The notes under the pieces: model-generated
Told to the model about the DNA's origin: nothing
Seen by the model: the letters and a program-made list of their open reading frames with translations, nothing else
Databases searched by the model: none
Made by a program: the position numbers and the translations under genes
Virus record (IMG/VR): IMGVR_UViG_2713897075_000003
Coordinates: 1 to 24,702 of that record
Direction: 5' to 3' (one strand)
Length of the DNA: 24,702 bases
Origin: a virus
Lineage: Duplodnaviria; Heunggongvirae; Uroviricota; Caudoviricetes
Shown here: one piece after another, positions 1 to 24,702 of the stretch
Layout of the letters: every line of letters begins with the position of its first letter
Position numbering within the stretch: the first letter of the stretch is position 1

Positions 1-385
1 AATATAGGGGCAAATCCAATTCCCCACTTCGGGCATCATTGATGACATGAGTGATCACACCAAAAACAGCATTACTGCCCGTGTATCCATCGTCATCTAC
101 TGGTAACGCCTCTTTCTTCCCGGTGCTTAAGTCCTCCAGGTGCTGGCGCGGATACTTCCTGTATCTCTTTATGCAATATTCACCCTCCATAGCGCACACA
201 AGCAGAGAACCATCAACCGGAGTAAGCGAGGAATCAACCACCAGCAAAGCTCCCTGCAATATTCCCTCACGGTGATGGCTATCAGCTGCCCGCATGAAGT
301 AGGTCGCTGAAGGATGTCTAATTATCTGCTGATCAAGAGAAATTCGGCTTTCAACATAATCCGCCGCAGGAGAAGGGAAGCCCAT
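1..385 (-). CDS. umuD: UmuD'-like S24 peptidase (already-truncated UmuD' form, similar in organisation to P1 HumD); 3' end beyond window
   Basis: Minus-strand ORF starting ATG at 385 (RBS GAGGT 8 nt upstream). Translation MGFPSPAADYVESRISLDQQIIRHPSATYFMRAADSHH...GEYCIKRY...AVFGVITHVIN matches the UmuD/MucA hallmark CGFPSPAADYVE...HPSATYF...GDSM...GEFTVKK. Ser (ADSH) and Lys (IKRY) of the catalytic dyad are retained. The protein starts at the position of the UmuD->UmuD' cleavage site. No stop before the window edge. Confidence 0.75.
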   Translation of the reverse strand, partial: MGFPSPAADYVESRISLDQQIIRHPSATYFMRAADSHHREGILQGALLVVDSSLTPVDGSLLVCAMEGEYCIKRYRKYPRQHLEDLSTGKKEALPVDDDGYTGSNAVFGVITHVINDARSGELDLPLY

Positions 386-403
386 AGCGTTTTACCTCAA
401 TGA

Positions 404-449
404 TACTGTTTATTCATACAGTATACATTGAAAAGGCATAGTTTGTGAA
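404..449 (-). promoter_or_regulatory. SOS promoter: LexA box TACTGTTTATTCATACAGTA (404-423) overlapping a -10 TATACT (420-425), with -35 TTCACA (444-449)
   Basis: Perfect CTGT-N8-ACAG palindrome 19 bp upstream of the UmuD'-like start. On the minus strand TTCACA-18 nt-TATACT fits a sigma70 promoter whose -10 overlaps the box. Confidence 0.75.
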
Positions 450-508
450 AGCGGGGTTTGTAGGCGCGCCACGCTGGGGGCTAATCACATTTCTCCCCCA
501 TCTTGCCG

Positions 509-760
509 TTATTTTTTTGGTGCATCCTCGTTCTGATACACCGGATCGCTCCCTTTTGGCAACTGGAGGCTTAACTGCCGGTAGTGCCGTAGCCGTTCCA
601 TGAAATAGGCGCGCAGGTTTTCCGGTTGCTCACGGGCCACCTGCTCTGCAATCACAGGTATATTCAGCCGTTCTTTGTAAGCAACGCCGCTGGCGGCAAG
701 GTCTACGTTCACCTTGTCTCGCTCTTCCTGGCTTTTAGCTGCTATATTTCGATCTGACAC
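509..760 (-). CDS. Hypothetical small protein (83 aa)
   Basis: ORF track 509..760; GTG start preceded by GGAGG at 7 nt spacing; charged, protein-like composition. Confidence 0.5.
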
Positions 761-792
761 AAGAAACCTCCAGGAGTTAGTGGATCAGGCAC

Positions 793-1143
793 ATGCACAA
801 TAACGTTCTCAATGTTAGCCGTTCAATTCAGACAATCAGAGACTGCACCAGTGTGGTGGCATCAATCCCATTGCGGAACAGCATAGACGAACTGCAAATT
901 CGTGTATTGAATCCGAATCAGGCTAATAAGCAATTGCGCTTTATTTTGACGCTGAAAAGTGAAACAGAGGGGATAAAGCACAGCGTAAAAGTGTTTTCTG
1001 AGGCCATTCTGCTTAATGGGAAGCTCCGGCATCTGGTAAGGCCAGAACGTCAATATCCTGACGTCCTGGCGCGTGAAAAAGACCTTCTTTCTGAAGTTCA
1101 GGATAGGGTGATCGATTTCGTCAAATGCTATCCCCTGCATTGA
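793..1143 (+). CDS. Hypothetical protein (116 aa) encoded antisense to the long minus-strand operon
   Basis: ORF track 793..1143. Composition is protein-like, whereas the overlapping minus ORF 862..1140 is about 17% aromatic and looks like a shadow frame. No convincing RBS, so low confidence. Confidence 0.35.
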   Translation: MHNNVLNVSRSIQTIRDCTSVVASIPLRNSIDELQIRVLNPNQANKQLRFILTLKSETEGIKHSVKVFSEAILLNGKLRHLVRPERQYPDVLAREKDLLSEVQDRVIDFVKCYPLH

Positions 1144-1412
1144 GGGCAGGTGTTCCCTTCCGCAAAGTAGGGAAAATTGCTATCAAGTTCATCACACCAT
1201 CTGCGATGGTCGTAGCACCAAAACGCCTCCCACGGTGCACGGAAATACTTCATCCACCAGGACACTCGATCAGGTATATCTGCTGGTGGCAGTTCTTCTG
1301 GCAATAATTTGCCTGATAATTCCCTTTCCGCCCGCGACAGCATTTTTTTGAGGCTCGCGTTCTCTTTTTCAAGCTCATCTACGCGCACCTGTAATTCAGC
1401 TTTCGTTGGCAT
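1128..1412 (-). CDS. Hypothetical protein (94 aa) with C-terminal CPQC motif
   Basis: ATG at 1412 with RBS GAGGTGG; N-terminal coiled-coil-like segment (AELQVRVDELEKENASLKKMLSRAERE); C-terminal ...GNTCPQCRG. Start overlaps the 3' end of the upstream gene. Confidence 0.5.
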   Translation of the reverse strand: MPTKAELQVRVDELEKENASLKKMLSRAERELSGKLLPEELPPADIPDRVSWWMKYFRAPWEAFWCYDHRRWCDELDSNFPYFAEGNTCPQCRG

Positions 1413-2394
1413 GGTCCACCTCATGCTTTTCAGCCACCAGCGGCAATAAAGCCCTGGCCATCTTATGAACCAATAGTGCATCAATAATGCCAAGCGTATG
1501 CCCCGGCTTAATGTTTAATGCCGCCTCAAGGTGACACCTTTCCAGGTCACTTTTCTCGGCTTGTTTATGATGATCTGGTGTAATAACGTCGCCCAAAACA
1601 CGGCTAATTCTTTCTCGTAATTGCTGGGTGCCAGCACACTTGATCGCTGTATCGTGGAGACGGTTAACCAGTTCGCGATAAACATGCGGCTTAATGCGGA
1701 TACGTTCACCGGTGACGCCCTTTCCTGGCGCTGGCACCGAACTATCCGGAATATCCGGATAGTTGCCAGCCAGTCTACGCAAAACAGCCTTAACAGCCTC
1801 AATACGGTCATCATCGCAATTTTCCAGCGTATCTATGCGGTCGAGCATGATGATTGCGTTATCAATATCAGGATTGCCGGTCCACTCATTACCGCGATTG
1901 GATTCGGCAGCCTGGTTGCCACGTACTGGTTGATTCTCGGCTTTACCCAGTCTGTCGTCGCTGCATGAATGCCCTTCCAGCCAGGCCAGTGCTTGTCGCA
2001 TGAAATACGCAATATGCTTGCCGTGGTAATCGTCTTCATCGATGTGAAAAGCGATACTGCGGATGTATTCAATTGCGTTTTCAATGGCCTCTAACGCTAT
2101 CGGCGCTGGCGGAGTGGTATATAGTTTTCGACATTTGTATATCCAACCGGCATGGTCAGGCGTGTCTGTAAAGCGCAAATCGTCTTCGTAGCACTCACGA
2201 CTTCGTTCTTTCCATTCCGTCCACGGAACACCGCTATTCCAGGTGGGGCGAGTGCAGGACTGATACAGAACAGGCTCTGCTTCCAGCGATGCCAGCGCAA
2301 TCTGTGCCAGTTCCATTTGTTCACCACGGGTAAGCCCGTTTTCAAGCGGATTTTTAATGAACAATTCAATACGTTCTTTGGTAATAGTGGTCAT
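1396..2394 (-). CDS. Hypothetical phage protein (332 aa), MTTITKER paralog family
   Basis: ORF track; ATG 2394 with RBS AAGGAG. N-terminus MTTITKER...IALASLEAEPV is shared with the 122-aa ORF at 2670..3038. C-terminal segment YRELVNRLHDTAIKCAGTQQLRERI resembles the C-terminus of the DUF4406-like protein at 9813..10436. Confidence 0.6.
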   Translation of the reverse strand: MTTITKERIELFIKNPLENGLTRGEQMELAQIALASLEAEPVLYQSCTRPTWNSGVPWTEWKERSRECYEDDLRFTDTPDHAGWIYKCRKLYTTPPAPIALEAIENAIEYIRSIAFHIDEDDYHGKHIAYFMRQALAWLEGHSCSDDRLGKAENQPVRGNQAAESNRGNEWTGNPDIDNAIIMLDRIDTLENCDDDRIEAVKAVLRRLAGNYPDIPDSSVPAPGKGVTGERIRIKPHVYRELVNRLHDTAIKCAGTQQLRERISRVLGDVITPDHHKQAEKSDLERCHLEAALNIKPGHTLGIIDALLVHKMARALLPLVAEKHEVDHANES

Positions 2395-2404
2395 GTGTTA
2401 CTCC

Positions 2405-2668
2405 TTAACCCGCAGTGCTTTCAACTGATGAGGGGAACAAAATCTTTTCATCAAACCCTGCATTCATATCATGAACAGCAACACACCAATCCATCGACGA
2501 ACGATTATCAAGAGCCTCCATGATTTCATCCATGCGGCGCAGGTCATACAGGTAAATGCTTTTATCGCCAATGGTGTAAAAACCAATTTTTTTCGGTGAT
2601 GGGCAGCGATCAAGAACGTCCTGTAATTCGTTCAACCATGCCCGTTCTTTTTTTGTTAAAGTTGCCAT
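2405..2668 (-). CDS. Hypothetical small protein (87 aa)
   Basis: Internal ATG of track ORF 2405..2761 preceded by AAAGGAGAGTGAT; start overlaps the upstream stop. The same 16-bp initiation region recurs at 3241-3256. Confidence 0.45.
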   Translation of the reverse strand: MATLTKKERAWLNELQDVLDRCPSPKKIGFYTIGDKSIYLYDLRRMDEIMEALDNRSSMDWCVAVHDMNAGFDEKILFPSSVESTAG

Positions 2669-2669
2669 A

Positions 2670-3038
2670 TCACTCTCCTTTCCCATGAAGCATAGCGGCG
2701 CGGCAGGCATTCCAGCCTGTAGCGTATGCAGCCGCTTTGCTGCTGCCTTCAACTGGCGCATCCTGCCAATACATTTCTTCCGGCACTACCTGCACCTGAG
2801 GGGTGGCGTAGAGTGGAATTCCTCCCCCTCCACCAGAAAATTCATTGCGAGCGTTATACTCACGACCATCTGCGTCATCACGCATCCACGCCACCGGTTC
2901 TGCTTCCAGCGATGCCAGCGCGATACGAAACACATTGGCAAGCAGGCTGTCTGAAGATTGGTTATCGTGCGCCGGGTCGCTCAGGAAGCCTGTGATGAAT
3001 GATTTAATCTCCGCACGTTCTTTGGTAATAGTGGTCAT
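2670..3038 (-). CDS. Hypothetical protein (122 aa), MTTITKER paralog with poly-Gly linker
   Basis: ORF track; N-terminus MTTITKERAEI...IALASLEAEPV; 33-bp DNA repeat with the start region of 1396..2394; RBS GAGGA. Confidence 0.5.
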   Translation of the reverse strand: MTTITKERAEIKSFITGFLSDPAHDNQSSDSLLANVFRIALASLEAEPVAWMRDDADGREYNARNEFSGGGGGIPLYATPQVQVVPEEMYWQDAPVEGSSKAAAYATGWNACRAAMLHGKGE

Positions 3039-3244
3039 GTGTTAATCCTCAAAACTTTATGCCCGGGCGCAAAAGTACGTGTTTTGTCTTTGCTTATTCG
3101 CCAGCCATCCTTGCGCGCCTCTTTTGCACAGCCAGCCCATGACGTACCTATATACTCACCGAAGTCTGGCACTGGATATACACCTTCCGTGCACTGACGG
3201 CAGTCACAATAGAGATGCATGGTGTAACTTGCAGCGATAGCCAT
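3035..3244 (-). CDS. Hypothetical Cys-rich small protein (69 aa; CDCRQC motif)
   Basis: Internal ATG at 3244 of track ORF 3035..3316, preceded by AAAGGAGAGTGAT (duplicate of the initiation region at 2668). Confidence 0.4.
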   Translation of the reverse strand: MAIAASYTMHLYCDCRQCTEGVYPVPDFGEYIGTSWAGCAKEARKDGWRISKDKTRTFAPGHKVLRINT

Positions 3245-3245
3245 A

Positions 3246-3434
3246 TCACTCTCCTTTAGTACGCAAGTGGTTTTTCCAGCGGTTTTGCGCCGCGCTGGGC
3301 TTTTTGCAAAAACCACAATCCATCATCCCGTAATATTTCATCAACCCCATCCGTCGGTTGCTGAGTCTCACCCACTGCCAGACGCCAGGAGCGTTTCTAC
3401 GAACTAACAGAATCTTTGCTTTACGGTTTTTCAT
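3246..3434 (-). CDS. Hypothetical basic small protein (62 aa, MKNRKAK...)
   Basis: ORF track; K/R-rich; start overlaps the stop of the upstream paralog (ATGA). Confidence 0.4.
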   Translation of the reverse strand: MKNRKAKILLVRRNAPGVWQWVRLSNRRMGLMKYYGMMDCGFCKKPSAAQNRWKNHLRTKGE

Positions 3435-3607
3435 CTTACTGCGTACCCTTTCTTCCGCCTGTTCTGTGACGCAGTAGGCTTACGCTTTGCGGCAAAAGCC
3501 ACCTGACCAAATGGATGGAGTACCGCTATCTTATGGTTGCTAATAACCAGCTCCACCACACGCACAGGTCGCTGTAAAAAAAGTCGTTTTGCCTTACGGT
3601 TTTTCAT
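3431..3607 (-). CDS. Hypothetical basic small protein (58 aa, MKNRKAKR...), tandem paralog of 3246..3434
   Basis: Hand translation (below the 60-aa track cutoff): MKNRKAKRLFLQRPVRVVELVISNHKIAVLHPFGQVAFAAKRKPTASQNRRKKGYAVR; RBS AGGAGA 8 nt upstream; about 17-bp start-region repeat shared with the next gene. Confidence 0.3.
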   Translation of the reverse strand: MKNRKAKRLFLQRPVRVVELVISNHKIAVLHPFGQVAFAAKRKPTASQNRRKKGYAVR

Positions 3608-3779
3608 CGCTTTGCTCTCCTGCGTCTCTTTGCTGCTCGTCGTGCCGCTGCAATACCGGTATGGCGGCGCTTTGGTGCTGGGGTGATGTTGTCAGCCATC
3701 AGGACCTGTGGCTTTGCAATTAGCGCAGAAGCCCAAAAACGAGTCGGGTACGGTAACAAGCCAATACATGCCACACGCA

Positions 3780-4226
3780 CTACTCACCTCCGTTGATGCG
3801 AATGCCTGTTGCAATGCTGTTTATGATGCTGTCAGTGCATGGGGTAGAAAGCTGGGCATCTCCAGCAATTTTCATGACATCAACATCTGCATATCGAATA
3901 CCGAGGTGTATCAGACCGGCTATACCTGACTTAAGCCGAGCATTTTCCATAAACAGATCCTTTGCCCGCTGTTTTTCTGCCTCAAGCTCAACGCGCAACT
4001 TCCCTACCGTTAGCGCAATATCCTCGTTCTCCTGGTCGCGGGATTTGATGTATTGCTGGTTTCTTTCCAGTTCATCCAGCAGTGCCAGCGCGATATCTGG
4101 CGAAAAGTGCTTCATAAAATCGTTAAGCGCATTAATTCGCTGATCGAAGGGCATTACAGGTGCTTCACCAGCAATTTTTGTTTTTTCAGCGATTTCACGA
4201 AGCTTTTGATAATCAATCTTGCTCAC
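3780..4226 (-). CDS. Ea22-like family protein (148 aa)
   Basis: GTG start overlapping the upstream stop (GTGA), RBS AAGGAGG; N-terminus MSKIDYQKLREIAEK and coiled-coil [16 protein letters not shown] are typical of the Ea22/Ead-like paralog family of lambdoid prophages. Confidence 0.55.
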   Translation of the reverse strand: MSKIDYQKLREIAEKTKIAGEAPVMPFDQRINALNDFMKHFSPDIALALLDELERNQQYIKSRDQENEDIALTVGKLRVELEAEKQRAKDLFMENARLKSGIAGLIHLGIRYADVDVMKIAGDAQLSTPCTDSIINSIATGIRINGGE

Positions 4227-4810
4227 TGGTTGCCTCCTTTGCGAAGCTGTTCAGCAATACTTACGCATATCTCTGCGCCTCTAATCAGCCCCGGAACGTT
4301 CTTGTTTGGCCCAACTTCACCATCAACAAAATCAATCATCGCGTTACGAGCCATATCCACCCCCTGCGCACGTACTTCAGCCAGGAGAGCGTCGGTAGCT
4401 GGGGTTTCCGTGAAGTTGTCCTCCCAACCGTAGTACTCCTGACGACAGAAGTTATTAAATTCCTTCTCCGACTGTTTAAGCGCCGCATTCTCCACTGCCA
4501 GCGCCGCGCACTTGGCCTCAAGAGCGGCAACCACTTCCTGATGGTCTTTGTACTTAACGTATGAGCCGGAGATGTCATCACCTTCGGTGTTTAGCCATGC
4601 GTCATTGCAATTCACTGCGTAGGTTCTGATGCTGATGCTCTCCCGCCCCTGACAGACGCCAGGCCAGTCAATAAAGTATCCGCAATGCCTACCCTCAGAC
4701 GTGCGCGCAGGATAAATGCCGTTATGACCCGGCAAAATATATGCTACCCATTCATCTTGCGTTGCCTGTTCCGCCGCCTCGCGCAGTTCTTGATAGTTAA
4801 TTTTGCTCAC
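4223..4810 (-). CDS. Ea22-like family protein (195 aa)
   Basis: GTG start; N-terminus MSKINYQELREAAEQ; C-terminal ...AEQLRKGGNQ shared with the paralog at 7778..8488. Confidence 0.55.
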   Translation of the reverse strand: MSKINYQELREAAEQATQDEWVAYILPGHNGIYPARTSEGRHCGYFIDWPGVCQGRESISIRTYAVNCNDAWLNTEGDDISGSYVKYKDHQEVVAALEAKCAALAVENAALKQSEKEFNNFCRQEYYGWEDNFTETPATDALLAEVRAQGVDMARNAMIDFVDGEVGPNKNVPGLIRGAEICVSIAEQLRKGGNQ

Positions 4811-5486
4811 TGGTTGCCCCCTGAATACGCTTAAACTCGATTACCCACACCCAAGGATTAGCGTTCCAACTATCTTCGCCATAAATTGATTTCCATAGGC
4901 TACGGAAACTTGGGTAATGCTTATCGCCAATGAGGGTCGATTCTGTTGGTGCGCCCTCAGCCCTTGCATCGCATTCGCTGATATCGTTCAACCGCTCAAC
5001 GCGCACGTTGGTAATTTCCAGAAGAATGCGCGATGCCCAGCGCGGCATGTGAATTGATGGACACCACCCGCCATCAAATTTTTCATTCACAGTGTGAGGT
5101 TTCCAGTCGGCATCATCGGGTATCGACCACAAGCCGTAATCACCCGGCTTTTGCTCACAACTGGCCCGATAAATCCTTGCTGCGTTCTTCTCATCGCCAC
5201 GACAAAGGTTGTCGTTCCAGTCCACACTGCAACCATCCTCATTGCCTAATATCGCCCACGCCTCACGGACCCATATGCGATCACCAACGTTACCGAACGG
5301 GCATAAACCATGTTCAGGTGCATCCATAACGTGGGTATAGACACCATTGCGTTTCTTTGTCGGTTTACGGATAACCAGGCAGTTATCGGCCCTGACATTT
5401 TTTACAGGTCGGCGAGTCTGCGTCTTCCTTCCTTCGAGGATGGCCCTGGCCATCTCATCGTTAAAAATCATCCCGCGTTCTTTCAT
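4797..5486 (-). CDS. Hypothetical phage protein (229 aa), possibly ASCH/PUA-like N-terminus
   Basis: Track ORF 4797..5498; first ATG at 5486 is preceded by GAGGTGG. N-terminus MKERGMIFNDEMARAILEGRKTQTRR. The family assignment is a guess. Confidence 0.5.
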   Translation of the reverse strand: MKERGMIFNDEMARAILEGRKTQTRRPVKNVRADNCLVIRKPTKKRNGVYTHVMDAPEHGLCPFGNVGDRIWVREAWAILGNEDGCSVDWNDNLCRGDEKNAARIYRASCEQKPGDYGLWSIPDDADWKPHTVNEKFDGGWCPSIHMPRWASRILLEITNVRVERLNDISECDARAEGAPTESTLIGDKHYPSFRSLWKSIYGEDSWNANPWVWVIEFKRIQGATSEQN

Positions 5487-5502
5487 TTTTTGATCCACCT
5501 CA

Positions 5503-6498
5503 TCAGTTATTGAAAGTGATCACTCCGCGCTCGATGGCGAAGTCAAAAAGCTGGTTAGCGGCTACGTAAAGGCGTATGCCATGTGCTTTTTCCCATGCCC
5601 GGACATCGTTTTCTGCGCTTCTGGCGCATTCATCGCAAAGAGGAACAGCCCAGCGGTCGTGTTCGTTTAACGAGCGAGCGCGGTACATGAATGGGTGGTT
5701 AACTTTGCCACCGCATCCGATGCACGGACGAGAAACTACAAACCGGAGATAAGCCGGGCTTTTACCGAGGACCGCTTTTGGTCGGCGCATATAAAGCAGG
5801 CCGGAATCCTCATCTACAGACAGGTTGACGATCTGCTCTGCGGTTATGTCCACCAGCTCGCGGGTACTGTGCTCCCAGGTGATATCTGATTCTTTCAGCG
5901 TACCGGTAGGGATTTCAGTTTTTGGCTGACAAAATGCAATGCGACCGGCTTCATCTGGCAGCTCATCTTTCAGATTCCGGCGAATGGCCCAAAAAGTGAG
6001 TTCAACCATGCTCAGATCGCGTTCTGGCGGTAGTTTTAACTCGCTCGCAGCCCAGTTCATAACCCAGTTGGCACGATTCAGGGATAACTGGTCGTCCAGC
6101 TTGCTGTACCCCTTCATCATGTATTCCGCATCATGCTTCCAGCACAGGCGAACGGCAGAGCCGTTATAGAAATGAGTGGTTAGCTGGTGGCTGCAATCGC
6201 GCTTATCGTGCGCCTGGCAATCGTGGATATTGGAACTTACCCAATGAACAAGCGAATCTTCACCGCCCAACGCGTTAAATACGCGCTCGCTTTGAAAAAA
6301 CGGTTTCAGAGACTGGTTGGCAACCAGCGAATAATTCAGATCCACTACGCCATCTGGCGTGTTTTCAGCCTGTTCACGCGGAAGTGGGGAGATAATGAAA
6401 CGGCGACCTACGCCAATGTAGTTACTGGTGGGCTTGTCTACCGGAAAGACAGCCACACCAGCTCCGTTTACGAAATGAGGTGTGATTATTGCACTCAT
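5503..6498 (-). CDS. DUF968-like phage protein (331 aa) with C-terminal Cys/His cluster
   Basis: ORF track. C-terminal CIGCGGKVNHPFMYRARSLNEHDRWAVPLCDEC resembles the Cys/His core of the Ref-like protein at 10710..11288. Confidence 0.55.
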   Translation of the reverse strand: MSAIITPHFVNGAGVAVFPVDKPTSNYIGVGRRFIISPLPREQAENTPDGVVDLNYSLVANQSLKPFFQSERVFNALGGEDSLVHWVSSNIHDCQAHDKRDCSHQLTTHFYNGSAVRLCWKHDAEYMMKGYSKLDDQLSLNRANWVMNWAASELKLPPERDLSMVELTFWAIRRNLKDELPDEAGRIAFCQPKTEIPTGTLKESDITWEHSTRELVDITAEQIVNLSVDEDSGLLYMRRPKAVLGKSPAYLRFVVSRPCIGCGGKVNHPFMYRARSLNEHDRWAVPLCDECARSAENDVRAWEKAHGIRLYVAANQLFDFAIERGVITFNN

Positions 6499-6538
6499 AA
6501 TGCATACCGACTCTGTTTTGTTCCGAGCGGTAAAATAA

Positions 6539-6571
6539 TATGTTAGAAAATTAAAATCAACAATCTAACAC
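6539..6571. promoter_or_regulatory. Operator-like inverted repeat TGTTAGA-N16-TCTAACA (site 1), probable internal promoter region
   Basis: aTGTTAGAaaattaaaatcaacaaTCTAACAc in the 104-bp gap between the phosphatase and DUF968-like genes. Same architecture as sites at 10631-10660 and 21481-21510. Coordinates +/-1 because of the 6481 discrepancy. Confidence 0.5.
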
Positions 6572-6602
6572 AGTTTTGAGCGCGTAAACGATGTAACCCG
6601 GC

Positions 6603-7286
6603 TTACGGTTGCCCTCCCTTCACCTGCATTAGCGTCAGGTTTCCGCAAAATACAGCACCAGTATCGATATAATGCTGGTTCCAGAATGCTTTTGGGCTTT
6701 TAGCCGGGGTGTGTCCGAAGATAAATCGATCTGCACCTGTAATTTCTTCACCGATGCCATCTATCGAATCACTAACACGGTCGCGCGACCAGATGACATT
6801 GAAAAGCGGCACAGCCTTACCGAACTGATACTCTCTATCCGGATAGTCAGCATGAGAAATGACAATAGTCTCCTGCCCGGTGTTCAGCTCAATGATATGA
6901 GGCAATTGCCTTACCAGCTCCACCAGCGCCCTGGCTAAAACTTCCTTATCACTATCCAGCATAAAGAACCACTGACCGCCATTCATTAGCCAGTTATTCA
7001 CGTTTCCAGCTGGGCTTAACGCATCGATCATCAACCGCTCATGGTTACCCATGACAGCCCGGAACCAGGGCATTTGCAATAACTCCAGGCATTCGACATT
7101 TTCAGTGCCGCGATCGATAAGGTCGCCGACTGATATCAGTAAATCCTGCGCCGGGTCAAAATCCACACGATGGAGTTCATTCATAAGCAGGGTGTAGCAA
7201 CCGTGCAAATCACCAACAACCCATATGTTTCTGTATCCTGAACCATCAATACGGCTATATAACGCCTGGTCGTTAACGGTGATCAT
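6603..7286 (-). CDS. Serine/threonine protein phosphatase, lambda-PPase-type metallophosphoesterase (227 aa)
   Basis: Motifs GDLHG, GDLIDRG, GNHE and overall close match to lambda phosphatase / E. coli PrpA/PrpB ([13 protein letters not shown]..., [45 protein letters not shown]). Confidence 0.85.
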
Positions 7287-7510
7287 TCTGCAACATCCTC
7301 CAAATCAGCAACCGCGTCCATCACATCAGAACCGCGAATAACTTCAAAAGCGCGGCAGGCCATTTGAAATACCTGTTGTTCTTGCGGGTGCGGAGACTCC
7401 CAATATTTGAAGCCTGGGCGATGCGTGTACCCCATCATGGAATAAAAATCGCCAGCAAGTTCAATCGCGGCATCAACAAGTTCGCGATTAGTCATTCGCT
7501 TTGCTGCCAT
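7283..7510 (-). CDS. Hypothetical small protein (75 aa)
   Basis: ORF track; stop overlaps the phosphatase start (ATGA). Confidence 0.45.
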
Positions 7511-7781
7511 TTGCTTTCTCCTGTCGGAACATCACGATCATCAGGTCACCTTTTGTCGCTATCCTGGCTGTTGTGCCAGGCTCAATGCGGCTAAGTTCAA
7601 ATGCGTCATAGAACGCCTCTAACGCTTTCTGGCGTCTCTCCTGTTTGCGGCGCTTTCCCCACTGCTTTAGAAAAACAGAGGCCGCCCACTTCCCCGCACT
7701 GAACATGATGTAAAACCAACCGAGCAGGGCCAAACCTGTTTTGAGGGCCGTATCGAGCGTTATCGTGGTGTCGATATTCAC
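7488..7781 (-). CDS. Hypothetical small membrane protein (97 aa, one predicted TM helix)
   Basis: ORF track; hydrophobic stretch TGLALLGWFYIMFSAG followed by a basic segment; start overlaps the upstream stop. Confidence 0.45.
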   Translation of the reverse strand: MNIDTTITLDTALKTGLALLGWFYIMFSAGKWAASVFLKQWGKRRKQERRQKALEAFYDAFELSRIEPGTTARIATKGDLMIVMFRQEKANGSKAND

Positions 7782-8488
7782 TGATTGCCCCCTTCCCTAA
7801 GCTGTTCTGCACAATGCAGCAGCGCACCTGTCGCATCTTTAAGCGTCACTAGCTCGTCATCATCCAGTCCTACTCCCCTCGCGTCCCTGACAAACGCCGC
7901 GCAAAGGTCGTTAAACGCCCCCGCCCGCACTTCAGCCAGGAAAGCGCCAGTAGCAGGGGTGTCAATGCAAACACTGTCACGAAGGATGAAGAACGCATTA
8001 AGCATTCCTCTTTCTGGTACATCGTCCTGGCATTCCTCATATGCAACCAATGCATCCATCATTTTCTGACCGAATTGCTGAGGGTGTGCAGATTTCAGTG
8101 CTATATTCTCCGCCGCCAGCGTCGCGCGATTGCTCTCCAGTTCTGCAATGCGCTGTTTTGCAGCATCAAGTTCAATCGATAATTTTTCCAACTGCTCTTT
8201 ATGCTTCTTGTATTCCTGATATGCGTGCCAGGACTGACCTTTGCGCACACTATCAGTAATATCAGTAATCTGTTCTGGTGTTAGCGTGGTCAGTGGCTGT
8301 GCTGGGAAAATCAGCACTTTCCCGGAATCCCAATCAAAACCAGCGTGAATTGACTGAACCTCAACTGAAGGTGTTGAACCAATGCTGCCAGGCGAATGAA
8401 CAACGATCGTTACATCCATATCGCGACGATGGCTGTGGTTGTTGGACAAAATACGATTCACCAACTCAGAAAATTTGGAAAATTTCAT
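7778..8488 (-). CDS. Ea22-like family protein (236 aa)
   Basis: Internal ATG at 8488 of track ORF 7778..8539, overlapping the upstream stop (ATGA). Coiled coil ([30 protein letters not shown]) and C-terminal ...[10 protein letters not shown] shared with 4223..4810. Confidence 0.5.
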
Positions 8489-8811
8489 GCTGATTCCCTT
8501 TGCTCTTCCTGGATAATGTTGTTGCAATCTTTCACGCACTCGTTGCAGATGAAAACGTTGTCCCCGGCAATTAACTTTTTAACGGTGTGCTGGGATTTGT
8601 TGCAGAAGCTGCAATAAAGCGTTGGACTGGCTGATACGGATGGTGCGCCAGATGTCAGCCGCGCGATGTCGTTCTTGCGACGCAATATCACACGGCTGCA
8701 CTCGACCAGCATCTCCGGGGATATCTTCTCCTCCGTAGCGAGCGTTTCTAATCGTTCGAGTATGTGGAAGGCTTTTTCCTGGGTAATTGCAGAATGAGAT
8801 GTGGTCATCAT
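8485..8811 (-). CDS. Stand-alone ClpX-type C4 zinc-finger (ZBD-like) protein (108 aa)
   Basis: C-terminal half [40 protein letters not shown] aligns almost residue-for-residue with the ClpX N-terminal zinc-binding domain ([40 protein letters not shown], recalled from memory). No AAA+ module follows. Confidence 0.6.
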
Positions 8812-9509
8812 CTTTCCCCTTCAAAGTTCGGGCGCAGGCAGGATTGTCCTTTACGAAGCAGGGCTGCGAACCTGTCGGCCGCATCCGCGCAAGCAGAAGC
8901 AACGGAATCAAAAAATGGATCATCTCCGGTATCGCGCATCGTCAAAGCGAATGCCTCCAATCCCTGAGCCTGTATTTCTACAAGATAAGCCTCAGATATA
9001 GTGCTTTTCGCTTCACCTAACTCGTTATGAGCTATGTTCGCTACGCATGCGATGTCTATATCTGGATGATTAATTGGGAGATGGCTAAGAATTGCCTCAA
9101 GTGCTGCTTTTTTGTTTTGGCATTCCGCCACCAGCGCCCCGCTATTGCTTTCCAGCTCTGCAATACACTTTTTAGCGGCCTCCAGCTCAACACGCAGCTT
9201 CTCAAGCGTTAGGGCCATCTCCACGTTCTCGTCCAGCAGTTCAATCACATCAGGATCGCTACCATCAACTACTGATATGCGCGAATTTTTGTAATGCTCG
9301 TCAGCATAAGTTCGTCCAGTTTTGAAGCATCCGTCATCCTCCATGCCGGAACAGGCATAAACAACATGCGATCCAGATATGCGCTGCATTGACATTTCCT
9401 CGCCACAAACAGGGCATTTAGGCGCTGGTTTCGGTGAATAACGTTCACGTAACGGATAATAAATCTCGATCTCCGCCAGTTGCTCTGGCGTTAAACCTTC
9501 AGACTTCAT
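8808..9509 (-). CDS. Ea22-like family protein with N-terminal zinc-ribbon (233 aa)
   Basis: ORF track; CPVCGEEM...YACSG...DGC cysteine cluster plus coiled coil [23 protein letters not shown] shared with the other Ea22-like paralogs. Confidence 0.5.
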
Positions 9510-9816
9510 GCACTCTCCTTTCGAAATAAACGTACTGATTAATCATGCCCAGGGGCATTTCGAGTTTTTCCGCGATCTCACGGCGGGGAACGCCGCATTG
9601 ATGAAGTTGCCGCGCCAGCTCTATATCGCTCTGCCGATATTTGGCTGACTGGTGAAAGTCACCTTTCAGAATCATTCTGATCCCCAGTTCCCGCGCTTTA
9701 GTCCTGACAGCATCTCCGGTACGCCCGATCAGCCTCCCTATACTCTCGACTGTCATAGTTCCGGCACACTGGCGGAGTATCATGATTTCTGCCCTTCTCC
9801 ATCCCCGCCATCTCAC
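9499..9816 (-). CDS. Putative HTH DNA-binding protein (105 aa)
   Basis: ORF track; start overlaps the upstream stop (ATGA); helix-turn-helix-like segments ESIGRLIGRTGDAVRTKARELGI and VPRREIAEKLEMPLGMINQYV. Confidence 0.45.
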   Translation of the reverse strand: MRWRGWRRAEIMILRQCAGTMTVESIGRLIGRTGDAVRTKARELGIRMILKGDFHQSAKYRQSDIELARQLHQCGVPRREIAEKLEMPLGMINQYVYFERRVHEV

Positions 9817-10436
9817 GCTGACATCCTCTTAGACATAAACTCAACAAAACGAACTGCATCTTCAGAAACAACGCCGCATGACTTCAGATAATTCATTGCG
9901 TCATTAGGTAGCGGATTAGTTGGTTCGGCATTTGCCAGGGATTGAGATAAACGCGTGATTAATTTGACCATTCTCCGCTGCCGGAGGTTGTATCCTTCAG
10001 CTAAAGACAGGTAACTGGAAAGGGTATTGCTTAAGCGGGCGCGAAGCTGATCCGTGCCGTGACATTCAATAGCAACATCACGTAACGCATCGACCAGTTC
10101 ACGGTAAAGATGCGCTGCCATTCTGCAATCTGTGTCAGATGGTGCTTCATAAATTACCGTCAACCCCAGTTTTTCAGCCAGAGCGTGTTCTGCACGTGCT
10201 CCTGCGGACACATCCCATCCCTTAAGCAGATAGATCGCATCAGCAGAACGCACCATTGCCAGGCAAATATCCATGTATTCACTCTGACAAAGGCCACCAG
10301 GTAACACAGCTGGATTCAGAACGATATGCCCTTCAGCCATCAGCTCGCTCGCTTTCGCATCAAACGCCGCACGGTTGTAATCTGGATAACCAGTCATCGG
10401 CCCCGCGATGTAAATTTTCAAAACACGTTTCACCAT
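9813..10436 (-). CDS. DUF4406 / nucleoside 2-deoxyribosyltransferase-like protein (207 aa)
   Basis: Internal ATG at 10436 of track ORF 9813..10463, coupled to the stop of the upstream small ORF. KIYIAGPMTGYPDYNRAAFDAKASELMAEGHIVLNPA...ADAIYLLKGWDVSAGARAEHALAEKLGL fits the DUF4406 pattern. Confidence 0.55.
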   Translation of the reverse strand: MVKRVLKIYIAGPMTGYPDYNRAAFDAKASELMAEGHIVLNPAVLPGGLCQSEYMDICLAMVRSADAIYLLKGWDVSAGARAEHALAEKLGLTVIYEAPSDTDCRMAAHLYRELVDALRDVAIECHGTDQLRARLSNTLSSYLSLAEGYNLRQRRMVKLITRLSQSLANAEPTNPLPNDAMNYLKSCGVVSEDAVRFVEFMSKRMSA

Positions 10437-10591
10437 CAAAATTTCCCCAGCATCGTGACGCAAAACATCAGCACGGCAAAAAGCTCAATACCAAGTTCAA
10501 GTAGCGCCAACGCCCCGAAAAACAGCACATAGAACAGACCGATCTCATTCACAGATGGCTGGTGGATCGCACTTAAAGCTATAAGCATCAT
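10436..10591 (-). CDS. Small hydrophobic membrane peptide (51 aa), first gene of the leftward operon
   Basis: Hand translation MMLIALSAIHQPSVNEIGLFYVLFFGALALLELGIELFAVLMFCVTMLGKF; GGAGGA directly upstream but with short spacing; stop shares a base with the downstream ATG; below the track length cutoff. Confidence 0.35.
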   Translation of the reverse strand: MMLIALSAIHQPSVNEIGLFYVLFFGALALLELGIELFAVLMFCVTMLGKF

Positions 10592-10616
10592 GTCCTCCAA
10601 ACAGTTATCAGCGAAG

Positions 10617-10693
10617 ATATTAATGTTTTATGTTAGAAAATCAATTTTGATTATCTAACGATATTGATCAATCATAAAAAAAATCGCTGATAA
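10617..10693. promoter_or_regulatory. Divergent promoter region with operator TGTTAGA-N16-TCTAACg (site 2, 10631-10660)
   Basis: Leftward promoter (minus-strand reading): -35 TTGATT (10639-10644), 16-nt spacer, -10 TAATAT (10617-10622), with the operator covering the -35 and spacer. Rightward promoter: -35 TTGATC (10664-10669), 18-nt spacer, -10 TGATAA (10688-10693), then RBS AAGAGG and ATG 10710. Confidence 0.6.
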
Positions 10694-10709
10694 GTAAGAG
10701 GCAGCCATC

Positions 10710-11288
10710 ATGCAGAAACAGAGTTATTGGGAGAAACAGAGACAAAAAGCCATGCAAAAATTGGCTGACCCAGCCTGGCGAGAGGAACAAAGGGCAAAGC
10801 GCCTTCAACAAGCTTTACGCCAGCAGCAGCGAGCGAAAGAAAAAGCCTCATCGCCTGAATATCGGCAAAAGAAAATTGAAAAAGCAAAGCAATATGAACA
10901 GCGGAGAAAAGAGAAGGCTGTATCAGCTCCGTCCAAAAAAACACGCACGTCACGCGGCCTGAAAGGAAGATCACTCACAGCCGATGAACGCCGGATACAG
11001 ACCGCTATCGGTACTCTCCCCTGCATTGCCTGCCATATTCACGGGCAACATAGCCCAGTGGTATCCCTGCACCATATCTTCGGGAGAACGGCAGAGAACG
11101 CGCATAAATATGTTCTCCCTTTGTGTAAATGGCACCACCAGTACGCAGCGCCAGCCGAGGTCCGAGAACAATATCCCTGGCTGGTCCCTGTTCATGCTGA
11201 CGGAAAAATAGGCGGAAAAGCAGATTTCATGCGGCACAATGCCGATGAAATGGCGTTGTATCAGATGGCGATTGAATTGATAAATTAG
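10710..11288 (+). CDS. Ref-like (P1 recombination enhancement function-type) HNH-like nuclease (192 aa)
   Basis: About 95-aa highly basic, low-complexity N-terminus followed by a compact Cys/His core (LPCIACHIHGQHSPVVSLHHIF...LPLCKWHHQ). Architecture matches what I recall of P1 Ref / DUF968; no alignment was run. Confidence 0.55.
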   Translation: MQKQSYWEKQRQKAMQKLADPAWREEQRAKRLQQALRQQQRAKEKASSPEYRQKKIEKAKQYEQRRKEKAVSAPSKKTRTSRGLKGRSLTADERRIQTAIGTLPCIACHIHGQHSPVVSLHHIFGRTAENAHKYVLPLCKWHHQYAAPAEVREQYPWLVPVHADGKIGGKADFMRHNADEMALYQMAIELIN

Positions 11289-11619
11289 TTTTCTAACATT
11301 TTAAGTTGAATTGAAAAATGCTCCGATGTACATTCACTACCGATTGGCACACCGGTCAACTTTTTGAGACAAACTGTTTAGTTTTTCGTATGATTGCCGC
11401 CGCCATACCAATGGCGGTGCAATATAGGTGGCTGAAAAGCCCCCGTTGACTCACGGTGTTCCAGCCTTTATTGCGCCGCCACCAGACCGTGGAACAGTCG
11501 ATGGCGGCTCCGAAAGCAAGGAGTCACTACACTATGAACAGCTACTGTCTTTTCCCATCACTCGTTGTCCGCCACTCACGCGATAATCTGCATTCTTTAC
11601 TCGCGCTGGGGGTGTCAAA

Positions 11620-11787
11620 ATGACCGTTCGCTACCTCAACTTTCAAATCCAGAACATCACTGGCGGTTGCTATGACTGGTTTGTCACTCTCGGAAAAGAA
11701 GTGATCACCGGGAAGCTGGATGAAGTGAAAGCTAAAGCAATGGCCTACGCCTGCAAGCAAGCCAGGAAGAAATCCGCCAAAGCATAA
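11620..11787 (+). CDS. Possible small basic protein (55 aa) preceded by a coupled 29-codon upstream ORF (11534..11623)
   Basis: Hand translation MTVRYLNFQIQNITGGCYDWFVTLGKEVITGKLDEVKAKAMAYACKQARKKSAKA. Upstream ORF has RBS AAGGAG and its TGA overlaps this ATG. Both are below the track cutoff and speculative. Confidence 0.2.
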   Translation: MTVRYLNFQIQNITGGCYDWFVTLGKEVITGKLDEVKAKAMAYACKQARKKSAKA

Positions 11788-11833
11788 AATACTGACTGTT
11801 GCGCCCTGGCATTATCGTGGGGTATATTTCTAC

Positions 11834-11914
11834 GGCACCTTAGAAAAACGGGTGCCGGGATTGGAACCCCGGATAATGTCAAAGGCGACACAGACGCCGA
11901 AAGCGTCTTTTTTT
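11834..11914 (+). ncRNA. Candidate structured small RNA / 3' UTR element ending in an intrinsic terminator; possible c4-like antisense regulator of the downstream icd-like/ant operon
   Basis: Hairpins GGCACC(11 nt)GGTGCC and CCGGG-ATTGGAAC-CCCGG followed by the terminator hairpin. The loop ATTGGAAC is complementary to GGTTCC (11997-12002) and GTTCCAAC (12017-12024) in the leader of the downstream operon. No expression data. Confidence 0.25.
11893..11914 (+). terminator. Rho-independent terminator (GACGC-cgaaa-GCGTC followed by T7)
   Basis: 5-bp GC-rich stem, 5-nt loop, seven consecutive T residues. Confidence 0.6.
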
Positions 11915-12099
11915 GTGTCATGCCATCGCACAGCCATACGTAGCGTTTAGCTCAGAGATCAATGGTAGTGCTGGCTGGGCTGCCGAAAGGCAGGCCGGTT
12001 CCCTTTGACGCCGGTAGTTCCAACCCAGTCAGTGCTACCGCCATTGAGATTGGAACCTCACGCGGTAGCTCCTTAACTTAGTCAAAGGAGGCTGCCAAT

Positions 12100-12315
12100 A
12101 TGGCTACTATCCCTACCCCAACTCATTCTGAATTTATCTGGCGTTTCTATTCCTGCCAAAAACACCTGTATATCTGCGTCATGGCTGCTACCGAAGCAGA
12201 GGCGCGCTCATACCTTCCCAAAGAACCCTGCATTTTTGCTGCTCGCTTCACTCTTGATGCGATGGAGATCCTCAATTACTGGAATCTACCGATGAACTGC
12301 GTGGAGGTGCACTGA
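12100..12315 (+). CDS. Small ORF (71 aa) translationally coupled to the antirepressor gene; icd-like position
   Basis: Strong RBS AAGGAGG 8 nt upstream of ATG 12100; its stop overlaps the ATG of the Rha gene (ctgATGaat). Confidence 0.5.
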   Translation: MATIPTPTHSEFIWRFYSCQKHLYICVMAATEAEARSYLPKEPCIFAARFTLDAMEILNYWNLPMNCVEVH

Positions 12316-13256
12316 TGAATCTGTCCATCTCTCAAAAAGCGACAATGACCAGCATTGAGATCGCGGAACTGGTAGGAAGTCGCCAAGATAGTGTGAAGAG
12401 AACTATCGAAACACTGGCTAAAAAGAGTGTGATCCAATTTCCACAATCTGTGGAAATTGAAAATAAACAATCAGTTGGCCCTCGTCGATTTTCCAAGGCT
12501 TACATATTTGAAGGCGAACAAGGAAAACGAGACAGCATCATTGTCGTCGCGCAGCTCTCTCCGGAATTCACCGCCCGGCTGGTGGACCGCTGGCGCGAAC
12601 TGGAGAATGCCCGGGTACAGTTAAAATCAAAAGCCGAAATCCTGGCTGAAATGGCGCAAATGCATCTTGAGCATGAACGCCGGATCAACGCCGTAAATGC
12701 CCAGGTAGCCGAGGTATCAGCACAAGTATCGATGGTCGCTGAAACACTCGAGCAAATAAAGAAAGGCAATATTCCGGAAGGCTACATTGGCTACCGCCAG
12801 CTGGCGGCGAAATGTGGCCTGACTGAAGCCAAATGTCGCAACCTGGTTAACGCTTTCCGGATTCCCACCGATACGCATGAGTTTTTAACTCCAGATGGTT
12901 TGCTTGCGCGACGCTCCATTGTGGCCCTGGCCCCCTTCCGGAAAGCCTTTAAGCAGGTGATGTCGGAGGCAGAACCACGCAATAAACGCTGGTATCATCC
13001 AAAGATGGGGATGTTTCAGGCAATCCACCATCCTGTGCCTGAAAGCCCAAAGGATAATCTGTCACTACATACCGTCAGAGAGAAGATCAGGACTGGATAC
13101 GCAACAGTGTGTCGTCGTTCTTCCTGGCCTGAAGGTATATGGGTGTGGCCCGAAGGTGGATCACGAAAGCACTGGCGCACCATCCGTGACGGGAAAATCC
13201 ATGCTATTGATTTAGCTCCAGAGGATGTTATTGCTATGGACTGGATTGTTAGTTAA
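12315..13256 (+). CDS. Phage regulatory protein Rha / antirepressor (Ant-like), 313 aa
   Basis: N-terminus MTSIEIAELVGSRQDSVKRTIETLAKK...RRFSKAYIFEGEQGKRDSIIVVAQLSPEFTARLVDRWRELE is typical of Rha-family antirepressor N-domains. Confidence 0.7.
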   Translation: MNLSISQKATMTSIEIAELVGSRQDSVKRTIETLAKKSVIQFPQSVEIENKQSVGPRRFSKAYIFEGEQGKRDSIIVVAQLSPEFTARLVDRWRELENARVQLKSKAEILAEMAQMHLEHERRINAVNAQVAEVSAQVSMVAETLEQIKKGNIPEGYIGYRQLAAKCGLTEAKCRNLVNAFRIPTDTHEFLTPDGLLARRSIVALAPFRKAFKQVMSEAEPRNKRWYHPKMGMFQAIHHPVPESPKDNLSLHTVREKIRTGYATVCRRSSWPEGIWVWPEGGSRKHWRTIRDGKIHAIDLAPEDVIAMDWIVS

Positions 13257-13315
13257 ATGCTGCATCCCCGGCGACGCCGGGGATTTAACTGCCAAATAAT
13301 CGGATTATCCGCACG

Positions 13316-13627
13316 ATGAAAAAAATAGATTTCACTTATTCTGCCGCCACACTTGAGCGGCGCTTCACCCTCATTAGAGAGTTGGAACTGTCAAAAGTCT
13401 GGTATCAAATCCTACTGGATGAAGAGTTTTCACTGATGGTTATAGCAGAAAAATTGGCTATGCCGAATGACCGGCACAAGGTCATAGCCAGCCTCGATCT
13501 GGTGACAAACAGATACTGGGAAACAGAGGAACTACATGAGGCGGGAGTAATTCGTGACCTGATGGAGAATTCCGTTCCCCGCCGCTATCGTGCAGGAAAC
13601 GGCATCTCCGTGGTTAAAGGTGTTTAA
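13316..13627 (+). CDS. Hypothetical protein (103 aa)
   Basis: ORF track; weak RBS; preceded by hairpin CCCCGGCG/CGCCGGGG (13266-13282); its stop overlaps the stop of the convergent gene. Confidence 0.35.
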   Translation: MKKIDFTYSAATLERRFTLIRELELSKVWYQILLDEEFSLMVIAEKLAMPNDRHKVIASLDLVTNRYWETEELHEAGVIRDLMENSVPRRYRAGNGISVVKGV

Positions 13628-14016
13628 AGCTCACCTGCGCGCTGTTTTTCAAGCACAGATTTAACATTTGGCGCTTTCCCTTTAAAAGAATGGAAAGTGC
13701 CACATTTTTCTGTTTTAACCTCGCGCAGAGCTTCGCCATCGGCGTTCTGCCATTGATGGGATAATGTCATATCACCGCGAGAAGGAACATCCAGCGAGTA
13801 CAGCGTGTAAGTTCCCCCCATCTCCGCATACTCCTGGAACACATAGCTCATTACGTCAGATTCAGTTTTTCGGTGTGCGTTATCAACCTTATTCCCATTC
13901 AGAAATATGGCATCTGGATAGATTTTTATATCAAACCGACCGCACTTAACTTGTAAATTTCCGGCGCTCGCGATCAAAGGGAAAGACGCCAGTAAAGCAA
14001 TAGCCAATCTTTTCAA
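13624..14016 (-). CDS. Secreted/periplasmic protein of unknown function (130 aa, signal peptide)
   Basis: TTG start at 14016 preceded by GGAGG at 6 nt; N-terminus MKRLAIALLASFPLIASA is a classic Sec signal peptide. Confidence 0.5.
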   Translation of the reverse strand: MKRLAIALLASFPLIASAGNLQVKCGRFDIKIYPDAIFLNGNKVDNAHRKTESDVMSYVFQEYAEMGGTYTLYSLDVPSRGDMTLSHQWQNADGEALREVKTEKCGTFHSFKGKAPNVKSVLEKQRAGEL

Positions 14017-14036
14017 TTCTGCCTCCGCTGCGTAAC

Positions 14037-14660
14037 TTATTGCCCGTATTTTTTACACCATTGCTCTGCCATTTGTTTGGCTAAAGGCCCGGCTACTGCA
14101 CTGTATTCTGCTGTTTTACTTTGCACACATGAAGCAGATGGTTTTTTATTTCGCTGCTCGGTTAGTTTGCGCTCATAAGCCATCATGCTATCGAACCCGG
14201 CAATATCACTTTGGCGAAGCATTCCCTTTTTAACCAAAAATTGCTGCCCCTCGGGCACCAACGCAAGCATAAAAAGTGGTTGTAATAACTCACCTAATCC
14301 TTGCTGGCGATACACTTCGAATTGCTGCCATCCCTGACTTAATCTGGAAAGAGTATCTTTGGTTGAATAACCTGTTTTTGTTATAGCTTTGTCCGTCAGA
14401 TATGCTGTATATGCAAAAACGCAAAAGTCAGTTTTACCAATAAACTGAGTTCCAACAGGCCGTAATGGAATGCCCTCTCTCTTGCAAAAGTCCATAATTG
14501 CCGCTTGTGAATGATCCCCACCAGCGTTATTCATAACCTGCTGCCCTGCCCTGAATTGTGCAGGTAACGCAGTTGCATTGGCTGTATTAACAGATACGCA
14601 TCCCAACATAGCCGCGAGCGCGGTCCCTAAAACCCTTAACTTCACTACACCGTCCTTCAT
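14037..14660 (-). CDS. Putative lipoprotein of unknown function (about 202-207 aa)
   Basis: ORF track 14037..14660. The ATG at 14660 lacks an RBS, whereas the in-frame GTG at 14645 has AAGGA 8 nt upstream and gives M-KLRVLGTALAAMLGC (signal peptide plus lipobox-like LGC), so the real start is probably 14645. Confidence 0.5.
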   Translation of the reverse strand: MKDGVVKLRVLGTALAAMLGCVSVNTANATALPAQFRAGQQVMNNAGGDHSQAAIMDFCKREGIPLRPVGTQFIGKTDFCVFAYTAYLTDKAITKTGYSTKDTLSRLSQGWQQFEVYRQQGLGELLQPLFMLALVPEGQQFLVKKGMLRQSDIAGFDSMMAYERKLTEQRNKKPSASCVQSKTAEYSAVAGPLAKQMAEQWCKKYGQ

Positions 14661-14876
14661 GTAAACAAAATGAAGTTTTATGTTACAAAAACAATCAACT
14701 ACATCAACATGATTTAGGCCAAATTTCGGTCAAAAAATAAAATCCACAAAAAGTGGTTGACACTATTTTGGAAATCACAAACTGCACATAATCCATCGCG
14801 CTAACGGCTCCCGTTGAAGGTTCTTTTGACGATTAACTTTCAGCCGAAGCGCGGTAGGGAGTCATAACGCCAAAGC

Positions 14877-14901
14877 AGGCCGCCATGTGCGGCCTTTTTT
14901 T
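14877..14901 (+). terminator. Rho-independent terminator (AGGCCGC-catgt-GCGGCCT followed by T7) 27 bp upstream of the next start codon
   Basis: 7-bp GC-rich stem, 5-nt loop, T-run 14895-14901; sits between a possible promoter region (about 14757-14791) and the RBS of the 14929 gene. Confidence 0.55.
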
Positions 14902-14928
14902 GTATCCGTCATCCGTGGAGGAAGGACA

Positions 14929-15582
14929 ATGGAAAAGATCGCAATATTCAGCCTGACCACCAGCAAGCCTCAAATGCTCACTGCAATACTGAAAGACGGT
15001 GCTCTCATTATTAACGAAGTAAAACCCCTTCCCGCGTCAGCATTGGAGCAAAAGCAAAAAATTCCTCCAGCTATAGCAGCCCTGCGGAAAAGCAAATTTA
15101 AGGTACTGGTAGACGAAATAACGCCAACGATCTCCGCTGGCACCGGAGCAAGCCAGGTGACTCTCAAGACCCGTCATGCCGATGGCAGAGCAGCAATCAT
15201 CGTCGGGATGGAAAGATACAGAGAGTTAAAACTCCAGAAGCTATTATCCCTGCCGCAAAATAACAAAGGTGCTTTCGAAATCCCTGACTCCATCGTTGAC
15301 ACCGAATACAACGGTAACGGAGAAGAAGTCTACCGGGTGAACTGGCAGGATATCAGGCCGGAACATATTCTGATGGTCCTGTGTTGCTACGCGACCGTAT
15401 ACCACAACGTTGCCAGTGCGGATTACGTAGAGCAGATGATCGGTACAGTCGAGAAAGAGCAAAAAACAGGCATACTCGCTTCGTTCCTGTCCATTATTGG
15501 GCATGAAAAAGTTAAAGCAGGCACCTCCCAGCCAAAGTCACTGGCTGGGAAAGAAGTTGATGAAGATACCGTGATACTTTGA
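14929..15582 (+). CDS. Hypothetical protein (217 aa)
   Basis: Internal ATG of track ORF 14887..15582, preceded by GGAGGAAGG; no recognisable motifs. Confidence 0.5.
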   Translation: MEKIAIFSLTTSKPQMLTAILKDGALIINEVKPLPASALEQKQKIPPAIAALRKSKFKVLVDEITPTISAGTGASQVTLKTRHADGRAAIIVGMERYRELKLQKLLSLPQNNKGAFEIPDSIVDTEYNGNGEEVYRVNWQDIRPEHILMVLCCYATVYHNVASADYVEQMIGTVEKEQKTGILASFLSIIGHEKVKAGTSQPKSLAGKEVDEDTVIL

Positions 15583-15717
15583 TCACATTAGTAGCTTTGT
15601 TAACTCCCTCAATACCAGGTAGAAGAGTAACAAAAATATTGACGCCAGTATTTGAGTGGACAATGAAGCGTTCATAAACAGATCAATTAGCATTAATAAT
15701 TCGAAGATAACATCCAT
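15583..15717 (-). CDS. Possible small hydrophobic peptide (44 aa)
   Basis: Hand translation MDVIFELLMLIDLFMNASLSTQILASIFLLLFYLVLRELTKLLM; RBS GGAG 8 nt upstream; stop codon directly abuts the stop of the convergent 14929..15582 gene. Below track cutoff, speculative. Confidence 0.25.
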   Translation of the reverse strand: MDVIFELLMLIDLFMNASLSTQILASIFLLLFYLVLRELTKLLM

Positions 15718-15910
15718 GTCATTCACTCCGTTTAATTTTTAATCTAATGCCAGCAAATGAAGCTGGCCCCCGCATAAAGATTAATGAAAGTCACTTGTCA
15801 CCAGTGAGGGGATTTATGAACCACATCCCCCTGAACTGGTGGCCTGTCTGTTTCTCGCATTTCACACCCTGCATACAGTTTCCACCAGGTTATGACTGAG
15901 AGGCTTTGTT

Positions 15911-16240
15911 ATGGGCTATAGCAGACTCGACGATAGGTACATTGAAGACGATATTTTTCGTGCGCTGTTTCACCAGGAAATGATTAAGCGGGTATCGGAG
16001 TATCACTCTGATAATTTCCAGTACACGATAAAGATTGATGAAGTATATCGTTCAGACCTTGCAGCCTACAGGGCGTATGGCAATGCAGATTTGCGCTGGG
16101 TATTCCGGGTGCTGGTGGGCCATGAGTCAGAAATGGAAGAAATGCCCGCCGGGACCACGTTAACTCTTCCTGATGTCGCATGGCTGAGGAACAAGATCCG
16201 TGATTACGCGAGCGCGGAACCGGAGATAGAAAATGCCTGA
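15911..16240 (+). CDS. Hypothetical protein (109 aa)
   Basis: ORF track; RBS GAGAGG 7 nt upstream; overlaps the next gene by 8 nt. Confidence 0.5.
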   Translation: MGYSRLDDRYIEDDIFRALFHQEMIKRVSEYHSDNFQYTIKIDEVYRSDLAAYRAYGNADLRWVFRVLVGHESEMEEMPAGTTLTLPDVAWLRNKIRDYASAEPEIENA

Positions 16241-17429
16241 TTTCCTGAAAAACCAGGACGGGCGCTATATCACTGATGGCCTGTCCTCTAAGGACTTCAC
16301 GCGTTTATTCGACCTTATCAGTAAAGAACAAACCCGTAAGCGCCGACAAGCTCACCGGACGCTGACGCCCGGCAGACTGAGGAACAAATCCGCCGAAGAT
16401 ATTCTCAAGTTGGGGAAGAAGAAAGGCGGCACGTTCTTTACGCGAGACGATCTGAAAGGCTTCGAAAAGCTACGGAGTAAAACGCGCGAAAAATATGACA
16501 GTAAGACGGCAGGCATCACATACGCCCAGCTGGTGGCATCCAGCCAGGCTATCGATATTAAGCGTGCAAATAACGCCGTGGATGACGGATCTGGTATCAA
16601 AAGAGCTACACCCGTATCTCTTCGCCACAATGTGATTAATATCCGCGTAGAAGCATCGGATATATCCGTCCACCAGCACCATATCGTCCGTATACGCTTT
16701 GAAGAATGGGATCAGATGGTCGATGACATCGCAGAAGACGATAAATCAGCTCTGAAAATCACTAAATCACTGTGCGCCGGGCGGGTGTCTTTCGATTGTG
16801 ACTGTGGTCGTCATCAATACTGGTATCGTTACATCGCTACTGCGGGTAACTTTGCCCTGGCCCCGCCAAAAGAATACGCCTATCCAAAAGTTCGTAACCC
16901 TAAGCTACAAGGCGTCGCCTGTAAACACGTGATCCACTCAATGACGCGGTTACAGTCCGCCAGTTGGCAAATGAGTATTGCTCGTGCGTTACAAAAGGCC
17001 GCAACGCAAATTGCATTTGGTGACGATCGCCGCCGTACAACTAAACACTTCTCAAAAGAAGACGAGAAGGAGTTTAATCGCAATCGTAGCAGTAAAACTA
17101 ACGTTGAAGCCGCCAAACGCGAATGGAGGCTCTATCAGAAACGCCAGGCCGCTTTAAGCACAAAACTGGCAAAGGACAACGGGAAGATTGACAAGCTACG
17201 TGACCAGCTGACCAGGGCCAGAAAGTTGTCCGATGCACAGAAAAAACGGGCAGCAGCAAAAGAAGCAGCCTTGCAACGTGAGAAACAGAAAAACAAGGAG
17301 CTTCAGCAACGCCTTGCCGATCAATTCGCACTGAAGAAGCAAGCGTTCATTGATGCACTGGTCATGGCAGGAACGTCACCTGAGCAAGCTGAAAAAATGT
17401 TTATGGAGTACGTGAAGAAAGGTTCTTGA
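16233..17429 (+). CDS. Hypothetical protein (398 aa) with SWIM-like CxC...CxH zinc-finger motif and basic coiled-coil C-terminus
   Basis: ORF track; RBS GGAGA. Motif FDCDCGRHQYW...GVACKHVIHS (CxC-N33-CxH, a long spacer for SWIM). C-terminal 110 aa are K/R/E/Q/A-rich heptad-like (AAKREWRLYQKRQAALSTKLAKDNGKIDKLRDQL...). Confidence 0.5.
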   Translation: MPDFLKNQDGRYITDGLSSKDFTRLFDLISKEQTRKRRQAHRTLTPGRLRNKSAEDILKLGKKKGGTFFTRDDLKGFEKLRSKTREKYDSKTAGITYAQLVASSQAIDIKRANNAVDDGSGIKRATPVSLRHNVINIRVEASDISVHQHHIVRIRFEEWDQMVDDIAEDDKSALKITKSLCAGRVSFDCDCGRHQYWYRYIATAGNFALAPPKEYAYPKVRNPKLQGVACKHVIHSMTRLQSASWQMSIARALQKAATQIAFGDDRRRTTKHFSKEDEKEFNRNRSSKTNVEAAKREWRLYQKRQAALSTKLAKDNGKIDKLRDQLTRARKLSDAQKKRAAAKEAALQREKQKNKELQQRLADQFALKKQAFIDALVMAGTSPEQAEKMFMEYVKKGS

Positions 17430-17463
17430 TTGACAACAAAGGCGGTCATACAGACCGCCAAAC

Positions 17464-17823
17464 TCATACACCAACCAGGCTTTCAAGAGGAATGCCAAAC
17501 TGGGAATGTAAACGACGAATCATAGGTAACGTTAAATTTCGTGTCCCATTTAGCACTTCGTAAACACGATTTGACTTACCAATCGCCGGTTCCAGATCCT
17601 TCACGGTCAGCCCTTGCTGTTCCATACGGAATTTAATGGCTTCAATAGGTGATGGTGGCTCAATTGGGTAATGCTTTTTCTCGTACTCTTCAATGAGCAG
17701 GCACATTACTTCAAAGAAATCGCCTTCCGGTGTGTTCATTTCCGGTTCGTTATCGAACATCGGTTCGACCGCACGCAGTGCGGCCTCATAATCTTGTTCT
17801 GTACGGATAGGTTTAATGTTCAT
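17464..17823 (-). CDS. higA: HigA-like antitoxin (HTH, 119 aa)
   Basis: Immediately downstream of the HigB-like gene (3-nt gap); C-terminal HTH region GLTVKDLEPAIGKSNRVYEVLNGTRNLTLPMIRRLHSQFGIPLESL resembles HigA-type antitoxins. Confidence 0.65.
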   Translation of the reverse strand: MNIKPIRTEQDYEAALRAVEPMFDNEPEMNTPEGDFFEVMCLLIEEYEKKHYPIEPPSPIEAIKFRMEQQGLTVKDLEPAIGKSNRVYEVLNGTRNLTLPMIRRLHSQFGIPLESLVGV

Positions 17824-17826
17824 GAT

Positions 17827-18129
17827 TTACTCCAGTTCTATTGTATCCGCTTCAATGGCATCGTATTCCTTATGTGTTCCAATAAACTTAACGAACATCC
17901 ATCCTCGCTGATAAGCAATTGCGACAATTAACCTGTAATCATTTCCCTTAATATTGAACACCACGCGCCTGTTTTTAAGGATGCTGGCTGTCCGGTACTG
18001 TTCTTTGATCTCAGCCGGATTTTTCCAGTCAGCCTTTGTTGCTTCATCAACCCATGCCTTTAATGGCTGTTCTGCATCGGGATTCTTCGCCCAGAAATCC
18101 CTTAGTGTTTTTACCGAAATTATTTTCAT
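17827..18129 (-). CDS. higB: HigB-like toxin, RelE/ParE superfamily (100 aa)
   Basis: Internal ATG of track ORF 17827..18186 preceded by GAAGGA. MKIISVKTLRDFWAKNPDAEQPLKAW...YRTASILKNRRVVFNIKGNDYRLIVAIAYQRGWMFVKFIGTHKEYD matches the HigB pattern (...VFN.GGN..R......IR.V.TH.EYD); toxin precedes antitoxin as in higBA. Confidence 0.7.
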   Translation of the reverse strand: MKIISVKTLRDFWAKNPDAEQPLKAWVDEATKADWKNPAEIKEQYRTASILKNRRVVFNIKGNDYRLIVAIAYQRGWMFVKFIGTHKEYDAIEADTIELE

Positions 18130-18159
18130 CACAGATTCCTTCTCGCTGAAAGTATAGTA

Positions 18160-18205
18160 GTCCCAATATGGGACAATGTAAAGCACTTTAGTCCCATGCT
18201 GGGAT
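18160..18205. promoter_or_regulatory. Two palindromic operator-like sites in the higBA promoter region (GTCCCAATATGGGAC and TCCCATGCTGGGA)
   Basis: Two TAGTCCCA...TGGGA palindromes 31 bp apart, directly upstream of higB and divergent from the 18275 operon. Confidence 0.45.
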
Positions 18206-18274
18206 ATGAATTGAAATCACAATCTCCAGACAATGCACCCTCGATACCTGATAAATCGACCTTTGAGGATGCTT

Positions 18275-19066
18275 ATGGGCCGTTTTGACGAATGGTTTGC
18301 TGACGATGCAAACCTGGCAAGTAAGGAGTCAGAACATGACAGCACGCAGAGAGAAACGCCAGCGACGGTTGAAGCGGATGCAGGAGGCGCGCCGGAACAT
18401 GGCAATACCGGTTCGGATTCATTCAGCATTCTGGAAGAGCAACCCGCCGCCAAAGCTGATAGCCATGATAATTTTGCTGATAGCAACGGTGGCCTTACTC
18501 CGGATGCTGGCGAATCAGATATAGCCATACTTCCATCTTCCCTGGCTGGCAGAGAACCGACTCCACAGTTAAAAGCACGCTATAACGGGCATAAAGCCTT
18601 TAACGACCAAATCCGCGCAGACTGGATGCTGATTATTGAATCCAGCCCAGACGCGTTTCAGGCTCTCTTATATCGACCAGATGTTGGCACATATGGGGTA
18701 GTCAGCGACGAAACAGGAGAAGAGTCATTCACCGAACTGGATAACAACCAACGCGAACTGACTTACCAGGAACCTGAAATCGTTTATGTGCTGGATAACC
18801 CTGACGGGCGTGACTCTTTCCATGCGATTGACGCAGACGGTGAGCAGGATGGCTTAACCGATGATGTTCTGATTCTGCGTATTGCAGCAAATAACGTCCC
18901 CGTCGGCTCAATTCTTGAATGGAATGAAGAGATGGTAAACGGCGTAGCGCGCCGCTGGTGGTACGTGCACCGTATTTTTAGCTACGGCACACAGCATGTT
19001 GGTTCGCTTTACTACTGCATACCTGCCAGGAATTTTGATACGACTCAAAACGGAGTGATCGAATGA
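18275..19066 (+). CDS. Hypothetical acidic protein (263 aa) with low-complexity N-terminal region
   Basis: Internal ATG of track ORF 18233..19066 preceded by GAGGA at 6 nt; D/E-rich N-terminal 100 aa; stop overlaps the next start (ATGA). Confidence 0.5.
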   Translation: MGRFDEWFADDANLASKESEHDSTQRETPATVEADAGGAPEHGNTGSDSFSILEEQPAAKADSHDNFADSNGGLTPDAGESDIAILPSSLAGREPTPQLKARYNGHKAFNDQIRADWMLIIESSPDAFQALLYRPDVGTYGVVSDETGEESFTELDNNQRELTYQEPEIVYVLDNPDGRDSFHAIDADGEQDGLTDDVLILRIAANNVPVGSILEWNEEMVNGVARRWWYVHRIFSYGTQHVGSLYYCIPARNFDTTQNGVIE

Positions 19067-19830
19067 CTTCAAATAAAACCCTCCTGGCGCGAACAGGTGA
19101 ATGGCAAACCTCACGCACAGGAAAATTCCAGACCACGGGCTTTGAAAACGTGGATAACGCGTTTGCGACGCTAATCAGCAACATTTTTTCTGATATCTTA
19201 CTGGTGGCCCCCGCGCCGGAAGAAAAACGCTTTGCGTCATTCCTGAATCGTCCACCAGCAGAGCGTGTCTATGTGGCCCGTTTCGACAATGCGATCGAGT
19301 TTCTTAAAGCAGTTCGTCGCGCAAATGCCGGGCAAGGGAGAAAACCTGAAAACCAGAACATTAACCGGGATGCTCTCCCCCTGGTCAATATCTCACGCAA
19401 TATGGATATCAATTATATCAACGATGATCAGCAGATTGACCGCAAAAAAGTAGCCAGTTTTTGCGAACCGGATACCGGAATGCCTTTAGCAGAACTGGAA
19501 TACACCCAGGCCATTCTGACGTATGACGTTACGTTAATGGCAACTGATAAAGCGACCATGAGTCTGATGTGTAATTCGCTGGGCGCACGGCTTCGCCTGA
19601 TGACAGGTACACAATTTGAAGCAACCACTCACCTTGTTCGTGTCCCGGTCCCGCTGATTTGCTCGATACAGGATGCCAAAGAAGTCGGATTTACGGATGT
19701 TTCGGCACCAATTGGAGAAGAGCGTATTTATGCCACACAAGCGCCGATAAGTGTGATTGCAGACGTGATCACAGCATGGGAGTTGGACGCAAAACGTATT
19801 ATTACCGAAACCTCGATATCTATGGGGTGA
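19063..19830 (+). CDS. Hypothetical protein (255 aa), second gene of a four-gene coupled operon
   Basis: ORF track; ATGA overlap with the upstream gene. Confidence 0.5.
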   Translation: MTSNKTLLARTGEWQTSRTGKFQTTGFENVDNAFATLISNIFSDILLVAPAPEEKRFASFLNRPPAERVYVARFDNAIEFLKAVRRANAGQGRKPENQNINRDALPLVNISRNMDINYINDDQQIDRKKVASFCEPDTGMPLAELEYTQAILTYDVTLMATDKATMSLMCNSLGARLRLMTGTQFEATTHLVRVPVPLICSIQDAKEVGFTDVSAPIGEERIYATQAPISVIADVITAWELDAKRIITETSISMG

Positions 19831-19833
19831 TAA

Positions 19834-20814
19834 GTGGCCCAGGAGTTACAACAATATTTTCTACAGTCAGTGCTCATTAACGATAACAAAGTGCCACGAG
19901 ACTGGATTTTTACCGCAGTATATGTAGAAAAAACCAGCCTCAAAGCCCCTTTGCTAAAACTGGAAATTCATGACGCTACCGGCACCGTAATTGATGACTG
20001 GAAAGCCAAATACGGTGCATCGCTGGTGGCTGAAATGGGCGATCCAAACGGTAATGCAGGCACTTTTAAAACAGATTTCTTTGTTACGTCTGCAATGCTG
20101 GCTGGTGATGTTGTTACCGTTATTGCTGTCAGTGAAGACGTGCGCAGGTTTAAGATCCCCTCCCCGCGCACAAATTTACATACCAACAAAACACCAGACG
20201 CTATATTCAAGGCATATTCCGGCAAGCTTAAAATTACCAGCAGCGTGCTAAAACGCGCAGTTACATATCATCTGAATGCCGGTGACAAACCGTCAAAAAT
20301 GCTCTCGCAGATAGCGCGAGACAAAGGTGCATTATGTTGGGTATGCCGTGGGGAATTTAACTTTTACACCCTGGCTGATCTGATGAAGCAAACGCCATCA
20401 TTTACCTACGAGGGGAATAACCCTAAAGCAGAATACACTTTGTCCAAAATGCGCCTACTCCAACAGGAACATGCGACAACAGCAAAGAATCAATATCGTT
20501 TTGTTGGGTATTCCATGACCGATGGCTACGTCGAATATGGCGATAGCTCACTCCCAGTGCGTTATATATCCGACTCTGATATGGAAACTCTTCGCAATAT
20601 GCAGCTGTCTCTCGTCCCCAAAATGGATATAGAAGTCGCAGGCAATCCGGATATAAAACCGGGAATGGTAATAGAGATTATCGTATACCGCTATGACCAG
20701 GAAAACCGCATTGATGAATCAATGCCCCGCAAGCTGATAGTAAAAAATGTTGCGCACTTTGAAGACCGCGTAGGCTACACAACACGAATGATATTAGGAG
20801 TGCCGAACAAATGA
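19834..20814 (+). CDS. Hypothetical protein (326 aa); position suggests baseplate-hub-like partner of the following spike gene
   Basis: GTG start 3 nt after the upstream stop, preceded by GGGGTGA; stop overlaps the next start (ATGA). Function unknown; the hub-like idea comes from gene order only. Confidence 0.45.
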   Translation: MAQELQQYFLQSVLINDNKVPRDWIFTAVYVEKTSLKAPLLKLEIHDATGTVIDDWKAKYGASLVAEMGDPNGNAGTFKTDFFVTSAMLAGDVVTVIAVSEDVRRFKIPSPRTNLHTNKTPDAIFKAYSGKLKITSSVLKRAVTYHLNAGDKPSKMLSQIARDKGALCWVCRGEFNFYTLADLMKQTPSFTYEGNNPKAEYTLSKMRLLQQEHATTAKNQYRFVGYSMTDGYVEYGDSSLPVRYISDSDMETLRNMQLSLVPKMDIEVAGNPDIKPGMVIEIIVYRYDQENRIDESMPRKLIVKNVAHFEDRVGYTTRMILGVPNK

Positions 20815-21464
20815 AGCGTAGAGCGCAAATTGTTGGAACTGTGCACCCGGCAGGGCTTATGCGTGCTCAGGTCCGTGTTTTACCAGACTGGAATGGCGTT
20901 CCTGATGACGATCTACCCTGGGCAGAATACCTGTTACCCATAGGTAACGCGTTTGTACCTACAGTAAAAGGCGACCTGGTATGGGTAGAGTTTCCTTATC
21001 TGGATGTTAATGGTCGAATTGATACCAGACGCCCAATGATAGTTGGCGCAGCTCAGGATGCGCCTGGCGGAGTACCAAACGTCGCGCCGGAGGCGTCAGG
21101 CAATGGTAGCGGCTGGACGCCACCAGAAGTAGACGGAGCGCCTCCCCGCCCGCAATTTTCGGCGACAAAAGATTTCGTGATTCACCGCAACAATGTGCTC
21201 GAAGTGCGAACGGCTGGCGGTGGATATGAAATAGCGAATACGGCAGCAGGCTCAAGGATTGGAATGAATGAATCAGGGCAGATATACATCATTGGTCCGG
21301 CTGATGTAGTAGTGAATGCGGGAGGGAGTGTTAACGTCAAATCAGCCGATAACATCAGCGTTAATGGCAAAAACATTACTGTGACAGCCGACGAAAATAT
21401 TGATTTCAAGGCTGGAGGCACCTTCCAGGCTATCGCAAGCAACTTTGATTTCAAGAAGGGATAG
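20811..21464 (+). CDS. Baseplate assembly protein V / gp5-like spike (OB-fold plus beta-helix repeats), 217 aa
   Basis: N-terminal AQVRVLPDWNGVPDDDLPWAEYLLPIG...KGDLVWVEFPYLDVNGRIDTRRPMIVGA follows the gpV/VgrG N-terminal OB-fold pattern; C-terminus has beta-helix-like repeats VVVNAGGSVNVKSADNISVNGKNITVTADENIDFKAGG. No sheath, tube, wedge or fiber genes are in the window. Confidence 0.5.
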   Translation: MKRRAQIVGTVHPAGLMRAQVRVLPDWNGVPDDDLPWAEYLLPIGNAFVPTVKGDLVWVEFPYLDVNGRIDTRRPMIVGAAQDAPGGVPNVAPEASGNGSGWTPPEVDGAPPRPQFSATKDFVIHRNNVLEVRTAGGGYEIANTAAGSRIGMNESGQIYIIGPADVVVNAGGSVNVKSADNISVNGKNITVTADENIDFKAGGTFQAIASNFDFKKG

Positions 21465-21473
21465 AAAACACAT

Positions 21474-21517
21474 CCAATTGTGTTAGATAATTGAATAGAA
21501 TTTTCTAACACAATTGG
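21474..21517. promoter_or_regulatory. Perfect 14-bp inverted repeat CCAATTGTGTTAGA-N16-TCTAACACAATTGG (operator site 3 / RNA hairpin) upstream of the rdgC-like operon
   Basis: Arms 21474-21487 and 21504-21517, spacer 16 nt; contains the same TGTTAGA/TCTAACA core as sites at 6540 and 10631; ends 6 bp before the RBS of the rdgC-like gene. Confidence 0.55.
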
Positions 21518-21523
21518 TGAAAC

Positions 21524-22429
21524 ATGAGATCAGTCGCTTTCAAAAACATCTTCATCTATCGTCTTTCACGTGAAGTTAACTGGAGTGCCGCAGAAGTATC
21601 CGATGCTCTTAGCAAATTCGTGTTTACTCCTTGCGGTTCTCAGGACACAGCTAAAGTCGGTTGGACACCTGTTCTTGGTGACAACCTCACCCATGAATAC
21701 CAGGGTTTTCTGCTAATACAGCATAAGCGAGAAGAAAAAATTCTCCCCTCGCAGGTGCTCAAGGAAGAGTTGCAGAAAAAAGTCCTGAAACTCGAAGAAG
21801 AGCAAGCCCGCAAGCTGAAGAAAACGGAAAGAGACAGTCTTAAAGATGAAGTCCTGCATTCACTTTTGCCTCGCGCGTTCACGAGAAAATCACTCGCCAA
21901 AATCCTGATCGACCGCAGCAACCATCTGGTATTCGTTGAGGCAAGCAGCGCCAAAAAGGCAGAGGACCAGCTGGCTTTATTGCGAAAGTCGCTCGGCAGC
22001 CTGCCTGTCATTCCATTCACACCACGCGAACCGCTGGAAATTACAATGACCGAGTGGTTTAAAAGCGGCTTCCCTGCCGGATTTACAGCAGGTGAAGACG
22101 CCACATTAAAGGGTCTGCTCGATAATGGTGGTGCCGTTCGCTGCAACAAAGTTGATCTACAGTCCGACGAGATTATGTCTCACATTGAGGCGGGGAAAGT
22201 AGCTACGACCGTTGCAATTAACTGGATGGACCGTGCGTCGTTCAGAGTCAACGATGATATGAGTATCAAAGCCCTGACATTCTGTGATGATCTCTATGAC
22301 CAGAACGACGATATCGACCGGGAGGATGTAGCACAACGATTTGATGCTGATTTCGTGCTCTTTACGGGCGAATTATCTGCACTGTTTAACGCGCTGGTGG
22401 AGGCCATTGGCGGTGAAGCAGAACGATAA
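21524..22429 (+). CDS. rdgC: RdgC-like recombination-associated protein (301 aa)
   Basis: [12 protein letters not shown]...[16 protein letters not shown]...[16 protein letters not shown]...[29 protein letters not shown]...[23 protein letters not shown]...[22 protein letters not shown] is collinear with chromosomal E. coli RdgC as I recall it. Confidence 0.85.
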
Positions 22430-23093
22430 TAACCGACCGCTTGTTGTGAGTCTTTGTGATTTTACGGGGGCAATGGTTGCCCCCTGGCTGGAATACGGTG
22501 TCGATGCCGCTATCGTCGATCCACAGCACTTATCGACCAGTGACGAGCGGATGCAATCAGGTGCCGTTCTGACGCGTATTAGTGCGATCATCGATAGCGA
22601 TGAAGTATACGCTTTTCTCCGTAAGAATTTGCAGCGCATCGTGTTTCTGGCCGGGTTCCCACCGTGTACTGACCTGGCTGTTTCCGGCGCGCGCTGGTTT
22701 TCGGACAAGGCTAATAAAGATCCGGTTTTCCAGTTCAAAGCAATGCAGGTTGTCTGGCAGTGTTATGACATTGCAAAGATGATCGGTTGTCCGTACATGA
22801 TTGAAAATCCGGTCAGCAAAATATCGACATTCTGGCGTAAGCCAGATCACAGCTTTCACCCTTACTTCTTCACTGCATATTGTCAGGAAGATAACTACAC
22901 CAAAAAAACATGCCTCTGGAGCGGCCAGGGCTTTGTCATGCCTGATGCCCTAATGGACGAATCATTAGGCAAGCCAGATAACAGAATCCATGCCGCGCCA
23001 CCAGGGCCTGACAGGGCTAATTTCCGAAGTGCTACTCCACATGGATTCGCAAAGGCAGTTTTCGAAGCGAATAAGGGGGTGCTCTATGAGTAA
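22413..23093 (+). CDS. Truncated C5-cytosine methyltransferase-like catalytic core (about 226 aa; motifs I, IV, VI-like; no target-recognition domain)
   Basis: Probable GTG start 22413 (GGAGG 9 nt upstream), overlapping the rdgC stop. SLCDFTGAM (motif I-like), [15 protein letters not shown] (motif IV-like PC with Cys), MIENPVSKI (ENV-like) occur in the order and spacing expected for the large domain of C5-MTases. Too short to contain a TRD or motifs IX/X. Confidence 0.5.
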
Positions 23094-23991
23094 ATCTATA
23101 GCAAGCATAGCCATAGAAAAACAGGATACGATGGCTGAAATTAGCTATATGCGCACCATTCGGACTCCGGATGAATATGAGCGTCCGATATTCAAATGGG
23201 TAGGTGGTAAATTCTCAGAATTGCCTACAGTGCTTGAGCATCTACCACACGGTAAGCGGTTAATAGAACCATTCGTTGGTGGCGGTTCCGTATTTACGAA
23301 TGCAGGATTTCGCCACAACCTGCTTAATGATATTAACGGTGACCTGATTAACTTCTATCAGACATTGCAGCGAGAAGGACATTCGCTCGTCACGCTGTCA
23401 TATAGTTTTTTCAAAAATTACAACAACGCTGACGCTTACCTCGAAGTGCGTGAGGCATTTAACAGAGGAAAATATGACCAGCTACATCATGCTGCCGCAT
23501 TTTTGTACCTTAATCGTCACTGTTTTAATGGCGTAACGCGGTACAACCAAAATGGCGAGTTCAACGTGGGGTATGGCAAATACAAAGCGCCCTACTTCCC
23601 ACATGCAGAGATGGAGGCATTTTTGGCTGATGACGTACTCAAAAACACTTCCTTTGTATCAGGAGACTTTGCTAGCGTCATCGAGGCGGCTGGTGAAGAC
23701 GATGTGATTTTTTGTGATCCGCCGTATGAACCGCTTCCGGATACAGAGGGATTTACCAGCTATTCAGGAAATAGCTTCCGTTTCGATGAACAAAAACGGC
23801 TTGTATCACTGTTGGTGGATGCCCACCAGCGCGGCGCTAAGGTAGTGATAACAAATAGTGGTGCTCCAAACATCCGTGAGCTATATGAAGGAAACGGGTT
23901 TAAAGTACATCATATGGCAGCCAGACGGTCGGTTTCCTGCAAGGCGTCAACACGTGTAGTTGCTAACGATATAATTGCAATAATGAAGTAA
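23086..23991 (+). CDS. dam: Dam-family DNA N6-adenine methyltransferase (301 aa)
   Basis: ATG 23086 with RBS AAGGGGG, overlapping the upstream stop by 8 nt. PIFKWVGGK...IEPFVGGGSVF...FLYLNRHCFNGVTRYNQNGEFNV...DPPYEP match Dam / T4 Dam motifs including DPPY. Confidence 0.85.
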   Translation: MSKSIASIAIEKQDTMAEISYMRTIRTPDEYERPIFKWVGGKFSELPTVLEHLPHGKRLIEPFVGGGSVFTNAGFRHNLLNDINGDLINFYQTLQREGHSLVTLSYSFFKNYNNADAYLEVREAFNRGKYDQLHHAAAFLYLNRHCFNGVTRYNQNGEFNVGYGKYKAPYFPHAEMEAFLADDVLKNTSFVSGDFASVIEAAGEDDVIFCDPPYEPLPDTEGFTSYSGNSFRFDEQKRLVSLLVDAHQRGAKVVITNSGAPNIRELYEGNGFKVHHMAARRSVSCKASTRVVANDIIAIMK

Positions 23992-23994
23992 AAA

Positions 23995-24020
23995 ACGCCG
24001 CAGTAGCGGCGTTTACTTTT
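23995..24020. terminator. Bidirectional intrinsic terminator between dam (+) and glnS (-)
   Basis: ACGCCGC-agta-GCGGCGT 7-bp stem flanked by AAAAA upstream and TTTACTTTTT downstream. Confidence 0.6.
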
Positions 24021-24039
24021 TCATGTGGCGAAATACCTA

Positions 24040-24702
24040 TTAACCTAACTTCGCCCAGGTATCACGCAGCCCAACGGTGCGGTTAAATACCGGTTTTTCC
24101 GCCGTAGAATGGCGGCTGTCGAGGCAGAAATAACCTTCACGCTCAAACTGGAATGCTTTACCCGCTACCGCTTCTTTCAGCGACGGTTCAGCAAAGCCTT
24201 GTTTGATCACCAGCGATTCCGGGTTAATCACCGACAGGAAATCATCCGCAGCACCTGGGTTCGGCACGTTGAACAGACGATCGTACAGGCGGATTTCAAC
24301 CGGCAGCGCATGTGCCGCGCTCACCCAGTGAATAACGCCTTTCACTTTACGACCATCTGCCGGATCTTTGCTTAAGGTGTCGGCGTCATAAGTACAGAAG
24401 ATGGTGGTGATATTACCTTCGGCATCTTTCTCCACGCGTTCAGCCTTAATGACGTAAGCATTACGCAGACGCACTTCTTTACCCAGCACCAGACGTTTGT
24501 ACTGCTTGTTAGCTTCTTCTCGGAAATCGGCGCGGTCGATCCAAATCTCACCGCTAAACGGCACCTGACGGCTACCCATTTCCGGTTTGTTTGGATGGTT
24601 CGGCATGGTGACCATTTCGCCTTCGCCCTGGTAGTTTTCGATAACCAGTTTCACCGGATCGATAACCGCCATTGCGCGCGGGGCATTTTCGTTGAGATCT
24701 TC
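24040..24702 (-). CDS. glnS: Glutaminyl-tRNA synthetase, C-terminal part (5' end beyond window)
   Basis: Translation ...[101 protein letters not shown] is near-identical to the anticodon-binding domain of enterobacterial GlnS; the ORF runs to the window edge. Confidence 0.9.

Follow-up and report, generated by a model that had tools for sequence, protein, structure and literature searches.

In Escherichia coli, Gly25 of UmuD is the residue bared by RecA-stimulated cleavage at Cys24-Gly25. The HumD protein of P1, as described by McLenigan et al. 1999, reportedly dimerises, substitutes for UmuD' function, and partners the host UmuC to give a translesion polymerase resembling Pol V. The gene humD, the pre-processed form of its product and its control by LexA have been on record since 1999. 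The gene has been described as a LexA-regulated SOS gene that forms a cluster with phd-doc (PMC9603915). Other translesion functions linked to the SOS response are found on plasmids and ICEs, e.g., mucAB, rumAB, and impCAB (PMC7092418, PMC11541004).

Here, we analyse the first positions of a stretch of viral DNA of 24,702 nucleotides (hereafter the window, meaning the whole of this stretch). Taken together, the results described below indicate that positions 19-449 are very probably the humD locus of a P1-related phage-plasmid of the RCS47/D6 type, encoding a pre-processed UmuD' under the control of LexA and clipped at its 3' end by the insertion sequence IS2.

The humD coding sequence and its pre-processed start

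The coding sequence occupies positions 19-385 of the minus strand (codons 1 to 122 and the first base of codon 123) and specifies a pre-cleaved UmuD'-like protein of the S24 fold. Its translation from the ATG at 385-383 opens MGFPSPAADYVESRISL, and the product continues as MGFPSPAADYVESRISLDQQ... Just upstream of the start codon, the sequence contains a Shine-Dalgarno motif (GAGG, 398-395) and an in-frame TAA (394-392, i.e., 9 nt before the ATG), and because of this stop codon no N-terminal arm can be encoded. The glycine at residue 2 of the product (M-GFPSPAADY) lines up with Gly25 of the full-length UmuD of MG1655, so that M1-G2 faces its C24|G25 pair, and with residue 1 of UmuD' in the crystal structure 1umu. 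An earlier reading of this locus, made from the sequence alone and called hereafter the sequence-only reading, had placed the start of the product at the segment that follows the autocleavage site of UmuD, and was right in this respect.

We found that the gene is humD itself, and not a novel homolog; this is a known gene, for which hundreds of P1-like plasmids already have an annotation. The product matches the HumD equivalog profile of NCBIfam (NF051876, "HumD family translesion DNA polymerase") with 201.8 bits for a cutoff of 120, over profile positions 1-124 of 129, and Pfam PF00717 with 35.3 bits for a cutoff of 23.3. Its matches in the PDB include structures of UmuD' (1umu, E = 3.4e-23), 1i4v (1.7e-22), and 8gmt (3.8e-22). 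When all 128 codons read are considered, protein identity is 95% to HumD of RCS47, P1, P7, and SJ46, and 92% to that of D6. When one considers the part that precedes the IS2 junction, 2-3 of the 122 residues differ from HumD of P1 or RCS47 (about 98% identity). At the DNA level, the window is 99.3% identical to RCS47 over positions 14-1500 and 90.7% identical to P1, and matching DNA is present in around 650 plasmids of PLSDB and in 693 of 5,426 complete genomes of E. coli. The sequence-only reading had presented the gene product as comparable to P1 HumD: the description as a UmuD'-like protein under its own LexA box stands, but the resemblance is more than that of a comparable protein, given the profile score and the 95% identity.

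The wider family shares these traits. A protein search returned 603 clusters at E <= 1e-5, many of them named HumD family, from Citrobacter, Enterobacter, Salmonella, and Klebsiella. Among the best 120 homologs of these 603 clusters, 103 open with M-GFPSP and 107 carry the motif [ED]FDD.P. We used an alignment of 98 HumD sequences (A4), drawn from homologs P0001-P0120, to analyse the conservation of individual positions. Position 36, which corresponds to the catalytic Ser60 of UmuD, is a serine in 60 of the 98 homologs, a threonine in 37, and an alanine in one, and the GDSM motif around this position has decayed. The equivalent of Lys97 in UmuD, Lys73, is kept in 96 of the 98. The drift of the nucleophile from Ser to Thr in over a third of the close homologs fits a relaxation of selection on self-cleavage, as would be expected of a protein that can do without it.

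LexA operator, predicted promoter, and upstream neighbours

A 20-nt palindrome lies upstream of the humD start, at positions 404-423, reading TACTGTTTATTCATACAGTA on the plus strand and TACTGTATGAATAAACAGTA on the humD strand (423-404). It shows no mismatch to the LexA operator (SOS box) pattern TACTG-N10-CAGTA and is the sole exact match in the 24.7-kb window, where shuffles give 0.01 expected by chance. The same site is again the only one retrieved when one mismatch is allowed (chance expectation of 0.38) and when the pattern is reduced to CTGT-N8-ACAG (0.24 expected). We rejected a chance match at 404-423, since an exact site contrasts with an expectation of 0.01. A promoter scan places a predicted sigma-70-like promoter on the minus strand at 420-449, with 10 of 12 consensus positions: a -35 hexamer TTCACA (449-444), an 18-nt spacer, and a -10 hexamer TATACT (425-420) that shares 4 nt with the LexA box. 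The overlap between a perfect SOS box and a -10 TATACT, already pointed out in the sequence-only reading, was thus recovered exactly. The alignment shows the same predicted promoter sequence in RCS47 and D6.

The operator is conserved across relatives with very different surroundings. Its arms (TACTGTA...ACAGTAT) are invariant in all eight P1-like loci that we aligned, whereas the spacer and flanks vary. In the phages PhiR41_1 and Cyrano, which are part of this alignment, the flanks upstream of the box are unrelated and the arms are still kept. We then surveyed 13 HumD-like phage genes, with protein identity to HumD down to around 45%, and 12 of them have an exact TACTG-N10-CAGT[AT] ahead of the start codon, at a distance of 32-62 nt. 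The box of the window is also identical to the umuDC operator of E. coli (read from MG1655) at 17 of 20 positions, and its equivalents in P7 ("regulation of humD expression"), phiKO2, and P1 ("regulatory region of lxr and humD") are recorded as LexA sites. Because of the position and the conservation of the operator, control of humD by LexA is the only reasonable reading of this region, in agreement with the literature; LexA binding and promoter activity are predicted here from the sequence.

This organisation suggests how the gene would work. In an undamaged lysogen, host LexA bound at 404-423 would cover the -10 hexamer and, given the geometry of the site, presumably the start of humD transcription. 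Upon DNA damage, the activation of RecA would lead to the self-cleavage of LexA and humD would be transcribed. Translation from the ATG at 385 would then give a product that starts at the equivalent of UmuD Gly25, i.e., that is already in the UmuD' form. HumD would skip the RecA-dependent self-cleavage that normally delays the assembly of Pol V, and would join the host UmuC at once.

The gene directly upstream of humD is hot (509-760, minus strand), whose product is homologous to the theta subunit of DNA polymerase III (105.1 bits with NCBIfam NF008207 and 113.9 bits with Pfam PF06440). This layout, in which hot is followed by humD without lxr, is the same as in RCS47, D6, and the plasmid pEC213_2. 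The comparison of window positions 386-508 with P1 (L002, 3373-4125) shows that the P1 gene lxr ("LexA regulated function") is missing here and in RCS47 and D6, and P7 and SJ46 have two other ORFs in its place. The segment adjoining the LexA box is a swap-prone spot, and has been listed among the variable regions (PMC9603915).

One could ask if the LexA box serves mainly a divergent gene, such as lxr in P1, with humD being mostly read through from hot and the genes upstream of it. In the P1 record, lxr and humD share the LexA site, and a predicted PhumD is put elsewhere, inside lxr; P7 and SJ46 carry divergent ORFs at this same place; and we found no canonical terminator between hot and humD, just a G5/C5 hairpin without a T-run. 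Yet, searches of the window by tblastn with Lxr, Phd, and Doc of P1 and with Upf94.2 and Upf93.6 of P7 gave nothing significant, and the only plus-strand ORF adjoining the box is a 52-aa GTG ORF antisense to hot. Furthermore, the distance between the box and the humD start is fixed at 32-37 nt in relatives whose upstream neighbours are entirely different. We therefore regard a box devoted mainly to a divergent gene as quite unlikely, and keep humD as the target of LexA. The place of the gene in a larger transcription unit is another matter. It had been put at the end of the early operon, a placement that finds no support here: the consensus of the P1 C1 operator has no match in the window at up to 3 mismatches, and the P1 record has a late promoter before hot.

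IS2 at codon 123 and the acidic tail of HumD

The humD ORF runs for 128 codons up to the window edge without a stop codon, and is in this sense longer than UmuD' (115 residues), as had been noted. We found that positions 1-18 of the window correspond, on the minus strand, to the outermost 18 nt of the terminal inverted repeat of IS2, TGGATTTGCCCCTATATT (the reverse complement of these positions), which reads inward in the element and out of the window, and forms the junction with humD. The match to the IS2 terminus is complete (18 of 18 positions), for 0.01 chance matches expected even if three mismatches are allowed, and the T at position 18 can be assigned to either humD or IS2. The homology of all relatives to the window ends at around positions 14-18. 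A 43-mer opening with the same 18 nt has 100% matches in 3,070 genomes of E. coli, under features annotated as IS2 transposase. In the plasmid p503025_52 (L003), these 18 nt form the extreme end of an element inserted within a gene, with a 5-bp target duplication (CGCAA) on its flanks. The part of IS2 visible in the window is limited to these 18 nt, and the transposase orfAB, the second repeat, and the target duplication lie outside. To judge from the junction, IS2 is inserted at codon 123 of humD (TTT to TTG).

The native HumD has 129 aa. Aligned with UmuD', it shows one deletion, four extra residues ahead of the last beta-strand, and a tail of 10 residues (SGEFDDCPVI) that extends past the end of UmuD. 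The length of the native protein, with its insert and tail, and the presence of IS2 at window positions 1-18 thus explain why the ORF seems to overrun UmuD' at its C-terminus. In the window copy, the native tail is replaced from codon 123 onwards, and the protein reads ..SGE-LDLPLY before the window edge. The conserved tail ([SG]GEFDDCPV[IM]) and the length of about 129 aa are therefore not found in this copy. This missing tail is a secondary lesion in a member of the HumD family, not evidence against its membership.

If the element is a canonical IS2, it would close the frame seven codons further (FQTSVIT), with a predicted end LDLPLYFQTSVIT and a product of 135 aa. In such a product, the read-through of IS2 would replace the last seven residues of the tail (FDDCPVI) and leave the UmuD'-like core intact. 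To the left of window position 1, one would expect the 1,331-bp IS2, a 5-bp target repeat (GGAAT or GAATT), and then TTGATGATTGTCCGGTTATTTAA followed by phd-doc. If one takes the orientation from p503025_52, humD and the IS2 transposase gene would converge. When a synthetic humD::IS2 junction was compared by megablast with all complete genomes of E. coli, none of the records reached a query coverage of 80%, and the predicted 135-aa read-through product was absent from the protein collection in an exact look-up.

The overrun had been taken as a hint of a C-terminal extension or of a different downstream partner. A genuinely longer variant of HumD, either extended by a new C-terminal segment or joined to a new partner encoded downstream, would account for an ORF of 128 codons that has no stop in the window and exceeds the 115 residues of UmuD'. 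However, the divergence from all relatives starts exactly at the 18-nt terminus of IS2, the native HumD already has 129 aa, and the read-through of a canonical IS2 would stop seven codons further. The genes found downstream in relatives do not favour this variant either. Intact P1-like relatives have phd-doc downstream of humD, N15 and phiKO2 have a terminator and then sop/par genes downstream of the HumD-like gene, and umuC is next to humD in none of the relatives examined (P1-likes, N15, phiKO2, and other phages). A longer variant is thus highly improbable. Given the IS2 terminus and the presence of phd-doc in relatives, we also discarded the idea that a novel C-terminal domain, or umuC as a partner, lies past the window edge. 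The umuC/polV-type gene that the sequence-only reading proposed to look for downstream finds no counterpart in these relatives. The lack of a linked umuC in relatives fits the published account, in which HumD works with the UmuC of its host. Since the overrun is the IS2 junction, the proper annotation of this copy is that of an interrupted humD rather than of a longer variant, which is a correction to the record. An ORF fused out of frame downstream, which the sequence-only reading had counted as evidence against itself, is close to what we found, with IS2 joined at codon 123, but the reading of the core as humD stands.

The interrupted humD has one additional change. Codon 71 (173-175, minus strand) is TGC (Cys), where the aligned relatives have CGC (Arg). 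The R71C change is specific to the window copy and is located two residues before the conserved Lys73. The clipped allele may be weakened or inactive, and it is quite conceivable, if somewhat doubtful, that it is impaired. The loss of the EFDDCPV[IM] tail and R71C could even abolish the function entirely, in which case the locus would be a decaying remnant with a LexA box regulating nothing useful. Each of the tail residues (E122, F123, D124, D125, C126, P127, and V128) is indeed kept in at least 89 of the 98 HumD homologs, and position 71 is Arg in 93 of them and never Cys. A lesion in humD would also be tolerated because the gene is dispensable for the lytic growth of P1 (PMC10695390). On the other hand, the region aligned with UmuD' is intact to its last residue, and UmuD' works without such a tail. 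RCS47 has exactly the same promoter, operator, ribosome-binding site, and start codon, and the gene of the window has a single missense change and no frameshift. We hold a dead allele to be a serious possibility that falls short of being probable, within a locus that we continue to interpret as an interrupted humD.

The tail itself deserves attention. It is acidic, strongly conserved in HumD, and without counterpart in the cleavable UmuD, and its function appears to be unstudied. In a sample of the 150 best representatives at 50% identity, an acidic tail with a hydrophobic end is present in 7 of the 19 complete pre-truncated proteins and in none of the 38 that retain the N-terminal arm, with a Fisher p of 2e-4 that does not take phylogeny into account. 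The consensus of the tail is GEFDDCPVM, and some variants end in ..EFDDTPF and ..FEFHDNLPF. These variants resemble the C-terminal tip of SSB (..MDFDDDIPF, read from MG1655), whose role has been described (PMC5872125). From this resemblance, one might speculate that the tail of around 10 residues is a short linear motif imitating the acidic-hydrophobic tip of SSB, an idea that we consider unlikely. If true, a stand-alone, pre-processed UmuD' could dock on the sites of host replication and repair proteins that bind the SSB tip, or compete with SSB for them, and the IS2-clipped allele of the window would be a natural tail-less mutant. Our literature search found no paper tying the tail of HumD to the tip of SSB. 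The AlphaFold2 model built on the 98-sequence alignment has a mean pLDDT of 53, and below 50 in the tail, and is too poor to tell a free tail from a packed one.

The rest of the element and comparison with known systems

The window also encodes other functions. Positions 10710-11288 (plus strand) encode a homolog of Ref, a RecA-dependent nuclease (PF16786, 119.5 bits; background in PMC4713147), which makes it the second function linked to RecA and the SOS response on the same element as humD. A HigB toxin (PF09907, 116.8 bits) and an adjoining ORF resembling an HTH antitoxin are encoded at 17464-18186 (minus strand). They count as the second toxin-antitoxin pair of the element; phd-doc, which is usually adjacent to humD, was not found in the window. 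Two RNAs were detected above the gathering score of Rfam, isrK at 11835-11913 (plus strand, 62.7 bits) and a C4 antisense RNA at 11958-12045 (plus strand, 77.1 bits), and the latter is followed by a Rha-like ORF at 12315-13256. The region 11835-12045, together with this ORF, looks like the c4/icd/ant immunity region of the immI type of P1. The ORFs at 1396-2394 and 2670-3038 (minus strand) both open with MTTITKER... and have the motif ALASLEAEPV in common. They belong to an ead/Ea22-like family according to the annotation of relatives, and neither has a match in Pfam. At the other end of the window, positions 24040-24702 (minus strand, running off the edge) contain the 3' part of glnS, the gene of the glutaminyl-tRNA synthetase, on the phage-plasmid backbone. 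The fragment matches the anticodon-binding domains of Pfam (108.9 and 92.8 bits), and the annotation of related plasmids includes a complete glnS. A methionyl-tRNA synthetase is found among the neighbours of humD in PhiR41_1 and Cyrano. Together with the glnS of the window, this shows that genes of aminoacyl-tRNA synthetases recur on these elements.

The system closest to the one described here is that of P1 (HumD, AAQ14073), which is the same gene, with 3 of 122 residues differing before the IS2 junction and the same M-GFPSPAADY start. Both genes are carried by phage-plasmids of the P1 family and have the LexA box at the same distance from the start. The two loci differ in that P1 has lxr between hot and humD, whereas hot is directly upstream of humD in the window, as in RCS47 and D6. 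The -10 hexamer of P1 is also weaker (GTGTAC.. where the window has TATACT). Finally, the window copy has lost its last seven residues to IS2 and carries R71C. As for IS2, an element of the IS3 family, the first 18 nt of its terminal repeat are identical to window positions 1-18, which contain just the tip of the element.

More distant HumD-like proteins are found in other phages, e.g., gp26 of N15, gp23 of phiKO2, gp28 of HK140, and the one of the Hafnia phage yong1. They share with HumD the pre-truncated start and the EFDD.P tail, and most have an exact LexA box, but their protein identity is only 45-69% and their neighbours are different. In phiKO2 and N15, dinI is upstream and sopB/parB downstream of the HumD-like gene. 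The adjacency to a homolog of dinI, which encodes a RecA-filament-binding protein, is seen in phiKO2 (L012, 881-1584) and HK140 (L013, 610-1590), and phiKO2 has its annotated LexA site between the two genes. Hence, different phages put together small pairs of SOS-modulating genes.

HumD shares the S24 peptidase fold with UmuD/UmuD' of E. coli, the accessory subunit of DNA polymerase V, and is 42% identical to it over 119 residues. The window HumD keeps the equivalents of Ser60 and Lys97 of UmuD (S36 and K73), and its operator is of the same type as that of umuDC. In contrast, UmuD of E. coli is encoded in an operon with umuC and made as a precursor of 139 aa, which carries an arm of 24 residues and is cleaved at Cys24-Gly25. 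HumD has neither the arm nor a linked umuC, and differs further by its four inserted residues and its acidic tail of 10 residues. The systems mucAB, rumAB, and impCAB follow the former organisation, in that they associate a cleavable precursor of the UmuD type with their own polymerase of the UmuC type, whereas humD stands alone and codes for an already processed product.

Follow-up and report, generated by a model that had tools for sequence, protein, structure and literature searches.

A stand-alone ClpX-type zinc-binding domain encoded by a D6-like phage-plasmid is a candidate decoy for ligands of the ClpX N-domain

The ClpXP protease governs the stability of sigma-S, of SOS and mutagenesis proteins, of several antitoxins (including P1 Phd), and of phage replication and transposition proteins. 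Several phages encode modulators of host AAA+ proteases, such as T4 PinA and T7 Gp4.5, which act against Lon, lambda CIII, which acts against FtsH, and SPO1 Gp53, which acts on ClpC. These small accessory proteins change host proteolysis so that particular substrates are spared or redirected, and they bind the protease itself rather than being copies of its domains. UmuD' was reportedly found by Neher et al. in 2003 to be a ClpXP substrate, and the ClpX zinc-binding domain (ZBD) is said to have been described by Wojtyra in 2003 as a constitutive, stable dimer. In E. coli and Salmonella, the small and often horizontally acquired anti-adaptors IraD, IraM, and IraP stabilize sigma-S by blocking its delivery by RssB to ClpXP. 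Degradation of lambda O requires the ZBD, and the hydrophobic F16/I46 patch of this domain is the docking site common to lambda O, SspB, RssB, and trigger factor (PMC7804408). The isolated E. coli ZBD, supplied in trans at 5-20 µM, inhibits sigma-S breakdown mediated by RssB and carried out by ClpXP in vitro (PMC7226468, Fig. 1d), and an overlapping site on RssB has been proposed for the ClpX ZBD and IraD (PMC7226468). P1 Phd is given as a ClpXP substrate in PMC4963847 (its ref 37). Our literature search found no characterized stand-alone or phage ClpX ZBD, no phage ClpX inhibitor, and no mention of such a protein in the papers on D6 or phage-plasmids; it also found no publication on PHROG 6797 or the "ClpX C4-type zinc finger protein" family.

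The stretch of DNA analyzed here (the window; 24,702 nucleotides) is from a D6-like, P1-related temperate E. coli phage-plasmid. An earlier sequence-only reading had placed a 108-aa gene at 8485-8811, and the ORF list and the sequence show a complete CDS with an ATG start exactly there, on the minus strand. A second in-frame ATG at 8808 yields the 107-aa form that is annotated in RefSeq (WP_338387006), where the gene of near-identical plasmids is labeled "ClpX C4-type zinc finger protein". The product matches PHROG 6797 from end to end, N-terminal hairpin included (E 1.2e-56, with residues 2-107 aligned to positions 1-106 of the 107 in the profile), and is a member, with no difference in kind, of the RefSeq/PHROG 6797 family that contains D6 orf93 (85% identity) and P88 gp19 (50% identity) and whose entries are often wrongly labeled "carboxylate--amine ligase". 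At the level of annotation the gene is thus already known through its RefSeq name and PHROG 6797. What is new is the rare N-terminal hairpin, the recurrence of the gene beside Ea22-like genes across lineages, and the existence of many unrelated short viral proteins with a stand-alone ZBD. Screening of the protein and nine neighbors with the PADLOC defense models gave zero matches at E <= 0.001.

The ClpX-type C4 ZBD occupies residues 64-103 (8503-8622, minus strand), as judged from Pfam, PDB sequence matches, Foldseek, and identity to ClpX. The sequence-only reading had called for an alignment to the Pfam family, and this proved significant, as residues 66-102 match zf-C4_ClpX (PF06689) at E 1e-17 over profile positions 2-39 of 39, with 64.2 bits where the gathering cut-off is 27 bits. 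A phmmer search of PDB sequences retrieved the E. coli ClpX ZBD (1OVX, E 1e-15; 2DS5/6/8, E 4e-15). The CxxC-18-CxxC spacing is that of ClpX, with C67, C70, C89, and C92 (minus-strand codons at 8611-8613, 8602-8604, 8545-8547, and 8536-8538) corresponding to ClpX C14, C17, C36, and C39, and none of these four ligands varies among the 22 family members. Identity to E. coli ClpX over the 40-residue core is 28/40 (70%), so the description of the domain as a near copy of the ClpX zinc finger is fair when taken to mean 70% and not full identity. The 12 changed residues include P31D, Y34F, D41K, and L42D (ClpX numbering), which together with S32N and D45N make up the surface changes of the window allele. 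The docking patch is retained, as F69 (ClpX F16) is invariant in all 22 members and I99 (ClpX I46) is Ile, Val, or Leu in 21 of them. Also invariant across the 22 members are the equivalents of ClpX K19, G30, I35, E38, and V40, and the polar surface positions K19, Q21, E38, N44, and R48 are shared with ClpX and conserved. One subclade has drifted to 47-60% identity and carries A29T and Y34C. The protein is predicted to adopt the treble-clef fold of the solved ZBD, since Foldseek aligned the AlphaFold model of this domain to 2DS5, 2DS6, 2DS8, and 1OVX with target-normalized TM-scores of 0.68-0.75 (0.71-0.75 for the 2DS5/6/8 crystal structures) and an rmsd of 1.8-2.4 Å; zinc binding and dimerization would be expected by analogy.

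In contrast to its position in ClpX, the domain is C-terminal, follows a hairpin that ClpX lacks, and is accompanied by neither the AAA+ module (Walker A/B) nor the ClpP-docking IGF loop. There is no room for an AAA+ module, as the protein stops 5 residues past the ZBD helix. Against the NCBIfam ClpX equivalog models, whose cut-offs are 359 and 371 bits, it reaches just 47.5 and 43.6 bits and aligns at model positions 5-50 only. The protein is a free-standing ClpX ZBD without an AAA+ domain, as had been proposed from the sequence.

The remainder of the protein comprises an N-terminal helical hairpin at residues 9-54 (8650-8787, minus strand; modeled helices 11-26 and 32-53), delimited with AlphaFold, conservation, and HMMER, and a Ser/Pro/Ala-rich linker, GAPSVSASP, at residues 55-63 (8623-8649, minus strand), delimited with AlphaFold and clade comparison. 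In an AlphaFold model built on a 17-sequence family alignment, the hairpin block has a pLDDT of 81-88. The value falls to 62 in the block covering residues 51-60, and residues 54-65 are modeled without secondary structure; the linker also differs in length among clades. Searching exhaustively with HMMER for residues 1-62 retrieved nine sequences among 1.84e9 protein representatives, family members only, and every intact hairpin carrier among the nine also has the ZBD. The hairpin gave no Pfam match at E <= 1, and Foldseek searches of the PDB and BFVD returned nothing apart from the ZBD. Of the 34 invariant family columns, 23 lie at or before residue 60, and mean pairwise identity is 0.73 for the hairpin versus 0.67 for the ZBD. 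This strong, family-specific conservation is consistent with the earlier suggestion that the N-terminal 60 aa provide a second binding surface; the most likely role of the hairpin is oligomerization or avidity, or a second specific contact. An XB-like reading of "LRRK/LRRE" in helix 2, which is similar to the L-R with which the tethering peptides of SspB and UmuD begin, was rejected, as the resemblance covers two residues within a predicted helix.

The ZBD gene is part of a multi-gene accessory operon that runs leftward and is tightly packed, and two Ead/Ea22-like genes flank and overlap it; the sequence-only reading had likewise assigned it to an accessory operon. The upstream gene (8808-9509, minus strand; 233 aa) matches Pfam Ead_Ea22 (E 1.9e-10) and PHROG 368, and ends in a TGA that overlaps the start codon of the ZBD gene (ATGA, 8808-8811). 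The downstream gene (7778-8488, minus strand; 236 aa when read from ATG 8488) encodes an Ea22-related coiled-coil protein matching PHROGs 6026 and 368, and begins with an ATG that overlaps the stop codon of the ZBD gene (ATGA, 8485-8488); in RefSeq, the downstream gene of a near-identical plasmid likewise starts 4 nt inside the ZBD gene. These overlaps indicate that the ZBD gene is translationally coupled to both neighbors. The operon diverges from ref across an AT-rich intergenic region (10601-10709, unstranded; identified from sequence) that contains an imperfect inverted repeat at 10633-10658, with 11 of 13 positions paired, and is the presumed promoter/operator region. The window contains no match to the P1 C1 operator consensus, and a strict sigma-70 scan of 7000-11000 gave none either; we therefore infer early expression solely from the position of the gene in a leftward operon diverging from ref.

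D6-like phage-plasmids, ~108-kb phage-plasmids, and P2-like prophages all carry the same gene next to Ea22-like genes, and in all three lineages examined the neighbor belongs to the Ead/Ea22 family (Pfam Ead_Ea22 or PHROG 368). The gene is present on ~95 plasmids and, among 5426 complete E. coli genomes, in 110 (~2%); its carriers are mostly phage-plasmids, which spread resistance genes as well. The window protein is 61-90% identical to 16 database members. The P2-type members are just 41-52% identical to it in the hairpin, and their ZBDs are 75-78% identical to that of E. coli ClpX. Values of dN/dS across clades (0.20-0.28) point to purifying selection on the gene; within clades the ratio is 0.5-0.86 for the ZBD, above the 0.13-0.48 of the hairpin, with small counts. 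Recombinant forms exist in which the first 20 codons of an Ea22-like gene are fused to the ZBD gene. There are also frameshifted copies (L043 and L046), whose reading frame runs on from residue 92 into the gene downstream, and truncated copies (P0028, P0030, P0031, and P0032), as would be seen if the gene were a decaying, functionless fragment of a captured clpX. Such decay is highly improbable and is effectively refuted by the conservation data, as intact length is kept in the three phage lineages, the plasmids, and the E. coli genomes counted above, dN/dS is 0.2-0.3, a dedicated N-terminal domain not derived from ClpX is present, and the gene is translationally coupled on both sides. On the plasmid pPSS-08-1_2, a close, D6-like relative, humD and phd-doc lie downstream on the same strand, and on a ~108-kb phage-plasmid a UmuD-like gene lies downstream. 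The phd-doc/humD association was not seen in the P2-type contexts examined; it was rejected as evidence and these proteins were kept as candidate clients only.

Stand-alone ZBDs are also encoded by other viruses. A scan of IMG/VR for loci with ZBD-only matches returned 37, of which 11 correspond to complete ClpX genes and ~26 to other, short ORFs of 60-230 aa, with the ZBD alone, after a coiled-coil-like helix, or ahead of an unrelated tail; the 10 short ORFs that were scanned all scored above the Pfam threshold, at 51-71 bits. Further examples are an unannotated ORF in the lytic Caulobacter phage Cr30, PHROG 12435 (65 aa, "protease"), PHROG 5259, and a 65-aa protein of Pseudomonas phage PP9W2. 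The IMG/VR loci and the Cr30 ORF indicate that phages have captured the ZBD repeatedly; a word-index search with the ZBD alone as query yielded just three fragments and was uninformative. Like the window protein, the other viral proteins have a ClpX-type ZBD without AAA+, often directly after a helical or coiled-coil segment. Their partner segments, in contrast, are unrelated to the hairpin, which is shared by only one remote relative among them (L083, 28% identity).

The best explanation of these data, to which we assign a probability of roughly 0.45, is that the window protein acts as a decoy, titrating the ligands of the ClpX N-domain. In this model, a small cytoplasmic protein with an N-terminal two-helix hairpin and a C-terminal ClpX-type ZBD would fold and dimerize through the latter like the host N-domain and would display the same F16/I46 hydrophobic docking patch. 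Because the protein has neither an AAA+ motor nor a ClpP-docking loop, bound ligands would be kept away from the protease. The likely ligands would be SspB-type XB tails, RssB, the UmuD tethering peptide, and lambda-O-type or MuA-type substrates. Clients requiring the N-domain or an adaptor, such as sigma-S, UmuD'/HumD-type proteins, and replication or transposition proteins, would be stabilized, and pore-recognized degradation, such as basal turnover of ssrA-tagged proteins, would go on. The binding partners and the benefit to the phage, like zinc binding and dimerization, are inferred. The earlier suggestion that a free ZBD titrates N-domain partners is mechanistically credible in light of the trans-inhibition described above. 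Since an overlapping site on RssB has been proposed, a free ZBD would act at the same step as IraD; this likeness to the Ira proteins is one of operation only, as the window protein has no sequence or fold relationship to IraD, IraM, or IraP (its Pfam match is to zf-C4_ClpX only). A ZBD decoy would also differ in not being specific for RssB, as it should compete for SspB, UmuD, and lambda-O-type ligands as well. No homology was detected between the window protein and the phage protease modulators named above, and it differs from them in being a copy of the substrate- and adaptor-docking domain.

The decoy model draws support from the strong identity of the domain (Pfam, PDB, and fold) and the retention of the docking-patch residues, from the ZBD remaining ClpX-like in P2-type members while the hairpin diverges deeply, and from purifying selection, translational coupling, and recurrent capture. 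Several observations count against it. For inhibition in trans in vitro, free ZBD had to exceed ClpX ~10- to 30-fold (5-20 µM versus 0.6 µM; PMC7226468), and a decoy would therefore have to be abundant or multivalent. The gene is located mid-operon without a sign of high expression. Partner specificity may differ from that of ClpX, as several surface positions are changed and one subclade has drifted. A pure decoy would not require strong conservation of the hairpin, the within-clade dN/dS of the ZBD exceeds that of the hairpin (small counts), and the phd-doc/humD association is missing from P2-type contexts.

A hairpin that is unique to the family and conserved as much as the ZBD or more is what would be expected of a specific functional surface, and it would suit an alternative in which the phage ZBD heterodimerizes with the ClpX N-domain or sits on the ring, with the hairpin serving as a new substrate-recruiting surface or the whole acting as a poison subunit; the substrate range of ClpXP would then be altered, rather than its adaptors titrated. 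Mixed dimers are physically conceivable at 70-78% identity to the host ZBD, which includes the hydrophobic core and helix equivalents of ClpX I28, I35, V40, C43, and I47. We nonetheless consider this alternative unlikely. The ClpX ZBD is a constitutive, stable dimer within one hexamer (PMC7804408), so that invasion by a free ZBD monomer is not obviously favorable, and the stand-alone ZBDs of other phages have entirely different partner segments or none, which argues that the core function resides in the ZBD by itself.

The treble-clef ZBD could instead serve as a zinc-stabilized dimerization or peptide-binding module that acts with the Ea22-like neighbors or on another phage or host target (e.g., a regulator) and leaves ClpXP unaffected. 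The adjacency to Ead/Ea22-family genes in all three lineages, the Ea22-like 20-codon fusions, and the variability of surface residues within clades would fit such a use. However, Ea22-like genes are abundant, mobile fillers of such accessory regions, which makes their adjacency weak evidence. A mere scaffold would also not need 70-78% identity to ClpX while the hairpin falls to 41-52%, nor retention of the polar surface (K19, Q21, E38, N44, and R48) and the F16/I46 patch, and ClpX-like ZBDs (51-71 bits) have been independently retained by unrelated phages of other hosts. The chance that ClpX is not involved thus appears small.

Should the decoy model hold, domain mimicry of a protease's own receptor would join the known viral means of tuning host proteolysis, and the presence of the gene in ~2% of complete E. 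coli genomes would be explained. A free, phage-borne ClpX docking domain would be a simple and genetically portable way to protect the adaptor-dependent subset of substrates only, and as a natural selective inhibitor of the ClpX N-domain it could be used as a research tool. If ClpXP is untouched, the protein would be an ordinary small accessory protein. More tentatively, and somewhat short of an even bet, phages of many hosts may have repeatedly captured the ClpX docking domain and joined it to short helical oligomerization or targeting modules as selective decoys, a previously unrecognized viral class of "anti-adaptor" by domain mimicry, to which the enterobacterial hairpin would add a second specific partner. 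Such decoys would not shut down ClpXP and would strip it of N-domain-dependent clients (sigma-S via RssB, SspB cargo, UmuD'/HumD, and initiator- or transposase-type substrates).

The sequence-only reading had placed an ORF at 8485–8811 on the minus strand and described its product as a ClpX-type C4 zinc finger without an AAA+ domain, and each of these points was borne out. The ORF is present at exactly those coordinates and encodes 108 amino acids, the CxxC-18-CxxC spacing is the same as in E. coli ClpX with 28 of 40 core residues identical, and the protein ends five residues past the helix of the zinc-binding domain (ZBD). In the Pfam alignment proposed by that reading, residues 66–102 matched nearly the entire 39-position zf-C4_ClpX profile (E-value 1e-17, 64.2 bits; gathering cut-off 27 bits). 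With the NCBIfam ClpX equivalog models, the protein scored 47.5 and 43.6 bits versus cut-offs of 359 and 371. The protein is a ZBD without an unfoldase and not a ClpX. Its best matches among PDB sequences were the E. coli ClpX ZBD entries 1OVX (E-value 1e-15) and 2DS5, 2DS6, and 2DS8 (E-value 4e-15); full-length ClpX chains ranked after the ZBD entries, and the ClpX proteins of Listeria (42 bits) and Neisseria (37 bits) fell below the E. coli entries. Judged from these alignments, the similarity to the ClpX ZBD is well above chance level, and the protein belongs to the PF06689 domain proteins and to the family designated PHROG 6797 or, in RefSeq, "ClpX C4-type zinc finger protein".

In an AlphaFold model that draws on 17 family sequences (mean pLDDT 78), the protein has three parts, namely a two-helix hairpin (helices at residues 11–26 and 32–53; block pLDDT 81–88), a flexible Ser/Pro linker (residues 54–65), and the ZBD, with a β-hairpin at residues 80–89 and a helix at residues 90–107. 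The low pTM of 0.37 shows that the hairpin and the ZBD are modeled without a fixed mutual orientation. In Foldseek, the modeled ZBD superposed on E. coli ZBD structures solved by crystallography and NMR, among them the complex with the XB peptide (2DS8), with a target TM-score of 0.68–0.75, an rmsd of about 2 Å, and 64–72% identity over the superpositions.

The hairpin had no Pfam match at an E-value of ≤ 1, and Foldseek searches against PDB and BFVD matched only the ZBD. An exhaustive HMMER search with residues 1–62 returned nine proteins among 1.84 billion representatives. All four intact hairpin proteins (P0008, P0020, P0027, and P0029) also carry the ZBD. Of the others, P0028, P0030, P0031, and P0032 are copies with a truncation or frameshift, and P0026, a 190-residue repeat protein, matches only residues 34–58 of the query. 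One metagenomic viral contig (L083) encodes a relative with the same layout and 28% identity. By these searches, the hairpin is private to the family. It is also, by sequence comparison, under constraint at least as strong as that on the ZBD: 23 of the 34 invariant family columns fall within the first 60 residues, and family members share a mean pairwise identity of 0.73 in the hairpin and 0.67 in the ZBD.

A deep split separates a D6-type from a P88-type clade, between which identity drops to 41–52% in the hairpin and is still 60–68% in the ZBD. Because the ZBD of each clade is 70–78% identical to that of E. coli ClpX while the hairpin diverges to this extent, the ZBD appears to have been kept close to the host domain; one subclade (P0017–P0022) has drifted to 47–60% identity to ClpX. 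There is no variation among 22 members at the four Cys positions or at the equivalents of ClpX F16, K19, G30, I35, E38, and V40; the equivalent of I46 is Ile, Val, or Leu in 21 of them. Between clades, the dN/dS of the gene is 0.20–0.28. Within clades, it is higher in the ZBD (0.5–0.86) than in the hairpin (0.13–0.48), although counts are small, and the variable ZBD positions cluster at ClpX positions 18, 22–23, 31–32, 34, 41–42, and 45; on these small counts, the pattern hints at a binding surface that is being tuned.

Among 5426 complete E. coli genomes, 110 contain the 327-bp gene at 80–99.7% identity, 104 times on a plasmid and six times on the chromosome. A plasmid collection contained 129 records matching the protein, 95 of them over at least 80% of its length; 122 of the 129 are non-mobilizable, and the hosts are Escherichia, Salmonella, and Shigella. 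RefSeq already labels the gene "ClpX C4-type zinc finger protein". D6 orf93 (L002, 7183–7503), P88 gp19 (L003, 4992–5324), and many GenBank proteins bear the wrong label "carboxylate--amine ligase"; a ligase identity for the family is without any support in the sequence.

Three unrelated temperate lineages carry the gene: D6-like phage-plasmids, phage-plasmids of about 108 kb, and P88-like P2-family prophages. PhiR41_1, of the 108-kb group, has a UmuD-like gene some 3.5 kb downstream. In the P2-family prophages, replication gene A and the portal gene flank the variable region that holds the ZBD gene. Directly upstream of it, most of these loci (L006–L010, about 6439–7714; L003, 3653–4928) have a plasmid partition pair of the ParM/StbB type, which is unusual in an integrated P2-like phage; the pair is absent from the P2-type locus L005. 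Genes of the Ead/Ea22 family adjoin the ZBD gene or are one or two genes away in D6-like plasmids, PhiR41_1, and five metagenomic or genomic P2-type loci; the P88 record gives the downstream neighbors solely as hypothetical proteins. The alleles P0002, P0008, and P0015 begin with 20 codons from the start of the upstream Ea22-like gene (8808–9509 (–) in the window), a mark of deletion or recombination that has fused this start to the ZBD gene. On two IMG/VR contigs (L043, 4001–4273; L046, 4001–4246), a frameshift after FICDEC joins residues 1–92 to the downstream PHROG-368 gene. The fused products of 282–293 amino acids, which have lost the ZBD helix, are either pseudogenes or natural fusions.

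Escherichia phage D6, a plasmid prophage related to P1, shares about 91% identity with the window region. The ZBD gene lies in a long leftward operon, which begins in AT-rich DNA divergent from ref (about 10600–10710) and encodes, in order, a 54-residue hydrophobic ORF, a DUF4406 protein, a small HTH protein, the Ead/Ea22-like protein, the ZBD protein, a second PHROG-368 protein, a DUF4752 protein, a Ser/Thr phosphatase (ppp), and a DUF968 protein. ATGA overlaps join the ZBD gene to both neighbors (8808–8811 and 8485–8488), indicating translational coupling. For the downstream gene, the longest form (7778–8539 (–)) starts at the GTG at 8539 and would reach 55 nt into the ZBD gene. A more plausible start is the in-frame ATG at 8488, which RefSeq uses and which shares bases with the ZBD stop codon. 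The strongly hydrophobic first ORF (10436–10600 (–)), in the same position as phage D6 orf88, may encode a small membrane protein. The DUF4406 protein (9813–10463 (–)) also matches PHROG 355, "nucleoside 2-deoxyribosyltransferase" (E-value 2e-42), and may be a nucleotide-modifying accessory enzyme of the operon. No neighbor of the ZBD gene matches a known defense system.

A candidate operator in the AT-rich region between the operon and ref is the inverted repeat TTAGAAAATCAATTTTGATTATCTAA (10633–10658), imperfect with 11 of 13 positions paired. The P1 C1 operator consensus occurs nowhere in the window, and no strict σ70 match was found in 7000–11000; we therefore infer early expression of the ZBD gene from its position. 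Elsewhere, the window carries a P1-type immI immunity region, with isrK (11835–11913 (+); Rfam, 62.7 bits) and C4 antisense RNA (11958–12045 (+); Rfam, 77.1 bits) followed downstream by an icd-like gene (12100–12315) and an ant/Rha gene (12315–13256).

As to function, the explanation we favor, at a probability of roughly 45%, is that the protein acts as a decoy, by analogy with the isolated host domain: a ZBD dimer without a motor would sequester ligands of the ClpX N-domain and selectively stabilize adaptor-dependent ClpXP clients. It is favored because of published precedent and because both residues of the F16/I46 pocket are conserved in the window protein (F69 and I99). Supplied in trans at 5–20 µM, the isolated E. 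coli ZBD inhibits RssB-mediated σS degradation by 0.6 µM ClpXP, and it cross-links to RssB's C-terminal domain (PMC7226468). Degradation of λ O requires the ClpX ZBD, in which the hydrophobic F16/I46 pocket is the docking site common to λ O, SspB, RssB, and trigger factor (PMC7804408). Plasmid pPSS-08-1_2, a close relative, carries hot, humD, and phd-doc farther along the same strand, past the point matching the window end, and HumD (a UmuD' analogue) and Phd would be candidate beneficiaries on the element. UmuD is reportedly tethered to the ClpX N-domain, in work attributed to Neher in 2003. P1 Phd is a ClpXP substrate (PMC4963847, ref. 37). Because the link to humD and phd is absent from P2-type contexts, these clients are leads only.

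Counting against a decoy, ZBD–ligand affinities are weak, so that abundance or multivalency would be needed; several ZBD surface positions are substituted in the window allele, and the conserved hairpin is left without explanation. The hairpin would gain a role as a new recruiting surface if the protein instead docked on ClpX by heterodimerization, which we consider unlikely. Similarly doubtful is a ClpX-independent role together with the Ea22-like neighbors, whose linkage recurs across lineages while the ClpX docking residues are retained. A decaying gene fragment is highly improbable, being contradicted by the conservation data. Compared with the anti-adaptors IraD, IraM, and IraP and the phage protease modulators T4 PinA, T7 Gp4.5, and λ CIII, a decoy protein would be similar in presumed action, with no shared homology, but would differ in principle by copying the protease's own receptor domain.

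The ZBD observation itself is not new, as public annotation already includes the domain call, and a literature search found no functional study of the family or of a stand-alone or phage ClpX ZBD. The novel elements are a hairpin specific to the family, a linkage to Ea22-like genes that crosses lineages, and the repeated occurrence of stand-alone ZBDs in phages. In IMG/VR, a pattern scan gave 79 loci, comprising about 42 members of the present family, 11 full-length ClpX proteins, and about 26 other short ORFs of 60–230 amino acids, in which the ZBD stands alone, after a coiled-coil-like helix, or before an unrelated tail. Ten of ten scanned short ZBD ORFs exceeded the Pfam threshold (51–71 bits). 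Two more small ZBD families are PHROGs 12435 and 5259, and BFVD contains a 65-residue stand-alone ZBD from a Pseudomonas phage. This spread shows repeated uptake of the ClpX ZBD by phages, in hosts with differing ClpX adaptors. The lytic Caulobacter phage Cr30 has an unannotated ORF of about 72–79 amino acids (L011, 1486–1725 (+); NC_025422, about 81470–81709) that encodes a stand-alone ClpX-type ZBD and matches PHROG 6797 (E-value 9e-16) and PHROG 12435 (E-value 4e-11). Two shorter ORFs are annotated across it in the NC_025422 record.

Follow-up and report, generated by a model that had tools for sequence, protein, structure and literature searches.

A dispersed operator family of D6-like plasmid prophages, probably recognized by the C1 repressor

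We have analyzed a recurring inverted repeat, TGTTAGA-N16-TCTAACA, in a 24,702-nucleotide stretch of viral DNA (the window), and find it to be a real and statistically robust feature. From its positions and sequence, the motif most likely constitutes the operators of the C1 repressor of D6-type prophages. The recognized unit is best explained as one asymmetric site, about 17-20 bp long, built around an invariant TCTAA core. The operator would define a regulon that is silenced in the lysogen and that includes, within the window, ref, hrdC-dmt, an antirepressor module and a long mosaic accessory operon.

The element and its C1 homologue

The window is ~95% identical to Escherichia phage D6 over 78% of the window's length, matching D6 coordinates 60924-85805 in reverse orientation, and is similarly close to many non-mobilizable plasmids of 86-95 kb from E. 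coli and Salmonella. D6 is a P1-like plasmid prophage with a genome of 91 kb. D6-like plasmid prophages occur commonly in E. coli, Salmonella and Shigella, and 149 plasmid records contain a D6-type C1.

The C1 homologue of D6 has 345 aa and is ~21% identical to P1 C1. Precomputed annotation places both proteins in Pfam family PF27008 (Phage_P7_repressor_C1); a local Pfam scan returned no family for P1 C1 or D6-type C1. A PF27008 C1 gene lies beside recombinase and terminase genes in D6, in plasmid pHX138.33gt_1 (hereafter pHX138) and in three further relatives designated L007, L044 and L045. L007 is a plasmid 95.8% identical to the window, and its C1 is 99% identical to that of D6. In close relatives c1 is located outside the window, past its left end and at a distance of ~5-6 kb (about 5.5 kb), in keeping with an earlier note on this DNA, which had found no obvious repressor gene in the window. 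We infer the C1 of this exact element, outside the window, from those relatives.

Recurrence of the motif in the window

TGTTAGA-N16-TCTAACA occurs exactly at 6541-6570 and 21481-21510, and 0 of 100 dinucleotide-preserving shuffles of the window gave any exact match. A search allowing up to two mismatches added a third inverted repeat at 10631-10660, with one mismatch, giving three observed sites against 0.07 expected. The recurrence claimed in the earlier note is thus borne out, as are its three positions; the right arm that it implied to be TCTAACA at 10631-10660 reads TCTAACG instead. The spacers of the three pairs are each 16 bp long and AT-rich. Six TGTTAGA/TCTAACA heptamers are present in the window, five of them within the three pairs and one standing alone at 11292-11298, where TTCTAACAT covers 11291-11299.

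Scored with a 26-column weight matrix, the seven window arms reach 14-31 bits, and Markov shuffles of the window (n = 100) contained no match of at least 18 bits. The extended consensus (A/G)TGTTAGA(A/T)AAT proposed earlier agrees with this matrix, and the 14-bp perfect inverted repeat reported at the third site is present as CCAATTGTGTTAGA / TCTAACACAATTGG (21474-21487 / 21504-21517). All window arms are situated in gaps between open reading frames, the single site alone overlapping ref, by the final 8 bases. A weak matrix match at 14673-14698 (14 bits) was left out of the site set, as its core, TGTAAC, is missing the otherwise invariant C of TCTAA.

Predicted operators and candidate promoters

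The predicted operators of the window and the features around them are listed below by window coordinates and strand; candidate promoters are from our own scan.

6533-6558, minus strand: strong arm (31.0 bits), GATTTTAATTTTCTAACATATTATTT, with the ppp-like gene on one side and the pdcB/DUF968-like gene on the other
6535-6563, minus strand: candidate sigma-70 promoter, TTGTTG-17-TATTAT, 8 of 12 positions
6553-6578, plus strand: weak partner arm, core AATCTAACACAG, 14.1 bits, with its core 21 bp from that of the strong arm
10617-10644, minus strand: candidate leftward promoter, TTGATT-16-TAATAT, with the operator in its spacer
10623-10648, minus strand: strong arm (29.4 bits), AAAATTGATTTTCTAACATAAAACAT, in the DNA that separates the leftward operon from ref
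10643-10668, plus strand: partner arm, core TCTAACG, 20.1 bits, 21 bp from the strong arm
10647-10675, plus strand: candidate ref promoter, TTGATT-17-AATCAT, with the right arm in its spacer
10710-11288, plus strand: ref-like RecA-dependent nuclease gene, with operators on both sides
11281-11306, plus strand: single full-strength predicted operator, TAAATTAGTTTTCTAACATTTTAAGT, 28.2 bits, partnerless, at the ref stop codon
11835-12045, plus strand: isrK-like RNA (11835-11913) and C4 antisense RNA (11958-12045), from Rfam
21473-21498, minus strand: left hrdC operator arm, AATTATCTAACACAATTGG, 17.9 bits
21474-21517, plus strand: inverted repeat extended to 14 bp per arm, unique to the hrdC site
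21493-21518, plus strand: right hrdC operator arm, AATTTTCTAACACAATTGG, 25.1 bits
21524-23991, plus strand: hrdC/RdgC-like gene and two DNA methyltransferase genes

The arms at 6533-6558 and 6553-6578 together form the 6541-6570 inverted repeat. The strong arm scores 30.0 bits with an independently trained matrix, has homologous sites in D6, L007 and pHX138, and fills the spacer of the candidate promoter at 6535-6563, which would serve the pdcB-like gene (5503-6498) together with its downstream genes. The pair at 10623-10668 corresponds to the inverted repeat at 10631-10660, its strong arm scoring 26.9 bits with the independent matrix. Here, the central AATCAA-TT-TTGATT supplies two back-to-back -35 boxes. 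The leftward promoter at 10617-10644 would serve a small ORF (ATG at 10592; longest ORF 10436-10600), the DUF4406 gene and the gene for a 105-aa protein, and so on to ppp.

Promoter-like sequence, either TTGATA-19-TAAGTT or TTGAAT-16-TAACAT, overlaps the single site at 11281-11306 and reads into an operon in which icd (12100-12315) and then an ant/Rha-type antirepressor gene (12315-13256) lie downstream of the isrK-like and C4 RNAs. This isrK/c4/icd/ant array downstream of the single operator is a predicted immI-like module. The hrdC site falls between baseplate gene 5 and hrdC, following the D6 annotation. Within its left arm, GTTAGATAATT is invariant in 12 diverged sequences. The arm's T-to-A deviation, also invariant, probably creates the -10 box of hrdC, GATAAT (21486-21491, plus strand), in a candidate promoter TAGAAA-18-GATAAT whose -35 element, TAGAAA, is at 21462-21467.

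In the candidate promoters, the operator either falls within the spacer or covers the -10 box. These promoters were obtained with our own looser scan and reach only 8 of 12 positions, with weak hexamers; a standard promoter scan of 10400-12200 with a 9-of-12 threshold called no promoter at the sites. Because the standard scan called none and the looser one gave 8 of 12 at most, all promoter assignments are presented as candidates.

Genome-wide distribution in D6

When the whole D6 genome was scanned with the 26-column matrix, 15 of 15 matches at or above ~18 bits fell into 12 intergenic gaps. The D6 genome is 89.8% annotated, so that random placement in gaps has a probability of ~0.1 to the power 12, and Markov shuffles gave 0.1 matches of this strength per D6 genome. 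A genome-wide matrix search, as suggested in the earlier note, found strong D6 matches in intergenic DNA only. Three of the strong sites are as follows (D6 coordinates):

191-216: directly upstream of c1, from the matrix scan
4624-4649: upstream of lpa, outside the matrix training set
22459-22484: upstream of repL, outside the matrix training set

Further strong D6 sites flank pmgS and ref on both sides, precede orf52 and hrdC, follow the cre-like recombinase gene, and lie in the gaps that separate ppp from pdcB and repL from an icd/ant module.

The matrix was first trained on sites that it later scored, a circularity that independent retraining addresses in part. A matrix built from seven D6 sites outside window-homologous DNA placed window arms at the top (30.0, 26.9, 25.8 and 20.2 bits), with the weaker partner arms of the window at 10-13 bits.

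A role of the motif as a mark of Lpa-dependent late promoters was considered and rejected: the annotated -22 boxes of P1 look like AAGTGACTT, and the whole-genome scan found no motif immediately upstream of the D6 structural or lysis gene blocks.

The recognized unit: single and paired sites

Aligned in register, 17 D6 sites are conserved well past the heptamer and have no internal symmetry; their consensus is approximately A(A)ATT(A/G)(A/G)TTTTCTAACA(C/T)A, with A/T-rich sequence next to it. In each unit, conservation reaches ~10 bp past the heptamer on both sides. D6 contains the window's three pairs, a further degenerate pair and several single copies of TCTAACA. Some seven of the top-scoring D6 sites (28-32 bits) stand alone, lacking a partner of at least 11 bits at 21 bp, and occupy conserved positions upstream of c1, pmgS and orf52, after cre and after ref; this conservation suggests that single copies are functional. 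The window site at 11281-11306 scores 28 bits, and what had been described as a lone half-site at 11291-11299 is therefore a complete predicted operator.

The alternative that retains most weight is an obligate dimeric repressor of the HTH type that binds the 30-bp palindrome, lone copies being non-functional or weak half-sites. The fixed N16 spacing in the three window pairs and in five D6 pairs is consistent with such a protein, a weak arm accompanies the strong arm in each pair, as for cooperative or dimeric binding, and the helical C-terminal region of modelled D6-type C1 could mediate self-association. Against this, the top D6 sites include about seven partnerless copies at conserved positions, and every unit is internally asymmetric well beyond the heptamer. 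The symmetric 30-bp unit for a dimeric repressor envisaged in the earlier note is thus not supported, and we consider this alternative unlikely.

In 10 elements, 18 of 18 paired sites share one orientation, and their cores are exactly 21 bp apart. This fixed geometry, combined with strong and weak arms, suggests an interaction between two bound molecules and, being unlike that of the P1 bivalent operators, could mean dimer binding at pairs.

Conservation and co-variation with the C1 lineage

The exact motif GTGTTAGA-N16-TCTAACAC was found in 32 stretches of IMG/VR viral contigs. Twenty-five of these are D6-like and carry it at the hrdC or ref position; the remaining seven are unrelated, with GC-rich spacers and no matrix support. 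Among 12 distinct sequences upstream of hrdC, the TGTGTTAGATAATT and ATTTTCTAACACA blocks are invariant, 6-7 central columns and the flanking codons vary, and the flanking genes have diverged to ~70% identity. On sequence grounds, this is the typical conservation pattern of a protein-binding footprint.

Such invariance of the arms, typical of protein recognition, also argues against the proposal that the inverted repeats function as hairpins in RNA or DNA, whether as terminators, RNase III sites or mRNA stabilizers. The hrdC copy does fold at -22.7 kcal/mol (z = -6.7), and six of its outer base pairs are kept by two-sided changes across four lineages. However, the outer extension is confined to hrdC and is missing from the ref and pdcB pairs, and single copies are unable to form a hairpin at all. 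We regard hairpins as a very improbable basis for the motif. An intrinsic terminator at hrdC was rejected, the AT-rich stem being followed on the plus strand by GTGAAACATG and no T-run.

At the hrdC site only, the inverted repeat extends 7-10 bp outside the arms, and this extension differs in four lineages and stays complementary. Placed between the late tail operon and hrdC, the hairpin may serve in processing or insulation. Alternatively, its outer symmetry may have been left behind by template switching, which corrects near-palindromes during replication and could give symmetric flanks without function.

The network is retained in elements with increasingly distant C1 proteins. In the three relatives whose C1 is 68%, 51% and 44% identical to that of D6, the TTTCTAACA sites upstream of c1 and after cre are kept. 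The first of these, pHX138 (a complete 76-kb plasmid, C1 68%), has 16 operator matches at the expected positions; L044 (C1 51%) and L045 (C1 44%) also have TTTTCTAACA sites upstream of lpa and further sites at pmgS or DUF968. Taken together, lpa sites are present in D6, L007, L044 and L045, and sites upstream of c1 in D6, L007, pHX138, L044 and L045. The Pantoea plasmid pPA-MXU-90, whose C1 is 29% identical to D6 C1, has neither the D6 nor the P1 motif. In it, AAATCTAAG occurs five times in 25 kb, always intergenic (5 of 5) and partly at the same positions, with one copy after cre and others around a pmgS-like gene. No D6-type match of at least 18 bits was found in the P1 DNA examined, and the P1 consensus has no match at up to three mismatches in the window and D6.

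The P1, D6-type and Pantoea C1 lineages therefore each have their own variant of a shared TCTAA core. That operator variants track C1 lineages is the strongest indirect evidence for C1 as the binder. We assign C1 as the probable binder from the location of the sites at the c1/lpa/repL/ref regulon and from the co-occurrence of C1.

Other candidate binders fit less well. A regulator encoded in the window could in principle bind the motif, either the 105-aa HTH-like protein (9499-9816), which the earlier note had listed as a candidate, or an HTH protein of the HigA type (17464-17823). The former has a weak, sub-threshold match to a sigma-70 region-4-like HTH, its gene is within the operon under the 10623-10668 pair, and conserved counterparts exist in D6, L007 and L044 (40% identity in the last). 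It has no homologue in pHX138 (best tblastn E = 3.9), which keeps the whole network with its 16 operator matches, and its family is scattered among Vibrio, Serratia and Stx phages. The HigA-type protein is part of a HigB/HigA toxin-antitoxin pair, and antitoxins of this type normally regulate their own promoter only. Binding by either protein is scarcely credible.

Equally hard to credit is recognition of the AT-rich sites by a host DNA-binding protein, such as a nucleoid-associated protein or IHF. The sites do lie at promoters, and binding of H-NS to the ref regulatory region of P1 (PMC4713147) counts in favor of this reading. The invariant TCTAAC core, which includes G/C positions, the fixed geometry and the C1-linked variants misfit a factor common to Escherichia, Salmonella and Pantoea. 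On reading the AATCAA-containing spacers against the IHF consensus, WATCAANNNNTTR, we found no fit and rejected IHF.

Proposed mechanism of repression

C1 binding, promoter occlusion, stoichiometry and cooperativity are all proposed here from the features above. By analogy with P1 C1, one repressor molecule would bind per site. Sites in or next to the -35 and -10 elements of early promoters would allow C1 to block RNA polymerase in the lysogen. C1 would silence the leftward accessory operon and ref through the pair at 10623-10668, the pdcB-like block through the pair at 6533-6578, the immI-like isrK/c4/icd/ant operon through the single site at 11281-11306, and hrdC with the methyltransferase genes through the pair at 21473-21518. 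Paired units face away from one another with cores 21 bp apart, or two helical turns, which would align two repressors along the same side of the helix, and occupancy of a strong arm could promote that of a weak one.

Upon inactivation of C1, ref, hrdC-dmt, the antirepressor module and the accessory operon would be released together with lpa and repL. The earlier idea of one repressor that controls several operons holds to the extent that one operator family serves many promoters; its restriction to accessory operons does not, as the family includes c1, lpa and repL.

Significance

The operator provides a simple sequence marker for a repressor specificity group, probably an immunity group, and can as such help to predict mutual exclusion among phage-plasmids. 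The operator, repressor and promoters are also parts that should not cross-react with the P1 system, and the three TCTAA-core variants, considered alongside their repressor lineages, offer natural material for the study of specificity change in a monomeric repressor.

The GenBank and RefSeq records of D6 contain CDS, tRNA and recombination-site features only, and operators are not annotated. Our literature search returned no description of D6 operators, and a full-text search for motif strings nothing relevant; a prior description is possible. The system is of an ordinary kind, known from P1 ImmC, and the D6 sites, unannotated in the public record, are useful for annotation and for immunity prediction.

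Comparison with P1 ImmC and other known systems

P1 reportedly has 22 dispersed, asymmetric 17-bp C1 operators with the consensus ATTGCTCTAATAAATTT (PMC8546580). Expression of P1 ref, dmt, kilA, ssb and ban is C1-controlled, as experiments have shown for ref, dmt and kilA (PMC4713147). The P1 record places C1 operators at c1 (Oc1a-e), lpa, pmgR/S, uhr-hrdC-dmt (Odmt), ref (Oref), the ref stop (Omat) and ppp. The P1/P7 C1 operators of ImmC immunity comprise Op2, Op51, Op53, Op68, Op72, Op83, Op86, Op94 and Op99.

P1 and D6 are alike in having a PF27008 repressor and dispersed asymmetric sites of ~17 bp with a TCTAA core, both single and paired, at c1, lpa, ref, the ref stop, hrdC-dmt, pmgR/S and the ppp region. 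We take repL and immI to correspond as well, in line with published work. P1 ref is flanked by Oref and Omat; ref in the window is likewise flanked by operators, with 11281-11306 at the position of Omat. Oref lies between the -35 and -10 elements of P2ref, and the window's ref operator arm likewise sits in a candidate spacer. The window's hrdC and methyltransferase block is the counterpart of the C1-controlled uhr-hrdC-dmt operon of P1.

The specificities differ. The D6 operator is ATTTTCTAACACA-like and that of P1 is ATTGCTCTAATAAATTT, no cross-matches were found between them, and the proteins are 21% identical. In the bivalent operators of P1 (Oban ab, Oc1 ab), the 17-mers overlap by 6 bp and have inward cores 13 bp apart, whereas the 18 D6-type pairs, with TCTAA cores aligned, all face the other way and have cores 21 bp apart. 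The D6 and P1 operator profiles are only marginally similar, their comparison favoring such a TCTAA-on-TCTAA alignment just at the 5% level (4.9% of column-shuffled nulls match its score); by eye, both orientations are about equal, with 10 versus 11 of 17 identities. D6-type C1 is predicted, in a confidently modelled part of the structure, to have an extra C-terminal helical region that P1 C1 lacks. Genes like coi or lxc/bof are not annotated in D6, and no Lxc could be detected in pYU39_89, a D6-like plasmid (PMC6799933).

The likeness to P1 C1 that the earlier note suggested therefore holds in kind, with PF27008 and operators at homologous genes, but fails for the P1 consensus itself, which is absent even at three mismatches. 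As predicted here, the D6-type system is of the same kind as P1 ImmC, but has a different specificity and is not P1/P7 immunity. D6 is presumably heteroimmune to P1 and P7, which would fit the differing operators.

The Pantoea plasmid pPA-MXU-90 is alike in its P1/D6-like plasmid prophage backbone, its C1 homologue and its intergenic motif with a TCTAA core. It differs in that the motif is (C/T)GAAAATCTAAG and its sole pair is P1-like, with cores 13 bp apart. To our knowledge, its C1 lineage has not been characterized.

Structure models of C1 resemble E. coli Tus, the protein that binds Ter sites, with TM-scores of only ~0.3, the models being of moderate confidence (pLDDT 70 and 81). Searches of PDB sequences with P1 C1, D6-type C1 and a C1 profile gave no matches, so that sequence similarity to Tus is not detectable by this route, and a literature search for Tus together with C1 found nothing. 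The functions differ, Tus arresting replication forks and C1 repressing transcription. We tentatively suggest, at somewhat less than even likelihood and from the models, that the C1 family (P1, P7, D6 and relatives) consists of proteins with a Tus fold that clamp onto an asymmetric TCTAA-core site as monomers. The P1 GCTCTAATAAA, D6 TTTTCTAACAC and Pantoea-type GAAAATCTAAG variants would then be lineage-specific re-tunings of one Tus-like surface that reads DNA, to which D6-type phages would have added a fixed two-turn pairing on the same face. If true, the Tus fold would explain the long-known asymmetry of P1 operators and tie a replication-terminator fold to phage immunity.

Repressors of the lambda CI/Cro and LexA types likewise keep lytic promoters off in the prophage, and the D6-type pairs look palindromic, as do the operators of those systems. 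D6-type sites are unlike the lambda type in that the unit is asymmetric, occurs in single copies and is spread over ~12 loci across 91 kb, rather than being gathered in one switch region.

The hairpin upstream of hrdC

An inverted-repeat extension surrounds the operator pair upstream of hrdC in the window and in D6, and is also found in three of the other DNA stretches compared (L018, L025 and L028).

Window 21474-21517: inverted-repeat extension around the hrdC operator pair
D6 64113-64156: the corresponding extension

Among the operator pairs, only this one has an outer extension. The outer repeat varies in sequence among four lineages with its complementarity kept, six base pairs having changed on both sides, and as RNA the repeat folds at -22.7 kcal/mol (z = -6.7). 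The hairpin, which separates the late tail operon from hrdC, may serve in RNA processing or insulation. Alternatively, the outer repeat may be the product of palindrome correction via template switching.

Weak and additional operator sites

Scores in this section are against the 26-column weight matrix of the operator.

Window 14673-14698, minus strand: weak operator-like site TTGATTGTTTTTGTAACATAAAACTT, 14 bits, upstream of a simB-like gene
D6 8909-8934 and 9065-9090: two strong operators, outside the window

The weak site is conserved in D6 (11 bits) and in L007 (17.7 bits), a plasmid closely related to the window. It is without the otherwise invariant C of TCTAA and was left out of the operator count. 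Both strong D6 operators lie within an unannotated 1.2-kb gap that runs from the tRNA genes to the 3' end of pmgS.

Neighboring modules

Window 9499-9816, minus strand: 105-aa protein with two HTH-like repeats
Window 11835-11913: isrK Rfam match, 62.7 bits
Window 11958-12045: C4 antisense RNA Rfam match, 77.1 bits
Window 12100-12315: icd
Window 12315-13256: Rha/KilA-type antirepressor gene
Window 15788-15796: near-palindromic box AAGTGACTT / AAGTCACTT, in the gap that precedes the gene-26-like baseplate gene
Window 17464-17823, minus strand: HTH_3 antitoxin-like protein
Window 17827-18186, minus strand: HigB-type toxin (PF09907, E = 5e-34)

The two RNA matches, with icd and the antirepressor gene downstream of them, form an immI-like module; D6 has a second icd/ant module elsewhere (19986-20917). 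The HigB-type toxin and the HTH_3 protein (17464-18186) are a toxin-antitoxin pair, which sits as an insertion between tail-gene blocks. The 105-aa protein belongs to a small family scattered over D6-like plasmids, Stx phages, Serratia phage Parlo and many Vibrio phages. The complete D6-family plasmid pHX138.33gt_1 lacks it, and the phage records that matched include none from P1.

Comparison with P1 and a Pantoea plasmid

The box at 15788-15796, followed by TAATCT on the minus strand, agrees with the -22 box that P1 has in its late promoters (LPmat AAGTGACTT) and is a candidate Lpa-dependent late promoter, separate from the operator motif. The window contains 8 boxes of the -22 type vs 5.2 expected, a count not in excess of chance.

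In the Pantoea agglomerans plasmid pPA-MXU-90 (L046), where C1 shares just 29% identity with that of D6, AAATCTAAG occurs five times within 25 kb, at every occurrence intergenic.

L046 7392, 10317, 22361/22382 and 23782: copies of AAATCTAAG

This sequence is apparently a third variant of the operator, and one inverted pair has a P1-like geometry, its cores 13 bp apart.

Follow-up and report, generated by a model that had tools for sequence, protein, structure and literature searches.

In the immI operon of phage P1, RNase P releases C4, a stable RNA of about 77 nt, which keeps a cell-division inhibitor and an antirepressor from being made. C4 stops the expression of ant, and it is the basis of the heteroimmunity between phages P1 and P7 (PMC8198154, PMC6906374, PMC12197685). 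Homologues of c4, icd and the antirepressor gene, together with a second c4-icd region, have been reported in D6-like plasmids such as pYU39_89 (PMC6799933). The isrK-orf45(STnc1160)-anrP locus of Gifsy-1 in Salmonella resembles the locus described here in three respects (PMC4825925). It has a 5' sRNA of the IsrK family that stops at a dedicated terminator; transcripts reading through this terminator yield a processed RNA, about 80 nt long and complementary to IsrK; and an antirepressor-like gene is expressed via translational coupling. IsrK of Gifsy-1 pairs with the downstream processed RNA region, anrP is activated through its coupled upstream ORF, and the published model puts more weight on activation by IsrK than on repression through the processed RNA; binding of Hfq by IsrK, and its stimulation in trans of downstream antirepressor translation, are described for Gifsy-1 only (PMC4825925). 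Our comparison with Gifsy-1 rests on this published description. Stx-converting and other lambdoid phages (LC710660 and phiP27, for instance) carry isrK and C4 in tandem directly 5' of a regulatory or antirepressor gene. Their isrK-C4-Rha/Roi leaders share about 68-70% DNA identity with the present one, and the LC710660 record annotates both RNAs; no icd follows C4 there, and these modules belong to integrated phages, in contrast to the plasmid prophage studied here.

The stretch of DNA that was analysed (24,702 nucleotides, hereafter the window) comes from a D6-like, P1-type phage-plasmid of Escherichia coli with 95% identity to phage D6, and E. coli plasmids match the window at 98.8% identity. 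The locus is very probably the P1-type immI operon of this D6-like phage-plasmid. At the locus itself we observed that two RNAs and Icd belong to known families, how the pairing sites are arranged, how accessible predicted folds leave them and how they co-vary among relatives. The leader is non-coding and spans 312 bp (11788-12099) from the stop codon of a 55-aa ORF to the ATG of a 71-aa ORF. The elements follow one another on the + strand as promoter, a1, b1, terminator, c4, a2, b2, icd and ant, and all parts of the module are intact in the window. The P1 immI operon (c4-icd-ant1/2; NC_005856, 48.1-49.7 kb) has the identical order, also on one strand. The spacing is similar as well, with a gap of 17 nt between a1 and b1 in the window versus 14 in P1, a gap of 31 versus 29 between a2 and b2, and 11 nt from the end of b2 to the icd ATG in both. 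An earlier note on this DNA had proposed an antisense-RNA-controlled operon analogous to immI. The Rfam C4 match, the identity of Icd and the site-by-site agreement with P1 support that proposal and make the relation one of homology and not analogy. The sequence features listed in that note, including a leader of roughly 300 bp, were all recovered, with positions differing by one base at most.

The two operons differ in their surroundings and in part of their control. The flanking genes are ref and small ORFs in the window and sim in P1. P1 has, 5' of its constitutive promoter, a C1 operator (Op51) and a C1-controlled second promoter (P51a), and the window lacks operators and promoters of this P1 type. 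The P1-type C1 operator ATTGCTCTAATAAATTT had no match anywhere in the window with up to three mismatches, so that the second promoter of P1 is without a visible counterpart. RCS47-type relatives retain part of a P1-type C1 operator; an operator sequence specific to D6 may stand in for it here. A tRNA scan of the window returned no tRNA or tmRNA.

The C4 gene lies at 11958-12045 (+ strand) and matched Rfam C4 (RF01695) at 77.1 bits (GA 45, E = 9e-14) over model positions 1-87 of 87. P1 matched the same family at 68.8 bits, and the C4 family is thus common to both. The earlier note had stated that the region could not be aligned to c4, which proved wrong once the covariance search that it had suggested was run. 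From homology to P1 c4, with coordinates taken from the P1 record, the mature RNA is predicted to extend from about 11964 to 12042. Its architecture is a long closing stem around two hairpins, and folding of the predicted mature RNA gave this shape at a minimum free energy (MFE) of -46.7 kcal/mol. Compensatory double changes were found in 12 of the 23 predicted C4 pairs among 10 lineage representatives. The acceptor-like stem of 16 bp is followed by G-C-C-A (12040-43), features that substrates of RNase P, P1 c4 among them, are expected to have, which is circumstantial evidence for similar processing. Two recognition elements are exposed in this fold. The b' element CCTTTGAC (12002-12009, +) occupies the loop of the second internal hairpin, with a predicted opening cost of 0.97 kcal/mol in the mature RNA, and a' (GTTCCAA, 12017-12023, +) lies in a single-stranded junction, with an opening cost of 0.01 kcal/mol. 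The two share model columns with the P1 elements b' (TCACTAAC) and a' (CTGTCAA), respectively.

Each recognition element has exact complements at two target sites, one upstream of C4 and one downstream, over 7 nt for a' with a1 and a2 and over 8 nt for b' with b1 and b2. Upstream, a1 (TTGGAAC, 11861-11867, +) is in the loop of a hairpin and costs 0.01 kcal/mol to open, and b1 (GTCAAAGG, 11878-11885, +) is in the linker ahead of the terminator. Downstream, in the icd-ant mRNA, a2 (TTGGAAC, 12050-12056, +) is in the loop of a small hairpin (UGAG/CUCA), at the place homologous to the annotated a2 of P1, which is 3 nt after c4. The b2 site (GTCAAAGG, 12081-12088) overlaps the icd Shine-Dalgarno sequence (SD) AAGGAGG (12085-12091), the two together covering 12081-12091 on the + strand, and the icd ATG follows 8 nt past the SD; the annotated b2 of P1 bears the note 'repression of icd ant translation'. 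Both copies of ATTGGAACC in the 24.7-kb window fall within one 250-bp stretch, and the same immI stretch holds all three window occurrences of GTCAAAGG/CCTTTGAC; the numbers expected by chance over the entire window are 0.32 and 0.84, respectively.

These assignments change the reading that the earlier note had given. It had treated the hairpin loop AUUGGAAC (11860-11867) as the antisense element and 11997-12002 and 12017-12024 as its targets; the roles are reversed, and both segments are recognition elements of C4. The complementarity with 12017-12024 holds exactly for the 7 bases TTGGAAC/GTTCCAA and does not extend to an eighth, where A11860 faces C12024. That with GGTTCC (11997-12002) is real for GGAACC (11863-11868), with part of the match inside stems. 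The second copy of ATTGGAACC (12049-12057) was found as described, 28 nt before the SD AAGGAGG. Both copies are target sites, and therefore they are mutually identical and not complementary. The hairpin loop was accordingly rejected as an antisense regulator: the second copy cannot pair with it, and the complements of the loop lie inside C4. The whole b set, namely b' (12002-12009) with 11878-11885 and 12081-12088, had been missed.

The pairing was assessed by opening energies and short-site duplexes in place of whole-RNA duplex prediction, which ignores intramolecular structure and was uninformative (29 and 55 of 300 shuffles were equally good). The cognate duplexes were predicted at -8.8 and -12.7 kcal/mol. 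Folding also predicts that a local hairpin sequesters the icd SD in the D6-type lineage, with an opening cost of 8.1 kcal/mol, so C4 may not be the sole brake on icd. In the MFE fold of the whole read-through leader, a1 and b1 were paired in cis with a' and b'; if formed, this pairing would compete with C4 maturation.

The 71-aa ORF at 12100-12315 (+) is icd, a homologue of the cell-division inhibitor Icd of P1 with 56% identity, in keeping with the icd-like coupled ORF that the earlier note had postulated. Its product matched NCBIfam phage_ICD_like (NF033153) at 49.5 bits (cut-off 25) and phrog_1426 at E = 1e-40, and D6 and RefSeq annotate it as Icd-like. The icd stop codon overlaps the ant ATG, as had been noted before, in TGATG (12313-12317), where the P1 icd/ant1 junction is ATGA; ant also has an SD of its own (GGAGG, 12303-12307). 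The ant gene (12315-13256, +) encodes a presumed antirepressor of 313 aa and of the Rha/Roi type, matching PHROG 63 'anti-repressor Ant' at E = 3e-60. It is 85% identical to D6 orf82 and about 53% identical to the Roi of Stx phages over the N-terminal 146 aa; tblastn gave strong matches to Roi/Rha proteins, and the RefSeq name is Rha family. The earlier designation as a Rha antirepressor is borne out in part, by the Rha/Roi-type N-terminus and the PHROG 63 match; the Pfam pRha profile (PF09669), although covered in full by residues 11-98, scored 28.1 bits and stayed under its cut-off (GA 29.9). The protein is unrelated to the P1 antirepressor, with no similarity to Ant1 or Ant2 in BLASTP (best E 0.32), and its place in the operon is what suggests that it acts as an antirepressor.

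Upstream of C4, an IsrK-family 5' sRNA (11835-11913, +) corresponds to the a1/b1 element of P1. Rfam isrK (RF01394) matched there at 62.7 bits (GA 50), and the c4-a1b1 model (RF03163) scored 22.4 bits at the same place, under its GA of 46.7. In P1 the scores are reversed (c4-a1b1 51 bits, isrK 35 bits), so that both models stand for a single homologous element as it occurs in two lineages. The RNA folds into hairpin 1 (11835-11855), hairpin 2 (11856-11871), whose loop carries a1, and an intrinsic terminator that the terminator scan placed at a stem of 11892-11908 followed by a T run. Two stem-loops and a terminator had been placed at 11834-11914 before, which agrees closely. The structure and its terminator were kept in all 28 distinct variants, with compensatory changes between lineages in the stems of hairpin 1 and the terminator. 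A probable constitutive sigma-70 promoter (11799-11828, +) was placed by aligning its -10 with the annotated P1 promoter P1c4/P51b. It would consist of a -35 TTGCGC (11799-11804), a spacer of 18 nt and a -10 TATATT (11823-11828), with a start near G11835, in agreement with the isrK model start at 11835. A consensus promoter scan did not call this operon promoter, whose -35 matches at just 3 of 6 positions.

The immI-like region of D6 (NC_050154, orf83 icd and orf82 ant) contains the same genes and RNAs as the window; D6 and D6-like plasmid records leave both RNA genes unannotated. The recognition sequences of D6, TTGAGAC and GCAAAAGG, differ from the TTGGAAC and GTCAAAGG of the window by 2 nt each in all three copies, and cross-pairing between the two is predicted to be weak (-2.3 and -6.5 kcal/mol for the window C4 on D6 targets). 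Out of 17 leader differences from D6, 12 sit in the 45 site bases (P = 7e-8). Against a plasmid of 98.8% identity, 6 of the 8 differences were in b1, b' and b2, and this concerted change between such close plasmids points to ongoing selection for pairing. The a and b sequences of P1 are wholly different from those of the window.

To follow co-variation, 88 related leaders were compared, plus five P1-type modules. These roughly 90 loci fell into eleven specificity classes, with each site changing in step across its three copies: six are of D6/RCS47 type, and five are P1-type a/b combinations built from two a alleles and four b alleles. The window belongs to a class (a = GGAAC, b = GTCAAAGG) other than that of D6. 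Antisense and target changes were matched at all three copies in 87 of the 88 loci (the exception being locus L041) and in the five P1-type modules, and for two a alleles and two b alleles all four combinations were seen. Such concerted variation of three sites confirms the C4 pairing model cleanly in natural sequences and brings no new principle. The type of switch is already known from phage P1 immI, and the only oddity is that the recognition sequences are unlike those of D6.

In the model that we favor, processing, translational block, polarity, the decoy role and antirepressor activity are carried over by homology from P1 and Gifsy-1. Transcription would begin near 11835 from the constitutive promoter (about 11799-11828), and most transcripts would probably end at the intrinsic terminator, giving an IsrK-family RNA of about 79 nt that bears a1 and b1. 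Read-through transcripts would run on through c4, icd and ant, all three of which depend on read-through because the strong terminator precedes c4. C4 (about 11964-12042) would then be excised, and its a' (GUUCCAA) and b' (CCUUUGAC) would pair with a2 (12050-12056) and b2 (12081-12088) of the mRNA. Since b2 overlaps the icd SD, icd would go untranslated once C4 binds, and ant would be silenced too because it lies farther along the transcript, with its start overlapping the stop of icd. As in P1, the silencing of ant would follow from loss of translational coupling, probably along with Rho-dependent polarity. C4 that has accumulated in a lysogen would hold the antirepressor and the division inhibitor off, and it would confer superinfection immunity by silencing the operon of an incoming phage if the a and b sequences are the same. 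The a1 and b1 sites would compete for C4, both in cis, within the precursor, and in trans, on the short RNA, a possible route to derepression like the one demonstrated for IsrK of Gifsy-1. Immunity specificity would be set by the a and b sequences, and the window class differs from that of D6.

The alternative that fares best, a real possibility although short of an even chance, is that control follows the logic of Gifsy-1, with the short 5' IsrK-like RNA as the main regulator. The read-through transcript would then be silent through cis pairing of a1/b1 with C4, and the short RNA would switch icd-ant on in trans by displacing this pairing or by soaking up C4. The isrK match of 62.7 bits, the terminator conserved in all lineages and the full-leader MFE fold, which pairs a1/b1 with b'/a', speak for this reading. 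The a1/b1 sites also track a'/b' in 87 of 88 loci and are therefore selected as real pairing sites. In Gifsy-1, experiments demonstrated that IsrK activates in trans, and compensatory mutations linked its G28/G31 to C162/C159 downstream (PMC4825925). However, a2 and b2 of the window lie over the icd ribosome-binding site in just the P1 arrangement, for which c4 is an established repressor, and Gifsy-1 lacks icd and has its coupling ORF, orf45, overlapping the processed C4-like RNA (PMC4825925); the corresponding ORF of the window (11962-12081) lacks conservation across lineages. Such regulation would supplement the C4 model, and it comes nearest to the idea in the earlier note that the loop acts on the leader.

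It is improbable that C4 acts in the manner of the CI RNA of satellite phage P4, by premature transcription termination and not by a translational block. P4 immunity operates through premature transcription termination and controls replication genes and not icd-ant. As in the window, P4 has a processed leader RNA with target sets both upstream and downstream (seqA and seqC), which makes CI and C4 the same kind of RNA; the terminator directly 3' of a1/b1 would fit as well, and the authors of the IsrK study called SeqA a structural homologue of IsrK (PMC4825925). Against this, b2 overlaps the icd SD, which indicates translational occlusion, and the terminator scan found no terminator-like site after a2/b2. 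The transcriptional effect in P1 is reportedly secondary to the translational block, according to work by Biere et al. in 1992.

We consider it very unlikely that 11962-12081 encodes a real protein of 39 aa, or a leader peptide whose translation would open the icd SD, in the way of orf45 in Gifsy-1. PGAP does annotate a CDS there in near-identical plasmids, under the RefSeq name 'ash family protein'; the ORF stops 18 nt before the icd ATG with its last codons covering a predicted anti-SD (12068-12074), and translation of orf45 has been demonstrated in Gifsy-1 (PMC4825925). Yet its length varies by lineage (14, 31, 37, 39, 41 and >56 aa), its frame agrees with that of icd in one lineage but not in another, and substitutions in 11962-12081 track RNA base pairing. 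The product had no NCBIfam or Pfam match, and the AUG at 11962 is at a stem base within a structure of -46 kcal/mol. A protein-coding ORF over C4 was rejected on its variable length and the lack of a family match, and the 'ash family protein' CDS that some D6-like plasmid records put on C4 is spurious. That the module is an inactive remnant with inherited, disused complementarities is highly implausible: nothing specific speaks for it beyond a PGAP call of a partial Rha gene in one near-identical plasmid, and the parts are all intact in the window, with sites changing in concert even at 98.8% plasmid identity.

Returning to C4 as the repressor of icd-ant, a broader and tentative proposal joins a decoy 5' RNA, exchangeable a/b keys and two orthogonal switches per D6-like plasmid; taken jointly, these are rather unlikely to hold. 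First, the IsrK-like 5' RNA might be a dedicated decoy for C4, co-transcribed with it, and read-through at the terminator might set the decoy:antisense:target ratio and with it the threshold for antirepressor release. Second, a and b might be independent keys, with recombination and compensatory mutation reshuffling them into many heteroimmunity classes across phage-plasmids of the P1, RCS47 and D6 types. Third, each D6-like plasmid might carry two orthogonal C4-icd-Rha switches. If true, this proposal would unify IsrK of Gifsy-1, a1/b1 of P1 and seqA of P4 as one anti-antisense device.

Several P1-, D6- or RCS47-like phage-plasmids carry resistance genes. The a and b sequences lend themselves to immunity typing, and the type may predict which P1-, D6- and RCS47-like phage-plasmids superinfect or co-reside.

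All the sequence features listed in the earlier note, which had proposed an immI-like antisense switch with a small coupled ORF and a Rha antirepressor, were found in the window. The leader of the 71-aa ORF (icd, 12100..12315, +) is 312 bp long (11788-12099), and 11835-11913 folds into two hairpins followed by a canonical terminator (stem 11892-11908 plus a T run). Hairpin 2 has AUUGGAAC (11860-67) as its loop, a second copy of ATTGGAACC lies at 12049-57, and the junction of icd and the 313-aa Rha/Roi-type ORF (ant, 12315..13256, +) is TGATG (12313-17). Two Rfam families matched above their curated thresholds: the C4 antisense RNA at 11958-12045 (77.1 bits, threshold 45) and isrK at 11835-11913 (62.7 bits, threshold 50). 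The model 'c4-a1b1, targets of C4 antisense RNA' matched 11822-11875 at 22.4 bits, at a relaxed threshold only. Phage P1 gave the reverse pattern (C4 68.8 bits, c4-a1b1 51 bits, isrK 35 bits); therefore, isrK and c4-a1b1 are models of a single homologous element as it occurs in two lineages.

All exact complements of at least 6 nt between 11958-12045 and the remaining leader were listed by script. The listing bore out the proposed complementarities TTGGAAC/GTTCCAA and GGAACC/GGTTCC, and yielded a second set that had gone unnoticed, CCTTTGAC (12002-09) against GTCAAAGG at 11878-85 and 12081-88. All occurrences of the complementary motifs in the window fall within one 250-bp stretch, with a chance expectation of 0.3 to 0.8 per window. 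The positions previously assigned as targets (11997-12002 and 12017-24) are not targets, because the Rfam match and the P1-like order and spacing place them within C4 itself. GTTCCAA (12017-23) is the C4 recognition element a', and the two ATTGGAACC copies are its target sites a1 and a2; b' (12002-09) is complementary to b1 and b2, the latter overlapping the icd SD AAGGAGG (12085-91).

The P1 record annotates the P1c4 promoter, a1, b1, c4, a2, b2, icd and ant1, with b2 labeled 'repression of icd ant translation'; the order of elements in the window is identical and the spacings nearly so. Alignment to the P1 promoter P51b, used as a guide, placed the probable operon promoter on the plus strand with a -35 at 11799-804 and a -10 at 11823-28. 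A consensus promoter scan did not find this promoter at 11799-11828, and no P1-type C1 operator was found in the window; RCS47-type loci (L006, L043, and others) carry a remnant of that operator, TCTAATAAATT, upstream of the promoter, which the window does not. The 71-aa protein was 56% identical to P1 Icd and also matched NCBIfam phage_ICD_like, whereas the presumed antirepressor was unrelated to P1 Ant1 (E = 0.32). The latter is a Rha/Roi-type protein (Pfam pRha slightly under threshold, PHROG 63 strong) with 85% identity to D6 and ~53% identity to Stx-phage Roi over the N-terminus by tblastn, and we infer its antirepressor activity from its operon position. A GC-rich 7-bp hairpin (CCCCGGC/GCCGGGG, 13266-13282) with a weak T tail, 10 nt past the ant stop and not called by the terminator scan, may be the operon end.

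Judged by its sequence, the window comes from an E. coli phage-plasmid that is D6-like and related to P1: phage D6 (NC_050154) was 95% identical over 78% of the 24.7-kb window, and across the locus region, identity to several complete plasmids of ~90 kb from E. coli was 98.8%. Related plasmid and D6 records annotate the first ORF as 'host cell division inhibitor Icd-like protein' and the second as 'anti-repressor Ant' or 'Rha family transcriptional regulator'. Upstream, the same strand carries a gene for a Ref-like nuclease and an ORF of 55 aa. The Rha-family gene of the 98.8%-identical plasmid NZ_CP116996.1 (L091 12674-13384) is flagged by PGAP as 'incomplete, missing C-terminus', unlike the intact 313-aa ORF of both the window and D6.

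Using Icd as a probe, 86 loci were fetched and their leaders aligned. The D6/RCS47-type leaders fell into six classes by their a and b sequences, including the window's class (a = GGAAC, b = GTCAAAGG; 18 loci), and two of the a alleles occurred with two of the b alleles in all four possible pairings. In every class a' matched a1/a2 and b' matched b1/b2, in two cases through G:U pairs, and five P1-type modules, with two a alleles and four b alleles, were perfectly matched throughout. The sole mismatch among 88 loci was IMGVR_UViG_2778261639_000014 (L041), in which a1 is TTGAGAC and its own a'/a2 are of the GGAAC type, apparently the product of a recombination event that fell between a1 and c4. 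Between the window and D6 leaders, 12 of 17 differences fell on the 45 bases of the a and b sites (hypergeometric P = 7e-8), and six of the eight differences from the 98.8%-identical plasmid were in b1, b' and b2. Predicted cognate duplexes had energies of -8.8 and -12.7 kcal/mol, compared with -2.3 and -6.5 kcal/mol for the window's C4 on D6 targets. The co-variation resembles the heteroimmunity of P1 and P7, explained in the literature by slight divergence of c4 and its targets (PMC6906374, PMC12197685), and this matched pattern shows that the pairing is under ongoing selection. In the RCS47-type loci, a1-a' pairing is perfect and a2-a' needs a G:U pair. Two short contigs in a 'Bacillota bacterium' MAG, JAFAFU010000035.1 (L005) and JAFAFU010000019.1 (L009), carry both enterobacterial immI module types and are most likely mis-binned phage-plasmid fragments.

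Support for the C4 fold came from ten lineage representatives, among which 12 of 23 pairs had changed in a compensatory manner. Mature C4 would span ~11964-12042, its ends predicted by homology to annotated P1 c4, with an acceptor-like stem of 16 bp and then G-C-C-A, the pattern expected of an RNase P substrate; we infer that it is processed from the transcript. In this RNA both recognition elements were predicted to be open (opening cost 0.01 kcal/mol for a', 0.97 for b'), and the predicted folds placed a1 in a hairpin loop, b1 in a linker and a2 in the loop of a small hairpin. In the MFE structure of the complete read-through leader, a1/b1 paired in cis with b'/a', resembling 'structure A' of Gifsy-1 (PMC4825925). 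Between a2 and b2, GCGGTAGC (12062-12069) is complementary to the 3' side of the stem that closes C4, GCTACCGC (12034-12041); this pairing co-varies in RCS47-type (CCACCGC/GCGGTGG) and P1-type (CCTGC/GCAGG) leaders and may represent another way for the unprocessed precursor to fold. For D6-type leaders, a hairpin was predicted between the icd SD (12085-12091) and an anti-SD upstream of it, GCUCCUU (12068-12074; opening cost 8.1 kcal/mol); RCS47- and P1-type leaders lack this hairpin.

Near-identical plasmids carry a 39-aa RefSeq/PGAP 'ash family protein' CDS exactly over C4 (window 11962-12081, +), and a minus-strand 'orf84' in the D6 record spans IsrK and C4 (window 11745-11921, opposite strand). 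The ORF over C4 varied from 14 to >56 aa by lineage and had no protein family match; both annotations probably mistake RNA genes for coding sequences. In the RCS47-type loci, an ORF from the C4 AUG reads in frame into icd.

C4 with its a1/b1 motif has been catalogued since 2010 (PMC2864571), Stx phage records annotate isrK-C4 tandems, and a paper on D6-like plasmids reported homologues of c4, icd and the antirepressor in them, mentioning a second c4-icd region only in brief (PMC6799933). The proposed immI-like switch was therefore a correct recognition of a known system, and what is mildly new is confined to the diversity of alleles and the reading of the short RNA as a decoy. The second module was seen outside the window in the closest plasmid, NZ_CP116996.1 (~47.98-49.16 kb; L092 1975-3160, minus strand). 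It is P1-type (c4-a1b1, C4, icd, Rha-family gene) with orthogonal sites (a = TTAGCAG, b = ACGAATG), so each D6-like plasmid would run two independent C4 switches.

The short IsrK RNA of Gifsy-1 switches on translation of a downstream antirepressor-like gene by pairing with a region processed to an ~80-nt RNA, as proven by compensatory mutations (PMC4825925); here, a1/b1 on the terminated IsrK-type RNA would be expected to compete for C4. Given its homology to the P1 locus, C4 would be excised from read-through transcripts and pair with a2 and b2, occluding the icd RBS, so that icd would not be expressed and the coupled ant would also be off. This block would maintain lysogeny and confer immunity of defined specificity, as in the P1 scheme (PMC8198154).

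Follow-up and report, generated by a model that had tools for sequence, protein, structure and literature searches.

Background

In the window, by which we mean the whole 24,702-nucleotide stretch of viral DNA that was analysed, a strong hairpin followed by a run of T residues lies in the 5' leader of a plus-strand gene, which raises the question of what such an element does in a place where there is no preceding gene to terminate. The initial annotation of the sequence offered two answers, namely a leader attenuator regulated by antitermination or the 3' end of a short non-coding transcript beginning near a TTGACA hexamer, and started from the observation that no plus-strand gene lies upstream. 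That observation holds for 1.25 kb, over which an upstream open reading frame (13624-14016, from the list of open reading frames) and a divergent one that is simB-like by comparison with phage D6 (14037-14660) are both on the minus strand.

Escherichia phage D6 matches the region at 97% identity, and many E. coli plasmids of ~90 kb match it at 100%, from which we conclude that the window belongs to a D6-like phage-plasmid of the P1 family. Phage P1 and its relatives, which count among the classical model phages, are phage-plasmids widespread in the Enterobacteriaceae and often carry resistance genes. To our knowledge, late control in phage P1 is currently described as Lpa promoter activation alone. 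The gene behind the hairpin (14929-15582, plus strand) is mat according to the D6 annotation, similar to mat of phage P1, and encodes the maturation control protein of 217 amino acids; the Mat protein of the window shares 99.5% identity with D6 Mat and 33% with phage P1 Mat. Comparative sequence analysis of the leaders of homologous mat genes leads us to conclude that the mat leader RNA probably serves P1-like phage-plasmids as a regulatory small RNA, one hitherto undescribed.

Methods

Viral contigs, genomes, plasmids and metagenome assemblies were searched for proteins similar to Mat, and the loci so gathered yielded 20 distinct leaders whose Mat proteins are 49-100% identical to that of the window. 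Seven close sequences formed the basis of a covariance model, with which all 20 leaders were then aligned; a plain MAFFT alignment misaligned the terminator loops and was unsuited to RNAalifold. The complementarity to the leader of gene 23 (major capsid) was first spotted by eye in the upstream regions of late genes and then checked by a genome scan and by shuffling. The lineages compared for this complementarity were those for which both the mat leader and the gene 23 leader had been obtained, with 300 shuffles for each; plasmid NZ_MK356558 was left out as too error-ridden. Searches for further loci based on the capsid did not return the intermediate clades, and the pattern ACGCCGCGCCCGAA, tried as a search key in viral contigs, was discarded as too unspecific.

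The mat start codon and the Mat protein

In all lineages the Mat alignment begins at the ATG at 14929-14931, and a Shine-Dalgarno sequence, GGAGG (14917-14921), ends 7 nt before it, with the stretch at 14917-14925 reading GGAGGAAGG. A T8 variant of the T-run occurs, and insertions and deletions in the G-run and the T-run of P1-like sequences put upstream starts out of frame; because these indels shift the frame of any such start, we place the start of Mat at 14929. In the reference record of phage P1 the Mat start lies 111 nt too far upstream and runs through the gene's own leader and terminator, an annotation that these comparisons correct.

No Pfam family could be assigned to Mat. Its AlphaFold model (pLDDT 77) is similar to large-terminase nuclease domains and RuvC-type resolvases (Foldseek probability 1.0, TM 0.40-0.45), so that, as modelled, Mat looks like a nuclease rather than a transcription factor that would control its own leader. 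The hypothesis of Mat as antiterminator of its own leader was dropped, since the model resembles terminase nuclease domains. In many relatives, the mat read-through mRNA would be the mRNA of a mat-26-25 operon.

A conserved terminator in the mat leader

The hairpin with its T-run occupies 14877-14901 on the plus strand, ending 27 nt before the mat ATG as originally described, and both the sequence itself and a terminator scan support it. Its stem, AGGCCGC (14877-14883) paired with GCGGCCT (14889-14895), has seven pairs, six of them G-C, around a 5-nt loop, CATGT, and is followed by a T7 run (14895-14901) whose first T doubles as the last base of the stem. Folded alone, the hairpin (14877-14895) reaches -14.8 kcal/mol (z = -3.2). 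It does not, as the initial annotation had it, stand directly before the ribosome binding site, as GGAGGAAGG begins 15 nt past the T-run.

Comparison of the 20 distinct homologues showed the terminator stem to be paired in 100% of alignment cells, with compensatory changes at two positions (A-U to G-C and G-C to A-U), and a hairpin with a U-rich tract was found in every lineage, phage P1 included. The element thus has the features by which intrinsic terminators are defined (a GC-rich stem of at least 5 bp, a loop of 3-8 nt and a U-rich tract directly after), and its stem has been kept by selection. In a census of strong terminators across the whole D6 genome, it was the sole case in which a gene begins less than 30 nt further downstream and no open reading frame precedes the terminator on the same strand; one second orphan terminator, and no other, came out of this census, and it belongs to an isrK-like small RNA. 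The hairpin is, on this sequence evidence, a true and conserved transcription terminator and not a product of chance.

Promoter and transcript start

The pattern AAATCACAnAnT-N3-TAnnnT recurs upstream of the D6 late genes 23, pmgB-sit, R, prt, 7, 26, lydA and upfC, and this comparison defines the D6-type late-promoter consensus. The spacer in front of mat contains a perfect copy at 14772-14792 on the plus strand, consisting of the box AAATCACAAACT (14772-14783), the spacer GCA and the -10 hexamer CATAAT (14787-14792), which makes it a late, Lpa-type promoter. In phage P1 a late promoter, LPmat, is annotated at the equivalent position, where it overlaps the sigma-70 promoter Pmat and a C1 operator. 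Given this promoter copy and the place of LPmat, the most likely transcript start is near 14798-14800 (~14799), at the base of the closing helix of the RNA described below.

The TTGACA at 14757-14762, from which the transcript had initially been proposed to start, is present and, as TTGAC(A/C/G), conserved in many homologues. Its equivalent in phage P1 is annotated as the -35 element of Pmat, with a 19-nt spacer. A role in starting the transcript could not be upheld for it in the window: the only good -10-like hexamer there is CATAAT, and the distance of 24-26 nt to the -10 is non-canonical. With 24 nt to CATAAT, TTGACA is too far away for a canonical sigma-70 promoter, which again leads to a start near 14798-14800.

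A structured non-coding leader RNA

In an alignment of the spacers of plasmids from E. coli, Shigella, E. fergusonii and Enterobacter, positions 14798-14903 are nearly invariant and the remaining spacer has diverged. All 20 homologous leaders contain a -10-like hexamer, a structured segment and a GC hairpin with a U-rich tract, followed by the mat Shine-Dalgarno sequence; the latter and the start codon lie 13-27 nt past the terminator, with the exception of locus L125, in which ~50 nt are inserted after the terminator. Between lineages the RNA element is 68-96% identical, the mat coding sequence 60-78% and the upstream spacer ~50%, the element thus being conserved more strongly than the mat coding sequence itself. 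It is non-coding, as stop codons occur in every frame of 14798-14876. The element is always attached to mat, even where everything upstream differs, but was absent from the mat genes of Vibrio and Photobacterium.

Conservation, the covariance model and the minimum-energy fold all delimit a leader RNA of ~105 nt (14798-14901, plus strand), made up of a three-way junction and the terminator. The junction is closed by helix P1, in which GCGCTAACGGCTCCC (14798-14812) pairs with GGGAGTCATAACGC (14857-14870) and 12 of the 13 pairs have changed on both sides among the 20 homologues. These exchanges can be read from the raw sequences: GGCTCCC/GGGAGTC of the window is replaced in other lineages by GGTTTCC/GGAGAC, TGTTCCC/GGGAACA and AGATTCTTT/AAAGAATCT. 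Helix P1 and the terminator stem taken together were paired in 92% of cells across the 20 homologues, with compensatory changes in 14 of 20 pairs, figures that lean towards structure because the alignment was fitted to the model. None of 500 shuffles matched the observed value, and in slid controls, with the 3' partners moved by 1-3 columns, 33-54% were paired versus 92% observed.

Inside the junction, hairpin P2 (14816-14841) pairs GAAGGTT (14816-14822) with AACTTTC (14835-14841) around the U-rich loop CTTTTGACGATT; it was paired in 88% of cells over the 20 homologues, with mostly one-sided changes and one pair changed on both sides. The small hairpin P3 (GCCG/CGGT, 14843-14855) encloses a GCGCGG (14849-14854) that is invariant in 20 of 20 homologues. 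Both hairpins recur in the minimum-energy folds of most homologues, and the minimum-energy structure of the window sequence, folded from the predicted start, is the three-way junction followed by the terminator. The G-U pairs place the RNA on the plus strand. A stem between 14795-14802 and 14848-14855, taken from the minimum-energy fold of 14757-14905, was rejected for its lack of covariation and because 56 of 500 shuffles reached it, and a stem CGGCT/AGCCG was rejected as poorly kept among homologues.

Covariance model R1 matches 14795-14902 at 135 bits, as a single copy in both the window and the whole D6 genome. For the leader of phage P1 an equivalent three-way junction with terminator is predicted by folding. 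Run on the phage P1-type leader, models R1 and R2 gave no detection, so that homology with the D6 leader rests here on position and architecture, in which the two leaders appear equivalent, and is not proven. An Rfam search of the 14661-14928 spacer, at gathering thresholds and at permissive E-values, returned no match, and the mat leader RNA thus points to an undescribed RNA family. No description of it was found in the literature searched, to which the original mat paper and the P1 genome paper did not belong, and a 2025 review of phage-derived small RNAs mentions neither P1 nor capsid targets.

The second proposal of the initial annotation, the 3' end of a short non-coding transcript, is thereby well supported, as conserved promoter, structured ~105-nt RNA and terminator form one unit. 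A promoter and a terminator of its own bound a short conserved non-coding segment, as expected of a small RNA.

Attenuation and antitermination

Its first proposal, an attenuator in the leader, calls for an alternative antiterminator fold, and a search for such folds, which that annotation had suggested, was run on the 20 homologues. In folds ending before the 3' strand of the terminator, no consistent partner for its 5' strand was found and no competing pairing is conserved. Nor did a search for a leader peptide in 14798-14876 reveal a Shine-Dalgarno sequence with a start codon, all frames moreover containing stops. Together with the alternative stem that shows no covariation, these results leave attenuation by an antiterminator fold unsupported.

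The presence of a terminator within the mat leader does imply that mat expression needs read-through or factor-dependent antitermination. The structured segment precedes the terminator, with no overlap between the two, an architecture that is compatible with put-like processive antitermination.

Complementarity to the capsid mRNA leader

The 5' strand and loop of hairpin P2 include a segment, TGAAGGTTCTTTTGACG (14815-14831, plus strand; 14823-14830 reads CTTTTGAC), whose 17 nt are fully complementary to the start of the D6 gene 23 mRNA. The D6 gene 23 transcript begins just past its late promoter with CGTCAAAAGAACCTTCA, the exact complement of 14815-14831. Against the whole of the 91-kb D6 genome, the leader has no longer Watson-Crick run than this one of 17 nt, for which the chance expectation is ~0.001. 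The target lies outside the window, ~18 kb away, and is found on the same contig as mat where Mat is 100% identical (loci L010 and L147).

In six lineages the site is located at -44 to -28 from the capsid start codon, and in all six the best ungapped helix forms at the same two positions. This helix measures 17 bp, all Watson-Crick, in D6 and the window, 18 bp with one G-U pair in the MINF_7C-type, 17 bp with one G-U pair in the Shigella-type and 17 bp with three G-U pairs in Enterobacter hormaechei, and was reached by 0 of 300 shuffles in each of these cases. In Leclercia it comprises 11 bp ungapped and 14 of 15 bp overall, with one G-A mismatch (3/300 shuffles), and two compensatory double changes relative to D6, U-A to A-U and A-U to G-C. 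Phage P1 has 13 bp of a different sequence, TGGATCCCTTTTC with GAAAAGGGATTCA (1/300 shuffles). The segment has thus stayed complementary to its target mRNA through sequence change in six lineages, as is characteristic of small RNAs, although these lineages share ancestry and the six cases are therefore not independent. Of the seven differences between paired sites, six can be accommodated by G-U pairing, a pattern that speaks for an RNA duplex rather than for a DNA operator common to both.

The contiguous helix is the sole significant statistic. The RNAduplex energy of the whole molecules beats shuffles in D6 only (4/400) and not in the other lineages; it has no discriminating power, the background being inflated by long internal loops. 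Of the proposed seed, about half sits in the P2 stem, which would have to open. Plasmid NZ_CP061751 is a mosaic of a Klebsiella-type mat leader and a P1-type gene 23 leader, which show no match to each other. If the pairing is true, the gene 23 leaders of the L130/L133 type should complement TGAGGTTTTTTGGCG, those of the L131/L132 type TGATGGAATTTTTGAC, and those of the L126 type GGAGAGTTCTTTTGAC.

Folding of the free capsid 5' UTR pairs UUCACG with CGUGAA over the GUG start codon and holds the Shine-Dalgarno sequence, AGGG, in a GCCC/GGGC hairpin. The start-codon helix co-varies, from UUCAC/GUGAA in D6 to CUCAC/GUGAG (CUCACA/UGUGAG) in Leclercia. The small-RNA site overlaps the UUCA of this helix. 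In addition, the invariant GCGCGG of P3 has its complement in the gene 23 leader, a CCGCGC that belongs to the 5' side of the hairpin masking the Shine-Dalgarno sequence; this contact is not colinear with the main helix and, being a 6-mer, could be due to chance. From the overlap and this second contact it follows that pairing should open the capsid translation start, and the predicted regulatory outcome, judged from folds, is activation or stabilisation of the capsid mRNA; protection of the mRNA 5' end, or repression, may be the outcome instead.

Discussion

On balance, we favour a model, read from the sequence comparisons, in which a leader-derived small RNA pairs with the capsid mRNA and terminator read-through supplies mat. 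During lytic growth, the late promoter at 14772-14792 would start transcription near 14799, and the nascent RNA would fold into the closing helix P1, hairpin P2 with its U-rich loop and the small hairpin P3, with the terminator immediately after. The majority of transcripts would end at ~14901, releasing a small RNA of ~105 nt, and the fraction that reads through would be the mat mRNA. The released RNA would then act in trans, 14815-14831 pairing with the first ~17 nt of the gene 23 late mRNA, so that the region of the capsid start codon and the Shine-Dalgarno sequence would be opened and the mRNA activated or stabilised. A further step, which we put forward tentatively and hold to be rather doubtful, is that this RNA circuit coordinates head assembly, the late small RNA unlocking the capsid start and read-through setting the level of the nuclease-like Mat. 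If true, one promoter and one terminator would balance capsid synthesis against a DNA-maturation nuclease. Were the small RNA confirmed, it would clearly exemplify the control of a phage structural gene by a phage-encoded small RNA, and this in one of the classical model phages.

A different reading, according to which the element also, or only, acts in cis, draws support from its strict linkage to mat. If it acted only in cis, the terminator would damp or gate mat, the junction would be a processive antitermination signal, put-like or nut-like with a factor, and the match to the capsid leader would have no function. We consider this unlikely, though it is the main rival to the trans-acting small RNA. 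The element remains invariably fused to mat while upstream neighbours vary, the structure is clear of the terminator, which fits processive control rather than competition between hairpins, and a nuclease-like Mat, if the structural model holds, would make tight control sensible. A role in cis also agrees with a published remark that there are strong indications of antiterminators encoded by phage P1, none of which has been identified (PMC10695390), and the locus offers a concrete conserved terminator in a late leader for testing this suspected antitermination. A purely cis role, however, does not account for the complementarity to the gene 23 leader, which co-varies and keeps a fixed position; searches for a candidate antiterminator protein and for a conserved alternative fold found neither, and an RNA that always licenses read-through just before the terminator would make that terminator pointless. 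That the hairpin is a relic or an insulator terminator with no regulatory meaning is hardly credible. In phage P1 the ref gene lies upstream of mat on the same strand, so a terminator could once have served an upstream gene, yet the phage P1 terminator is located downstream of the mat promoters and not before them, and the structured RNA is strongly conserved, with covariation.

Two other explanations take the complementarity itself as their starting point, and both seem less likely to us than the role in cis. The shared 17-bp sequence might be a double-stranded DNA operator for a late regulatory protein: the two copies, oppositely oriented, closely follow the late promoters of mat and gene 23, within ~35 bp of the predicted starts, and such a motif would also co-vary between phages along with its binding protein. 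Six of the seven differences, however, place C/T opposite G, which keeps the RNA duplex but makes the DNA sites unequal; the site is moreover absent from other late promoters, and the mat copy forms part of an RNA structure whose G-U pairs are strand-specific, so that we regard an operator as quite improbable. We give even less credence to a regulation in the reverse direction, in which the 5' end of an abundant capsid mRNA pairs with the nascent or read-through mat leader, altering its termination, stability or translation, and Mat tracks capsid mRNA. It would draw on the identical complementarity and would account for the cis linkage of the element to mat, but over 45 nt separate the pairing site from the terminator, and over 85 nt from the mat Shine-Dalgarno sequence, with no direct route to either visible.

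Comparison with known systems

Small RNAs of the DsrA/RprA-rpoS type free a ribosome binding site that is occluded in a helix of the 5' UTR, by pairing with that helix's upstream strand. The mat leader RNA would resemble them in such anti-antisense activation, an outcome predicted from folds, and differs in that its seed lies partly inside a stem. In phage lambda, the short leader transcript of the PR'-6S RNA-tR' system stops at an intrinsic terminator if RNA polymerase has not been modified, and in HK022 the structured put leader RNA acts directly on the polymerase. By analogy, the mat locus would share with these the order of a late or early promoter and then a short leader transcript ending at an intrinsic terminator, but has its terminator only 6 nt past the structure. 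We know of no Q-like or N-like protein in P1-like phages.

Two small RNAs with Rfam matches lie in the immunity region of the window, an isrK-like RNA (11835-11913) and a C4 antisense RNA (11958-12045), and complementarity of the mat leader to these neighbours was not above that of shuffles. C4 (RF01695, from immI of P1/P7), which gave no match at the mat leader locus, is likewise a structured small RNA of the same phage family whose loops pair with a phage mRNA leader. It belongs, however, to an immunity circuit, is processed from the transcript of its own target and represses, whereas the mat leader RNA is late and has its own terminator.

The closest described system is IsrK, an RNA of the Salmonella Gifsy-1 prophage, whose promoter yields both a short small RNA ended by a terminator and a read-through mRNA, the short form base-pairing with the 5' region of the mRNA and switching on its translation through a change in structure (PMC4825925). 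The mat leader RNA would share with IsrK (RF01394) its origin in a prophage and the pair of a short terminated form and a read-through mRNA isoform. The two show no homology in sequence or structure, IsrK folding into serial hairpins and the mat leader RNA into a three-way junction, and the mat leader scores 14.7 bits against the Rfam isrK model (gathering score 50; E = 0.8). They differ also in their target: IsrK acts on its own read-through isoform, whereas the mRNA to which the mat leader RNA is complementary is a separate late one, that of gene 23.

Variation in mat leaders and the start of Mat

The mosaic plasmid L241 (NZ_CP061751.1; 380-590 and 18975-19100), in which IS elements and a group II intron have caused extensive disruption, joins a Klebsiella-type mat leader (the structured RNA upstream of mat) with a P1-type leader of gene 23, the major capsid gene. 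There is no complementarity between these two leaders of L241, which is thus a natural mismatched leader pair. An insert of about 50 nt separates the terminator from the mat start in the Raoultella plasmid contig L125 (632-700) and contains ATTTCACACTTCATACATAGC, similar to the late-promoter box with a -10. Judged from this sequence, mat of L125 may have its own promoter 3' of the terminator, in which case the RNA upstream of the terminator would be left as a separate, free-standing gene. The distant mat homologue of the Photobacterium damselae plasmid L090 (1056-1121) is preceded by a simple hairpin and a strong terminator, located about 70 nt upstream and 3' of a PadR gene, with no three-way junction upstream; the homologue in L091 (Vibrio alginolyticus) has neither a simple hairpin nor a strong terminator.

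The annotated Mat ATG of the P1 reference (L006, NC_005856; 1384-1497) lies 111 nt upstream of the start common to all homologues, and the extra 5' part crosses the leader structure and the terminator. Since P1-like contigs differ by G-run and T-run indels that put this extension out of frame, the true P1 Mat probably comprises about 213 aa and not 250 aa.

Mat and its surroundings

The AlphaFold model of Mat (window 14929-15582; pLDDT 77, residues 1-160 being the confident part) resembles large terminase nuclease domains (G20c, P74-26, SPP1 and T4 gp17) and also RuvC-type resolvases, in both cases with a Foldseek probability of ~1.0 and a TM of 0.40-0.45. Because of this resemblance, the 'maturation control' protein, for which no Pfam family was found, may be a DNA-processing nuclease. 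The neighbouring minus-strand region differs among D6-like elements: the simB-like ORF (14037-14660) encodes 207 aa versus 298 aa (897 nt) in D6, and is followed by a 130-aa ORF (13624-14016) with a signal-peptide-like N-terminus.

An isrK-like Hfq-binding RNA (11835-11913, plus strand; 62.7 bits) is directly followed by the C4 antisense RNA (11958-12045, plus strand; 77.1 bits) and then by icd (12100-12315) and ant (12315-13256), so that the immunity region of this phage-plasmid carries two small RNAs in tandem. The isrK-like family is known from the Gifsy-1 prophage.

Late promoters

Genome-wide in D6, the late-promoter consensus is AAATCACAnAnT-N3-TAnnnT. Plus-strand copies precede gene 26 (15859-15879; ATTTCACACCCT-GCA-TACAGT) and gene 7 (~18213-18240; TCACAATCT at 18217-18225) of the window, and an additional late-promoter-type box, TCACAAACT, lies on the minus strand at 440-448. 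The P1 late promoter, in contrast, has the -22 box AAGTGACTT, unlike the D6-type box.

Follow-up and report, generated by a model that had tools for sequence, protein, structure and literature searches.

In P1-type phages the tail genes are scattered over several late operons (PMC9024508). In P1 itself the order 26-25-7-24-6-5 lies behind the late promoter LP26. Genes 25 and 7 of P1 adjoin without a gap, the single late promoter has the -22 box AAGTNACTT, and the operon is followed by dbn/ban. P1 Gp7 is the stopper, seen by cryo-EM as a ring of six subunits that links the tail terminator to the adaptor PmgC (PMC12810830), and the terminator is Gp24, a hexamer capping tube and sheath (PMC10304247). 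Gp6 is the baseplate hub, of the T4 gp27 / Mu gp44 type according to the P1 papers (PMC12810830, PMC9024508). The structure of Gp5 was solved within the P1 baseplate (9vzk; PMC12810830), where cryo-EM shows a spike trimer resting on the hub, with a PAAR protein as its cap (PMC12810830). Gp26 was named 'plug' (PMC12810830). The second closely related system is Escherichia phage D6 (NC_050154 / MF356679; Gilcrease & Casjens 2018), in whose record orf69-orf66 are annotated as similar to P1 genes 7, 24, 6 and 5.

Layout and identity of the four-gene block

The window, i.e. the whole stretch of viral DNA analysed here, is 24.7 kb long and represents only part of its source replicon. It contains four consecutive ORFs of 263, 255, 326 and 217 aa:

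18275-19066, plus strand: P1 gene 7 homologue (263 aa), stopper (head-completion) protein, assigned by PDB, PHROG and identity to P1 and D6
19063-19830, plus strand: P1 gene 24 homologue (255 aa), tail terminator, assigned by PDB, family profile and PHROG
19834-20814, plus strand: P1 gene 6 homologue (326 aa) with a GTG start, predicted trimeric baseplate hub, assigned by PDB and PHROG
20811-21464, plus strand: P1 gene 5 homologue (217 aa), predicted trimeric central spike with N-terminal OB-fold and C-terminal beta-helix, without a lysozyme domain

The initial annotation had described these ORFs as a coupled operon that diverges from higBA, ends at an operator-like inverted repeat and is followed by an rdgC-methyltransferase operon, and this layout was borne out. 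The junctions are, in order, ATGA, TGA-taa-GTG and ATGA; since stop and start codons overlap, the four genes may be translationally coupled. The start of higB is at 18129 and points in the opposite direction, while the inverted repeat with 19-nt arms (21474-21517) begins 10 bp past the last stop codon. Downstream are rdgC/hrdC and two methyltransferases, and there are no tail genes among them.

The block shares 96.5% DNA identity with D6 orf69-66, which have the same genes, order and junctions; the proteins of genes 7, 24, 6 and 5 are 97.7%, 99.6%, 99.4% and 92.2% identical, respectively. The D6 neighbours are those of the window as well, with mat, 26 and 25 upstream and hrdC and methyltransferases downstream. 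A 91.6-kb E. coli plasmid (NZ_CP069886.1) matched the block at 99.8% DNA identity, and every one of the 101 matches in complete E. coli genomes lay on a plasmid, with none on a chromosome. The relatives are plasmids of 75-130 kb.

P1 has genes 7, 24, 6 and 5 in the same order with overlapping junctions at protein identities of 46%, 22%, 37% and 46% (BLASTP), but its operon is followed by dbn/ban instead of hrdC. In phmmer searches of the PDB all four window proteins matched solved P1 virion proteins. None of the four was above threshold in Pfam; the identities came from PHROGs and the PDB sequence searches. Co-oriented genes for stopper, terminator, hub and spike with overlapping or nearly abutting junctions were present in the window, P1, D6 and 16 full-length enterobacterial loci.

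We are thus highly confident that the four genes make up the late morphogenesis operon 7-24-6-5 of a D6-like myovirus, which is related to P1 and is maintained in E. coli as a phage-plasmid of about 90 kb. By homology these are the usual genes for neck stopper, tail terminator, baseplate hub and puncturing spike in a D6-like plasmid prophage, the roles being transferred at 22-46% identity from P1, for which the cryo-EM papers are the source. By these assignments only two of the four, hub and spike, are baseplate parts, and the 263-aa and 255-aa proteins would act at the head-tail junction. The block is already known, and its importance beyond correct annotation is small. RefSeq labels the genes 'hypothetical protein', 'phage tail protein', 'baseplate' and 'carbohydrate-binding domain-containing protein'; homology to the solved P1 structures now permits the names neck stopper, tail terminator, baseplate hub and central spike.

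Stopper, terminator and hub

Residues 97-256 of the 263-aa protein matched P1 Gp7 (9ums_B) with an E-value of 5e-43, and the protein matched phrog_1906 (E 2e-116). Started at an upstream ATG (18233), the ORF would encode 277 aa. The strongly acidic, low-complexity N-terminus noted earlier was confirmed: residues 1-98 have a pI of 4.05 with 21 D+E vs 5 K+R. The N-terminus of P1 gp7 is equally acidic, and P1 and the window also share a spike without lysozyme domain (PMC12810830, PMC9024508).

The 255-aa protein matched P1 Gp24 (8jan_y) with E 1.6e-14 and phrog_1767 with E 5e-113, and a family profile built from the related loci matched P1 Gp24 over positions 2-233 with E 8e-49. The 326-aa protein matched P1 Gp6 (9vzk_1) over residues 6-325 with E 1.9e-71 and phrog_1390 with E 3e-144.

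The spike and its relation to other contractile systems

The 217-aa protein had been called a gp5/gpV-like spike with an OB-fold and a beta-helix. PDB homology, an AF2 model and a Foldseek search all agreed with this call. The sequence matched P1 Gp5 (9vzk_q) with E 5.4e-54. The AF2 model had a pLDDT of 92.8 with five strands in residues 3-80, and both the OB-fold and the beta-helix were present. The Foldseek search of the model, which the initial annotation had proposed, returned P1 gp5 (9vzk_q) as the top match with E 2e-21, followed by VgrG, AFP, PVC and eCIS spikes, the R2 pyocin spike, P2 gpV (3qr8) and Mu (9ki1_V). The OB part alone also matched IF-1. Pfam PF04717 was present in more distant homologues of the spike.

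An OB-fold with a trimeric beta-helix is the architecture that the spike shares with those of other contractile systems (spike/hub pairs T4 gp5/gp27, P2 gpV/gpD and Mu gp45/gp44, T6SS VgrG and the R2 pyocin spike). Foldseek probabilities were 0.99-1.0 for P2 gpV 3qr8, Mu 9ki1_V, R2 pyocin 4s37 and several VgrG structures, although sequence identity of the contractile-system spikes to the 217-aa protein was only 11-19%. Unlike T4 gp5 the window spike has no lysozyme domain, and unlike VgrG it is encoded by a gene separate from that of the hub. The gene context is different, too, because the window operon is shared with a neck stopper and a tail terminator.

The initial annotation had considered a repurposed spike-containing system. 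Hub and spike would then serve a non-phage device, for instance a tailocin, an eCIS or a T6SS-like effector carrier, with the other two proteins as 'unknown partners'. The VgrG, AFP, PVC and eCIS spikes among the fold matches after P1 gp5 are in line with such a system, as is a weak Pfam match of the spike to DUF2345 (VgrG C-terminal; E 0.0055, under the curated threshold). Yet these 'unknown partners' have solved P1 virion proteins as homologues, one being a head-completion stopper and the other a tail terminator, which makes sense only for a phage that bears a head. Further, the neighbours are the D6/P1 genes mat, 26, 25, hrdC, dmt-like, ref, ant and ppp, and the spike has no fused effector domain. 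We regard repurposing as scarcely credible.

The 3' half of gene 5 differs from D6 as a mosaic patch with 81-83% nucleotide identity. Because the amino-acid identity of 92% exceeds that of the nucleotides in the 3' part, with changes that are mostly synonymous, the sequence is consistent with purifying selection on gene 5.

Tail genes in the window and beyond

The claim that no other tail genes accompany the block did not hold. Just across higBA we found homologues of P1 genes 26 and 25:

15911-16240, plus strand: P1 gene 26 homologue (baseplate plug, T4 gp53-like), opening the upstream half of the ancestral operon
16233-17429, plus strand: P1 gene 25 homologue, tail protein with a tentative role in 'tail stability' in P1

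The gene 26 product is 100% identical to D6 orf75 and 41% to P1 gp26, and it matched phrog_1269 (baseplate wedge subunit) with E 2e-36. The gene 25 product is 98% identical to D6 orf74 and 56% to P1 gp25, with a match to phrog_1722 at E 3e-196. The genes around the block (mat, 26, 25, hrdC, dmt-like, ref, ant and ppp) belong to the D6/P1 set. Among 29 related loci, 16 full-length enterobacterial ones, mostly on contigs of 80-105 kb, had the full 26-25-7-24-6-5 order. It was kept in part in 12 more distant or damaged loci (Vibrio, Desulfovibrio, SAR324 and others), and the remaining one is a 1.8-kb fragment.

In D6-type replicons the tail genes not present in the window lie elsewhere, namely those for sheath, tube, tape measure, wedges, fibres and PAAR tip. 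In D6 these comprise sheath (22), tube (bplB), tub, pmgG, sit, pmgA, bplA, 16, the R/S/U fibres and upfC (PAAR)/upfB. The other tail genes were also present in the 43 kb viewed of NZ_CP069886.1, the PAAR gene (upfC homologue) included; both replicons have them 7-20 kb farther on, arranged in the same way. Within the 87.4 kb of D6 examined, every one of the six tail proteins of the window had a single copy, and a second hub or spike was not detected. A tail cluster with its own hub and spike was not found in D6 because the four-gene operon supplies the only hub and spike of the phage.

These data bear on the other initial proposal, that the block is a stranded remnant of a contractile-tail baseplate module. 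The rest of the prophage would then have decayed, and the block would no longer build a tail. The absence of sheath, tube, tape-measure and fibre genes from the 24.7-kb window would fit decay. However, the six tail ORFs of the window are intact with 92-100% protein identity to the viable phage D6, the divergent part of gene 5 has changed mostly synonymously, both relatives examined, D6 and NZ_CP069886.1, carry the remaining tail genes in the same layout, and dispersed tail genes are the normal arrangement in P1 (PMC9024508). A remnant is therefore most unlikely. The block is the normal 7-24-6-5 of a D6-like phage-plasmid, whose other tail genes would lie elsewhere on the replicon. As the case shows, a spike gene standing alone in a short window is not necessarily an orphan, since tail genes are dispersed in P1-type phages.

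For the D6-like phage the following assembly is proposed. A trimer of the gp6 homologue would form the baseplate hub, and below it a trimer of the gp5 homologue would form the spike of OB-fold and beta-helix, capped by the PAAR protein (UpfC) encoded elsewhere on the replicon. Wedges and tube initiator would then assemble around the hub-spike core. Once tube and sheath are polymerised, a gp24 hexamer would terminate the tail, while a gp7 hexamer would close the head connector and dock on gp24, joining head and tail.

A toxin-antitoxin cassette separates genes 25 and 7

A cassette on the minus strand fills the interval between the two genes:

17464-18129, minus strand: higBA-type toxin-antitoxin (TA) cassette, inserted between genes 25 and 7
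17464-17823, minus strand: HTH antitoxin (Pfam HTH_3, E 3.5e-05)
17827-18129, minus strand: HigB toxin (Pfam HigB_toxin, E 3e-34)
17441-17459, minus strand: terminator hairpin of the higBA cassette, T-run on the minus strand only
18154-18205, minus strand: predicted higBA sigma-70 promoter TTTACA-17-TACTAT, by sequence motif

As judged from the sequence, the TA insertion split an ancestral (mat-)26-25-7-24-6-5 operon in the window lineage. The slot is variable among D6-like plasmids and empty in most relatives fetched. The window has just the HigB/HTH pair in this slot; D6 instead has orf73, an HTH regulator and a RelE/ParE-type TA pair there.

Two palindromes accompany the higBA promoter, GTCCCAATATGGGAC at 18160-18174 inside its spacer and GTCCCATGCTGGGAT at 18191-18205 upstream of it. 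Going by the usual layout of TA autoregulation, both are probably antitoxin operators. We rejected them as Lpa boxes in favour of antitoxin operators, since they bracket the TTTACA-17-TACTAT promoter facing higB, have no further copy in the window and are missing from D6, whose TA cassette is a different one. The hairpin at 17441-17459 was ruled out as a plus-strand terminator because its T-run is solely on the minus strand.

A candidate late promoter of D6 type

The palindrome at 18191-18205 ends 8 bp ahead of a box that is also found before gene 7 of D6:

18214-18234, plus strand: candidate D6-type (Lpa-dependent) late promoter, by sequence motif with inferred function

The box AAATCACA occupies 18214-18221 and is separated by 7 nt from the -10-like hexamer GACAAT (18229-18234). 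The motif AAATCACA-N7-[TCG]ANNNT occurs at 8 sites in 87 kb of D6 vs 0.2 expected. In all eight the orientation is sense, and a lysis or morphogenesis gene, in one case gene 7, lies 50-160 bp downstream of the start of the box. D6 also encodes an Lpa-like protein. Transcription of the four genes is most likely late and dependent on an Lpa-like activator, and would start from 18214-18234. The separate promoter of gene 7 in the window lineage would be explained by the TA cassette having split the ancestral operon; P1, in contrast, has a single late promoter, with a -22 box that differs from AAATCACA.

A promoter identical to that of P1 was rejected for gene 7. Scanning with AAGTNACTT-N4-TANNNT, a pattern derived from five annotated P1 promoters (9-bp -22 box, 4 nt, -10 hexamer), yielded no site upstream of the gene; the only good P1-type sites in the window were at 15796 and 21445, both on the minus strand. 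No intrinsic plus-strand terminator was found downstream of gene 5 or in the interval from gene 25 to gene 7, so that the transcript boundaries are uncertain.

The late operon of the D6 lineage might be a site where TA cassettes are swapped, with cassette promoter and operators standing back-to-back with a dedicated late promoter, so that the TA state is possibly coupled to expression of stopper, terminator, hub and spike. We consider this improbable. Coupling might occur by binding of the antitoxin or by antisense late transcription through higBA from the 26-25 side. The reverse is possible as well, namely that late transcription releases the toxin in lytic growth. The variable TA slot between genes 25 and 7 and the candidate D6-specific late-promoter motif are by-products that are perhaps useful to those working on phage-plasmids.

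The 3' boundary

The four-gene operon is bounded on its 3' side by an operator-like inverted repeat:

21474-21517, no strand assigned: inverted repeat with 19-nt arms and a 6-nt gap, marking the 3' boundary of the operon

The repeat overlaps a sigma-70-like -10 sequence for the hrdC-methyltransferase operon, GATAAT, at 21486-21491, and its half-site AATTGTGTTAGAWAATT resembles the P1 C1 operator O26, ATTGCACTAATAATTTT. It is a probable bivalent C1-type operator. A weaker pair was seen at 6536-6575.

Layout of the operon and its neighbours

The ORF table, Pfam and a repeat search bore out the arrangement given in the initial annotation, i.e. four coupled ORFs, a divergent higBA toxin-antitoxin cassette and a terminal inverted repeat. 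The tail genes are named here after their homologues in phage P1.

15911-16240, far side of higBA: baseplate protein, gene 26 homologue (phrog_1269, E 2e-36)
16233-17429, adjoining higBA: tail protein, gene 25 homologue (phrog_1722, E 3e-196)
17464-18129, divergent from gene 7: HigB toxin and HTH antitoxin (Pfam, HigB E 3e-34)
18233/18275-19066, + strand: gene 7, 277/263 aa
19063-19830, + strand: gene 24, 255 aa
19834-20814, + strand: gene 6, 326 aa, GTG start
20811-21464, + strand: gene 5, 217 aa

The junctions 7/24, 24/6 and 6/5 were ATGA, TGA-taa-GTG and ATGA, respectively. The inverted repeat (21474-21517) was followed by genes for RdgC/HrdC (Pfam E 5e-103) and two DNA methyltransferases, and then by a piece of glnS. 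The earlier statement that other tail genes are lacking did not hold, as the homologues of genes 26 and 25 lie just across higBA. The gene 25 product has 398 aa with a K/E/Q-rich C-terminal third; P1 gp25 gave only a weak signal in virions and was left unplaced in the cryo-EM maps (PMC12810830, PMC9024508).

Identity of the proteins

The region was 96.5% identical to Escherichia phage D6, a P1-related phage-plasmid, and matched 100 plasmids from complete E. coli genomes, the best being a 91.6-kb plasmid with 99.8%, while no chromosomal match was found in these genomes (megablast). In the D6 record orf69-66 are annotated as similar to P1 genes 7, 24, 6 and 5, and similarity to P1 genes 26 and 25 is noted for the two genes upstream.

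Protein identities to D6 and P1 (BLASTP)
Gene 26: 100% to D6, 41% to P1
Gene 25: 98% to D6, 56% to P1
Gene 7: 97.7% to D6, 46% to P1
Gene 24: 99.6% to D6, 22% to P1
Gene 6: 99.4% to D6, 37% to P1
Gene 5: 92.2% to D6, 46% to P1

Pfam gave no match above threshold for any of the four operon proteins. With PHROGs the products of genes 7, 24 and 6 were assigned to phrog_1906 (tail protein, E 2e-116), phrog_1767 (baseplate protein, E 5e-113) and phrog_1390 (tail protein, E 3e-144); that of gene 5 matched only the N-terminal part of phrog_430 (baseplate hub/tail lysozyme, E 7.5e-42).

All four proteins matched chains of the P1 virion: Gp7 (9ums_B, E 5e-43), Gp24 (8jan_y, E 1.6e-14), Gp6 (9vzk_1, E 2e-71) and Gp5 (9vzk_q, E 5e-54). 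With a profile of the 255-aa family built from 11 relatives the Gp24 match improved to E 8e-49 and spanned almost the whole length. By cryo-EM the tail of P1 is terminated by a gp24 hexamer, gp7 is the neck stopper, gp6 forms the trimeric hub and gp5 a trimeric spike, which has UpfC, a PAAR protein, as its cap and no counterpart of the T4 lysozyme domain (PMC12810830, PMC10304247); HHpred assignments of P1 proteins preceded these structures (PMC9024508). The acidic character noted for the first protein was evident from a pI of 4.05 for residues 1-98. The acidic, low-complexity N-terminus is shared by P1 gp7 with a similar composition, and both proteins start G-(R/F)-F-D.

The 217-aa protein was modelled by AlphaFold2 from a 46-sequence alignment with a mean pLDDT of 92.8. 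The top Foldseek match in the PDB was P1 gp5 (E 2e-21, TM 0.72), followed by the spikes of eCIS/AFP/PVC particles, T6SS VgrG, R2 pyocin, P2 gpV (3qr8) and Mu (9ki1_V). With the N-terminal domain alone, IF-1-type OB folds were matched as well. Thus model and matches upheld the proposed gp5/gpV-like spike. The operon has been annotated before, it belongs to a known family of phages, and structures have been solved for homologues of its proteins.

Place of the operon in the tail gene set

The initial annotation had considered a stranded baseplate remnant or a repurposed spike-containing system. In P1 the same six genes form a single late operon, LP26 -> 26-25-7-24-6-5, and the remaining tail genes are scattered (PMC9024508). 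D6 (91-kb genome) carries elsewhere the sheath gene 22, gene 21, pmgG, the tube gene bplB, pmgC, tub and pmgB, furthermore sit, pmgA, bplA, 16, R/S/U and the accompanying cin inversion system, as well as upfC (PAAR)/upfB. The same arrangement is seen at 7-20 kb downstream from the operon in the matching E. coli plasmid. In a tblastn search of 87.4 kb of D6, each of the six tail proteins of the window had exactly one match; within this stretch the operon is hence the only source of hub and spike. We concluded that it is very probably neither stranded nor repurposed, and that its apparent isolation is due to the short window and the P1-type dispersed gene layout.

A scan for the spike family in 185,579 species genomes yielded 29 loci. 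The order (mat-)26-25-7-24-6-5 was complete in 16 of them, the full-length enterobacterial loci from Citrobacter, Pantoea, Enterobacter, Rosenbergiella, Serratia, Xenorhabdus, Erwinia, Buttiauxella, Escherichia and an unclassified enterobacterium, mostly on contigs of 80-105 kb. Twelve had a partial order (Xenorhabdus szentirmaii, with fragmented matches, and the more distant Vibrio, Kiloniella, a Xenorhabdus plasmid, Desulfovibrio, Bilophila and SAR324), and one was a 1.8-kb fragment.

The 3' part of gene 5 (20841-21464) is a mosaic patch relative to D6, identical in plasmid NZ_CP069886.1. Nucleotide identity to D6 was 92% at 20841-21040 and 81-83% from 21041, as against 97-100% in other parts of the operon. 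The protein carries 17 amino-acid changes between residues 88 and 210, ten of them in the beta-helix (residues 180-210). A protein identity of 92%, yet only 81-83% for the DNA of the 3' half, is consistent with purifying selection.

The toxin-antitoxin insertion and a candidate late promoter

Genes 25 and 7 adjoin in P1, only 3 bp apart, and tblastn matches to the two were separated by about 20-30 bp in several relatives, whereas in the window, D6 and a Citrobacter element an opposite-strand toxin-antitoxin cassette parts them. This junction is a variable toxin-antitoxin slot (window 17430-18274; fetched loci L001 17921-20034 and L006, the Citrobacter element, 3547-4496). The HigB/HTH pair of the window was found in 17 of 100 D6-like E. 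coli plasmids; a RelE/ParE-HigA-HTH set is carried by D6, there with one further ORF, and by the majority of the remaining plasmids listed, and the Citrobacter pair is of yet another type. In the 145-bp intergenic region, a predicted TTTACA-17-TACTAT promoter on the higBA side contains the palindrome GTCCCAATATGGGAC in its spacer and has a second palindrome, GTCCCATGCTGGGAT, upstream; both are probably antitoxin operators.

On the gene 7 side lies the motif AAATCACA-N7-GACAAT (18214-18234); a further site of this type is at 14772-14792. The general form AAATCACA-N7-[TCG]ANNNT occurred at eight sites in 87 kb of D6 (19215, 25241, 27747, 38135, 45511, 54144, 67413 and 72120 of the record) versus 0.2 expected from Markov shuffles. 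All eight were intergenic and sense-oriented, and from the beginning of the box to the start codon the distance was 50-160 bp. They precede lysis or morphogenesis genes, namely those for lysozyme, mat, gene 7, gene 23, pmgB, R, ddrB and prt. The sites before R and the lysozyme gene match the positions of LPs and LPlyz, two late promoters annotated in P1, and variants precede gene 7 in the Citrobacter locus and mat in a Pantoea locus. The box differs from the P1 -22 box AAGTNACTT, and D6 encodes an activator of the Lpa type. From enrichment, placement, the deviating box and this activator we infer a D6-type late promoter, which, judged by sequence, would let 7-24-6-5 be expressed despite the insertion.

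A looser variant, ATTTCACACCCTGCATACAGT, is present at about 15859-15879, with the start codon of gene 26 some 30 bp further downstream. Furthermore, a perfect P1-type -22 palindrome AAGTCACTT (15788-15796), conserved in D6, is paired with a TAATCT -10 in minus-strand orientation and points away from gene 26, as LPpmgL does in P1; on the plus strand a -10 at P1 spacing was absent.

The 3' boundary and annotation of relatives

The repeat at 21474-21517 starts 10 bp past the gene 5 stop codon and has 19-nt arms, the half-sites AATTGTGTTAGAWAATT being a perfect pair (four half-site matches versus 0.14 expected). They resemble O26 (ATTGCACTAATAATTTT), a C1 operator of P1, and the repeat overlaps a sigma-70-like -10 (GATAAT) directly before hrdC. 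Its earlier designation as an operator is reasonable; it belongs to the downstream operon and not to the tail genes. A weaker pair with three mismatches (6536-6575) lies between a ppp-like phosphatase gene and a DUF968/HNH (pdcB-like) gene.

Downstream of hrdC two overlapping methyltransferase ORFs (22341-23991 and 24040-24672) encode a phrog_757 methyltransferase and a D12-class Dam-like enzyme, where P1 has a single fused dmt. The truncated glutaminyl-tRNA synthetase gene (glnS) reaches past the window end and is also present in D6.

In RefSeq the spike gene of NZ_CP069886.1 (22627-23232 of the fetched locus L002) is named 'carbohydrate-binding domain-containing protein' and its start is set 16 codons downstream of that in D6, the hub is a 'hypothetical protein', and in other records gene 7 is labelled 'tail length tape measure protein'. 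These are annotation errors correctable from the P1 structures.

Follow-up and report, generated by a model that had tools for sequence, protein, structure and literature searches.

An rdgC–methylase–dam operon of D6-like phage-plasmids, a likely counterpart of the hrdC–dmt operon of phage P1

An rdgC homologue followed by two DNA methylase genes behind a long inverted repeat raises the question of whether such a locus represents a new phage system or a form of an arrangement that has already been described. We examined this question for a locus within a 24,702-nt stretch of viral DNA, referred to here in its entirety as the window. The initial annotation had viewed the locus as an operator-controlled operon of three genes in an undescribed combination, located in an island or integrated prophage. 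Our analysis indicates that the region is very likely the D6-lineage counterpart of P1's C1-repressed early operon hrdC–dmt, carried on a ~90-kb plasmid prophage. The gene set is a known arrangement rather than a new system, and it is already annotated in the D6 genome.

All three genes, encoding an RdgC-family protein, a short methylase and Dam, lie on the plus strand and overlap in series (Table 1). The short methylase gene starts with GTG and overlaps rdgC by 17 nt, while dam starts with ATG and overlaps the short methylase gene by 8 nt; both overlaps are the same in sibling loci. The family matches and these overlaps bear out the gene identities (RdgC, C5-methylase-like, Dam) and the operon structure that had been proposed. 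The overlapping starts and stops hold for the genes as such, but the GTG of the methylase gene does not literally overlap the rdgC stop codon, because the genes share 17 nt. Downstream, a terminator-like hairpin is flanked by T-runs on both strands. A terminator had been claimed here, and a hairpin of this kind is indeed present; it is not island-terminal, however, since it sits between dam and the element's own glnS. As a separate observation on the gene models, RefSeq wrongly labels dam a pseudogene and gives the short methylase in truncated form.

Table 1. Positions in the window of the genes and of candidate regulatory features
Feature	Position	Strand	Basis or remark
-35-like hexamer TAGAAA	21462..21467	+	promoter scan, 9/12 matches; putative promoter
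Repeat left arm, putative operator half-site 1, core TGTTAGATAA	21474..21492	+	core motif recurs at other promoters
-10-like hexamer GATAAT in left arm	21486..21491	+	invariant in 15/15 aligned loci
Repeat right arm, putative operator half-site 2, core TGTTAGAAAA	21499..21517	-	TTTTCTAACA invariant in 15 loci
rdgC ribosome-binding site GGTGA	21516..21520	+	read from sequence; shares last 2 nt of the repeat's right arm
rdgC/hrdC gene, RdgC-family protein, 301 aa	21524..22429	+	PF04381, NF001462, P1 HrdC identity
Short-methylase ribosome-binding site GGAGG	22399..22403	+	read from sequence; 9 nt upstream of GTG 22413
Short Dcm-type C5-cytosine methylase-like gene, 226 aa (D6 orf64)	22413..23093	+	
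dam ribosome-binding site AAGGGGG	23073..23079	+	read from sequence; 6 nt upstream of ATG 23086
dam gene, D12-class N6-adenine DNA methylase, 301 aa	23086..23991	+	PF02086, TIGR00571, P1 Dmt identity
Terminator-like hairpin, bidirectional, between dam and convergent glnS	23993..24014	.	scan of both strands: 9 bp, 6 G-C, loop 4

The element that carries the operon is a D6-like phage-plasmid, that is, a plasmid prophage, and not a chromosomal island. E. coli plasmids of ~90 kb match the window at 100% identity, and phage D6 matches it at 96% nucleotide identity. A glnS fragment directly downstream on the opposite strand could suggest that an integrated prophage or island ends here, beside the chromosomal glnS. 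However, all 101 E. coli matches to the window lie on ~90-kb plasmids and none is chromosomal, 118 of 120 PLSDB plasmids are non-mobilizable phage-plasmids, and the glnS that adjoins dam in convergent orientation belongs to the element, as phage D6 encodes the same GlnRS as orf62. The neighbours of the operon, a gene 5-like baseplate gene upstream and glnS downstream, are the same in phage D6. With every match plasmid-borne, a chromosomal island beside glnS has a negligible probability; we regard it as already refuted, and the earlier framing as an island or integrated prophage was mistaken, the element being a plasmid prophage.

RdgC-family proteins bind double-stranded DNA and restrain RecA. 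The RdgC protein of the window matches the Pfam RdgC model PF04381 with E=5e-103 and 345 bits (cut-off 25), from profile position 3 to 298 of 298, and the NCBIfam model NF001462 with 381 bits (cut-off 330); with P1 HrdC it shares 51% identity over 300 aa. By its profile scores, it is a full-length member of the RdgC family above the curated threshold. This full-length match to the family model is its likeness to E. coli RdgC, from which it differs in being phage-encoded, with a putative role in phage biology. Both hrdC and dmt of P1 scored as non-essential in a CRISPRi screen (PMC10695390).

The third protein matches PF02086 (E=5.5e-57) and TIGR00571 (251 bits, cut-off 115), and its translation contains FVGGGS and CDPPYE, which represent the FxGxG and DPPY motifs. 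Over 278 aa it is 69% identical to residues 478-753 of P1 Dmt, the C-terminal half of that protein, and from this orthology we infer that it is a GATC methylase. In Dam- hosts, pac cutting by P1 depends on the dmt methylase (PMC12707154), and the densest GATC cluster of D6 falls inside pacA. The best PADLOC match of Dam is the 'orphan methyltransferase' model. No cognate restriction endonuclease was found beside the methylase genes; the operon adjoins the baseplate gene on one side and glnS on the other.

The short methylase contains a C5-methylase fold with the catalytic PC-Cys and an ENV-type Glu, and is matched by PHROG 757 at E=1e-77. Sampled homologues retain the catalytic Cys of PPC, the Glu of ENP and a KK pair, and an alignment of 38 sequences shows no variation at C85, E131 or K164. 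Searches returned no Pfam match at E<=0.1, no NCBIfam model, and only noise against PDB sequences with either a single sequence or a profile as query. The protein has no recognisable target-recognition domain, and the ~50 residues between its KKT and RSATP motifs are too few for a canonical one. Neither BLAST nor hhalign detected similarity to the C5 domain in the N-terminal half of P1 Dmt, and the idea of direct homology between the two was rejected on these searches. Kinship with the Stx-phage 16S rRNA methylase M.EcoPA8orf6770P was also rejected, because the DPPW motif of that enzyme places it in a different class.

The short methylases of T1- and Jersey-like phages (PHROG 757, K42 Dcm) resemble the window protein in size (~215-240 aa), fold and catalytic residues, but are ~37% identical to it and are encoded by solitary genes in replication or nin regions. 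Phage tonn gp40 is 36.9% identical to the window protein and, when read from Met22, corresponds exactly to the coordinates of K42 Dcm (711-bp gene; C82, E128, K175, K176). Residues C85, E131 and K164/K165 of the window protein thereby align with C82, E128 and K175/K176, respectively. The Dcm of K42, a T1-like phage, makes 5mC in msDNA, depends on its catalytic residues for 5mC in vivo, and triggers retron Ec86 (bioRxiv 10.1101/2023.08.16.553469). The reported CCWGG specificity of K42 Dcm is not transferable to the window protein.

To what extent does this operon resemble that of P1? The P1 record annotates the C1 operator Odmt (former Op68), Pdmt, uhr, hrdC and dmt, with a 4-nt overlap between hrdC and dmt. 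In both elements, an RdgC-family gene lies directly upstream of a methylase gene and overlaps it, and HrdC and Dam are orthologous; upstream lies a C1 operator in P1 and a candidate operator of that type, identified from its motif, here. Both operons are early and non-structural and belong to plasmid prophages. P1 Dmt joins a C5 methylase (PF00145, N-terminal half) and Dam (PF02086) in one 754-aa protein, whereas here Dam is separate and the C5-type enzyme is an unrelated 226-aa short methylase. The uhr gene is missing here, with no ORF between the repeat and rdgC. The P1 operon has a single operator site at the -35 box and follows upfC, whereas the operon here has a putative two-part operator overlapping the -10 box and follows tail/baseplate genes.

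In phage D6 the same locus, at 96% nucleotide identity, is orf65-orf64-orf63 (GenBank MF356679; Gilcrease & Casjens 2018), and the record annotates these genes as hrdC-like, putative cytosine methylase and dmt-like. The two loci differ only allelically, for example in the outer flank of the repeat, which reads CCATTTG in D6 and CCAATTG here. The gene combination can no longer be called undescribed, given that the P1 operon is annotated and that the D6 record names all three genes. The order of baseplate gene, repeat, rdgC and methylase gene(s) is found in 26 of 26 D6-like IMG/VR loci. Short methylase and Dam occur together in 21 of these, while a single fused P1-type Dmt ORF, 712-872 aa long, takes their place in the other 5, three of which were checked against ORF listings.

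The perfect 14-bp inverted repeat that had been noted upstream of rdgC is present (21474-21487 / 21504-21517), and allowing one mismatch lengthens its arms to 19 nt and leaves a 6-nt spacer between them. The -35-like hexamer, 18 nt ahead of GATAAT, takes in the TAG codon that ends the preceding baseplate gene, and ATAG.AAA is shared by 15 diverse loci. The motif TGTTAGAWAA occurs in 5 copies in the window versus 0.09 expected, and TGTTAGAAAA in 10 copies in D6 versus 0.4 expected, with every copy intergenic. The D6 sites include those upstream of c1, lpa and icd/ant as well as on both sides of ref; the ref-flanking sites match P1's annotated Oref and Omat, and the position of the repeat matches Odmt. 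The half-site agrees with P1 operators at ~11 of 17 positions, and a search of D6 with the P1 operator consensus gave no good matches, so that D6 uses its own variant. A second two-part site in the window, at 6537-6574, has the same 6-nt spacing and a poor hairpin (-4.4 kcal/mol). A P1-type late promoter (AAGTGACTT box at -22) is absent at the repeat, and Rfam has no match there. We conclude that the C1 repressor probably recognises the repeat as a two-part operator, and recurrence of the repeat's core motif at other promoters supports the operator role that the repeat had been assigned, in the sense of an operator-like element.

Another role of the palindrome, either its main one or an extra one, might be at the RNA level: transcripts that read through from the late tail operon upstream could form a hairpin there, which might stabilise 3' ends, provide a processing site, or partially mask the ribosome-binding site of rdgC. 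We consider this doubtful. The terminator scan found no terminator between the baseplate gene and the repeat, and late read-through transcription is therefore possible. The predicted fold has an energy of -26.5 kcal/mol versus a shuffle mean of -12.1 (z = -5.3), and the stem extends 2 nt into GGTGA. Among sibling loci, six outer pairs change on both sides and yet stay complementary (covariation score 0.24 vs 0.09); this outer-flank covariation, together with a flank unlike that of other operator copies, points beyond repressor binding, although template-switch repair can also keep palindromes symmetric without selection. On the other hand, the conserved core recurs at other promoters without a hairpin, and no U-tract follows the stem. 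The single mismatch of the palindrome falls in GATAAT and is left unpaired in 15 of 15 loci because that position completes the hexamer, and one locus without the left arm (L029) still keeps GATAAT and the right half-site.

Two further alternatives concern the proteins. The three may form one dedicated functional system, for example with RdgC loading or guiding the methylases, or as an anti-defence cassette, but this seems improbable to us. The rdgC–methylase overlap is kept in P1 (4 nt) and in D6-type elements (17 nt) despite 51% HrdC identity and an exchanged C5 methylase, a linkage which could mean that HrdC works with methylases. However, the common descent of P1 and D6 suffices to explain this synteny, rdgC occurs without an adjacent methylase gene in four other phages, and a solitary short methylase gene is found in Jersey, tonn, EspM4VN, a Vibrio phage and nin regions of lambdoid prophages. 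In elements not of the P1/D6 type, rdgC and the short methylase gene are found apart from each other. Neither RdgC nor the short methylase matched a defence-system model in PADLOC, and a joint anti-defence function is unsupported beyond the known roles of orphan phage methylases. A broader version, in which HrdC would cooperate with the methylases, for example by keeping RecA off newly replicated DNA before its methylation or as their DNA-bound partner, and in which the extended, covarying palindrome might add an RNA-level switch between late read-through and repressor-controlled expression, is something we likewise hold to be improbable. The short methylase-like protein, for its part, is unlikely to be other than a DNA 5mC methylase, whether inactive, acting on an RNA or nucleotide substrate, or transferring another group such as carboxymethyl: its catalytic residues are conserved as described above, a family member makes 5mC in vivo in dependence on them, and a canonical C5 methylase fills the same slot in sibling loci.

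Under the preferred reading as a counterpart of hrdC–dmt, a C1-type repressor in the lysogen would bind the two-part operator, formed by inverted TGTTAGA(A/T)AA half-sites 6 nt apart. This operator would cover a weak sigma-70 promoter, with the -10 box GATAAT in the left half-site, and thereby keep the operon off. Once the phage is induced or infects a cell, RNA synthesis would begin near 21498, within the repeat, and lead to three translationally coupled proteins. The first, the RdgC homologue, would bind double-stranded DNA and restrain RecA, as expected from its family; the second would be a short Dcm-type C5-cytosine methylase, an activity shown as 5mC formation for a ~37%-identical relative; and the third, the orthologue of the Dam half of P1 Dmt, would methylate GATC. 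The two orphan methylases would then mark replicating phage DNA. Such marking may allow GATC-methylation-dependent pac cutting, by analogy with P1, and may guard progeny DNA against restriction in the next host. Relative to P1, the fused C5 domain would have been swapped for an unrelated stand-alone short methylase, and uhr is missing from the layout.

The main value of these results is corrective: an apparently novel cassette of RdgC plus two methylases is returned to the described P1 hrdC–dmt family and to the annotated D6 genome. In D6-type phage-plasmids, the occupation of one slot by either a fused Dmt or a split short Dcm and Dam is a clear exchange between unrelated C5 methylases. The analysis also yields a candidate motif for the operators of the D6-type C1 repressor, TGTTAGAAAA, evident from the sequence itself. 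No Pfam model covers the very large family to which the short methylase belongs. As a member of this family triggers retron Ec86, D6-like plasmids might be sensed by Ec86-type retrons upon derepression of the operon.

The three genes, rdgC, a short C5-methylase-like gene and dam, are a split-gene variant of the hrdC-dmt operon of phage P1. In the P1 record, a C1-controlled operator (Odmt, formerly Op68) and the promoter Pdmt are followed by uhr, hrdC and dmt, the last two overlapping by 4 nt, and the 754-aa Dmt joins an N-terminal C5-methylase half (PF00145) to a C-terminal Dam half (PF02086). P1 HrdC is 51% identical to the window's RdgC over its full length, and residues 478-753 of P1 Dmt are 69% identical to its Dam. 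Neither BLAST nor profile comparison detected similarity between the N-terminal half of P1 Dmt and the 226-aa product of the short gene, hereafter the middle protein.

The initial annotation described three overlapping genes between a perfect 14-bp inverted repeat and a terminator, and the ORFs, both repeat arms and the downstream hairpin are indeed all present (table). The overlaps, 17 nt between rdgC and the methylase-like gene and 8 nt between the latter and dam, recur in sibling loci. The combination, not recognised there as a described system, is a known arrangement, and the genome of D6, a P1-like plasmid prophage, already carries all three genes as 'RdgC family, similar to P1 hrdC' (orf65), 'putative DNA-cytosine methylase' (orf64) and 'similar to the C-terminal half of P1 dmt' (orf63). 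RefSeq NZ_CP047663 (locus L002) begins the short methylase at ATG 22473 rather than 22413, losing the conserved LCDxTG, and labels the Dam gene a pseudogene 'missing N-terminus' (window 23086-23152), apparently because fused Dmt proteins served as the reference; both calls seem to be artefacts of annotation.

Features of the operon and its surroundings (window coordinates unless stated; the three operon genes from the ORF list and sequence)
Feature	Position	Strand	Remarks
pdcB-like gene	5503-6498	-	site 6537-6574 upstream
Second two-part operator-like site	6537-6574		two inverted TGTTAGA cores, 6-nt spacing as at rdgC
Operator-like core, one side of ref	10631-10640	+
ref homologue	10710-11288		cores both sides, mirroring P1 Oref/Omat
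Operator-like core, other side of ref	11289-11298	-
isrK Rfam match	11835-11913	+	62.7 bits
C4 antisense RNA Rfam match	11958-12045	+	77.1 bits
RelE-type toxin, two HigA-type antitoxin genes	17464-18528	-	D6 orf70-72; inserted between tail gene blocks
Inverted repeat	21474-21492 / 21499-21517		perfect over 14 bp, extending to 19-nt arms; one mismatch, 6-nt spacer
rdgC	21524-22429		same strand as other two
Short methylase-like gene	22413-23093		GTG start; GGAGG nine nt upstream
dam	23086-23991		ATG start; AAGGGGG six nt upstream
Hairpin	23993-24014		9 bp, six G-C pairs; T-runs on both strands
Glutaminyl-tRNA synthetase, C-terminal part	24040-24702	-	runs past window end; D6 orf62, 553 aa
Fused Dmt of sibling locus L019	5884-8178 of L019

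The 2.65-kb trio region is 96% identical to D6, and E. coli plasmids of ~90 kb match it at 100% identity. Each of the 101 E. coli matches lies on a plasmid, none on a chromosome, and PLSDB returned 120 plasmids (Escherichia, Salmonella, Shigella), 118 of them non-mobilizable. The convergent gene downstream is annotated in the D6 record as the phage's own glutaminyl-tRNA synthetase. Because of these plasmid-only matches and the D6-encoded synthetase, the earlier 'island-terminal' reading is wrong. An aminoacyl-tRNA synthetase is unusual for a P1-like phage-plasmid; the gene is the element's, not chromosomal. The isrK and C4 antisense RNA matches mark a P1-type immI (c4-icd-ant) immunity region.

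The middle protein had no match in Pfam or NCBIfam searches and matched PHROG 757 'DNA methyltransferase' (E=1e-77); its family comprises at least 7,900 proteins and occurs in 1,579 phage records. Across an alignment of 38 homologues, LCDxTG, DPQH, GFPPC(85)TDLAVSG, E(131)NPV, YTK(164)KT and RSATPxGF are invariant, except that K165 is kept in most, not all. In an AlphaFold model (pLDDT 86.3, pTM 0.86), the predicted fold is nearest C5-cytosine DNA methylases, with Foldseek matching DNMT3A/B (E ~7e-4). According to a preprint (10.1101/2023.08.16.553469), the T1-like phage K42 carries a 711-bp dcm gene whose product (catalytic C82, E128, K175, K176) forms 5mC at a CCWGG site in the msDNA of retron Ec86 and thereby triggers the retron. 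Phage tonn gp40, read from Met22 (236 aa), has its Cys, Glu and Lys-Lys exactly where K42 Dcm does, and is 36.9% identical to the middle protein over 94% of its length. By homology, therefore, the middle protein is a member of an experimentally supported short Dcm-type methylase family, and the activity of the window copy is predicted.

Several observations mark the repeat upstream of rdgC as a probable repressor operator. Its core TGTTAGAWAA occurs five times in the window (0.09 expected), and TGTTAGAAAA occurs ten times in D6 (0.4 expected), always between genes; the D6 sites precede c1, lpa, icd/ant and pdcB and flank ref on either side. In the P1 record, C1 operators likewise flank ref (Oref, Omat), with another at dmt. 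About 11 of 17 positions agree between the half-site ATTGTGTTAGAAAATT and the P1 operators (ATTGCTCTAATAAATTT and variants). The second two-part site is a poor hairpin (-4.4 versus -21.1 kcal/mol), and the common feature is thus geometry rather than the hairpin. Two elements are invariant across 15 diverse loci, the left-arm GATAAT and the right-arm TTTTCTAACA, and the single arm mismatch, which creates GATAAT, is retained in all 15; in L029 the left arm is gone, while GATAAT and the right half-site are retained. With a -35-like TAGAAA 18 nt upstream of GATAAT, the region fits a predicted weak sigma-70 promoter under a predicted two-part C1 operator. The predicted transcription start is near 21498, so the left arm would be absent from the operon's own mRNA. 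The repeat has no P1-type late-promoter box.

A repressor operator would not by itself explain the ends of the arms. Their outer 5-6 bp covary with complementarity retained (both-side changes in 6 pairs; covariation score 0.24 versus 0.09) and do not match the flanks of other operator copies, and the repeat as RNA forms a stable hairpin (-26.5 kcal/mol, z = -5.3). The hairpin may have a further, RNA-level role in late read-through transcripts, or the palindrome may be maintained passively.

All 26 D6-like IMG/VR sibling loci (RdgC 67-100% identical to the window's) share the order baseplate gene, repeat, rdgC, methylase(s). A short methylase with separate Dam is present in 21, and a P1-type C5 domain leading directly into Dam in five (L016, L019, L024, L029, L031), as a single fused ORF of 712-872 aa in all three of these checked by ORF listing. 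L019 and L031 are P1 x D6 chimeras, each with an N-terminal half ~95% identical to P1 Dmt and a Dam half of D6 type (93%), which indicates recombination between the two phage-plasmid types inside the gene. Such exchange at a fixed position supports the view that the two types of C5 methylase are functionally equivalent.

Outside P1/D6-type phage-plasmids, rdgC and the short methylase were found separately. There are 295 phage records with an RdgC homologue; in Kpn BU9, Sergei, Vibrio K249 and VHML, the four phages whose neighbourhoods were inspected, no methylase adjoins rdgC. The short methylase lacks its trio partners in Jersey, tonn, EspM4VN and a Vibrio phage, and its closest homologues (~60% identity) are likewise solitary: in a Cronobacter prophage the gene sits between ninB and ninE/F/G, and in Pseudomonas and Photorhabdus prophages it lies in other early or lysis regions. 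Judged by these gene neighbourhoods, the trio is a trait of the P1/D6-type phage-plasmid lineage rather than a system that recurs widely.

In P1, pac requires Dam methylation and dmt is essential in Dam- hosts only (PMC12707154); hrdC and dmt were non-essential in a CRISPRi screen (PMC10695390) and act like early replication or processing genes in the P1vir transcriptome. The densest GATC cluster in D6 (5 sites in 170 bp, D6 genome 3715-3885, locus L004) lies within pacA and is a candidate methylation-regulated, P1-like pac site. D6 avoids neither GATC (325 sites, 353 expected) nor CCWGG (224 sites, 147 expected). RdgC-family proteins bind double-stranded DNA and inhibit RecA. We conclude that the methylases most likely serve self-methylation of replicating phage DNA, for packaging control and restriction protection, and that a putative RdgC-type RecA modulator would be made together with them.

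Follow-up and report, generated by a model that had tools for sequence, protein, structure and literature searches.

Can a phage-encoded protein of 226 amino acids that carries motifs of the large domain of DNA cytosine-C5 methyltransferases (below, the C5 protein) methylate DNA when it has no obvious target-recognition domain (TRD), and does it depend on the Dam-type protein encoded beside it? Its ORF lies on the + strand of a 24,702-nucleotide stretch of viral DNA (here called the window), where it runs from a GTG at 22413 to a TAA at 23091-23093 and has a GGAGG Shine-Dalgarno sequence (22399-22403, + strand, read from the sequence) 9 nt 5' of the start codon. The window represents a phage-plasmid of the P1 type that is D6-like, and the C5 gene is the equivalent of phage D6 orf64, with identical gene boundaries and a product that is 99.1% identical in amino acid sequence. 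GenBank annotates D6 orf64 as a "putative DNA-cytosine methylase", and RefSeq labels the C5 protein 'hypothetical protein'. The ORF at 22413-23093 is a genuine gene, and the purifying selection on it is strong (dN/dS = 0.06 in comparison with an 82% identical homologue).

The C5 gene is the central member of a three-gene cassette that is probably translationally coupled, all on the + strand. The first gene, rdgC/hrdC (21524-22429; Pfam PF04381, E = 5e-103, and NCBIfam RdgC), is the counterpart of D6 orf65 ('similar to P1 hrdC'), and its stop overlaps the C5 gene start by 17 nt. The third gene (23086-23991) encodes a 301 aa Dam-family N6-adenine DNA methyltransferase (PF02086, E = 5e-57; TIGR00571, E = 1e-74), and its ATG lies inside the C5 gene, giving an overlap of 8 nt (ATGAGTAA) between two ORFs in different reading frames. 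A hairpin with a 9-bp stem that includes 6 G-C pairs (23993-24014) is a candidate terminator, acting in both directions, between dam and the convergent glnS gene.

The original prediction had seen in this protein the core of a C5 methyltransferase and had named the Pfam profile PF00145 and structure prediction as ways to check it. The profile did not detect it: Pfam (E up to 1) and NCBIfam scans of the C5 protein gave zero matches. It does match PHROG 757, 'DNA methyltransferase', with an E value of 1.1e-77, residues 2-224 being aligned to positions 8-222 of the 247 in the profile. Its homologues form more than 7,900 clusters at 90% identity and at least 1,543 at 50% identity, and nearly all are 200-280 aa long. 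The C5 protein is not new but is a compact member of this large phage family. To measure conservation we aligned 94 diverse homologues, whose mean column identity is 22%: C85, E131, P133, K164, T166 and W169 are invariant, and conservation reaches at least 90% at D36, F82, P83 and N132. PF00145 is the sole Pfam family that recurs among these members, in 6 of the 94 and each time below threshold (best E = 0.0039), and PDB sequence searches with two family HMM profiles gave noise or nothing.

When the family was compared by hhalign with a profile of canonical C5 enzymes that we built by hand (12 phage PF00145 genes plus phage P1 Dmt, 13 sequences in total), 184 columns were aligned with an E value of 1.8e-4, at a probability of only 49%, and motifs I, IV and VI were in register; with a low-diversity Dmt alignment as the target, the same comparison did not reach significance. 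Structure prediction agreed with the original assignment. The AlphaFold model (pLDDT 85, pTM 0.85) has a predicted large-domain C5-methyltransferase fold, and its best PDB matches are DNMT3A/3B, the prophage C5-methyltransferase 3g7u, CmoX (8yf3) and DNMT1.

The three motifs from which the assignment had been made are where they had been placed, in the C5-type order and spacing, and their conservation across the 94 homologues argues that they are not there by chance. The motif I-like sequence S13-LCDFTGA-M21 (22449-22475, + strand, as are all of the following elements) makes up strand beta-1 and the cofactor loop of the model and is paired by hhalign with canonical motif I; its family consensus is S-L-(F/C/Y)-D-x-(T/S)-G-x-M, which is without the FxGxG glycines. 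Asp36 (22518-22520) is at the motif II position, at the end of strand beta-2 (residues 31-35 in the model), and is an Asp in 93 of the 94 members. In class I methyltransferases the ribose of SAM is bound by the acidic residue of motif II, a role that Asp36 may well have here. Motif IV (residues 81-92; 22653-22688) contains the putative catalytic Cys85 (22665-22667), which is present in 94/94 members, and its F-P-P residues are each found in 81-87 of them. Residues 85-93 have low pLDDT in the model, as is expected of a mobile catalytic loop. Motif VI, I130-E-N-P-V134 (22800-22814), has Glu131, the counterpart of the Glu in the canonical ENV motif, and N132 is present in 89 of 94; Cys85 and Glu131 are 45 residues apart, which fits canonical motifs IV and VI. 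One family member carries an intein at the PC motif. Intein insertion sites tend to mark functionally critical positions, so this motif is likely to be one.

It had also been claimed that the protein stops before the places where the TRD and motifs IX and X would lie. This does not hold as stated, since three further elements follow the ENP sequence. A motif VIII-like strand, Y162-TKKTCL-W169 (22896-22919; strand 166-171 in the model), has K164/K165 in place of the canonical R-x-R. It is followed, at the TRD position, by a variable segment of 35 aa, S170-F204 (22920-23024), which is the family's principal hot-spot for insertions: from W169 to R205 the members vary between 27 and 77 residues (median 35), and members P0006, P0008 and P0121 have insertions of 28-30 aa within it. 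The last element, residues 205-220 (23025-23072), is a helical, conserved one with the pattern R205-S-x-T208-P209-x-G211-F212-x-x-A215-V, in which R205 is found in 89, S206 in 87, T208 in 90, P209 in 93, G211 in 92 and F212 in 89 of the 94 members, and helix 210-220 has a pLDDT of about 97. We therefore rejected the reading of a protein cut off before motif X. What is missing, and missing across the whole family, is a TRD/small domain of its own; there is no clear motif IX (R-x-x-T-P-x-E...Q-G-F-P), and no Q-G-F-P-D follows motif VIII.

Is this last element motif IX or motif X? In canonical enzymes motif X has a hydrophobic residue, then G-N-S/A-V-x-P, with a helix after it. hhalign pairs it with motif IX (RRLTPRE) and not with motif X, and neither hhalign with the C-terminal segment alone nor hhalign against single short methyltransferases distinguished the two. 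On the other hand, it resembles the G-R-S-W-S-V-P of DNMT3A, whose chain ends with LLGRSWSVPVIRHLF..., and family variants of it include G-S and R-N. Our tentative reading is that it corresponds to motif X.

The nearest characterised relative is the Dcm of phage K42 (Drexlerviridae; 711 bp, 236 aa), which triggers retron Ec86/Eco1; when expressed alone it raises 5mC on Ec86 msDNA, as measured by LC-MS, and the effect is lost in a C82A/E128A/K175A/K176A mutant (bioRxiv 10.1101/2023.08.16.553469). That study presumed a CCWGG target without mapping the target sequence, and its assay host, MG1655, carries dam and dcm (bioRxiv 10.1101/2023.08.16.553469), so that K42 Dcm could in principle depend on a host factor. 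The orthologue from phage tonn has exactly the length of K42 Dcm (236 aa) and has C82, E128, K175 and K176; it is 37% identical to the C5 protein over 94% of the length (E = 3e-32), and these four residues of the K42-type protein align with C85, E131, K164 and K165. The K42/KarlJaspers-type Dcm proteins and the C5 protein belong to the same PHROG 757 family and the same size class, have no TRD and have DNMT3A-like predicted structures. They differ in that the K42 type is longer ahead of motif VIII and within segment 170-204, and in that its gene is a solitary one in a lytic siphovirus, whereas the C5 gene belongs to a temperate phage-plasmid, where rdgC and dam are coupled to it.

From sequence, model and analogy, the C5 protein is likely to be an active, self-sufficient, single-domain, SAM-using DNA cytosine-C5 methyltransferase of the phage 'Dcm-like' minimal family (PHROG 757). 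By the standard C5 mechanism and the residues that are conserved, Cys85 of the F-P-P-C loop would attack a flipped-out cytosine at C6, Glu131 in the E-N-P motif would protonate N3, Lys164/Lys165 would take the part of the motif VIII arginines, and the methyl group would pass from SAM to C5, after which beta-elimination would free the enzyme. Because there is no separate TRD, the DNA contacts would be expected to come from loop 85-93 and segment 170-204, possibly with DNMT3-like oligomerisation. The C5 protein and Dam may together mark phage-plasmid and host DNA after replication, which would guard it against restriction; methylation by Dam may additionally serve P1-type Dam-dependent functions, and the C5 protein would need no Dam for its own action.

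How does this reading compare with the idea, raised in the original prediction, that the C5 protein may need a partner for targeting, with the adjacent Dam-like protein as a candidate? In its full form, the C5 core could not target DNA by itself and a complex with Dam would supply the DNA binding, as a split form of P1 Dmt. What had been said of P1 is correct, as Dmt has PF00145 (E = 1.6e-35) in its N-terminal part and PF02086 (Dam) in its C-terminal part, and the gene order hrdC, C5, Dam is the same in P1, where C5 and Dam are one polypeptide of 754 aa rather than the two genes of the D6-like locus. In both cases the C5 module immediately follows hrdC/rdgC on its 3' side and precedes the Dam module, and the Dam of the D6-like locus is an orthologue of Dmt residues 478-753 (69% identity). 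The correspondence ends at the C5 module: the one in Dmt, about 470 aa long, is of the canonical PF00145 type and includes motifs IX and X as well as a large variable region, BLASTP of the C5 protein against P1 Dmt gave no significant alignment, and the C5 module is, given this lack of detectable similarity to the Dmt N-terminal half, best seen as a non-orthologous replacement. A database search seeded with that half returned near-identical Dmt proteins only, and when viral contigs were scanned with Dmt variants as seeds, P1-like loci alone came up. The "split Dmt" idea is thus right for gene order and for Dam and not for the C5 part. A partnership is favoured by the 8-nt overlap and the coupling it makes probable, by the retention of the C5-dam pair in D6-like and other P1-like phage-plasmids, and by a natural, rare fusion of a minimal C5 protein to Dam (563 aa; three independent contigs, P0121 cluster). 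A viral-contig scan for C5-Dam fusions found unfused D6-like pairs only. Co-regulation explains the fusion or adjacency of two methyltransferases equally well. Against a partnership, 75 of 80 viral loci lack a Dam gene within 4 kb, and the five that have Dam or RdgC within that distance are all D6-like; C5 genes are solitary in lambdoid nin regions, Pseudomonas prophages and T1-like phages; and the K42 homologue is active without any phage partner. We consider a need for Dam to be very unlikely and rejected Dam as an obligate partner.

Could the family act on something other than duplex DNA, or add something other than a methyl group? If the substrate were single-stranded or hairpin DNA, or RNA methylated to m5C by analogy with DNMT2, this would explain why a TRD is dispensable; the sole demonstrated substrate of the family, retron msDNA, is single-stranded with a stem-loop, and the neighbouring RdgC is a recombination-associated protein. 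However, the msDNA site sits in the double-stranded stem, the best fold matches are enzymes of duplex DNA, the C5 gene is linked to Dam in the D6-like lineage, and RNA substrates are without positive support, so such a substrate is very unlikely. The original prediction had also raised a non-canonical modification, which could be the use of carboxy-SAM (Cx-SAM) from the host CmoA to make 5-carboxymethylcytosine, as phage CmoX does, or the transfer of some other group. The hallmarks of CmoX are an S-P-P-C motif and an Arg that replaces the Asn of motif X (PMC12783734). The family has F-P-P-C and a near-invariant Arg205 at or beside the position of the CmoX Arg, which contacts the transferred group, and Cx-SAM is made by E. 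coli; CmoX (Synechococcus phage S-B43, PDB 8YF3) also shares with the C5 protein its P-P-C motif, its phage origin and a good fold match. Yet CmoX is a protein of 372 aa with a TRD region that accepts only Cx-SAM, and its gene adjoins cmoA and a ligase gene. The C5 gene has no such neighbours, and tblastn with SpCmoA and SpCmoY found none near 86 family loci (85 plus the window). The K42 homologue yielded 5mC by LC-MS; hhalign against SpCmoX is weak (E = 0.002, probability 14%); the G-S and R-N variants suggest that R205 matches the Gly and not the Asn of the canonical G-N; and an Arg in motif X is not diagnostic of CmoX, since DNMT3A uses SAM and yet has G-R-S. A modification of this or another non-canonical kind by the C5 protein is very unlikely. 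Least probable of all is the suggestion that the C5 protein has no catalytic activity, whether as a pseudoenzyme or as a remnant that binds DNA. Its shortness, atypical motif I and lack of a Pfam match might be taken that way, but we rejected this reading because the catalytic Cys and Glu are invariant (94/94); the low dN/dS, the intein at the PC motif of one member and the inactivity of the catalytic mutant of the K42 homologue are all against it.

If the C5 protein is a self-sufficient methyltransferase, how does it differ from those already known? The canonical PF00145 enzymes such as M.HhaI and E. coli Dcm share with it the order and spacing of the motif I, PC and ENV-type motifs, a Rossmann-type fold and, presumably, covalent catalysis. 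It differs from them in being below the Pfam threshold, in having no small domain, TRD or clear motif IX, and in its motif I (D-x-T-G, canonical F-x-G-x-G), motif VI (E-N-P), motif VIII (K-K-T, canonical R-x-R) and putative motif X (R-S, canonical G-N). The catalytic domains of DNMT3A/3B are alike in having a very small TRD and in a chain that ends about 21 residues past the Arg-Ser pair that precedes the last helix. Their sequence identity to the C5 protein is only 10-15%, however, and they are about 280 aa long, include motif IX and a TRD loop that can be recognised, and self-associate or oligomerise with DNMT3L.

With about 220 residues, these proteins are among the shortest C5 DNA methyltransferases. 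Their compactness could make them useful as scaffolds in tools for epigenome editing or DNA labelling, and they raise the structural question of how a cytosine is selected without a TRD. We suggest, tentatively and as less probable than the assignment itself, that this uncurated family might hold the smallest natural DNA C5-methyltransferases, that they might read DNA unlike the TRD-bearing enzymes, and that P1/D6-type phage-plasmids might have an exchangeable C5 slot before Dam that is sometimes fused to it. Possible ways of reading DNA would be DNMT3-like oligomerisation, very short or relaxed motifs, or the use of segment 170-204 alone. It is less likely again that the conserved Arg205 enables some members to use carboxy-SAM. 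P1-like phage-plasmids retain the C5 plus Dam methylation cassette with the C5 module swapped. Standard annotation overlooks the family, for which there is no Pfam or NCBIfam model; enterobacterial phages and phage-plasmids very commonly carry it, and at least one member is sensed by retron Ec86, a bacterial defence system. The C5 gene itself is found at 99% identity or more on plasmids of about 90 kb, and 98 of 5,426 complete E. coli genomes carry it.

The ORF that runs from GTG 22413 to TAA 23093 (+ strand) encodes a 226-aa protein that is probably an active, stand-alone minimal C5 DNA methyltransferase, as judged from comparison with its relatives, and it belongs to a known but poorly curated phage family. 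The gene is not new as an annotation, since phage D6 already calls its counterpart a cytosine methylase: D6 orf64 ("putative DNA-cytosine methylase") has equal boundaries and its protein is 99.1% identical. The RefSeq product name is "hypothetical protein". Pfam and NCBIfam scans of the protein gave no match, and the PHROG 757 "DNA methyltransferase" profile matches it end to end (E 1e-77). Among the scored candidates this family has over 7,900 clusters at 90% identity, and at 50% identity it has 1,543 (E up to 1e-3). Nearly all of its members are 200-280 aa long, and 1,579 phage genomes have a tblastn match, among them Drexlerviridae, Jersey-like, rV5-like, Klebsiella, Vibrio, Campylobacter and Flavobacterium phages.

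The link between this family and the canonical C5-methyltransferases is remote in sequence but consistent. No Pfam family except PF00145 turns up repeatedly in the members (6 of 94, best E 0.0039), and hhalign pairing of the family profile with 13 diverse phage PF00145 enzymes (E 1.8e-4, probability 49%) brings motif I and the PC and ENV motifs into register. With an AlphaFold model of the protein (pLDDT 85, pTM 0.85), Foldseek ranks DNMT3A/3B first, and the BFVD fold matches are family members annotated as cytosine methylases. The motifs named in the original prediction are indeed present, namely SLCDFTGAM (residues 13-21), the PC motif (81-92) and IENPV (130-134). In an alignment of 94 diverse homologues with a mean column identity of only 22%, C85, E131, P133, K164, T166 and W169 are invariant, and conservation is 90% or higher at D36, F82, P83, N132, R205, S206, T208, P209, G211, F212 and A215. 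Together with a dN/dS of 0.06 against an 82%-identical homologue, this indicates that the gene is under strong purifying selection and that its putative catalytic residues are its best-conserved positions, so the suggestion that it might be a pseudoenzyme is not supported.

An experimental anchor for the family comes from a retron Ec86 study in which escape mutants of the KarlJaspers-like Drexlerviridae phage K42 were isolated, all of which had a disrupted, or probably disrupted, 711-bp "dcm" gene (bioRxiv 10.1101/2023.08.16.553469). Expressed alone in E. coli, K42 Dcm was toxic only when the retron was present, and LC-MS showed that it raised 5mC on msDNA. A quadruple mutant (C82A/E128A/K175A/K176A), its residues picked by superposing an AlphaFold model on DNMT3A, was inactive. 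The study, done in a dam+ dcm+ host, took CCWGG to be the target without mapping it (bioRxiv 10.1101/2023.08.16.553469). Later papers cite the K42 Dcm result as established. Related phages commonly carry the 711-bp gene (in BASEL phage FritzSarasin it is annotated "Dcm-like C5 cytosine methyltransferase"), and the orthologue in phage tonn has exactly the K42 Dcm length and residue numbering. The tonn protein shares 37% identity with the window protein across 94% of its length, and in the family alignment its C82, E128, K175 and K176 align with C85, E131, K164 and K165; the window protein is thus homologous to an enzyme characterised as 5mC-forming.

Does the protein really stop before the target-recognition domain (TRD) and motifs IX/X? 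It does lack a TRD domain, as had been proposed, but it is not truncated, for a conserved C-terminal helix is present. Beyond the ENP motif lies a strand that resembles motif VIII (YTKKTCLW, residues 162-169). It is followed by a segment of 35 residues and then by an almost invariant element, R-S-x-T-P-x-G-F-A-x-A-V, which forms the last helix, itself predicted with confidence. The W169-R205 segment varies from 27 to 77 residues across the family (median 35) and is its main insertion site, behaviour that would be expected of a miniature specificity determinant. We read the C-terminal element as a putative motif X on three grounds: it lies at the very end of the chain, which is the place of motif X in all the canonical enzymes aligned; a hydrophobic residue 204 precedes R-S at 205/206, where the family also has G-S and R-N variants that approach the canonical G-N; and DNMT3A ends with LLGRSWSVPVIRHLF... 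The hhalign partner of the element is motif IX (RRLTPRE) instead of motif X.

Two other readings of the protein were weighed. That it performs non-canonical chemistry as a CmoX, a natural C5-carboxymethyltransferase, we consider very improbable. The defining features of CmoX are an S-P-P-C motif and an Arg350 that replaces the motif X Asn (PMC12783734), and the family has a conserved Arg205 and a similar motif, which is however F-P-P-C. Going by the G-S and R-N variants, R205 would match the Gly rather than the Asn of G-N, and DNMT3A uses SAM yet has G-R-S at this position. Moreover, the alignment of SpCmoX to the family profile is only weak (E 0.002), none of the family loci searched has a cmoA or ligase gene nearby, and the product of the K42 enzyme is 5mC.

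The other reading, an obligate partnership with the adjacent Dam, draws on a C5-Dam pairing that is conserved in D6-like contigs and another P1-like phage-plasmid. It is not supported family-wide: the gene is solitary, with neither Dam nor RdgC within 4 kb, in 75 of 80 viral loci, and K42 Dcm is active when expressed alone, which argues against a required partner. In a Cronobacter lambdoid prophage the C5 gene lies between ninB and ninE/F, and in a Pseudomonas prophage and phage tonn no methyltransferase adjoins it. The pairing is more simply read as co-expression of two protective methyltransferases. There is a natural 563-aa single-polypeptide C5-Dam fusion (P0121, P0391 and P0392, on three Logan contigs), in which a linker of ~50 aa joins an N-terminal part with 57% identity to the window C5 protein and a C-terminal part with 49% identity to the window Dam; none was found in IMG/VR.

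P1 Dmt is, as originally stated, a fusion of C5-like (PF00145, N-terminal) and Dam-like (PF02086, C-terminal) domains, and the P1 gene order is hrdC then dmt. Dmt residues 478-753 and the window Dam are 69% identical, whereas BLASTP finds no similarity between the N-terminal half of Dmt and the window C5 protein. The hrdC-C5-Dam cassette is thus conserved with its C5 module replaced by a non-orthologous, much smaller one, and the description of a "related but distinct arrangement" was right in outline.

The window is that of a P1-type phage-plasmid of the D6 kind. Nucleotides 21400-24100 share 96% identity with Escherichia phage D6, and over its full length ~78% of the window aligns with D6 at 95%, as a mosaic: the matching part of D6 lacks any counterpart of 2109-3039, 3298-3976, 4238-5500, 7787-8502, 13540-14602 and 17831-18213, the last of which falls at the place of the D6 HigA/RelE addiction module. 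A GGAGG can be read 9 nt upstream of the C5 GTG on the + strand. The stop of rdgC/hrdC (21524-22429, +) overlaps the C5 gene by 17 nt, the C5 end overlaps the ATG of dam (23086-23991, +) by 8 nt, and a hairpin (23993-24014) separates dam from the 3' part of a convergent, phage-plasmid-borne glutaminyl-tRNA synthetase gene (glnS, D6 orf62; 24040-24702, -); by these overlaps and the hairpin, rdgC, the C5 gene and dam look like one translationally coupled unit. The hairpin, common to dam and glnS, could terminate in both directions. A mechanical ORF list gives the dam frame as 22990-23991 (+), from an upstream ATG inside the C5 gene (333 aa); D6 and RefSeq start it at ATG 23086 (301 aa), in agreement with where the Dam profile begins. 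The 90%-identity cluster of the window protein mixes 226-aa C5 and 301-aa Dam proteins (representative 301 aa), a mixture suggesting that the two are linked in the database by reading frames fused or frameshifted over the 8-nt overlap. The same 900 bp is also carried by ~90-kb non-mobilisable plasmids; among complete E. coli genomes 98 of 5,426 have it, and it is present in Salmonella and Shigella too.

Related architectures were also seen. Two very large phage proteins in BFVD, A0A6J5NPY6 (1126 aa) and A0A6J5SE15 (1397 aa, with an N-terminal helicase), contain the minimal methyltransferase fold at 26-27% identity. Microbacterium phage vB_MoxS-R1 gp29 (246 aa; viral locus L179, 1289-2029) is a short PF00145-like methyltransferase that retains GFPCQ, ENV and LGNSVVPP (motif X) without a TRD or motif IX, and seems to be another, independent example of a minimal C5 enzyme. 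Finally, inteins with Hint and LAGLIDADG domains occupy the identical insertion point, the catalytic Pro-Cys motif, in two methyltransferase lineages unrelated in sequence: a 548-aa family member (P0266, FGFPPC/intein/CTNLSVSG) and a canonical 740-aa P1 Dmt variant (P0366, GGTPC/intein/CQAFS).
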